Source: Fonticula alba ATCC 38817
Taxonomy: Eukaryota; Protista; Nucleariida
DNA: 30,748 bases
Assembly: GCA_000388065.2 (NCBI GenBank)
Contig: KB932211.1
Direction: 5' to 3' (one strand)
Part shown: piece after piece, positions 1 to 30,748 of the stretch
How the letters are laid out: the number at the start of each line of letters is the position of its first letter
Numbering within the stretch: position 1 is the stretch's first letter
Notes under the pieces: generated by a model
The model's input: the letters and a program-made list of their open reading frames with translations, nothing else
Told to the model about the DNA's origin: nothing
The model's database searches: none
Program-made: the position numbers and the translations under genes

Positions 1-17
1 CTAACACCACCCGGCAG

Positions 18-3000
18 ACTGCATCCCGGCCTGTGAGATTGCCCACTGCCGGCACTGCCTCGAGGGCAGGTGCCTCGCCTGCGAGCGGGGCCTCCTCCTG
101 GCGGAGGATGGCCGCACGTGCGGGCACTCCTGCGCCGACCCCGATGCCACCGTGGTCGAGGGGCGGTGCTCGGCCCCGGCCCCGGCCTTCGTCCCGTGGA
201 TGGTCACCACGGCCGACCCCTCGTGGGGGGACTTCCAGCCGGTGGGCTTCACGCACGCGCGCATGGCCCCCGCCCCGGCCGGCGGCGGCGACAACCCGGA
301 CCACCGGTGGCCGGTGGCCACGGTCGAGCCCAGCCTGGTCGGGTACTTCCCCTCGGATCCCGACACCCTGACCCTGGTGCCGGTGGGCCAGTCGGCCGAG
401 GTCCAGCACCTGAGCGTGCCCGGCATGCTGGACGAGTTCATTGTCGGGGACCGGACGGCGGCGGGGGCGGCGGCGCCCACGACGACAGCCGGGGGCCCGG
501 CCGGCGCCATGTCGGCCGCCGGCCCGGCGTCGGCCATCGGCCAGCTCCTGGCCCCGAGGGACCCGGTCCATCTGGGGGCGCTGCTGCGGGCGGCGGACCG
601 GCCGCCGGGCGGTGGGCCGGCCGGGCACCCGGCCCGGCGGCCGGCCGTCAGCCTGGCCACCATGGCCGGGGCGGCCACCGCGCTGGCGCACTTCCGCCCG
701 GCCACCGGGACCCTGCCCGGCCACGCCTTCGGGTATATGGTGGCCCCGAGCGCCCTGACCCGGCCGCTGCCGGTGACCAGCACCCTGACCATGCTGCTGT
801 TCGGCAGCAGCATGGCCGGGCCGGGCCCGGCCCTGCGCGACCCCCTCCGGTGGATGGTGGACGTGCCGCTGCCCTTCCCGGCGGGCGAGCTGGCCCTGGC
901 CCCGGCCCCAGCCCACGGGCAAACCTTCCCGCAGCTGGCCTCCCTCGTGCGGACCACCACCGGCGAGCATCTGCTGGCCATGCCCGGGGCCATGATCGGC
1001 TACTGGGACCTCCAGTGGGGCCTGGCCGGGGTGCTGCTCAGCCTGCCGAGCGTCAGCCCGCGCCTGAGCATCCCCCGGCTGGGGCACCGGCCGGGGGAGG
1101 CCGTCGGCCTGGCCCTGCCGGCCGTGGCCGAGCTGTATCCGCGCCTGGCCGGCCGGCCGGCCGACCGGCCCGGGGCCCTGTTCATCAACATGGCCGCCCA
1201 GAGCCCGGACTTCCTGTATGTCCAGCCGCCGGGCGATGATGTTCCCCTGCACCAGGCGCTGTATTACCAGCGCGCGGAGGGGGCCCCGGCCCAGGGGATC
1301 CTGGTCCGGGCGGATGCCCTGCCGGCCGGCATCGTGGCCCAGCCCTACGACTGCCTGTGGGACCAGTCGCTGTGGGACCTGGACCGGGCCACCGGCGAGG
1401 AGCCGTACAAGACCCCGGCCGGGCTGCTGGCCGAGCCCTTCCTGCCGGGCAACCGCTCCGGGCGCCGGGACTCCGGCTGCCCGCTGGCGGTCATCGAGCA
1501 CCATGCCGTCAGCCCGACGGCCGAGCTGGTGGCCATGGACACCAACCGCGACGGCCAGGAGGACCTGGTGCTGCTGGACCGGGCCACCGGCCGCGTGGTC
1601 TTCTACCTGGCCCAGCCCGGGGTCGAGGGCGTGGCCTTCCGCCGGGTGGTTGTCCTGCCGGGGTTCCCGCCGGCCGGCCGGCCGGCCGCCGGGTCGCCGG
1701 CCGCCCGGCCGAGCATGCACCTGCTGGACGTCAACCACGATGGCCGGCTGGATGTCGTGCTGCTGGATGGGCCGGACGGGGCCGGGTCGCCGGCGCGCGG
1801 CCCGCGCATCCGGGTGTTTGCCCACCCGGACGCCGAGGCTCCCCGGTGCCCGGCCGGCACCCACCTCGACGCGGCCAGCTTGACGTGCGTGTGCCCCGGC
1901 GGGGAGGCGGTCCACTTCGACACGGCGGCCGGCCGGTGCGCCTGCGTGGCGCACGCCGACCCGGGCCCGGACGGCCGGTGTGCCTGCCCGGCCGGGCTGG
2001 TGGCCGCCGCCGGCCAGTGCGCCTGCCCGGCGGGCACGCGCCCGGTCTTCGACGAGGCCACCCTGGCCGAGGTCCTGCCCCGGGAGTGTGCCCCGTGCGA
2101 CGCCTCGTGCGCCACCTGCTCGGCCGGGCCGGCGCGCGCCTGCGGGACCTGCCCGCCGGGCCGGCTGCTGGTGCTGGCCCCCGGCCCGTCGGCCTGCGTG
2201 AGCGCCTGCCCGGCCGGCATGAACCCCACGTCCGCGGGGGGGGCCTGCGTGGCCTGCGGGCCCGGGTGCGATGCCTGCACCACGGCCGACCGGTGCACCG
2301 CCTGCGCGCCGGGGTTCTACCTCTCGGCCGAGGACCACCAGTGCCACGCGTGCGATGTCTCCTGCGGGGCCTGCTCCGGGCCCGGGGCGCTGGCTTGCCG
2401 GGGCTGCGCGGCGGGCTTCCTGCTGGAGCCGGCCACCGGCCGCTGCTGGTCCGACTGCCCGGATGGCACCGGGCCGGACCTGGTCACCGGCCAGTGTCAG
2501 CCGTGCGGCAATGCCGCCTGCCGGCGGTGCGTCTCCCCGGCCGCCGGGGCCCACTGCTCGGCCTGCCCGGCGGGCTTCACCCTGGGCAGCAGCCCGCGCG
2601 AGTGTGTCCCCTGCGGCCCCGGCTGCCTGGCCTGCTACACGGCCGAGTTCCCCACCTGCCTGGCCTGCCAGCAGGGCACGGTCCTCCACGAGCAGAAGTG
2701 CCTGCCGGCCTGCCCCGATGGCATGTATGCGGTGGCCGCGCCGCCGCCGGCCCAGCCCGGGCTGCCGGCGTCGGCCGTGTGCCGGCCCTGCCACAGCACC
2801 TGTGCCCAGTGCACCGGGCCCCTGGCCAGCCAGTGCACCGCCTGCGTGGACCCGCTGGCCGAGCTGGCCTCGGGCCAGGACCCCGCCTGCCGGTCGGTCT
2901 GCCCGGATGCCGGCTCGCAGCCGGCCGCCCTGGCGGCCTGCCCCTGCTCGGCCAGCGGCTGCCTCTCCTGCCAGTCGACCGGGCCCTATGTGTGCGCCCG

Positions 3001-3943
3001 GTGCATCGTCGGCTACCTGATGACGGCCGACGGGCAGTGCATCCGCCAGGGCCAGTGCCCGCCGCTGACGTACGCCGACATGCTGGCCCGGTCGTGCTAC
3101 CCGTGCGGGGTTTTCTGCAGCTCCTGCCATCCCGGCCGGCCGGAGTACTGCCTGACCTGCTCCTCCCGCGATGGCTTCCTCCCGCTGCCCGGGGGCTACT
3201 GCTCGCGGACCTGCCCGGAGGTGGGGTACTTCGTGGACAACCTCGACCGGGGCCGGTGCAAGGCCTGCCCGGCCAACTGCTGGACCTGTGCCCGGTCCAC
3301 CGGGTGCGACATGTGCCACGCCGGCTTCTTCATGCATCAGGGGGCCTGCCTGGCCGCCTGCCCGGAGGGGACCTTCCCCAGTGCCGGGGGGTGCCATGCT
3401 TGCGACCGGCAGTGCGCCACCTGCACCGGGCCCGGGCCCGGCCAGTGTGCCACCTGCCCGGCGGGGGCGGTCCTGTCGGCCGGCGGCCGGTGCCTGGCCG
3501 GCGGCCGGTGCCCGGCCGGCAGCGCCGACTACCTGACGCCCGGCGTGTGCGCGGCCTGCGCCGGCGGCTGCGCCGCGTGCACCGGCCCCGCGCCGGACCA
3601 ATGCACCGCCTGCATGTATGGCATGCTGCCGGACCCGCGCGCGGCCGGCGCCTGCCTGGCCGCCTGCCCGGATGGCTGGTTCCCGGACCCGGCCGCGAGC
3701 CTGTGTGCCCCTTGCCACCGGAAGTGCGCCACATGCGCCGGGCCCGGGGGTGACAGCTGCCTGGCCCCGGCCCCGGGGGCCGGCCGGCGCACCGCCCTGG
3801 CCATCGGCCTTGGCGTGGGGCTCCCGCTGCTGGTGGTCCTGGTGGCGGCCGTGGTGGCGGCCATCCTGCTCCTCCGGCGGAAGGCCTCCTCGCCGGAGCC
3901 CGCCAAGCAGGACGCCGTGGAGATGGCCCCTGTGCCTGCCTGA
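18..3943 (+). CDS. Terminal exon of a large type I membrane protein: FG-GAP/VCBS-like Ca-binding motifs, many furin-like Cys-rich repeats, one TM helix and a ~24-aa cytoplasmic tail; 5' exons lie upstream of the window
   Basis: Branch-like CTAAC at 1-5 and CAG acceptor at 15-17. The frame is open from 18 (CIPACEIAHCRHCLEGRCLAC...) to TGA at 3941-3943. DxNxDG motifs MDTNRDGQEDL (~1535) and LDVNHDGRLDV (~1724). Repeated CxxCxxxCxxC units from ~1850 to 3760. Hydrophobic ALAIGLGVGLPLLVVLVAAVVAAILLL followed by RRK (~3794-3883). Confidence 0.88.
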
Positions 3944-3974
3944 CCTCCTGCTGTGTAGACCTCCCATGCCTGTT

Positions 3975-4270
3975 TTCTCCTGTTCGTGTGGATGTGTGGA
4001 TGTGTGTGGATGTGTGTGGATGTGTGTGCGTGTGGATGTGTGTGCGTGTGGATGTGTGTGGATGTGTGGATGTGTGGATGTGTGCGTGTGCCCTTGCATG
4101 TGCGTGTGCCCATGCATGTGCGTTTGCGTTTGCATGTGCGTGTGCGTTTGCATGTGCGTGTGCGTTTGCATGTGCTCATGTGCGTGTGCGTTTGCATGTG
4201 CGCATGCATGTGCGTGTCCATGTGCGTGTCCATGTGCGTGTCCATTTGCGTGTCCATGTGCGTGCGCGCA
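3975..4270. repeat. Compound GT-rich micro/minisatellite mosaic
   Basis: (TGTGGA)-like units, then ~18-mer TTTGCATGTGCGTGTGCG units, then 12-mer CATGTGCGTGTC units, read directly from the sequence. Confidence 0.85.
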
Positions 4271-4599
4271 TTGGTGTCGATGGCGGCGCCGGGCCTCGGA
4301 GGGGCGGCGAAATGCACCGCCGGAGGCATGCCTCCTCCCGTGTGGGCATCGTCTGGCACCCGGCGTGTGCGTGCGCGTGCTGGTGCCGATGGGCTCGGGC
4401 TGGGGGGAAGGGTGGGGACATTCACCGCCGGGCTCGCGTCCTGGTCCCCGGACCTCGGGGGCATCCTGGCTGCCGGCTCCTGGTGCATGTGGTCCTGCTG
4501 GTGCCCTTGAAGCCGCCTGGAACAGAGGAGCGCGGGCAGATCCACCGCCGGCACCGGCACCGGCAGCTTCATGTGTCCCCCGGTACCGGCTACACACAT

Positions 4600-4672
4600 G
4601 CCTGTTTAGCTCAGTTGGTAGAGCATGGGACTCTTAATCCCAGGGTCGTGGGTTCGAGCCCCACAGTGGGCT
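4600..4672 (+). tRNA. tRNA-Lys(CTT): tRNA-Lys, anticodon CTT, no intron
   Basis: Cloverleaf: D arm GCTC/GAGC, anticodon arm TGGGA-CTCTTAA-TCCCA, T arm GTGGG-TTCGAGC-CCCAC. T5 terminator at 4680-4684. Confidence 0.95.
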
Positions 4673-4930
4673 ATCTTCCTTTTTGCGCCGCGCCCGTCCG
4701 AGCGCCTCTTTGTGTCCACCGCGCCCCGGACGCAGGGCGGCCCAGCCCGCCCTCCCCCGGGGGAGGAAAACAAGCCCGGAGGGCGCAGCGGGTAACCCCC
4801 CCCCCCCCTGAGGGGGCGGGGACGCGGCGCCCCTCTCCCCTCTCCCTCCGCGCCTCGCCCCGGGACACACGCGCACGGACGCCGCGGCGCGCGCGCCTCC
4901 CTCCTGAGGAGGGCGGGCAAAAAAGAATGG

Positions 4931-5004
4931 TGACCACGATGCGGCTCGAACACACAACCTCCTGATCCGTAGTCAGGTGCTCTATCCAATTGAGCTACGC
5001 GGCC
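4931..5004 (-). tRNA. tRNA-Arg(ACG): tRNA-Arg, anticodon ACG, no intron
   Basis: Reverse complement GGCCGCG TA GCTC AATTGGATA GAGC A CCTGA CTACGGA TCAGG AGGTT GTGTG TTCGAGC CGCAT CGTGGTC A. Oligo-T terminator (plus-strand A run at ~4920-4924). Confidence 0.96.
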
Positions 5005-6928
5005 ATCTTCGAGGGGAAACGCCCCTCGTGGCGCTTTTGGCCCACCCGGATTTTGCGTGCCCCGCGCCCGTCCCCACCCCGGCCGGGCGGCGGCGCCCAT
5101 ACACGCCCGGGAGCCGGGTCGACTATTGCCCCCCCCCCCCCCCCCCCCCCCCCGCCAACACCACTGGGGGAGGCCCCCGGGACCAAGCGACCCGGGCCCC
5201 CCGCCCGGCTGGCAGCGTCCCGGCACCGGGCGGGAGCATCCTTCCCGATGGCCACCTCCGTCGCCGGCGCGCCGGCGCCTCGACACCGGGCCCCGGAGCA
5301 GGGCAGGGACAGCGCACTGACCGCCCCTCGGTAGCCGGGAACACCCGTGGGGGCTTCAATGCGCGCGCGCGTCCCCCGACGCTGCGCCGACAAGGGGGTG
5401 GCGCATCGCGCTCGTGCCGGCCCCGGCCGCTGCAGCGGGACCACGCCGCGCGAGGCTCTCCGCCCGCCCCCCCCCCCCCCCGCCAGTCTGGACGGAGCTC
5501 TGGCGATGCCGCGCGGCACACCCGGCCCCGAAGGGAGTCCGACGCCCTGCATCCGGGCGAGGCCCCCAGCCACGCCTCCGTCCACTCGGCGGCCCACGCG
5601 GTATTTCCCCCGGGGGAGACGCGCGGCCGACCGGGCCCGTGCTCGCTCGTGCTTTCCCCGGGCGGCAGGGGAGGCCTTTGAGTGCCCCACGCGCCCGGGC
5701 AAGCGGCGGCCCGAGACCCCGGTGCTCCGGGACTCCGGGACCCTGACCCGGGGATGTGGCAACCGCCGCCAGCGGTACCAACACCGGATCCCCGGGTAAC
5801 ACTCTCGCGCGCCCGCCCGGCGCCTGCCGGCACCCCTCGCCCGATGTGGGGATTCGCACACATCCCCACCCCCCCCCCCGGCCCGGCTGGCCAGCTGCCA
5901 TTCGCTCGGCCTCGCCAAGGGCCCCGTCGGCCCCTCCCCCGACAAGACCCCTTCGGCCTGCTCAGACCCCGGGCCACCCTGGGCCTCCGGCGCTGGGAAC
6001 CGGCGGCCCAACGGCCCAGCAAAGCAGCGCCAGCCAATGTTCGAGCGGTGGCGCTGGTTGGCATATCTGCCCCACACACCGGATGCCCCGGGATCCACCC
6101 CGCACACGGGCAAAGGGTGCCCGGCTGTCGGCGGTCTTTTCCCGCGCGGCACAGCGGAAGGGGGCGCCTCGGCGCGGGGCGGGCACAGGATGGAGCCTCA
6201 GCAGGCACCACGGCTCGCCGGGAGCGGCACGGGAGCAGGCGACAGGGCGTCCGCCAAAGAAAAATAAAAAGACAACCAGGCCCTGTAGCCGGGGTGCCGG
6301 CGCCTGCGCAGGCCCGAGGGCCCCACCGGCCAGGCCGCACGCCGGCGCACCTCTTCCAGCACACGCCACCGTCACCATGGCAAGCGCCTCCGGCCGCGGC
6401 TTCGCCCCCGGCGCGGTCGAAGTGTCGTGGCCTGCCGCCCAGGGGAGCCGCGCTGCCGCCGCGCCCCCTTCCCCGGGGAAGGGACCGAGGGCGCACCTTG
6501 CGCACGGGCTCTCGCACAAGCGCCCCCAAAAGAGACCCACCACCCATGGAGGGAGGGCGGCCCCCGGCAACTTTCGCCCCGCGCTGGGCGCTGTCCAGGG
6601 TCGGGTCCAGTTAATGGTGGTATATTAATTGAACGCCCGGGGCGCCGAGCGACTGGAATGCCCCCGGCGCAGGCATGCGGCCCGGCCGCATGTCTCCAAC
6701 AGCAAAAGGCCATACCTCCGCCGGTCAATCTGGAGAGCGGCAGAATGGCGCGTCCCGGAACAGCAACATGCCAACGCATCGCCTGCCGGACATACCCCAC
6801 AAGCAGGGAGAATGCACCTCCCACAAAGGGGGCCGCGTTCACCCCCCCCCCGCCACCGCACCGGTGTGGGTGGGGATGCCTGCTGCGTGAGCCGGAGCCC
6901 GCGCGCCGCAGCCCCGGCGCGCCGGCGC

Positions 6929-8074
6929 CTACAGGCCGCCATTCACCTGGCGCGCCATGGTCAGGATCATTTGGTGGTACTCCGGCCGCACGTGGTCGAC
7001 GCAGGCCAGCACCGGCGGGATCCGCATGTCCGCCGGGCGCTTGCAGACCACGGTGTACACGTAGCGCGACTGGCGGTTGATGTGGCAGAACTTGCACAGG
7101 GCCACCGGCGGCAGGGGCGGGGCTTGGCCGGAGCGGACGCACTCGGCCGCGTGGGCCTCGAAGGCCATGCGCGCGTTGTACAGGCGTCGGATCCGCATGC
7201 GCATGAAGGCCATGATCTGGGCCGGTGGGTGTGCCCCGGTGGACCAGAGCGCGGGTCAGTCGACAGCCGGCCCGGCACGCGGGCGCGAGTTTGGCAAGAG
7301 GGCAGCCCGACCGGGCGGACGCACGCCGAAGATGAGCACGCCATTGAAGAGGAGCGTGCCGCCGCCGCCGACCATGGCATACGACTGGGGCGACATGGCT
7401 GCTCCGGAGCGCGTGCGTGGGTGCGTGGGTGTGAGCGAGGGGGAGGGGGCGGGGGGAGTAGGGCGCGGGGGCGACCGGGCCGCCCGCCGGCCGCGCTGCT
7501 GCCGGCGGCCCCGAGGCAACGCACCAATGCCCACGGCGATGAGGATCGCCCCGATGATCACCAGGATGAGGAACTGCGCGGCGCGGCGCGGCGCATGCCA
7601 GCCGGGTCAGTGTCGGTGTCTAGCCGGCTTGGAAGGGCGACTCGGCGGGGATGCCAGGGGGGGGTGGCTGGCGCACGGTGATGAGGTTCGATCTTTTGCT
7701 CCTGCTGGCGAGCGCATTGGGCAGGGGTATGGGCTTCCGCCAGGGGGGGGGGGGGGGGGGGCGGCCCGGGGGGAGGCGAGGGCGAGTCAGCTGGGCCACG
7801 AGGCCCCGGCCAGGGCAAGACAGGCCCACCGCACGGCCTGCCGGTGGAGACGGCGACGCACCGCCTCGTAGTAGGGCAGGAAGTCCATGTAGTTGGTGTA
7901 AGGGATGGCGCTCGGGTCCCAGACCATGGCGTAGGCCGAGCTCACCTCGACCCTGGTGGCGAGGCCGGCGCCCGGGGGGGGCCTTGGACCGGGCGAGGGG
8001 CCCGCCGCAGCGTACGACGCGCCCGGCGAGGGATAGGCCTTGTAGGCCGGCGGGGCCGACATGTGGCCCGCGAA

Positions 8075-8134
<60 letters not shown>

Positions 8135-8281
8135 ATGTGCCGCGGCCACAGGCGAGTGGGCCACCTGCGTCAGCGGGTAGTCCCCCTGGACGGGCGGGTG
8201 GCCGGGCATGCCGTGCGGCGGTTGCGCCGGCGTCCAGACACTCTCGGCCGCCGGCAGGGGCGAGGGGCTGGTGAATTCCAT
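6929..8281 (-). CDS. Hypothetical 285-aa membrane protein: Pro-rich N-terminus with PPxY/LPxY motifs, two TM helices, C-terminal CxxC...CxxH motif. Exons 8281-7835, 7573-7525, 7398-7325, 7216-6929
   Basis: All three GT-AG introns are phase-compatible (0,1,0) with donors GTGCGG, GTGCGT, GTGCGT and CAG acceptors. The joined protein reads ...RRRLHRQA|FLILVIIGAILIAVGI|AMSPQSYAMVGGGGTLLFNGVLIFG|IMAFMRMRIRRLY...CKFC...CVDH...*. Confidence 0.8.
8075..8134 (-). repeat. Coding (CCG)n trinucleotide run encoding 20 consecutive prolines
   Basis: Plus-strand (GGC)n run in frame with exon 1 of the 6929-8281 gene. Confidence 0.9.
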
Positions 8282-9047
8282 GGGGGCGAGCGCCGGGCAG
8301 AGGGGCAGAGGGGCGGGGAGAGGGGCAAGGAGGGGGACGGCGAGGGCCCCGGCGCGCGGAACAATCGGGATGGAGGGGAGGGGCAGGGCACTGAGCCACA
8401 GTGCCCGGATGGCCTGCCCTGGCCCGGTGGTGCGGCATAAAAATCCCCACCAGCCGGGCCGCCCGCAGGGGACCCACAAAAATGGATCGCCCCGCCGGGT
8501 CGCGGCCCTGCACCGGCCCGCACTTCGCCCCCGCCGGCCCCCTGGGCGGACCGGGGCTTTGTCCCTGCGTCCTTCCCTCGCCCGGCAGCGGCACGGCCGC
8601 CGAGCGGGGGCCACAATCCAGCCCCGGGCGGGCGGCCGGACCCTGGGCTCATGCAAGACGGCGCCCGATCGTTGGCATGCGCCTGTGGGAACGGGCCGCC
8701 CGGCGGATCGCCGGGGGGCGCGTGCCTCCGGGTCCGGGCTCCGTCCGGGCCAGCACCGCGCGCCGGGACGTGCGTTTCACCCCCGGGCCGCAGGAGGGGG
8801 GAGGGGGGGGGGGGGGGACTTCGGCGCGCGGAGTGCGGCCCGAGAGCACGGGCACGCGCGCGTCTCCCGGGCGAGGGGAAACGGACCTCTGCGGCCGCAC
8901 CAGCTCCCCCTCGGCCTCCGCGTGTCATACTGGGCCATGGCGGCACCCACCGCCATAACCACACAAACACGGCCACGGAGCCGGTCCAGCTGGGGAGGAC
9001 ATGCAGCCGGGCAGGCGTGCTCGTCCCGCACCGGGGCATGGCAGCGC

Positions 9048-9208
9048 ACATACACACATACATACGTACACATACATACGTACACATACATACGAACACA
9101 TACATACGAACACATACATACGAACATATACATACGAACACATAAATACACACATACATACACACATACATACACACATACATACACACACACATACACA
9201 CACACACA
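9048..9208. repeat. CATA/CA microsatellite mosaic including CATACATACGAACA-type units
   Basis: Direct reading; intergenic. Confidence 0.85.
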
Positions 9209-9524
9209 GACTCCCGGGCCAGGGCGGATCGAGCACCGAAAGACACACCCCGGCATGCCGGCACCCGCCCAGCGCATGGCCATGGCGGACAGTGCGATCC
9301 GGCGATCGGCCCACCCCCGCCGGGGGCCCCCCGAGGCACATGTCGGCCCGAATGCCGGCGGCACACGGCCGCGCGGCTGGCCCATCGATGCGCGACAAGG
9401 GCAAGGCGCCGGACCCCACGTCGGAGGGACAAAAGAACCCCACGGCCCCCGGGTGCAACACCAGAAAGGCAGCCACGGGCCGAAGCAACAGCCACAGGTG
9501 AGGGAGGAGGAGGGGGGTCTATTC

Positions 9525-11837
9525 TCACCGGGGCTGGGCAGTTAGTCTGAGGTAGGGCGAATCCTTGGCCAGCAGCGGCTCAAAGTGATTCAGGGTCATG
9601 CGGAGGAGAGGCGACGGCATGTTGGCCTCGCGGTACAGCTGCGACAGGGAGATGTCGGGCTTGGCGCGCAGCTGCTCATGCAGCTCGTGCAGCCGGAAGG
9701 CCAGGCTCCGGGCATACATCGGGGTGGAGAAGTCCGGCGCATGGACCCGCAGCGAGTTGATCACCTGCGGGATGGTGCAGCCCAGATCCGCGGCCAGGTG
9801 GTGCACCAGCGGCGGCGGATACCGGCCCCGGATGGCGTCCAGCAGCTCCGGCAGCCGGCCATCCGGCACATACATCCCCCCGGGGCCGGCCCCGGCCTCC
9901 GGCCCGAGGGCCAGGAAGAAGTACTCCGGGCAGTAGCGATGGAGCAGGGAGAAGGTCTGGTCCGGCGTCAGGCCCAATTGCCTGGCGATGTCGGGCACGG
10001 TGTACCGCATGCGCCGGATGCCGCGGTCCGGGCTGCCGGCCGCCGGCCCGGCCAGCTGCCGCGCCAGGCGCCGCAGGCGGATGATGCCCTCCGTGGGCAG
10101 GGTGATCATCGGCCGCGAGAGGAACACATCGCGCAGCGACCGGTCGATGGTGCGCCGGATCAGGCCCACCGACACGCCCAGGTGCTGGCTGGCCTCGATC
10201 GGGCTGAGCGGCGGCCGCAGGGCCAGCAGCCGCCGGAGGCGCCCCTCGAAGGCCGGGTCGAAGTCCGCATCCAGATGCCGGAGGTCCGGCTGCTCGGGCG
10301 GGTGCTGCGCCGGGTCGAACACCCGGACCAGGTCCGACCGGCGCCAGTCTATCGCCCGGCTGCTTTGGGCCATGGTCAGCAGGTTGGCCGGCTTGGAGCC
10401 CGGCTGGTGGGACTGCCGCCGGACCGGCGAGTCCTCCGGCAAATACCGGGCCACATACTGCCGCATGGAGGTGATGTCGGTCAGCAGGAAGGCCCCGCTC
10501 CCCGGCCGGGGGGGGGCCTCCTCGGCCAGGGGCTTCGGGAAGTACCGGACCACCGTATTCCACAGCGACTTGTAGGGGACCCCCATGGCCTGGGCGATGA
10601 ACGGCAAGGTGGCATCCTTCCGGAGCAACTCCCGCAAGGAGGCCTCCTGCTCGGCCGGCAGGGCCTGGCGCACGGCCCTGAAACGCTGGTCGCACAGCCG
10701 CGAGTCCTGGCGGAAGACCGTCAAATAGGCGATGGCCACCCGGCGGGCGGTTTCCCGCAGCCGGGCCTCGGCCTCCGAGTCGGCCTGGAGCTCGGCCGTC
10801 CGCAGGGCCCGCTCCAGCAGGTCCAGCCGATCCGGCCAGGGGATCGCCTCGGACTGGGGGATGCCCCGGTGGCCGCGGCGCCCGGCCGGCGGGGCCAGGT
10901 GCACCGGGTCGCCCGGGCCACCGGGGCCACCGGGCCCGGCGAGCCCAAAGCCACCCCCGGCGAGGCCGCCGGCGCCACCGCCACCGGCAAGGCGATCGGC
11001 CTCGGCCTCGGCGTCGGAGTCCAGCCCATCCCCATCCCCGGGGTGGGGCCTCCCCTGGAGGTACTTGGCCATCGTTTGCTTGAGCAGCAGCGGCGACACC
11101 GACAGCAGCGTGGAGATCTGGTGCAGCGGCACGGCCGGCGCGATGGCGCACAGCTCGCGCAGCCGCTGCAAGCACGGCCGCGGGGTCAGGTCCACCCCGG
11201 GCGCGTGCTGCTGGATGAGCTGCACCACGGTCGGCCGCGACACCCCCAGCAGCCGGGCCAGCAGGATCTTCCCCGGCGGCGGGTCCCGGTGGACCAGCAG
11301 CAGAAAGTTGTCGGCCAGGTGCGGGCAGCTCAGCGCCCCGGCCTGCGAGCCCCGCGGCGGCGGCAGGCCAAGGCCGTCCTTGACAAAGCGCCCGATCAGG
11401 GCGCTGGTCGTGGCGCAATCCAGCCCCATCAGCCGGGCCTTGGTGTTCAGTGACACCGCCGGCGCGTGGAGGCCCACCAATTGCAGGAAGAAGCGCAAGC
11501 ACCCGACCGACTGGAAGCCCGATGGCAGGGGCGCCCGGCCGGCCTCGATGTCCCGCAAGAGCCGGGCCCCGGCCGTGTTGCTCACCGGGCCCAGGTCATA
11601 CGGATCGGCCTCGTGCTTGGGGAAGGCCGGGCGCGCACTCGCGGCCGGTGGGGCCGCGGCCCGGCCCGGGGCACTCGCCGGCTTTCGGGGCGCCCGGCCG
11701 GCCGGGCCTTCGACATCGGGCCGGGCCAGCCCGCTGGCCTGGGCGCTGGCCCGAGGGGCCGAGGCCATGCTCACCTTGGCCCGGGGACCGAGGGCCCCGG
11801 CAAGTGGCCCAAGTTGCCGACACACCAGACGCAACAT
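9525..11837 (-). CDS. Intronless 770-aa protein with a predicted mitochondrial presequence and eight tandem tri-helical helix-turn-helix-like repeats
   Basis: ATG at 11837 follows a (CT)n 5'UTR tract. The N-terminus MLRLVCRQLGPLAGALGPRAKVSMASAPRASAQASGLAR is Arg/Ala/Ser/Leu-rich with no acidic residues. Repeated motif hxxhAxxLGhSxxxhxxhhxxh, e.g. YTVPDIARQLGLTPDQTFSLLHRY. TGA at 9525-9527. Confidence 0.8.
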   Translation of the reverse strand: MLRLVCRQLGPLAGALGPRAKVSMASAPRASAQASGLARPDVEGPAGRAPRKPASAPGRAAAPPAASARPAFPKHEADPYDLGPVSNTAGARLLRDIEAGRAPLPSGFQSVGCLRFFLQLVGLHAPAVSLNTKARLMGLDCATTSALIGRFVKDGLGLPPPRGSQAGALSCPHLADNFLLLVHRDPPPGKILLARLLGVSRPTVVQLIQQHAPGVDLTPRPCLQRLRELCAIAPAVPLHQISTLLSVSPLLLKQTMAKYLQGRPHPGDGDGLDSDAEAEADRLAGGGGAGGLAGGGFGLAGPGGPGGPGDPVHLAPPAGRRGHRGIPQSEAIPWPDRLDLLERALRTAELQADSEAEARLRETARRVAIAYLTVFRQDSRLCDQRFRAVRQALPAEQEASLRELLRKDATLPFIAQAMGVPYKSLWNTVVRYFPKPLAEEAPPRPGSGAFLLTDITSMRQYVARYLPEDSPVRRQSHQPGSKPANLLTMAQSSRAIDWRRSDLVRVFDPAQHPPEQPDLRHLDADFDPAFEGRLRRLLALRPPLSPIEASQHLGVSVGLIRRTIDRSLRDVFLSRPMITLPTEGIIRLRRLARQLAGPAAGSPDRGIRRMRYTVPDIARQLGLTPDQTFSLLHRYCPEYFFLALGPEAGAGPGGMYVPDGRLPELLDAIRGRYPPPLVHHLAADLGCTIPQVINSLRVHAPDFSTPMYARSLAFRLHELHEQLRAKPDISLSQLYREANMPSPLLRMTLNHFEPLLAKDSPYLRLTAQPR

Positions 11838-13256
11838 CGGGCCGCCCGCAACCGCACGGTGCCAGGAGGAAGGACGTGCGGCGCGCTGGACGGGATGGCG
11901 CGGCCACCGGCGGGGAGGGGGGGAGAGAGAGAGAGAGAGAGGTAGCGGCTGCGTGCGGGACCGCGCGCCGGGTGGATGGAGGGGCAGAGGGCGAAGTGCT
12001 GAGCGCGAGATACGGAAAAGAGGGGGCGGAGGAGCGGAGGAGGGAGATCTAAAGCAAGATGCCGGGCTCCGTGCGAGGGGCGCGCACTCCGCGCCCTGAA
12101 GAAGGCTGGCACCTGGGGCCGACCCAACGGGGCGGGTGATTCTGCCGGGGGTGTGATGCGTGTCACGTGTCGCGGCTAATCGGGCAGTCGTTCTGCCCGG
12201 CTGTGGGAGTTTCCCTGGGCGCCCAGACATGCCTGGTCGCGCGCGCGCGCGCGCGGGGGGCGCCGCGGCCACTCCCCATGGTGTGCTGAGGGGCATTTTC
12301 GGGATTTGTCTCGGAGTTTCGCTCTTTTTTTTCTTTTCCCCCGGGGGGGGGGGCGGCTCTCGGCGGCATGCGCTACACATCCGGCGGGCAGAGGGCTTCG
12401 CCCGTGCCAGTGGGGGGCGGGGGGCTAGATGGGCGTGTGCGCGCCGGCCCCGACAGGCGCGCAGGGGGGCCGGGGCCGTGAGCCGGGTCGTCCCGCCGTC
12501 CGCCGGCGCCACCCCCCCCCCCCCCCCCCCCGGTGTGTGCGTGTGCGAGTGCGCCTGCGCGAGGGTACGCGTCGGTTCGCGCACGGGCGTGGGCAAAGTT
12601 GGCTGCTCGATATTAGTATTCATTGTGCCGCCCCCCGAACCGATTGCCGGGGCCTCTTGCCCTGGTCCCGGATCTCGCCCGAACTTTCCCCCTTGGGGGC
12701 TCTCTCGGGTCATTCTTGACCCCCTCCCATTGGCCTGCCCTCTCTTTCGGCAGCAGGCACGACGCTCGCCGGTGTCGCGCAGGGGACCGGGGAACCAGCC
12801 GGCGCCCGGTCCGCGTCTCACCTCGCCCCGCGCACGATGAGGAATGCATGGGGCGGCCCGGGCCCGCGCGGGAAAGGCATGTCCCCCCCTCCCCGGCTGT
12901 GGCGGTGGGTGCCCCCCGGCCCCGCGCATTCGCGCGCCCACCGCCCGCACCGCCCCGCACCCCTCGCCCCTTGGCCGGGCCCCGGGCCGGACAGCATGAG
13001 AAGAAGAAAGAAGAAAGTCGGCGCGGGGGACGACCCTTGCATACCCAACGGAAACTGTGTATTGGGGGGGGGGGGAGAGAAGAACGAGGGAGGAGAGCAT
13101 GCCAGGGGGAAGAGGCCCGAGGGGAGAGGGAGACACGCGGAGGGGAGACACGACCCCCCTCGCCGGGGGGCCCCCTAGCCCCGAGGGCCCTCGCTGGCAT
13201 GGGGCATGCGGCGGCGCGCGCCGGGCCGCCGGACGCGCGGCACGGCCGGGCGCCAC

Positions 13257-14144
13257 TCACAGCAGGTAGGCGGCGACCATGGCGACGGCGGCGGCGGCGG
13301 CCGGCACGGCGGCGGTCAGGGCGGTGGCGCTGTTGAAGCGGTACTCCGGGTCGAAGGTCACCATCTTGATGTCGTGCTTCTCGATGGGGTCCACGCAGAA
13401 GGGGGTGATCTTCTTCATGAGGTAGTGCAGGCCGGAGTTCTTGGGGCACAGCAGGTCGATGAAGTCCATGAGGGAGTTCTCGCCGCAGAACATGGACACA
13501 TCGTTGCCGATGACGCCGCGCTCGACGGCGCAGTGCATGTGCTTGCCGAAGAAGTCCGCGCACTTCTTCGGGAACTTGCACAGCTTGCCGATGTCGGGCG
13601 CGCCGCCGGTCTCGTCGCTGTCGTCATCGGAGAAGTCCAGGTACCCGGCGCACACCTTCTCCATGTCCTCGGCGACCTTCTCCAGCTGGTCGTCACGGCA
13701 GCCGTCCGACGGGAAGGAGGACCCCTTGTTGACGGGGAAGTTCGACGGGCAGGTGAACTTGCTCAGGTCGATGGCCGCCGCGAGCCCGGCATTCTGGCAC
13801 ATCGACGCATAGAGGGCCAGGTGCTCCGAGCACAGGGGGTACGCGTCGTCGCGGTGCATGGTCTTGCGGGTCAGCTCGTGGGCCATGGTGGCGCAGACCA
13901 CCGCCTTGTGGTGGGTCTCGAAGGCCTGGGCGGTGCAGCCCTGCCCGGAGGCCAGCAGCCTCTGCGAGTCGGCGATGTACGTGCCGCTGGCGCAGACGGA
14001 GAAGTCGAAGTCCGAGGTGGCGGCCGCCGAGACGTTGGCCTGGGCCAGGCCGGCCTCCTGCTGGTTGAACATGGCGGGGCTCACGCCGAGGGCGGCGGTG
14101 AGGGTGGCCACGAGCACGCGCTGGGGGTTGGTAAGATCGACCAT
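13257..14144 (-). CDS. 295-aa Cys-rich (14 Cys) secreted protein, probably GPI-anchored
   Basis: Strong accATGG start, weakly hydrophobic N-terminus (RVLVATLTAALGVSPA), strong GC3 codon bias, and a C-terminal small-residue site NSA followed by a hydrophobic tail (TALTAAVPAAAAAVAMVAAYLL) with no cytoplasmic residues. Confidence 0.85.
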   Translation of the reverse strand: MVDLTNPQRVLVATLTAALGVSPAMFNQQEAGLAQANVSAAATSDFDFSVCASGTYIADSQRLLASGQGCTAQAFETHHKAVVCATMAHELTRKTMHRDDAYPLCSEHLALYASMCQNAGLAAAIDLSKFTCPSNFPVNKGSSFPSDGCRDDQLEKVAEDMEKVCAGYLDFSDDDSDETGGAPDIGKLCKFPKKCADFFGKHMHCAVERGVIGNDVSMFCGENSLMDFIDLLCPKNSGLHYLMKKITPFCVDPIEKHDIKMVTFDPEYRFNSATALTAAVPAAAAAVAMVAAYLL

Positions 14145-14265
14145 GGTGGAGGTGGGGGGGGGGGGAGAGAGAGAGAGAGAGAGAGGACAGTCCGCTGGGG
14201 GAAGGGAGACTGGCGAAATGGGAGTTGTCCATGGGACCCTGTGGTCCGGGCCGCCAGGGGGGATC

Positions 14266-14273
14266 TATTTATA
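14266..14273 (-). promoter_or_regulatory. TATA box (TATAAATA) of the GPI-protein gene
   Basis: Consensus TATAWAWA in otherwise very GC-rich DNA, 122 nt upstream of the ATG at 14144. Confidence 0.6.
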
Positions 14274-15728
14274 TGGGTGGTGCCGCGGGCGGGCGGGCGG
14301 GCGTGCGTGCGTGTCCCGGCACGCGAGGCGCCGCGCCCCGGGTCCAGCAAGGGGGCAGCCCGGCGCCGGACAGCAGGTCTCCCGACGCGCGATGCGGCCG
14401 GCCGCCCGCGGGCCCCGGCGCCGGGCCTCCCGTGCCTTGGCACCCTGGCCGGCTGCGGACGCGGTGCGCCCTCGGCCCCGCCTGCCGCTGCCGTCACCGC
14501 CGCCGGGCGGATATGGATGCATGTGTGCGGGCTGTCGCCCTCGCCGCGCGCGCGCGCGCGCCGGACCGCAGGCCGGCATCTTGCCCGCCGGCAACCACCA
14601 ACCAGGCCACCGTGCCTGGTTGTCGGGCCGCCATGGGGCCGCCATCGCCGCGCATGCGCACCCAGTGACTGGGCGGGGAGGGACGGGGGGCGACACCGGG
14701 CAATGGCGCCCGAGGCCTCGCGCCCATACACCAGGCTGCCGTCGATCGCCCGGCCGCCGGAGAGAAGATCGGCCAAAAGGGGAAGGGTGTCCCCCGGGCC
14801 CGCGGCTGCGCCTCGGGGGTGGCCCCGGTCGCGCGGGCGTGCGCGGGCACGCGTCCTGGCTTCGGAAAAAAGGGCCCCTTCCCGTGCCGGTGACCGCGTT
14901 GCCGGCGCGCCGTGGGGCGCGGGGCCGCAGGCTGGTCGACGCGCAGCAGCGCAGAACACCCCTCCCCCTTCGGCCGCTGATGGGGCGCACCCATTCCGGG
15001 GCCCCTTCCAGAGGGGCATGCACGCGCGCACCTGTGCCCGGGGCCCGCGCGATCTAGACCCCCCACGGTGGAATGTGTGTGCCTGTTTACGAGGGACCGC
15101 GCGCGCGCGCGCGGGGCCCTTGGCAAGCGCGCACGCCCCCGCGCCCGGGGGGGGGGGGGGGGGCGGGGCCGGCCGCGCCGAAGCCCGGCGCAAGGGGAGA
15201 ATGGCCGGCGGCGCCCCTGACCACCCAGGCGGCGGGGCCCCGGCCCCGAGGGCGGAATGCGCCGCGGCAGGCAGTCCCGCCCCACGCGCGCGCGAGAGCT
15301 GGTGCACGCAGGAAAGCCGATTGACTGGCATGCGCCGAGCGCGCAAGCGCCCCCCGGCTGGCCGTGCGCACGCGCGCCCCCTCCCCCGACGCGCCAGCCC
15401 CGCTCCCCCTGGCGGCGGGGGTCCAGCCCGCCGGGGCCCTGGTGCGTGGGAAGCTCTCGGGGCGCCCCCGGAATCGGGCGGCCGCCCTGAGGCACGCGCG
15501 CTCGCGCGGAAAAAATGCGCCCCCGCAGGAGAGAGGACGAGACCATGGCCGCGGGGCCGGGGCCGGCGGGGTCCGGCGTAGCGGGACAGGGGACTCTCCT
15601 CTCGCCGGGGGGCGGGGCGGGATCGCAAATAAAAACAGGGGCACACACACACACACACACACACACCGGGGCCGAATGCCACGGCCAAGGGGGCCCCGCG
15701 CGAGACACGTCGGCAAACAAAAAGAACG

Positions 15729-15800
15729 CTCCCGATCCGGGAATTGAACCCGGGCCTCCCGCGTGACAGGCGGGGATTCTCACCACTATACTAATCGGGA
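15729..15800 (-). tRNA. tRNA-Asp(GTC): tRNA-Asp, anticodon GTC
   Basis: Reverse complement TCCCGAT TA GTATAGTGGTGAGAAT CCCCGC CTGTCAC GCGGG AGGC CCGGG TTCAATT CCCGG ATCGGGA G. Perfect acceptor stem; T5 terminator (plus-strand A5 at 15719-15723). Confidence 0.96.
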
Positions 15801-15873
15801 TGGTGGTCATGCTGCTGCCCGGGCGGCAGTCGTATATGAGGGTTTTGCCGGGGGACGGCGGCACAAAAAGCAA

Positions 15874-15945
15874 GGGGAAATCCGGGAATCGAACCCGGGA
15901 CCTCTCGCACCCTAAGCGAGAATCATACCACTAGACTAATTTCCC
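15874..15945 (-). tRNA. tRNA-Pro(AGG): tRNA-Pro, anticodon AGG
   Basis: Reverse complement GGGAAAT TA GTCTAGTGGTATGAT T CTCGC TTAGGGT GCGAG AGGTC CCGGG TTCGATT CCCGG ATTTCCC C. Oligo-T terminator follows. Confidence 0.96.
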
Positions 15946-16188
15946 CGGCCATGCGGAGGGACCACCCCCCAGCGGCCTTTATTTCCGCCTCCAGAGATCC
16001 CTGGGCCCGGTGGCCGAAGCTGGTGGCCGCCCCGCCCTGCCCCTCCCCCCCCAGGGCGGTGAGCATACCCGCACGATACCCCCGGGCTCGCCCCCGCTGA
16101 CGCACACGGTGCGAGCATGAAACGCGCATGCCGCAAGCACGAGACACGCAGGCTGAGGTGGACACACAGGCCGACAGTCTATTCGGCC

Positions 16189-17640
16189 CTACAGCAATGG
16201 GCTCGGCATGACCACGGCCCACTGCTCGGCCGTGAAGAAGTCCTGCACCTCCGGGGAGTTCCGCAGCAGAGGGTGCTGGACGACCCTGCGCGCAGGGGCA
16301 CGCGCACAAGGCCGCGGACAGGCAGAAAAGACGCGCACCCGAGGAGGGGGGAAACAGTGTCAGCACACAGACACACACACACACACAGAGAGAGAGACAC
16401 ACCGGCTGGCCATCCGGCGAAAGGGGAAAGGCACAAGAGCATGCGCCTGCGCGCGTACCAATTGCAAAAGAGCGTCAGGTTCTTCATGCGGTTGTTGATG
16501 AACTCCGGCTCGAAGCGCTCTATTGATCGTCCCGCCCGTACACACGGACGCCGGCGCACGATGGTCAGTATCGCGATCACACCACCGCGGCCGCCCGACG
16601 GGAACGCCCCGAAAGGGGGGGGGGGGGGACAGAACGCACGAAAGACCCTCCCCGGCGGGATGCCGATGATCGGCACCCGCCGGCCGTATTCCCGCAGTAG
16701 GAACTCGTAGAACAGCGAAAAGTCGTTGTACCGCCGCCGGACCGTCCGCGTGCCCGGACTCCAGACATTGGTCTGCCTCCGGCGAAGGGGGCCGGCGAGG
16801 GGCAACACACGGCCACGACCGGGCGCCAGCCGCGCCGGCACAGGCCGCCACAGGCCGCCACCGGGCCGAGAGCCCGGCACACGAACCGAGGACCGCGAGG
16901 GATGCACAGGCACGAGGGACGGTGAGACAGAAGGAACGGAGGCAGGAAGGCGGCGATCCAGCGAGACATGGCCGCAGGCAGGGCGAAAGGCACGAGCCCA
17001 CCTGTGTCGTGACCGAGTACTGCGTGAACCCGTCGGTCGAGGGGTCCGAGATGGACACCCGCGCAAAGGCACTCTGGTGCGGCTCCCGGCTGCCGGGCCC
17101 GACGATCGGCACCGGCACATCCACCAGCAGGCCCCTCCCATCGAGGTCGCCATCCCCGGCCCCGGGGCCGCCGCTGCCATGGCCCCCCAGCAGCACCTGC
17201 CCCCCGGGGAGCAGGGCATACGCATCGAGGGACCCCTGCGCCGAGAGGCTCTCCAAGGAGGAGGACGCATCCGACATGGGGCTGGCCGCTTCGCCGGCAT
17301 GCGGCCACGCCCCCGCCCCGGCAGGGGCCTGGTACGAGTGCGACACCGGCGACTCGACCGAGAAGCTGGGCGCCCGGCGGCCGGCCGGCGCGTCGGACGC
17401 CTCCACGGCCGCCGGCGCAAAGCAAAAGCCCAACATCCCGCGCAGGATCAGCTCCGCCTCGGCCGACCCCCCGGCCGCCGTGGCCAGCAGCTGCGCCGCC
17501 GCGGCCAGCCCCTCCGGCGCGTCCCCCTCCGGGGGCTGGAGCCCGGCATCGTCCTCCTCGCTGGAGGAGCAGGAAAAGACATCGTCCCCCGGGGGCCGCG
17601 GGCCGCCGCGGGAGGCGGGGCGCGAGTCTGCCAGGTGCAT
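16189..17640 (-). CDS. PX (Phox homology) domain protein, sorting-nexin-like, PX at the C-terminus with no BAR domain. Exons 17640-17002, 16772-16640, 16519-16459, 16285-16189; the true start may be further upstream
   Basis: The spliced product reads ISDPSTDGFTQYSVTTQ|TNVWSPGTRTVRRRYNDFSLFYEFLLREYGRRVPIIGIPPGRVF|QRFEPEFINNRMKNLTLFCN|WVVQHPLLRNSPEVQDFF, with the PX hallmarks RRY, the Pro loop and the distal Arg. Phases 0,1,2 all match. The ATG at 17640 directly follows a CAG, so it may be an acceptor for an upstream exon. Confidence 0.88.
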
Positions 17641-18280
17641 CTGTGCGAGCGTCTCGGGTGACAAAGGGCCAGCCGAGGAGAAGAAAGCAAGAAAAGGAGA
17701 GAGAGAGAGAGAGAGAGAGAGAGGAGCACAGGTACGATGGCTTCCCCGGTGTCGTTGACCTTCCGGCCACGGCGCCCCGCTTTCGCTCCCTCGCGCCCTC
17801 CACACACCGGCCCTCGCTTTTTGCTGGCCGGAGGCCGAGACACCGGCGCCCTCCGGAGGAGACCCCCCCCCCCCCGCCCGAGAGCCCAGCCCGAGCGCAC
17901 ACACACCGGGCTTGATCAAAACAAGCGACACGCCCGGGAGCGGGGGCGGCGGCCGCCATGTCGCGTATCACGCCCGGCCGGCAGCTGACGCGCCAATGGC
18001 ATTCCGCATGCTGACAACGCACGGCGCGCCCGATCGAACGTGGACCTTCTCGACGCCTCGCCCGGCCTGCGGCCGGCCGGCGATCCGACCCGGCCTGCGG
18101 GCCCACTTTCGGAGGCCGCGCCAAAACAACCCCTTTTTTCCGCCACACGCCTGCCCCCCCTTGCGCCCCGGCAACAGGGGCACCCCATTCCCACCCGATT
18201 CGCCTCCCCTCCCTCCCCATCCCGCCCCCCCGCCCTTGCCAGCGCCCATCCCCCCCCCCCCTCCTCCCCCCCTTGACAAC

Positions 18281-21183
18281 ATGATCCGCTCTGTCACCGT
18301 CGGCCTCCGCGCCTCTACCTCGCCCCTGGTCCGCCGGGCCGGGCCACCGACCACCACCCCGGCGGCCGCCTACTCCGGCATCGGCGCCCGGCTCAAGGGC
18401 ATGTTCGGCGGCTCCGGCTCCAGCGAGCCCGCGCCCGAGGCCGCCGACGCCTCTGCCAAGCCCAAGTCCTCGCTGCTGGACTCGCTGATGAACATGGGCA
18501 GCGGGCTCACCTCCGGCATGGGGCAGATCATGTCCAAGAGCATCACCCCGGAGATGCTCCGCCAGCAGGCCCAGGAGCTCACCGTGCCCAGTGCGTGCCC
18601 CCTCGCCACCCGCTCGCATCGCCCTCTCCCCTCATCCGTCCTTTGCCCTCCTTTTCTTTCCCCTCCCGGCTCACCCGCCCACACACTCGCATGGCGCCGG
18701 CCGCAGAGTACATCGAGTTCATGGAGAAGTCCCAGTCCGGCATGGCCTCCAAGGTCGCGAGCTTTGTCAACCCGGCGGCCGCGGCGGCCGCCAGCTCCGG
18801 CGAGCTGCAGAAGCGCCAGCTGGCCGTCCTCAAGTACCTGACGCCGGACGAGGCCGACAACATCGCCAACCTCACCCGCGGCCAGATGGAGGTCATTGCC
18901 AACCGCACGGGCCAGGGCCTGGTTGTACGTGCCGCGCCCGGGTCTTCCGCTGCTCCCCCGCCCCCTCCCCCCCCCCCCCTGCTCAGGGGTCTTGCTCTTT
19001 TGCCTGCCCTGCCCTGCCACTCCAACTCACCCGCGTCCCATGCCCGACTGCCTGGCTTCCGGAAGGCCGTCAGCGAGGCCATCCAGGCGTACAGCTCCAT
19101 TCGCATGTTCATCCACTTCCTGGCCCACTGCAAGGAGTGCGTTCACCGCCACTGGCTCGCGATCCCCGGGCTTTCCCCCTCTCNNNNNNNNNNNNNNNNN
19201 NNNNNNNNNNNNNNNNNNNNNNNNNNNNNNNNNNNNNNNNNNNNNNNNNNNNNNNNNNNNNNNNNNNNNNNNNNNNNNNNNNNNNNNNNNNNNNNNNNNN
19301 NNNNNNNNNNNNNNNNNNNNNNNNNNNNNNNNNNNNNNNNNNNNNNNNNNNNNNNNNNNNNNNNNNNNNNNNNNNNNNNNNNNNNNNNNNNNNNNNNNNN
19401 NNNNNNNNNNNNNNNNNNNNNNNNNNNNNNNNNNNNNNNNNNNNNNNNNNNNNNNNNNNNNNNNNNNNNNNNNNNNNNNNNNNNNNNNNNNNNNNNNNNN
19501 NNNNNNNNNNNNNNNNNNNNNNNNNNNNNNNNNNNNNNNNNNNNNNNNNNNNNNNNNNNNNNNNNNNNNNNNNNNNNNCCCTCTCTCTCTCTCTCTCTCT
19601 GTCGTATGCGCCCTCGAGCTGCCCATCGCCGAGACCCGGCCGGCACGTCCCCGGCCTGTGCGGCTCGCACTGACCGATCGCCGCCGGAACCGTGACCCCT
19701 CCCGCCGGCCGGCCCACCGGGCAGACGAGATGGACAGCTACATGTTCCAGACAATCGCCCACTCGGCCATCCCCCTGTACGAGGAGTGCCTGGCGCACGC
19801 CGGGGTGCCGCTCTTCCGCGAGCCGATCACCGGCCGGCCGGTCCAGACGGCCATGGACTACGCGGCCGCCACCGAGGCCGACGAAGTGGAGGACCTCTTC
19901 CGCCTGCTGTCACGCGTCAAGGACGCCATCCCCTCCCTGCAGGCGGTCTGCTCCGGGGCCATCCTCTCGGACTACCAACGCCTGCGCGTGGAGAATGTGT
20001 ACGCCCGCGCCCCGGCCCGCCGGCCCTGGCCCACGCCGAGCCAGGCCGCCTGCCTGCCCTGTCCCCCACCTGACACCTGTGCCCGCCTTCCCCCCCCCCC
20101 CCCCCCCCCCCCCTGGCCAAGCTGCCGGCGCCTCGACCTCGTGCCGCTGGCCCCGCTGTGGGCCCTGCCCCAGGCGGCCCTGGTCCCGCGCATGATCGCC
20201 GCCCCGCTGGACGCCGTCCTGGTCAAGGTGGCCGCCATGGGCCTGGTCCCGCGGCGGCACCTTGGCATGACTCTCTCGGCCATCTGGCCGACCCTCATGC
20301 GCCTGGTGCGCGCCCGCCCCCACGCACCTCTCCGTGTCCATCCCCCGGCCTGACACTTGCATGCCTGCGCCCTTCCCTCCCTCTCCCGGATGCACACACG
20401 CACACTCCCAACCCCAGGGCGACATGTACGGGCTGAATGTCGCCGGCGAAGGCGGCGAGTACGAGACCCTGGTGCTGGACGCCCCCTTCTTCTCGCGGCG
20501 GATTGTCCTGTGCGTGCTGCTCGACGATGTCGGCCCGGGCTCCCGGCCGTCNNNNNNNNNNNNNNNNNNNNNNNNNNNNNNNNNNNNNNNNNNNNNNNNN
20601 NNNNNNNNNNNNNNNNNNNNNNNNNNNNNNNNNNNNNNNNNNNNNNNNNNNNNNNNNNNNNNNNNNNNNGGCCGAACGCCCGCCGCAGAAACAACATCGA
20701 GGTGTCCGATGACCCGAACGAGATGAAGAAGCTCTTCGCCAAGATGGCGCCGGATCTCATTCGCCAGGTGCAGATGACCCCCATCCGCCGGAGCGCCTCC
20801 CTGGGCCAGAGCAACACCCTGCCCAATCTGGTGGCCAAGCGCGTGCGTATCCACCGGCCTCGTGGCTACCAACCTCCTGCTCCTCCTCTGTTCCTGCTCC
20901 TCCTTATTTCTCCCTGCCGGCCATCGGAGGGGCGATGGCGTCCTGACATGCCTGACCCCCACACACACGCACACACACACACACACACATACACACACAC
21001 CCGCGACACTCACACCTCGCTCGATCCTCCACCCGATGGGCCCCTCCCATGGCTCTCCCCCTCTTTGGCCCCTCCGTGCCTTGCATGATCGCCACGCCCC
21101 CGCAGGTCATCGGCCCCAACGACCCGTGCCCCTGCGGGTCCGGGCAGAAGCTGAAGAAGTGCTGCAAGCCCGGCCGCAAGTGA
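18281..21183 (+). CDS. 276-aa predicted mitochondrial protein: presequence, SRP54/Ffh M-domain (signal-peptide-binding)-like region and C-terminal SEC-C zinc-binding motif. Exons 18281-18590, 18707-18924, 19066-19136, 20689-20842, 21106-21183
   Basis: Four GT-AG introns with matching phases (1,0,2,0). QKRQLAVLKYLTPDEADNIANLTRGQMEVIANRTGQGLVAVSEAIQAYSSIRMF aligns without gaps by eye to the recalled Ffh M-domain pattern. The last exon is VIGPNDPCPCGSGQKLKKCCK. The exon 3-4 join crosses two N gaps. Confidence 0.75.
19184..19578. other. Assembly gap (395 N)
   Basis: N run. Confidence 1.
19725..20509 (+). CDS. DPH6: Diphthine--ammonia ligase, exons 2-4 (19725-19998, 20122-20305, 20418-20509), on a gap-flanked contig that is out of order
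   Basis: DEMDSYMFQT...DEVEDLFRLLSRVK...AVCSGAILSDYQRLRVENV|CRRLDL...LW...LVKVAAMGL...HLG|GDMYGLNVAGEGGEYETLVLDAPFF are the conserved DPH6/ATP-binding-4 motifs. Intron phases match. Confidence 0.93.
20552..20669. other. Assembly gap (118 N)
   Basis: N run. Confidence 1.
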
Positions 21184-21595
21184 GCGCGCCCCCGCTTGCG
21201 GCCTCGCCTTTCCGTCGGGGGAAGGGGGGAGAGGTGCCTTCCTTCTTTCTTTCCTCCTCCCTCCCCGCCCCCAGCCTCCGGCCAAGGGGCACCACGCGCC
21301 GCCCTCGCCAGCACGCCCTGCCCCCTGGAAATAGACAAGCAACACATCACACACGGAGACACACGGAGACACACGCCCACGCACCCACACGCCCTGAGCC
21401 CACAATCAGAAACCGCGTTGACCACGTGGAACATGGCCGCTGGGCCGGCGCCGTGCGCCAATGAGCCCCCGCCCCGGACCGGGGGCAGGGACGCCCCACA
21501 AGGCCCCCTCCCCCGACACCGCCACCGCCCCCCCCCCCCTCCGCCCCCTCCTCGCCCTTTTCGCACCCTCTAGCACCCCTCTCCCGGATCCCACG

Positions 21596-21719
21596 ATGCA
21601 AGTCTGCGCCCTGATCAGCGGCGGCAAGGACTCGCTGATGGCCATGAACCTGGCGCTCCAGGATGGCCACGCGATTATCGCCCTGGCGAACCTCTTCCCG
21701 CCGGTCACTCACGGATCGG
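21596..21719 (+). CDS. DPH6: Diphthine--ammonia ligase, exon 1 (PP-loop)
   Basis: MQVCALISGGKDSLMAMNLALQDGHAIIALANLFPP carries the SGGKDS PP-loop of DPH6. The phase-1 donor GTGCGT at 21720 joins the phase-1 acceptor at 19725. Confidence 0.93.
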
Positions 21720-21731
21720 GTGCGTAGCTGG

Positions 21732-22177
21732 NNNNNNNNNNNNNNNNNNNNNNNNNNNNNNNNNNNNNNNNNNNNNNNNNNNNNNNNNNNNNNNNNNNNN
21801 NNNNNNNNNNNNNNNNNNNNNNNNNNNNNNNNNNNNNNNNNNNNNNNNNNNNNNNNNNNNNNNNNNNNNNNNNNNNNNNNNNNNNNNNNNNNNNNNNNNN
21901 NNNNNNNNNNNNNNNNNNNNNNNNNNNNNNNNNNNNNNNNNNNNNNNNNNNNNNNNNNNNNNNNNNNNNNNNNNNNNNNNNNNNNNNNNNNNNNNNNNNN
22001 NNNNNNNNNNNNNNNNNNNNNNNNNNNNNNNNNNNNNNNNNNNNNNNNNNNNNNNNNNNNNNNNNNNNNNNNNNNNNNNNNNNNNNNNNNNNNNNNNNNN
22101 NNNNNNNNNNNNNNNNNNNNNNNNNNNNNNNNNNNNNNNNNNNNNNNNNNNNNNNNNNNNNNNNNNNNNNNNNNNNN
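21732..22177. other. Assembly gap (446 N); probable true location of the 19579-20551 contig
   Basis: N run between DPH6 exon 1 and the last DPH6 exon. Confidence 0.95.
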
Positions 22178-22209
22178 GCCCCCCCCCCCCCCTCCGCTCG
22201 TCGCTTCAG

Positions 22210-24091
22210 TGCCGAGACGGCCGTCGAGTATGACGATGGCAACCCGGATGTCGCACACCTGCGCATCTTGCGCGCCCACACCGAGCCCAAGGAGCAGGGC
22301 ACCTTCTGGCCGGCGGCCGACCAGGCCCCCGGGCCCGGGGTCCTGCAGCGCCCGGCCAGCCCGCACTGGCCACTCGCCGACCCGGCCACCGCGGCCGCGT
22401 GCCCGGCCATCGCGGCCGAGCTCGGGTACCTCTGTGCCCTGCCCGGGCCGGGGCTTGGGGCGGTGGCCCTGCGGGACCGGCCGTCCGAAGCGCCGGCCTG
22501 CGCCCCGGCCGCGTGGCCCTCCCCCGGGGTGGCGGCCCTGCCAGCCTGGCTGGCCAGCTCAAGCCCGCGCGTCATCCGCGGCCGGGGCTTCGCCGTGGCC
22601 ACCGGCCTGGACTCGGGCCCCGTCCCGGGGGCCGGGCCCGCCGGCGAGTCGGCCGCCGAGCGCCTGGTGGCCCGCGCCGCCGCCCTCCTGGCCGAGGCCG
22701 GGCTTGACCTGGCCCACTCGGCTCGCTGGACCCTGCACACCTGGCTCCCGGAGGGGGGCTCCGCCTGCTCGGCCGCTCGGCAGGCCTTCCACCGCGATGT
22801 CACGCGCCTGGTGGCAGCCATCCCCGGAAGCCCCTCCCCCCCGGCGGTGGGCTTCCTGCCGCCGATGCCGCTGGCCGGGCTCGGCCCGGATGCCGGCCCG
22901 GTGTTCGGCCTGCATGTTCTGCTGGTGACCGATCGGTCGGTCAGTCGTGATGCCCTGTCGGCTGGGAGCCTCTCCTACTGGCTGCCGCCGGCCCCGGCCG
23001 GGGCCTCCCTGGCGTCGGTCATTCGCCCGGACACCTCGGTCGGGCCTGAGTCCGGGCCCGGGGCCCGGGGGCTGGCCGTGGCCTCGGCCTTGGAGGCCCG
23101 GCTGCCGCACACCGGCCAGCCGGCCGCATGCCACTGCCCGGGGTTCCGCTTCGCCCTGGTCGCCCGGCATGCGGCCCTGCTGGCTGACCGCCTATGTGAC
23201 CTGTGGCCTGGGGCCTTTGCCCGGCGGACGCCGGTGTGCGCGGACTTCGCCTGCTGGCCGGCCACCTCCCAGGTGTTGGCCGCCCATGCGGCTGGCTGCG
23301 CGCATGCCCTGGCCCATGCCCTGCTCCCGGGCAGCCATTCCCCCGACCGCCCGGGCGGCGACTCGTCGGCCTATGACCAGGACGAGGAGGACGAGGACGC
23401 CCCGGCCCCCCCGGGCCGGAGCTTCGGCCACCTCCTGGCCGGGACGGCCTTCCACCTGGCCGGGCTGCTGACCGACACGCAGGCTGCCCTCTGCCGGGCC
23501 ATCTGGACCGGGGCCTTCGCCGACCGGGGCATCGCCGCCCCGCCGGCCGTTGTGTGCGCCGGGGCCGGGGCCGACTTCCTGGACGCCTGCCACCCGGTGT
23601 TTGCCGGCCTGCCGGCCGGGCCCCCGGCTGCCAGCCCGACTTGGTCCCCGGCCGACGACGGGCAGCGGCTCCTGCCGGCCGGCGCCGGTCTCTGGCTTCA
23701 CCGCGGCCCGTCGAGCGTTGTGCTGTCGCTGGCCGCCGAGGGCCCGGCGCTGCCGAGCCTGGAAGACGCCCTGCGCGCTGTGGCCCGGGCCTTCGGCCAT
23801 CTGGCCGCCGCGGACCGGCTGTCGGTCATCGACTCTACCTGGCACCTGGCCAGGGAGGGCCTTCCCCTGGAGGAGGAGGGCGCCTGGGCCGCCGGCCTCG
23901 GCGGGTCGCCGCTGGAGCACGGCACCCGTGCGGTGGCCAGCCAGATCCACCTGCTGGCTGACGGCGCGCCCGCTTGGCTCCGCCTTTCGGACCCCCCTGC
24001 CCAGGCGGACCGCCATGTGCCTGATGCGCTGCCGGCCGGCCACCGGCCCCTGCTGGTGTGCACGGTGCTCGTGGAGGAGCGCCTGCCCTGA
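22210..24091 (+). CDS. DPH6: Diphthine--ammonia ligase, last exon: end of the ATPase domain plus a long C-terminal extension with degenerate RidA/YjgF-like regions; reconstructed protein 851 aa
   Basis: CAG acceptor at 22207-22209 is phase 2 and completes ...RRIVL|AETAVEYDDGNPDVAHLRILRAHTEPK. LLAEAGLDLAH and LSAGSLSYWLPP resemble the RidA-like extension of fungal Dph6. TGA at 24089-24091. Confidence 0.82.
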
Positions 24092-24337
24092 CACGAGGCC
24101 CTGACTCCATCCCGCCCTCTGGCGCATGTGATAATGCACAAGAAAGAACCCCCCCCACACACATGGTATCGGAGAGACGCGCAAAGAACCACATACACAC
24201 CACAGAACACGGAGAACAAGGACAGTGTTGGTGAAGAAGGCAGGCAACACACGAGAAGGGCGGGGGGGGGGGGGGAGATATACAAGGACAGGAGGGAGGG
24301 GGGCGGCACGACCGGGGAGTCGAGGCAAGAGGTGTAC

Positions 24338-24380
<43 letters not shown>

Positions 24381-24446
24381 TCGCAGAGAGGGAGGGGGGG
24401 GGGGGGGGGGGAGAACGAGACACACACGCAGCAGGAACCCGGGGGT

Positions 24447-25902
24447 CTACTTGGCGCCGGGGTCCGCAAAGTGCTGCTTGGCCAGCAGGAGGTCGTGGCT
24501 GCCGGTGGAGGACACCGACGAGGAGGACCCGCCAGATGACATGGTGTTGATGGAGGACGACTGGCTGGACGAGCCGGACTGGATGGACGCCGCATAGATC
24601 GACGGCGAGGGGGAGGGCGAGGGCCAGCCGCCCCCGGGCCCGCCCCCGCCGGCAACCCCGGCCGCGGGGTCCGGTCTATGGGATGGTGGACCTGGGGCCG
24701 GTCGCGATGGCGGGAGCTCATCCATCTCGAAGGCGCCGGCGGGGTGGTGCGACCGGGCGGCGCCGGGCAATGAGGAGGAGGCCCGGCCGCCGTCAGTGGA
24801 TGCCATGCCATGGGGCAGGCCCCCGCCGCCGCCGCCGCCGCTGCTGCTGCTGCTGCTGGGCGACCGCCGACCGGACACCGAGGAGCCGGCCTTGTGCAGG
24901 GCGCCGCCGGCCTGGAGGAGGTCCCCCCGGCCGCCGCCAGACCGGAGCAGGCCGAGGCGCTGCCGATGCCAGCGCAGGCAGACAATCGACGCCACAGCCA
25001 TCAGCAACACCGCGGTGGCCAGTAGCAGCGACCCGCCGATGTAGAGCACCTGCGTGGAGACATTGCACTGGCCATGGCTGTAGGACAGGCACCGCCCGCA
25101 CATGTGGTACAGGGTGCCGGTGTACTGCGTGGCCAGGGCCTGCTCGAGACTCAGTGCCCCGGCCAGGGGGTCGACCATGATGATGGCCGCACTGCCACTG
25201 CCGCTGCCACCACCACCACCATAGATGGGGTTCGCGGAGGCGGAATGCGCCGACGAGCTGCCGCCACTGGAGCCCCCCTCGGCGGGCGGCGTGCGCGAGT
25301 AGAAGCACAGCTTGGCCGGCTTGCCCCACTCATTGGCTTCCAGGCAGATGCTTGTCCGGAATTGGTGGGGGTTGTACCGAGCAAGCTCGGCGCCGGAGCC
25401 GGGGTCGTCCGGCCGCCCGAGCGTCAGCGACATCTCGGAGGTCTCGAGGACCTCGAACTCCGAGCACCACGTGCACCCGGACTGGATGGCGCACGGCTGG
25501 CAGGAGAGGTTGTTTTGGCAGGCTGTGCGTCGGGGGGAAGGGGGGGGGGGGGGGGGACCGCAAATGCACATGTTAGAGGGGCCGGGGAGAGGGCGAAAGG
25601 CGACGCCCAGACACGGGTGGAAGGAGCGCATGCGAGGCAAAACCAAGCACGGCTGCGCCGGGGGCGCGGGTGTACGCACGAGTGCTCAGCAGAACACCGC
25701 ACTCGGAAGGATGCACGCCGGCCAGCGGCGACAAGCCAGGGATGGCACACGGCCCGACGAAGTGCAGAGTGGCCACACAGACACCGATGGTGAAGCAACT
25801 GATGAACACCAGCAGCCCGAAGAGCCGCAGGGCGAAGAGAATCTGCGAGCCGTGGAAGATCCCGAGCAGAGGAGGAGGTCAGCATGGACAATCAGGAGGG
25901 GG

Positions 25903-25945
<43 letters not shown>

Positions 25946-27863
25946 CAAGTGAACACCCGAGCAGATGAAGACACGCACGGTGTGAAACAGCGGGCTGCCG
26001 GAGAAGGAGCCCGAGAAGGGAGCGCAGGAGGAAGGGGAGCCCTTGCCGCCGCCGTTGGCCGGAAGCCCGGCCGCCTGCGCTTCGCCCGTGACCTCCAGGA
26101 ACAGCAGCGACGGCGAGGAAGACCAGGGCGAGCCGCTGCCCGGGCCGCCGCTTGTGGGCCCGCCACCGCCACCACCGGCCGAGGGGGGGGAGGAATGGTG
26201 ATGATGCGAGGACGGGGGGCCAGTGTCATTGGCCAGGCCCGAGTGGCTGGACCGGTCGGCCGCGGACGCGATGGCCCCGCTGCCATGGGCATCGGCCGAA
26301 CCGCCGCGCGGCGACCCCGGCGCCCCGGCCGCCAGGGGACTGCTCGCCAGCCCCGGCCCGTGGGAGTGCGTCAGATGCGAGTGCGCCATGCTGGGGCCGC
26401 CGCCGCCGCCGCCGCCGCCGCCACTGCCAGCCCCATGATCCAGGGCATAGAGCATCGCCTGCCCCGAGGAGGGGTCCTGATGGAAGGGGTGCGCGTGATG
26501 CTGCGAGTGATGGGGCAGATGCTCGGCCCCGGGGCCGGCCACCAGGCCGAAGCCCGACTGGCCACCCGCGCCGGGGGCCGCAAAGAGCGACCCCGGATGC
26601 TCGGCCCCGGAGACCATGCCCTCCGGCCAGGCGGTGCTGCTGCCGACGCCGAAGTGGCCTGCTGCGGCTCCTGCTGCGCCCGGGGCACCGCCACCGGCCA
26701 GGGCATCTTCCCCCCGGCCGGCGCCGGCCCCCCCGGCCAGGCCCCCATCAAAGAGCAAGTCCCCATCGTCGAACCCGGCACCGGAGGCCCACATGGCCTC
26801 GCCCCGCTGGGCGTGATGCCACTCGCGGATGAGCTTCTGCAAGTCCGCCCGGTTGCTGGCATAGTGGAAGGCCGAGAGGGCGGTGCGCGTGAGCCCCGGC
26901 GGCGGGGGCGGGTGGTAGATCGGCGGGCACTCGCCCTCCTTCAGGGCCAGCAGCTGGTCGAAGGAGAAGCTCGGCTGCGGGGCGGGCCAGATCTCGTCCA
27001 CATTTTCGATGATCAAATGCGCCCCATGCCGCGCCAGAAGCTCCAGGATGTCCGGCTGGTTCCAGAAGGCCGCCGCGTGCGCCGGCGTCCAGGCATCGCC
27101 CACCAGGATCACCTCGTCGCCGGTGGCGCCCACGCTGGCGGGGGCCGGCGGCGACCCGGCGAGACATGCGGCGTCCTCCGCCCCAGGGCCGGGGCCAGCG
27201 GCATTGCTCGGGGCCGGGGCCGGGGCCGGGGCCGCCGTCGTGCCGGCCACAGGGGCGCCCGCTGCCCCAGCACCATCGTCATCATCATTGAAGAGCGTGC
27301 GCCCGGGGTCCTCATCATCGGCCGGCGTGCTGTCGATCGTGCGATCCGGGTCCAGGTCCGACCCGTCGGAATCCGACCCCGAGTCCATGCCCGACCCGGA
27401 GGACTTCAGATCCGACCCGGAGGACTTCAGGTCCGAGCTGGAGCTGTGCGACAGGGCGCCCGGCGTCCCGGGGCCGGCCGCGGGGGACGCCGAGCCGGCC
27501 ATCACCGCGGCCAGGGCGTCGGGCACCCCGGCCGCCGGGTCGCTTGTCAGGAAGATGGCCTCCCCGGCGGCGGCGGCCACCGATGCCAGGGCATCCGGCA
27601 CCAGGAACGGCACCAGGGCATAGTGCCCAAAGAGGCCGACCTTTCGCCGGGGCACCGGCAGCAAGGCCTGGGCATTGGGGCTGGCGCCCAGATCCAGCAG
27701 GCGCTTGGCCAGGTCGACGTAGCCCTTGCAGGCGGCGATGTGCAGCAGGGTGCCGTACCCCGGGCAATCCGGGCTGCGACGGTGGGTGGGGGGGGCGGGG
27801 GGGGGTGGGGGGGAAGTTGGACATGCGCCAGCGAGTCAGCACAAACCCCCATACACGAGCTCG

Positions 27864-27905
<42 letters not shown>

Positions 27906-29205
27906 CGAAGGAAGGCCCCCCGTGGTGAAGAGCGAGCAGGGCACATGGCAAAACACCCCCGGCCAGGGCGCCCCCGACACGACTGGGGCGGCAGCAGCGG
28001 CCCATACGTACATGACCCGGTCGATGAGGTGCAGACGGTCGGGGAAGGTCTCCAGCAGGTCGATCTCGTGCGACAGGCGCTGGTATTCGGCATTACGGGC
28101 GGAATCCAGGTCGGCCGAGGTGTGGCCCCGCTGGCGGAAGACGCGTTGCAGGGCCAGCGACAGCTTGCTGTCGCTCTCGGCCAGGTCGAGGGCCGTGTCA
28201 TTGTCGGAATTGGTCTTCAGCAAGGACGCCCCGTGCGCCAGGAGGACGGCCGCCGCGCGCGATGCCCCCCAGAAGATGGCCACATGCAGGGGCGTCCACC
28301 CGTCGACATCCTGGGCGTCGACATAGTCGCTATCCGCGGTGAAGGAGTGGCTGTGGGCACGGCGGGCAGCGAAGCCGGGTCAGCATCGGGAAGGCGGCGG
28401 CTCCCCTGTCCCTCCTCCCAGGGGGGCAGGAGCTGGCGCGGAAGGGCAAAGGAGAAGGGCACGGGAGACAGGGCGGAGGGAGGGACGCGGGGAAAGGACA
28501 AAGGCGCGCAACGCACGGCGGTGCCGGGAGGCTCCACTCCCCGGCCGAGTAGGCCCGGTCGATCGGGGCCACCCCGAGCCCGGGGCTGACCCGGCGTCCG
28601 GTGGCCGCGGCAGCCGCATCGCGACGAGCCGCCATCAGCAGCAGCCAGCAGAGGGCCGCATTGTCATTGGCCGCGGCCATGTGCAGGAGGCCGACGCGCA
28701 AGTGGTCGCGCGCCTCGGCCGGGCTCACCAGCCCGGCTGCCAGCAAACGCGCCGCCTCGGCCGTGTCATTGCGCGAAACCGCGTCCCGGAGGAGGACCGC
28801 CGGGGCGAAGACCGGCCGGCGAAAGCGCTTGCGCGGGGCGGCGGCCGTGGCCGTGGCCGTGGCGGCGGTCGCCGCCGACGGCGCATCGCCATCCGGCTCG
28901 GCGGCCGCCGCCGCCGTCGCCGCCGGGTCGGCCGGCACCTCGATCGGGCCGTTGGACAGATCCGACAGCGGCGGTGGCGGCGGGCACAGGACCGGGTCCG
29001 ACAGCCGCAGCGACTGGACCACCTCATGGAGGTTGTACGGGGTGACCACGGCGGCGGCGGCCTCTTGCGCCGCGTCGAAGGTCACCTGCTCCTGGTTGAG
29101 GATGATGTGCCCGCCAAGGTGCCCGGCCCCGCCGGCCGACGCCAGCGGCGGGGTCACGATCGGCAAGGGGTGCGACGGCACCGGCGGCTGGTTTAGAAAG
29201 GGGTG
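24447..29205 (-). CDS. MYPT/PPP1R16(TIMAP)-like ankyrin-repeat protein joined to a TM-PSI-TM module (at least 1353 aa). Exons ~29205-28517, 28350-28012, 27773-25979, 25842-25680, 25522-24447; 5' end lost in or beyond the 29425-30210 gap
   Basis: Ankyrin motifs DVDGWTPLHVAIFWG, DNDTALDLAE, GTLLHIAACKGYVDLAKRLLDLGA and WTPAHAAAFWNQPDILELLARHGA occur in the MYPT/TIMAP order, including the intervening ARNAEYQRL helix. Intron phases 2,2,0,1 all match. TM1 25842-25753, PSI-like CQNNLSCQPCAIQSGCTWC, TM2 25049-24975, TAG at 24447-24449. Confidence 0.8.
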
Positions 29206-29424
29206 CTTGGCCCGGCGCGCTCGCTCCGGGGGAGTGAGTTCCCTGTGTGCAGCGGGGGGGGGGGCGGAGGGGCGGGGGGGGCGACAGGGGAGACGGGCGG
29301 CTCTGCGGGTCAGTGGGGCCGTGGGGGGCGGGCCTTCGCGTGCGCGGGTGAGCACGGCGGGGCGCACCATCTCCCCTGCTCGACGTGCCAGCGGCGGAGC
29401 TGCTCCGCGCGCGCACGGCGGGCC

Positions 29425-30210
29425 NNNNNNNNNNNNNNNNNNNNNNNNNNNNNNNNNNNNNNNNNNNNNNNNNNNNNNNNNNNNNNNNNNNNNNNNNNNN
29501 NNNNNNNNNNNNNNNNNNNNNNNNNNNNNNNNNNNNNNNNNNNNNNNNNNNNNNNNNNNNNNNNNNNNNNNNNNNNNNNNNNNNNNNNNNNNNNNNNNNN
29601 NNNNNNNNNNNNNNNNNNNNNNNNNNNNNNNNNNNNNNNNNNNNNNNNNNNNNNNNNNNNNNNNNNNNNNNNNNNNNNNNNNNNNNNNNNNNNNNNNNNN
29701 NNNNNNNNNNNNNNNNNNNNNNNNNNNNNNNNNNNNNNNNNNNNNNNNNNNNNNNNNNNNNNNNNNNNNNNNNNNNNNNNNNNNNNNNNNNNNNNNNNNN
29801 NNNNNNNNNNNNNNNNNNNNNNNNNNNNNNNNNNNNNNNNNNNNNNNNNNNNNNNNNNNNNNNNNNNNNNNNNNNNNNNNNNNNNNNNNNNNNNNNNNNN
29901 NNNNNNNNNNNNNNNNNNNNNNNNNNNNNNNNNNNNNNNNNNNNNNNNNNNNNNNNNNNNNNNNNNNNNNNNNNNNNNNNNNNNNNNNNNNNNNNNNNNN
30001 NNNNNNNNNNNNNNNNNNNNNNNNNNNNNNNNNNNNNNNNNNNNNNNNNNNNNNNNNNNNNNNNNNNNNNNNNNNNNNNNNNNNNNNNNNNNNNNNNNNN
30101 NNNNNNNNNNNNNNNNNNNNNNNNNNNNNNNNNNNNNNNNNNNNNNNNNNNNNNNNNNNNNNNNNNNNNNNNNNNNNNNNNNNNNNNNNNNNNNNNNNNN
30201 NNNNNNNNNN
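29425..30210. other. Assembly gap (786 N), probably hiding 5' exon(s) of the ankyrin gene
   Basis: N run. A possible minus-strand TAG acceptor lies just before the gap (~30228-30230). Confidence 0.9.
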
Positions 30211-30748
30211 GGGGACCTCGTTGCTGCCTAGGATCGGCGCCAGGGGGAGGGGTGCATGCCGGGGGGGGAGGACGAGGGGCGGGAGCAGGGGGGACGAGGA
30301 ATGGGCCAAGCGACGGGCGTCGCGAGGGGAGGGGGAGGGGGGGGGTGCGCCGGCGCAGGAGCAGGGGAGTCGGCCGGCGGGGGAGGGAGGGCTACAAGGC
30401 ACCGGGAGGGGGCGGTGCCAGGCGCCCGTTGACGGAAGGCGCGGGGGGGAGGAGGGGAGGAGCGAAGGGGGGGGCGGGCGGGCGCGGGCGGGCGCGCGGG
30501 CGAGCGGGCGACAACAGGCAGGTGTATGTGTGTATGTGCTGTGTGGTGTGTGGTGTATGGTGTGTGGCGTGTGGCGTGTGGTGTGCGTGTGTGGGAGGGG
30601 GGAGGGGTGGTGGTGCCAATCCTCAGCAGGGGGACCGCTCGGGTCGCCGGTACCCTTTGACGCCCTCGTACATGCGTCCGGGGGCGCACATGCGACACAC
30701 GGGGCATGCCGGCTTGGCTGATCTGGGCCGGCGAGCGGGGGGGGGGGG

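What the first reader, a model, noticed from the sequence alone, without database searches (positions are those of the whole stretch)
18281..21183. Mitochondria-targeted stand-alone Ffh/SRP54 M-domain fused to a SecA SEC-C motif
The spliced product has three parts: a presequence (MIRSVTVGLRASTSPLVRRAG), an M-domain-like region (LTVPKYIEFM...QKRQLAVLKYLTPDEADNIANLTRGQMEVIANRTGQGLVAVSEAIQAYSSIRMF), and GPNDPCPCGSGQKLKKCC. By eye the core aligns without gaps to recalled Ffh (RMEAIINSMTxxER...IIxxSRxxRIAxGxGxxVxDVNRLLKQFxxM), keeping R, A, hydrophobic-T, E, IA, G and the hydrophobic periodicity. There is no NG GTPase domain. The protein therefore joins the signal-sequence-binding domain of the SRP pathway to the C-terminal metal-binding motif of SecA, which contacts SecB and ribosomes in bacteria. 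This suggests a vestigial signal-peptide-recognition factor on the mitoribosome or inner membrane. From memory, mitochondrial Ffh/FtsY and an M-domain-related mitochondrial protein (MAP67) have been reported in some protists, so this may be an orthologue; its presence in this lineage and the SEC-C fusion need checking.
Basis: partly seen in the sequence, partly recalled or inferred. Interest (0 to 1): 0.85.

Follow-up and report, generated by a model that had tools for sequence, protein, structure and literature searches.

The report
Fonticula MAP67/mL105 with SecA-type tail

Summary
Transcript contigs from four runs (two samples) join five exons with GT..AG introns: 18281-18590, 18707-18924, 19066-19136, 20689-20842 and 21106-21183. 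Together they give one in-frame 276-aa protein. Both assembly gaps lie inside intron 3, and no exon is hidden there.

The last exon is a canonical SEC-C motif (Pfam 8.7e-9; CPCGSGQKLKKCC). No sequence search supports the M-domain (Pfam SRP_SPB, phmmer, BLASTP all negative), but structure does. An AlphaFold model of residues 55-199 matches SRP54/Ffh M domains at Z up to 12.0 and Polytomella mitoribosomal mL105 at Z 11.2. Unrelated chains start at Z 4.

The window is Fonticula alba. Residues 1-199 are identical to H696_05454 / XP_009497555.1, which Pyrih et al. 2021 already list as a MAP67 family member. So the family, the architecture and this gene's membership are known.

Two points are new:
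- The public 212-aa model ends in a false exon taken from a mis-ordered scaffold piece (19579-20551), which belongs to the DPH6 gene downstream.
- The true protein carries the SEC-C tail, which that paper reports only for Chloroplastida.

Interest is modest.

The parts
18258..18280 (+). 5' untranslated part of exon 1 (transcript contig begins at 18258)
   Evidence: X1 record 1 covers 18258-18570 without mismatch
18281..18590 (+). Exon 1 coding part, residues 1-103 plus one base. It holds the predicted presequence (about residues 1-48), a Met-rich low-complexity stretch (residues 60-98) and the start of the M domain (from about residue 99)
   Evidence: Joint 18590>18707 GT..AG in X1-X4; composition; identical to P0001
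18591..18706 (+). Intron 1 (116 nt, GT..AG)
18707..18924 (+). Exon 2, residues 104-176: core helices of the M-domain-like fold
   Evidence: model pLDDT about 80-92 for residues 134-194
18925..19065 (+). Intron 2 (141 nt, GT..AG)
19066..19136 (+). Exon 3, residues 177-199 plus two bases: last long helix of the M domain
   Evidence: Joint 19136>20689 GT..AG in all four runs
19137..20688 (+). Intron 3 as assembled (1552 nt). It holds both N gaps (19184-19578, 20552-20669) and the contig 19579-20551 that belongs to the neighbouring DPH6 gene. The real intron is probably much shorter
   Evidence: Transcripts skip it whole. The contig carries Diphthami_syn_2 profile positions 63-198, while positions 1-34 lie at 21596-21718
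20689..20842 (+). Exon 4, residues 200-251: post-M-domain segment and linker, absent from the public gene model
   Evidence: By eye it resembles the conserved segment after the M domain in other MAP67 proteins of Table S7
20843..21105 (+). Intron 4 (263 nt, GT..AG)
21106..21183 (+). Exon 5 coding part, residues 252-276 and the TGA stop. The SEC-C metal-binding motif CxCx8CC is at residues 259-271 (21127-21165)
   Evidence: Pfam PF02810 8.7e-9, profile 2-19 of 19; motif match; SecA/YchJ zinc-domain peptides
21184..21344 (+). 3' untranslated region (at least to 21344)
   Evidence: X2 record 7 covers 21182-21344

Best explanation
The locus is the Fonticula alba orthologue of MAP67, called mL105 in mitoribosome structures. 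It is a nuclear-encoded 276-aa protein made of a mitochondrial presequence, a divergent Ffh/SRP54 M domain without the NG GTPase (about residues 99-199), a roughly 55-residue linker and a C-terminal SecA-type SEC-C metal-binding knuckle. Shown here: the five-exon mRNA, the open frame, the SEC-C motif, the M-domain fold of the model, and identity of residues 1-199 to the protein listed as Fonticula MAP67. Inferred from published structures of homologues (Tetrahymena, PMC7326499; Polytomella, PMC9576764): the M domain sits at the exit of the mitoribosomal large-subunit tunnel, where Ffh M sits on bacterial ribosomes. Its last helix reaches toward the tunnel and the nascent chain. There it helps couple synthesis of hydrophobic mtDNA-encoded proteins to the Oxa1 insertase, without SRP RNA or a GTPase cycle. 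That fits loss of SRP RNA binding. More speculative: the SEC-C tail binds zinc or iron and gives a second anchor, to the ribosome near the exit or to acidic inner-membrane lipids, as the same motif does for SecA. The public 212-aa model misses the tail because a scaffold piece was placed in the wrong gap.
For: Splicing and frame. Organism and identity to H696_05454. SEC-C. M-domain fold: the AF2 model has pLDDT 68.8 overall and about 90 for residues 134-194. Foldseek's top PDB hits are almost all SRP54/Ffh M domains or mitoribosome chains. VIA gives Z 12.0 to SRP54 M (4xco_C), 11.2 to Polytomella 8apn/8a22 chain Ub over 100 residues at 2.5 A, 8.2-8.4 to Tetrahymena and Toxoplasma mitoribosome chains, and unrelated rows only from Z 4.0. 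Chain Ub is mL105. AFDB clusters and the ESM Atlas likewise return SRP_SPB proteins, and the Atlas holds a eukaryotic cluster carrying SRP_SPB plus SEC-C. Literature: Table S7 of PMC8321541 lists XP_009497555.1 as Fonticula MAP67 with TargetP M(2). Presequence-like N-terminus and no membrane-spanning stretch.
Against: No sequence method used here links the protein to any relative. Pfam SRP_SPB gave no hit even at E<=10. phmmer over 1.84 billion representatives found only the protein itself, as did two word-indexed searches. BLASTP and Smith-Waterman against E. coli Ffh M were not significant. The model was made from a single sequence, and its first 35 residues are unreliable. Foldseek E-values are weak (0.08 and above), and helical folds give middling Z by chance. 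I could not run the family-profile membership test, so that step rests on the 2021 paper. Localisation, ribosome binding and metal binding are untested in this organism. The RNA runs are labelled 'RNA?' and are small assemblies.
Confidence: 0.85

Rival explanations
1. It is not an orthologue of MAP67. It is an independently truncated mitochondrial Ffh that lost its NG domain in the Fonticula lineage, and so resembles MAP67 by convergence.
For: The model matches Ffh/SRP54 M domains as well as it matches mL105 (Z 12.0 against 11.2). No sequence similarity to any MAP67 was detectable here. Pyrih et al. themselves say MAP67 is too divergent from Ffh M domains for a conventional phylogeny.
Against: The authors' MAP67 searches picked up this protein. 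By eye, the segment after the M domain (exons 3-4) follows the pattern seen in other MAP67 proteins but not in Ffh. The SEC-C tail is shared with green-lineage MAP67. mtFfh is known only from four protist lineages, none close to Fonticula.
Confidence: 0.06
2. The helical core is not homologous to the M domain at all. The protein is one of many small proteins of unknown function that end in a SEC-C motif, and the fold match is a chance helical arrangement.
For: All sequence-based tests for SRP_SPB are negative. Foldseek E-values are 0.08 or worse. The tool's note says helical models can reach Z of about 13 by chance.
Against: The match is highly specific. The first 31 VIA rows, the great majority of the top Foldseek PDB hits, most of the named AFDB hits and most of the Atlas rows are SRP M domains or mL105, followed by a sharp drop to Z 4. 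An independent profile-based study lists the protein in the family.
Confidence: 0.05
3. The exon 3-exon 4 joint is an artefact, either a chimeric transcript assembly or trans-joined contigs, and the SEC-C exons belong to another gene.
For: The runs are Logan contigs of small libraries of uncertain type. The joint spans two assembly gaps and a foreign contig.
Against: The same joint, with GT..AG ends and an unbroken frame, appears in four runs from two samples, inside contigs that also carry the other three joints. There is no start codon context or separate 5' end for exons 4-5. The resulting architecture is the one known from green-lineage MAP67.
Confidence: 0.03

Closest known systems
MAP67 family / mitoribosomal protein mL105 (Pyrih et al. 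2021, PMC8321541; Tobiasson & Amunts 2020, PMC7326499; Tobiasson et al. 2022, PMC9576764)
   Same: Both are nuclear-encoded with a predicted mitochondrial presequence and an M-domain-only relative of Ffh. The model superposes on Polytomella mL105 at Z 11.2. This very protein, in truncated form, is listed as the Fonticula MAP67. The M domain plus C-terminal SEC-C architecture is that of Chloroplastida MAP67.
   Different: The sequence is extremely divergent: no relative is detectable by phmmer. Before the M domain lies a Met-rich, low-complexity insert (residues 60-98). The linker before SEC-C is longer, about 39 residues after the conserved segment against about 16-22 in Dolichomastix and Arabidopsis (my count from Table S7). 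It comes from an opisthokont, a group stated to lack mL105 in its mitoribosome (PMC13623125). It carries the SEC-C tail that the 2021 paper reports only for Chloroplastida.
Bacterial Ffh / SRP54 M domain (Pfam PF02978 SRP_SPB)
   Same: Same helical fold (Z 9-12 to 4xco, 5gaf, 3ndb, 2ffh, 1hq1). In the alignment to E. coli Ffh 375-426 the following are kept: the leading R, the T of the 'MT' turn, E, the IA pair, a G of the GxG turn and the hydrophobic periodicity.
   Different: There is no NG GTPase domain and no Pfam hit. The basic residues R398-K399-R400-R401 of the SRP-RNA-binding motif are replaced by Q-M-E-V in that register. No SRP RNA partner is expected. The protein is targeted to mitochondria.
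SecA C-terminal metal-binding domain (SEC-C, PF02810) and small SEC-C proteins YchJ/YecA
   Same: The CxCx8CC ligand pattern and the conserved G-x-N-D-P lead-in and Ser are present, with near-identity to the solved E. coli SecA zinc-domain peptide. The motif sits at the extreme C-terminus.
   Different: It is attached to an M domain, not to an ATPase motor or a UPF0225 domain. The aromatic residue before the last ligands (Tyr in E. coli SecA, Phe in YchJ) is Leu here. SecB, the partner of the SecA motif, is not known from mitochondria (from my own knowledge, not checked here).

Membership tests
MAP67 / mL105 | Most of the mature protein is an Ffh/SRP54 M-domain fold, with no N or G (GTPase) domain | tested here: met
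   AF2 model against PDB: Z 12.0 to SRP54 M and 11.2 to Polytomella mL105, with unrelated chains at Z 4 or less. The protein is 276 aa with no GTPase family hit.
MAP67 / mL105 | Recognised by the family's sequence profile (HMM of MAP67 proteins; HHpred link to PF02978) | not tested
   No MAP67 profile or member sequence could be brought in by reference. My single-sequence searches found no relative. The 2021 paper's own searches list XP_009497555.1 as MAP67.
MAP67 / mL105 | N-terminal mitochondrial targeting presequence | tested here: met
   The first 48 residues hold 6 K/R and 0 D/E and are rich in S/T/A. TargetP 1.1 gives 'M', reliability class 2, in Table S7. This is prediction only.
MAP67 / mL105 | Bound at the polypeptide exit of the mitoribosomal large subunit | not testable with these tools
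   Known for Tetrahymena, Polytomella and Toxoplasma homologues. There are no data for Fonticula.
MAP67 / mL105 | Conserved segment just after the M domain (aromatic/hydrophobic helix end, then a short Pro-containing turn and an E-L/M motif) | tested here: inconclusive
   By eye only. The Fonticula residues spanning the exon 3/4 joint (IHFLAHCKENNIEVSDDPNEMKKLF) line up with that segment in the Table S7 sequences. No statistics were run.
SEC-C / SecA metal-binding domain (PF02810) | Profile match above Pfam's gathering score | tested here: met
   35.5 bits against a cut-off of 20.4, E 8.7e-9, profile positions 2-19 of 19.
SEC-C / SecA metal-binding domain (PF02810) | Four metal ligands in the pattern C-x-C-x8-C-[CH], at the C-terminus | tested here: met
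   CPCGSGQKLKKCC at residues 259-271 of 276. It aligns with the solved SecA and YchJ zinc-domain peptides.
SEC-C / SecA metal-binding domain (PF02810) | Binds zinc or iron | not testable with these tools
   Needs metal analysis of the recombinant tail.
Ffh / SRP54 proper | NG GTPase domain preceding the M domain | tested here: not met
   Only a presequence and low-complexity sequence lie before the M domain. Pfam finds no SRP54 or SRP54_N.
Ffh / SRP54 proper | Sequence match to Pfam SRP_SPB and a retained SRP-RNA-binding motif (basic SRxxR before IAxGxG) | tested here: not met
No PF02978 hit at E<=10.

The most novel reading that the evidence does not exclude
The SecA-type SEC-C tail is an ancestral part of MAP67/mL105, present in the last eukaryotic common ancestor, and not an accretion specific to green plants and algae. 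Fonticula, on the opposite side of the eukaryote tree, would then keep the original 'Ffh M domain plus SecA tail' fusion, most other lineages would have lost the tail, and some published tail-less entries could be truncated models like this one. The by-eye resemblance of the stretch just before the motif in Fonticula and Arabidopsis (PDL-x-R ... NL-x-AK ... then CPC) hints at common descent of the whole tail. That resemblance is untested.
Probability: 0.3. Interest if true: 0.5.

Novelty: new member of a known kind. Interest (0 to 1): 0.3.

Why it matters
MAP67/mL105 is thought to be the last remnant of the bacterial SRP pathway on mitochondrial ribosomes, and its function is still speculative. 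The 2021 description concluded that two lineages independently recruited two different SecA C-termini, and a 2026 paper states that mL105 was lost from opisthokont mitoribosomes. This window bears on both statements in three ways:
- The Fonticula protein keeps a full SEC-C tail. The M-domain plus SEC-C architecture therefore occurs in both Archaeplastida and Opisthokonta, which reopens the choice between ancestral fusion and repeated recruitment.
- It strengthens the view that the tail has a function.
- The public gene model (212 aa) and the scaffold order are wrong here, which also breaks the neighbouring DPH6 gene.

For anyone outside this small field it is an ordinary gene of a described family.

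Tried and rejected
- Pfam on each exon and on P0001:1-199 and 60-199 gave no SRP_SPB. The only sub-threshold hits, DUF6507 (E 0.02-0.04) and Glyco_trans_4_2 (E 0.035), I treat as noise.
- phmmer of residues 1-199 against the PDB sequences gave nothing relevant.
- phmmer against 1.84 billion representatives found only the protein itself.
- Two word-indexed searches found only the protein itself, one of them with E up to 10.
- BLASTP against the E. coli Ffh M domain gave no alignment.
- Smith-Waterman picked the Met-rich low-complexity stretch and was not significant, with 24 of 300 shuffles reaching its score.
- I had noticed by eye that residues 66-84 resemble the Ffh finger loop. I rejected this as the true register, because the structural alignment puts Ffh 328-434 on residues 99-199.
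- RNA runs of 'organism B' (X12, X13) laid only poly-C reads and carry nothing of this locus.
- None of the four transcript runs covered DPH6. The mis-ordering could therefore not be shown by a backward joint and rests on Pfam profile coordinates.
- The full 276-aa spliced protein has no reference. It could not be sent to Pfam, to the homology searches or to structure prediction, so the tail was studied as separate exons.
- The stop-free stretch around exon 5 is only 75 aa, too short to fish for full-length MAP67 plus SEC-C relatives.
- The hypothesis of a nested or duplicated DPH6 fragment inside intron 3 was rejected. The downstream DPH6 gene lacks exactly those profile positions and has a gap where they belong.
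Full report
**What is in the sequence.** The window is very GC-rich (about 65-79% where no gap lowers the figure) and has four N runs. The region 18281-21183 on the + strand starts with an ATG at 18281 and ends with a TGA at 21181-21183. The operators asked that continuity across the gaps be tested first, so I laid public transcript data on 18100-22500.

Four small runs from two samples of the window's organism hold the locus. Their contigs show four joints, all with GT..AG ends: 18590>18707, 18924>19066, 19136>20689 and 20842>21106. In run X3 one 640-nt contig carries all four joints. In X4 one 601-nt contig carries three. No extra letters lie between exon 3 and exon 4, so no exon is hidden in the gaps.

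Splicing the five exons gives 831 nt, in frame, for 276 aa. Both gaps of the finding (19184-19578 and 20552-20669) lie inside intron 3. Exon 3 ends 47 nt before the first gap, and exon 4 begins 19 nt after the second.

One detail differs: exon 3 continues past SSIRMF to ...IHFLAHCK, and exon 4 (51 residues) lies between it and the SEC-C exon.

**The piece between the gaps is foreign to this gene.** The contig 19579-20551 encodes three exons that match Pfam Diphthami_syn_2 at profile positions 63-106, 107-148 and 170-198. Positions 1-34 of the same profile lie downstream at 21596-21718 and are followed by a third gap, 21732-22177.

The simplest reading is that this 973-nt contig was put into the wrong gap when the scaffold was built. 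It belongs to the DPH6-like gene that starts at 21596. No transcript contig covered that gene, so I could not show a backward joint.

**Identity of the organism and of the gene.** A word-indexed search with the open frame covering exons 2-3 returned one protein: hypothetical protein H696_05454 of Fonticula alba, 212 aa. Its residues 1-199 equal my spliced protein. Its last 13 residues (PGRHVPGLCGSH after the E) are read from the misplaced contig. The public model therefore lacks exons 4 and 5.

**The tail.**
- Exon 5 matches Pfam SEC-C at 8.7e-9 (35.5 bits, cut-off 20.4), covering profile positions 2-19 of 19.
- The pattern CxCx8CC is at residues 259-271 of 276.
- phmmer against solved structures finds the zinc-binding peptides of E. 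coli and H. influenzae SecA and of YchJ, at 4e-7 to 1e-5, with near-identity over 18-19 residues.

This is a canonical SEC-C motif.

**The core, by sequence.** Every sequence method was negative.
- Pfam gives no SRP_SPB hit for the single exons or for residues 1-199 or 60-199, even at E<=10.
- phmmer over 1.84 billion representatives finds only the protein itself.
- A second word-indexed search up to E=10 also finds only the protein itself.
- BLASTP against the M domain of E. coli Ffh (taken from NC_000913.3) gives no alignment.
- A Smith-Waterman alignment is not significant and picks a low-complexity stretch.
It is the best of all offsets, and 9 of 1000 shuffles reach it. That is a hint, not proof.

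**The core, by structure.**
- *AlphaFold model.* A single-sequence AlphaFold2 model of residues 55-199 has mean pLDDT 68.8, with about 90 over residues 134-194.
- *Foldseek.* Against the PDB, Foldseek lists SRP54/Ffh M domains and mitoribosome chains in nearly all top places, though with weak E-values (0.08 and above).
- *VIA-align.* VIA-align gives Z 12.0 to an SRP54 M domain with bound signal sequence (4xco_C). It gives Z 11.2 to chain Ub of the Polytomella magna mitoribosome (100 residues, 2.5 A) and Z 8.2-8.4 to the Tetrahymena and Toxoplasma mitoribosome chains. Z is 9-11 to E. coli, Thermus and archaeal M domains. The first 31 rows are all of this kind, and unrelated chains begin at Z 4.0.
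- *Chain Ub.* This chain is mL105 according to the paper's supplementary table.
- *Other libraries.* AlphaFold DB clusters and the ESM Atlas give the same answer, and the Atlas holds a eukaryotic cluster that combines SRP_SPB and SEC-C.
The by-eye register was therefore correct.
- *RNA-binding residues.* In that register the four basic residues R398-K399-R400-R401, which precede the IA pair of Ffh's RNA-binding motif, are Q-M-E-V in Fonticula. That fits a protein that no longer binds SRP RNA. This is an inference.

**Other features.**
- The first 48 residues hold six K/R and no D/E.
- Residues 60-105 hold five Met in 46.
- There is no membrane-spanning stretch.

**What is known.** Pyrih et al. 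2021 (PMC8321541) described MAP67, a mitochondrial family homologous to the M domain of Ffh along most of its length.
- It is present in most eukaryote groups but not found in Metazoa, Fungi, Discoba or Metamonada.
- Its members have mass-spectrometric evidence for mitochondrial location in Toxoplasma, Arabidopsis and Chlamydomonas.
- In Chloroplastida it carries a C-terminal SEC-C motif, and in Centrohelida a different SecA-like end.
- The authors conclude that two versions of the SecA C-terminus were recruited independently.
- Tetrahymena mL105, seen at the mitoribosome tunnel exit with its C-terminal helix entering the tunnel, is a MAP67 orthologue.
- In Polytomella, mL105 occupies the position of the Ffh M domain and of mammalian mL45, and contacts a density assigned to the Oxa1 insertase.

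Table S7 of the 2021 paper lists Fonticula alba XP_009497555.1 as MAP67 with TargetP 'M (2)' and no note on its C-terminus. That entry has the same 212-aa sequence as P0001. I saw no such motif in any other sequence of the table, including the other opisthokont, Syssomonas. A 2026 paper states that mL105 was lost from the opisthokont mitoribosome.

**Verdict.** Almost all of it is already published: the family, the M-domain homology, the M domain plus SEC-C architecture, and even this gene's membership.

- transcript-backed correction of the gene model from 212 to 276 aa;
- the SEC-C tail in an opisthokont MAP67;
- the mis-ordered scaffold piece that caused the error.

Whether the tail is ancestral, separately acquired or transferred could not be decided. 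I could not bring other MAP67 sequences into the tools by reference. By eye, the stretch just before the motif resembles that of Arabidopsis, but this is untested.

**Mechanism.** The proposed mechanism is tunnel-exit binding through the M domain, contact with hydrophobic nascent chains, hand-over to Oxa1, and a metal-bound tail as a second anchor. It is inferred from homologues and from SecA biology, not shown for Fonticula.

Noticed in passing
window 19579-20551, 21596-21731 and 22178-24091: A DPH6-like (diphthine-ammonia ligase) gene is split by mis-ordered scaffolding. Pfam Diphthami_syn_2 positions 1-34 lie at 21596-21718. Positions 63-198 lie upstream in the contig between the two gaps of this finding. 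The rest of the gene follows the third gap (21732-22177).
   Followed up: partly
window about 19638-19676: The last exon of the public model H696_05454 (…PGRHVPGLCGSH, then a stop) is read from the misplaced contig. It is not supported by any transcript contig.
   Followed up: yes
window 22178-24088 (+): A 637-aa open frame, rich in Ala, Gly and Pro, continues the DPH6-like gene. It has no Pfam hit at E<=0.1, so the domains usually found after the DPH6 N-terminal domain were not detected.
   Followed up: partly
window 18247-18280, 18940-18980, 20079-20123: Long poly-C tracts attract reads from unrelated 2026 RNA runs filed under 'organism B' and create false joints (18272>18955, 18979>18250). 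Those runs carry nothing else of this locus.
   Followed up: partly
window 18458-18574 (residues 60-98): A Met- and Gly/Ser-rich stretch just before the M domain looks like the Ffh finger loop (MNMGSG...GMGQI). By the structural register it lies outside the M domain. It could be low-complexity chance or an extra hydrophobic-peptide-binding flap.
   Followed up: partly

What the first reader, a model, noticed from the sequence alone, without database searches (positions are those of the whole stretch)
24447..29205. MYPT/TIMAP-like PP1-targeting ankyrin protein fused to a two-TM, PSI-ectodomain membrane module
The ankyrin core follows PPP1R12/PPP1R16 motif order. The large exon ends at a GTGCGT donor (25978) and splices in phase 0, with no N gap, to TM1. 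That downstream exon has an in-frame stop just upstream and no ATG, so it cannot start its own gene. An extracellular PSI-like loop (CQNNLSCQPCAIQSGCTWC...CLSYSHGQCNV, reminiscent of PTTG1IP), TM2 and a Ser/Gly-rich tail follow. Animal TIMAP/MYPT3 reach membranes by CAAX prenylation. An integral, receptor-like phosphatase-targeting subunit with an ectodomain is an architecture I do not recognise and could link extracellular cues to PP1/myosin control.
Basis: partly seen in the sequence, partly recalled or inferred. Interest (0 to 1): 0.75.

Follow-up and report, generated by a model that had tools for sequence, protein, structure and literature searches.

The report
Membrane-spanning MYPT-like ankyrin protein of Fonticula
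The amoeba Fonticula alba really does make one spliced mRNA joining an ankyrin domain of the myosin-phosphatase-targeting (MYPT) type to a two-pass membrane module with a cysteine-rich outer loop. The outer module has no detectable relatives, and binding to the phosphatase PP1 is unproven because the usual docking motif is degenerate.

Summary
cDNA contigs from two samples splice the large ankyrin exon to the TM1 exon (25979|25842) and on to the Cys-rich exon (25680|25522). All junctions are GT..AG, there are no mismatches, and intron depth is zero.

The public model H696_05456 of Fonticula alba ("hypothetical protein", 1178 aa) has the same exons. It starts at a Met inside ankyrin repeat 2, whereas the frame stays open upstream to an N gap. 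The real protein is therefore at least 1366 aa.

The ankyrin core is most like PPP1R12/MYPT:
- The best single alignments are all to PPP1R12 proteins.
- hhalign gives probability 98.8 % and includes the MYPT-specific insert.

Other MYPT features fail or stay open:
- The RVxF place reads RRPVF.
- There is no MyPhoNE, no C-terminal MYPT domain and no CAAX box.
- A tree is unresolved.

The outer loop starts with the exact first-half cysteine spacing of true Fonticula PSI domains. It fails the PSI models, lacks Cys6 and folds at low confidence. It has no relative among 1.84 billion representative proteins, in its own genome or in JGI metagenome contigs.

Verdict: this is a real, lineage-specific membrane-anchored protein with a MYPT-derived ankyrin domain. 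PP1 targeting is possible (about 0.3) but not shown. The scan has not reported this locus before.

The parts
28517..29424 (-). Exon 1. Its 5' end is open and it runs into the N gap 29425-30210. There is a candidate in-frame ATG at 29370-29368.
   Evidence: cDNA contigs cover 28517-29219. The frame has no stop up to the gap. The ATG was checked.
28807..28821 (-). RRPVF, at the place where MYPT proteins carry the RVxF PP1-docking motif. R and F are kept; the V/I position is Pro.
   Evidence: BLASTP and hhalign alignments to PPP1R12. The motif scan finds no canonical RVxF.
28630..28806 (-). Ankyrin repeats 1-2. The start codon of the public model H696_05456 (28680-28678) lies inside repeat 2.
   Evidence: Colinear alignment to MYPT residues 43-97; P0001 sequence; coordinates.
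28351..28516 (-). Intron 1 (166 nt, GT..AG).
   Evidence: Joint 28350|28517 in X2 and X4.
28012..28350 (-). Exon 2: ankyrin repeats 3-4 (28304-28170) and the MYPT-type helical insert (28169-28014).
   Evidence: Pfam Ank hits; hhalign to the MYPT profile.
27774..28011 (-). Intron 2 (238 nt, GT..AG).
   Evidence: Joint 27773|28012 in X2 and X4.
25979..27773 (-). Exon 3: ankyrin repeat 5 (27760-27668), a 190-residue low-complexity insertion (27667-27098), ankyrin repeat 6 (27097-27002), then a long Gly/Ala/Ser/His-rich linker of about 340 residues.
   Evidence: Pfam Ank at residues 8-35 and 228-253. A cDNA contig is continuous over 26437-27773, so there is no hidden intron. BLASTP to PPP1R12.
25843..25978 (-). 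Intron 3 (136 nt, GTGCGT..CAG), between the ankyrin exon and the TM1 exon.
   Evidence: Joint 25842|25979 in X2 and X4, with 163 nt or more on the shorter side and zero intron depth.
25680..25842 (-). Exon 4. Hydrophobic segment TM1 lies at 25842-25756 (29 residues), followed by a short stretch with two Cys.
   Evidence: Hydropathy above 2.0 over residues 950-984 of the model. No ATG in the exon, and a stop 12 codons upstream in frame.
25523..25679 (-). Intron 4 (157 nt, GTGCGT..CAG).
   Evidence: Joint 25522|25680 in X2 and X4.
25056..25522 (-). First part of exon 5: the exoplasmic Cys-rich loop. It begins with a PSI-like first half (25520-25464, C-x5-C-x2-C-x5-C-x-W-C). It has 10 Cys in this exon, two N-x-S sequons and an internal Gly/Ser run.
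   Evidence: Alignment with two true Fonticula PSI domains. PSI_integrin E 0.042, below cut-off. Sequons.
24975..25049 (-). TM2 (25 residues), followed by RWHRQR.
   Evidence: Hydropathy peak 2.59. It is the only confident helix in the AlphaFold model, with pLDDT 84-97.
24447..24974 (-). Cytosolic Ser/Gly/Pro-rich tail (175 residues) and the stop codon TAG at 24449-24447.
   Evidence: Translation; cDNA contigs 24409-24810 and 24870-25522.

Best explanation
This is one real gene of Fonticula alba (public model H696_05456, annotated too short at its 5' end). It encodes a two-pass membrane protein of at least 1366 residues.

Proposed layout:
- The N-terminal ankyrin domain faces the cytosol. It derives from, or is closest to, the MYPT/PPP1R12 type: two groups of repeats split by the family's helical insert, here interrupted by lineage-specific low-complexity insertions.
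- A disordered linker of about 340 residues leads to TM1, which acts as an internal signal-anchor.
- About 180 residues then lie on the exoplasmic side. This loop has 12 Cys and two N-glycosylation sequons, and it starts with the first half of a PSI motif.
- TM2, followed by a cluster of basic residues, returns the chain to the cytosol, where a Ser/Gly-rich tail ends the protein.

Proposed mechanism (inferred): a membrane-embedded scaffold that holds an ankyrin binding surface at the cytosolic face of a membrane. PP1c is the single most likely partner, at about 0.3.

Shown: the splicing, the frame, the hydrophobic segments, the similarity to MYPT and the Cys pattern.
Inferred: the topology, glycosylation and disulfides, and any partner.
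For: - Spliced cDNA contigs in two samples cross all four introns, with zero intron depth.
- The spliced model is one open frame of 1366 codons, with GC3 of 0.79-0.90 in every exon.
- The public protein P0001 is identical to the model from its Met onwards.
- The best single HSPs are all PPP1R12.
- hhalign against a MYPT profile gives probability 98.8 %, E 7e-17, and includes the insert. The insert alone gives E 3e-4 with 44 % identity.
- The alignments of exon 1 and ANK6 are colinear with MYPT.
- There are two hydrophobic segments, with basic residues only after TM2.
- The Cys spacing is identical to two true Fonticula PSI domains.
- PP1-type catalytic subunit genes exist in the genome.
Against: - There is no canonical RVxF, MyPhoNE, SILK or CAAX, and no PF15898.
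- The RVxF place has Pro where V/I is required.
- Another Fonticula gene (L003) keeps a canonical RRIHF before MYPT-like repeats. The motif is therefore conserved in this organism where it is used.
- The tree of the ankyrin core is an unresolved star.
- Exon 1 alone matches MYPT only weakly (E 0.005-0.08).
- The loop fails the PSI models and folds at pLDDT 41.
- No relative exists with which to test conservation.
- Contigs do not bridge the (GGC)n repeat at 26387-26436.
Confidence: 0.65

Rival explanations
1. The protein is a working PP1-targeting subunit. Its ankyrin domain and the degenerate RRPVF site hold PP1c at the membrane, and the outer loop senses a ligand or contact, making it a receptor-like myosin phosphatase regulator.
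For: - The ankyrin core is MYPT-like, including the second repeat group that binds the PP1c C-terminus in MYPT1 (PMC13545437 for the MYPT1 contacts).
- R and F of the docking motif are kept at the homologous place.
- PP1c genes are present.
- The exoplasmic loop is Cys-rich with sequons.
Against: - There is no canonical RVxF or MyPhoNE.
- Pro sits at the V/I position.
- No binding test was possible.
- The loop has no relatives and no known ligand-binding fold.
- There are no MYPT C-terminal regulatory elements.
Confidence: 0.25
2. The ankyrin region is a general protein-binding scaffold that no longer binds PP1, or never did. The gene would be one of several lineage-specific Fonticula membrane proteins that pair a Cys-rich outer module with cytosolic ankyrin repeats.
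For: - PP1 motifs are absent.
- The tree is unresolved.
- The Atlas feature search sees only generic ankyrin clusters.
Against: The best and longest alignments are specifically to PPP1R12 and include its non-repeat insert. The order of all elements matches MYPT.
Confidence: 0.35
3. Gene fusion with processing. A MYPT-like gene fused to a downstream small type I membrane protein of the PTTG1IP kind (signal peptide, PSI, TM, tail). TM1 would be the former signal peptide and might still be cut by signal peptidase, giving two polypeptides.
For: - The order hydrophobic segment, PSI-like motif, TM, short basic stretch, tail is that of small PSI proteins.
- The Atlas feature search lists small PSI-domain and PTTG1IP_C clusters among the nearest, with scores of 0.81 and 0.76. 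These are leads only.
Against: - TM1 is about 29 hydrophobic residues, long for a signal peptide.
- Pfam gives no match to PTTG1IP_C or PSI.
- No stand-alone homologue was found anywhere.
Confidence: 0.1
4. Artefact: a mis-assembly, a read-through chimera of two genes, or a non-coding downstream part.
For: Contigs do not bridge two simple repeats, and cDNA depth rises from 5' to 3' (about 8, 12.6, 17.8, 19.6 in X2). An internal start upstream of 26389 is therefore not excluded.
Against: - The splice from exon 3 into exon 4 is exact, in phase, and seen in two samples.
- Intron depth is zero.
- The TM1 exon has no ATG.
- GC3 and the Cys/TM features fit the frame.
- The depth gradient is gradual, as expected with 3' bias.
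Confidence: 0.04

Closest known systems
PPP1R12A/B/C (MYPT1, MYPT2, MBS85)
   Same: The order of elements is the same: basic stretch with a conserved R and F, ANK1-2, ANK3-4, helical insert (RG..D..AR..E), ANK5, ANK6. Identity is 35-36 % over 139 residues, and hhalign probability is 98.8 %.
   Different: There is no canonical RVxF (RRPVF instead), no MyPhoNE, and no C-terminal PRKG1-interacting or coiled-coil domain (PF15898). Low-complexity insertions of 45 and 190 residues lie between repeats. Two membrane spans and an outer loop are present, which no MYPT that I know of has (own knowledge).
PPP1R16A/B (MYPT3, TIMAP)
   Different: They attach by a C-terminal CAAX prenyl group. This protein ends in ...PGAK, has no CAAX and spans the membrane twice. 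No PPP1R16 sequence was returned by the searches, so no direct comparison was made.
PSI domains (PF01437), including the two true PSI domains of Fonticula (G000 C1:4562321-4562476 and C3:1281578-1281661)
   Same: The spacing C-x5-C-x2-C-x5-C-x-W-C is identical, with Ala after Cys3.
   Different: Cys6 is missing just after CxWC, and the next Cys comes 47 residues later. There is no PSI model hit at E up to 10, apart from PSI_integrin at E 0.042 on a 61-residue piece.
PTTG1IP/PBF and other small single-pass PSI proteins
   Same: Hydrophobic segment, PSI-like start with an N-glycosylation sequon, TM, and cytosolic tail. [quoted passage not shown]
   Different: There is no significant sequence match. 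Here the module has no start codon of its own and follows about 1000 cytosolic residues. The loop is far longer.
Fonticula gene at L003 (G000 C1:3403705-3407178)
   Same: Its repeats are MYPT-like (42 % identity to ANK2-4, hhalign E 3e-18).
   Different: It carries a canonical RRIHF motif upstream. It has only the first repeat group, no insert, no second group, and no membrane spans were seen.

Membership tests
MYPT (PPP1R12/PPP1R16) | Two groups of ankyrin repeats in MYPT order, separated by the family's helical insert. | tested here: met
   hhalign probability 98.8 %, E 7e-17, over MYPT 103-234. The insert alone gives E 3e-4. The top five single HSPs are PPP1R12. ANK6 aligns to MYPT 236-267.
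MYPT (PPP1R12/PPP1R16) | RVxF docking motif directly before ANK1. | tested here: not met
   The homologous place reads RRPVF: R and F align, but V/I is replaced by P. Neither of two RVxF regular expressions matches anywhere in the 1366 residues.
MYPT (PPP1R12/PPP1R16) | MyPhoNE motif (RxxQ[VIL][KR]x[YW]) N-terminal of RVxF. | tested here: not met
   There is no match in the 136 residues available upstream of RRPVF or elsewhere. The true N-terminus is hidden by the N gap, so a more distant copy cannot be excluded.
MYPT (PPP1R12) | C-terminal PRKG1-interacting / coiled-coil domain (PF15898). | tested here: not met
   Pfam found nothing in exons 3-5. The precomputed Pfam list for P0001 holds only Ank families.
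TIMAP/MYPT3 (PPP1R16) | C-terminal CAAX prenylation box. | tested here: not met
   The protein ends in PGAK, and the CAAX expression has no match.
MYPT (PPP1R12/PPP1R16) | Groups with the family in a tree. | tested here: inconclusive
   In a tree of 29 rows and 159 columns, the MYPT rows form a clade (100/99), but the Fonticula row sits on an unresolved polytomy with a long branch of 1.8.
MYPT (PPP1R12/PPP1R16) | Binds the PP1 catalytic subunit. | not testable with these tools
   The PP1c genes of Fonticula (L001, L002) are split into many short exons. No stored full-length protein was available.
PSI domain (PF01437) | Spacing of Cys1-Cys5 with CxWC. | tested here: met
   Cys5, 11, 14, 20 and 23, Ala15 and Trp22 are invariant in the alignment with two Fonticula PSI domains that pass the Pfam cut-off.
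PSI domain (PF01437) | Whole-domain profile score over the cut-off, with Cys6-8 close behind. | tested here: not met
   There is no PF01437 hit at E up to 10, and the locus is not found by the genome-wide family scan. The next Cys comes 47 residues after CxWC.
PSI domain (PF01437) | PSI fold. | tested here: inconclusive
   The single-sequence AlphaFold2 model has mean pLDDT 41.5, and the loop is below 50 throughout. No fold search was run on it.
PTTG1IP family | Sequence match to the family (PSI plus PTTG1IP_C, PF27838). | tested here: not met
   There is no Pfam hit. The only signal is a feature-space neighbour at 0.76, below the level the tool calls more than a lead.

The most novel reading that the evidence does not exclude
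An integral-membrane, receptor-like member of the MYPT lineage. The outer PSI-like loop would respond to a ligand or cell contact and control PP1 (and so myosin II or other cortical substrates) held by the cytosolic ankyrin domain. This would be a direct transmembrane link from outside cues to a phosphatase holoenzyme in a relative of fungi that aggregates to form fruiting bodies.
Probability: 0.1. Interest if true: 0.75.

Novelty: new variant of a known kind. Interest (0 to 1): 0.42.

Why it matters
MYPT-type subunits are studied almost entirely in animals, where they are soluble or lipid-anchored. A membrane-spanning version in Fonticula, an early branch on the fungal side of the opisthokonts, would show two things. 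First, the MYPT ankyrin scaffold predates animals. Second, it can be wired straight into a membrane protein.

The finding also corrects a public gene model. The annotated start cuts off ankyrin repeats 1-2 and the site homologous to the PP1-docking motif.

The limits are plain. The protein is known from one species, its outer module is an orphan, and nothing shows yet that PP1 is bound.

Tried and rejected
- The word search with exon 3, residues 1-330, found nothing because low-complexity words filled the candidate list.
- RNA runs X19 and X22, which carry another organism label, gave only poly-G artefacts at 25532-25557 and 27784-27813. They say nothing about this gene.
- The single-sequence AlphaFold2 model of the loop was too poor to search with.
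- The Atlas feature search on the ankyrin part gave only generic ankyrin clusters.
- PDB searches did not settle the family. Exon 2 hits many designed and natural ankyrin proteins, with MYPT1 (1s70_B) having the longest single stretch, 10-89. Exon 1 and the insert alone hit nothing.
- The tree was unresolved.
I did not try it by another route.
- JGI metagenome contigs hold no relative of the TM-loop-TM part.
- Complex prediction was not run, because no stored full-length PP1c sequence was available.
- Literature searches found no paper on H696_05456 or on myosin phosphatase in Fonticula.
- The idea that the PSI part is a separate gene was considered and rejected. It has no ATG, and the splice from exon 3 is shown.
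Full report
**What is there.** The window is very GC-rich (0.65-0.79). The gene lies on the minus strand. From the three-frame translation and the splice-site strings I derived five exons:
- exon 1: open at the 5' end, down to 28517
- exon 2: 28350-28012
- exon 3: 27773-25979
- exon 4: 25842-25680
- exon 5: 25522-24447

The phases fit at every junction. Joined inside a script only, the exons give one open frame of 1366 codons that ends at TAG 24449-24447. GC3 is 0.79-0.90 in every exon in this frame and lower in the introns.

**Transcript evidence.** One search for sequencing runs found small 2012 runs of the same organism. Their type is only guessed as RNA. Laid on 24400-29424, contigs of X2 and X4 (two samples, one study) match with no mismatches and skip exactly the four predicted introns:
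- 25522|25680
- 25842|25979
- 27773|28012
- 28350|28517

All four are GT..AG on the gene's strand, so these runs are cDNA. One contig carries 408 nt of exon 3, all of exon 4 and 653 nt of exon 5. Another carries exons 1-3. Exon 3 is continuous from 26437 to 27773, so the long insertion between repeats is not a missed intron.

Bin depths over the introns equal the exon share alone (X2: 6.77, 10.5 and 10.7 observed against 6.8, 10.5 and 10.7 expected from a depth of 17.8). Intron depth is therefore zero, and nothing ends or starts there.

Depth rises gradually toward the 3' end, as expected with 3' bias. Two simple repeats (26387-26436 and 24811-24869) are masked by the tool and are not bridged by listed contigs. 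This leaves a small chance of an extra internal start in exon 3. The TM1 exon has a stop 12 codons upstream in frame and no ATG, so it cannot begin a protein of its own.

**Identity and public model.** A full HMMER search of 1.84 billion representative proteins with the loop plus TM2 (211 residues) returned one protein, P0001. It is 'hypothetical protein H696_05456 [Fonticula alba]', 1178 aa. It is identical to my spliced model from the Met at 28680.

The public start lies inside ankyrin repeat 2. Upstream of it the frame stays open for about 250 codons, up to the N gap, and cDNA covers at least as far as 29219. The public model is therefore truncated. It lacks repeat 1, half of repeat 2 and the site homologous to the PP1-docking motif. 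An in-frame ATG at 29370 is a candidate start, but the true start may lie in the gap.

**How searches were run.** They were done exon by exon by reference, or with the database protein P0001.

**The ankyrin core.** Pfam sees only ankyrin repeats, in exons 2 and 3. The evidence for a MYPT relationship is as follows.
- In two word searches with residues 50-210 of P0001, summed scores favour proteins with many repeats. Ranked by best single alignment, however, the top five are all PPP1R12 proteins: 55-63 bits, with 35 % identity over 136-139 residues for the four long ones. Every other protein scores 50 bits or less.
- Against a small MYPT profile (A1), hhalign gives probability 98.8 %, E 7e-17, over MYPT residues 103-234. 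That span covers ANK3-4, the non-repeat insert and ANK5.
- The insert region alone still aligns at the right place, with 44 % identity and E 3e-4.
- ANK6 aligns to MYPT 236-267.
- Exon 1 aligns, weakly but colinearly, to MYPT 31-97.

The order of elements is that of MYPT, with Fonticula-specific insertions of about 45 and 190 residues.

A tree of the 159-column block does not place the protein: it sits on a long branch in a polytomy.

**PP1-docking features.** By the description in PMC13545437, MYPT1 has three parts:
- a disordered N-terminus with MyPhoNE and RVxF motifs;
- contacts of the second group with the PP1c C-tail.

Here the RVxF place reads RRPVF. The R and F align with invariant MYPT residues, but the V/I position is Pro. 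No canonical RVxF, MyPhoNE, SILK or CAAX occurs in the 1366 residues, and there is no PF15898 domain.

Fonticula does have PP1-type catalytic genes. It also has a second MYPT-like gene (L003) with a canonical RRIHF ahead of repeats that are 42 % identical to MYPT ANK2-4. The motif is therefore kept in this organism where it is used, which weakens the case for PP1 binding here.

I could not run a complex prediction. The PP1c genes are split into many short exons, and no stored full-length protein was available.

**The membrane module.** Hydropathy shows two segments only: TM1 (29 residues, 25842-25756) and TM2 (25 residues, 25049-24975). Basic residues cluster right after TM2 (RWHRQR). This argues that the tail and the N-terminal part are cytosolic and that the roughly 180 residues between the spans are exoplasmic. 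That loop has 12 Cys and two N-x-S sequons.

The loop starts with C-x5-C-x2-C-x5-C-x-W-C. The two Fonticula loci that pass the Pfam PSI cut-off have exactly this spacing, and the same Ala after Cys3. After CxWC, however, the usual Cys6 is missing and the next Cys comes 47 residues later.

Further tests of the loop gave little:
- No PSI model matches at E up to 10, apart from PSI_integrin at E 0.042 on a 61-residue piece.
- AlphaFold2 without an alignment gives pLDDT 41.5, with only TM2 confident.
- The Atlas feature search lists small PSI and PTTG1IP_C clusters as neighbours at 0.81 and 0.76. The tool itself rates such scores as leads only.

So a PSI-like first half is shown, and a PSI domain is not.

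The module has no relatives:
- among 1.84 billion representatives, a collection that draws on EukProt among other sources;
- in its own genome;
- in JGI metagenome contigs.

**Reading.** The most likely account is a lineage-specific two-pass membrane protein that carries a MYPT-derived ankyrin scaffold on its cytosolic side.
- PP1c remains the best single guess for a partner, at about 0.3, but the degenerate docking site speaks against it.
- A plain scaffold role is about as likely.
- The order hydrophobic segment, PSI-like start, TM, tail resembles small type I PSI proteins such as PTTG1IP (PMC11655445). Origin by fusion with such a gene, with TM1 as the former signal peptide, is therefore possible but cannot be tested without relatives.
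This hints that such combinations recur in this organism.

**Novelty and score.** The gene model is public but uncharacterised, and I found no paper on it. I know of no MYPT-type protein that spans the membrane (own knowledge).

Membrane proteins with cytosolic ankyrin repeats are common, though, and integral-membrane PP1 regulators of other families are known (own knowledge). I rate this a new variant of a known kind. Interest is moderate because function is unproven and the protein is known from one species.

Noticed in passing
window 28678-28680 and upstream to 29424: The public model H696_05456 starts at a Met inside ankyrin repeat 2. The frame is open and transcribed upstream (cDNA to 29219), with a candidate ATG at 29370. 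The N gap 29425-30210 hides the true 5' end.
   Followed up: partly
L003 (G000 C1:3403705-3407178), minus strand, ORFs 1871-3289 and 1321-2556: This is a second MYPT-like gene of Fonticula. It has a canonical RVxF (RRIHF) and, after an apparent intron, repeats 42 % identical to MYPT ANK2-4 (hhalign E 3e-18). It has no insert and no second repeat group. It is a likelier bona fide PP1 regulator than the gene studied here.
   Followed up: partly
L009 (G000 C1:4561400-4563400) and L010 (G000 C3:1280600-1282700): These are the only two loci in the genome that pass the Pfam PSI cut-off. They lie in open frames of 513 and 1110 residues. L009 has several Cys-rich repeats after the PSI domain.
   Followed up: no
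L002 (G000 C3:2690493-2693615): A PP1-type catalytic subunit gene is split into many short exons and interrupted by a short run of N in the assembly.
   Followed up: no
window 24447-29244 (runs X6-X9, X13-X15): Soil and sediment metagenomes, and DNA runs under another organism label, hold 0.07-0.63 of the stretch's 31-letter words. Close relatives or other strains of this organism therefore occur in those samples. RNA runs under that other label (X19, X22) held nothing of the gene except poly-G artefacts.
   Followed up: no
window 22268-24091, plus strand: A 607-codon open frame converges on this gene and ends 356 nt from its stop codon. In DNA this GC-rich, long open frames are common, so it may or may not be a gene.
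   Followed up: no
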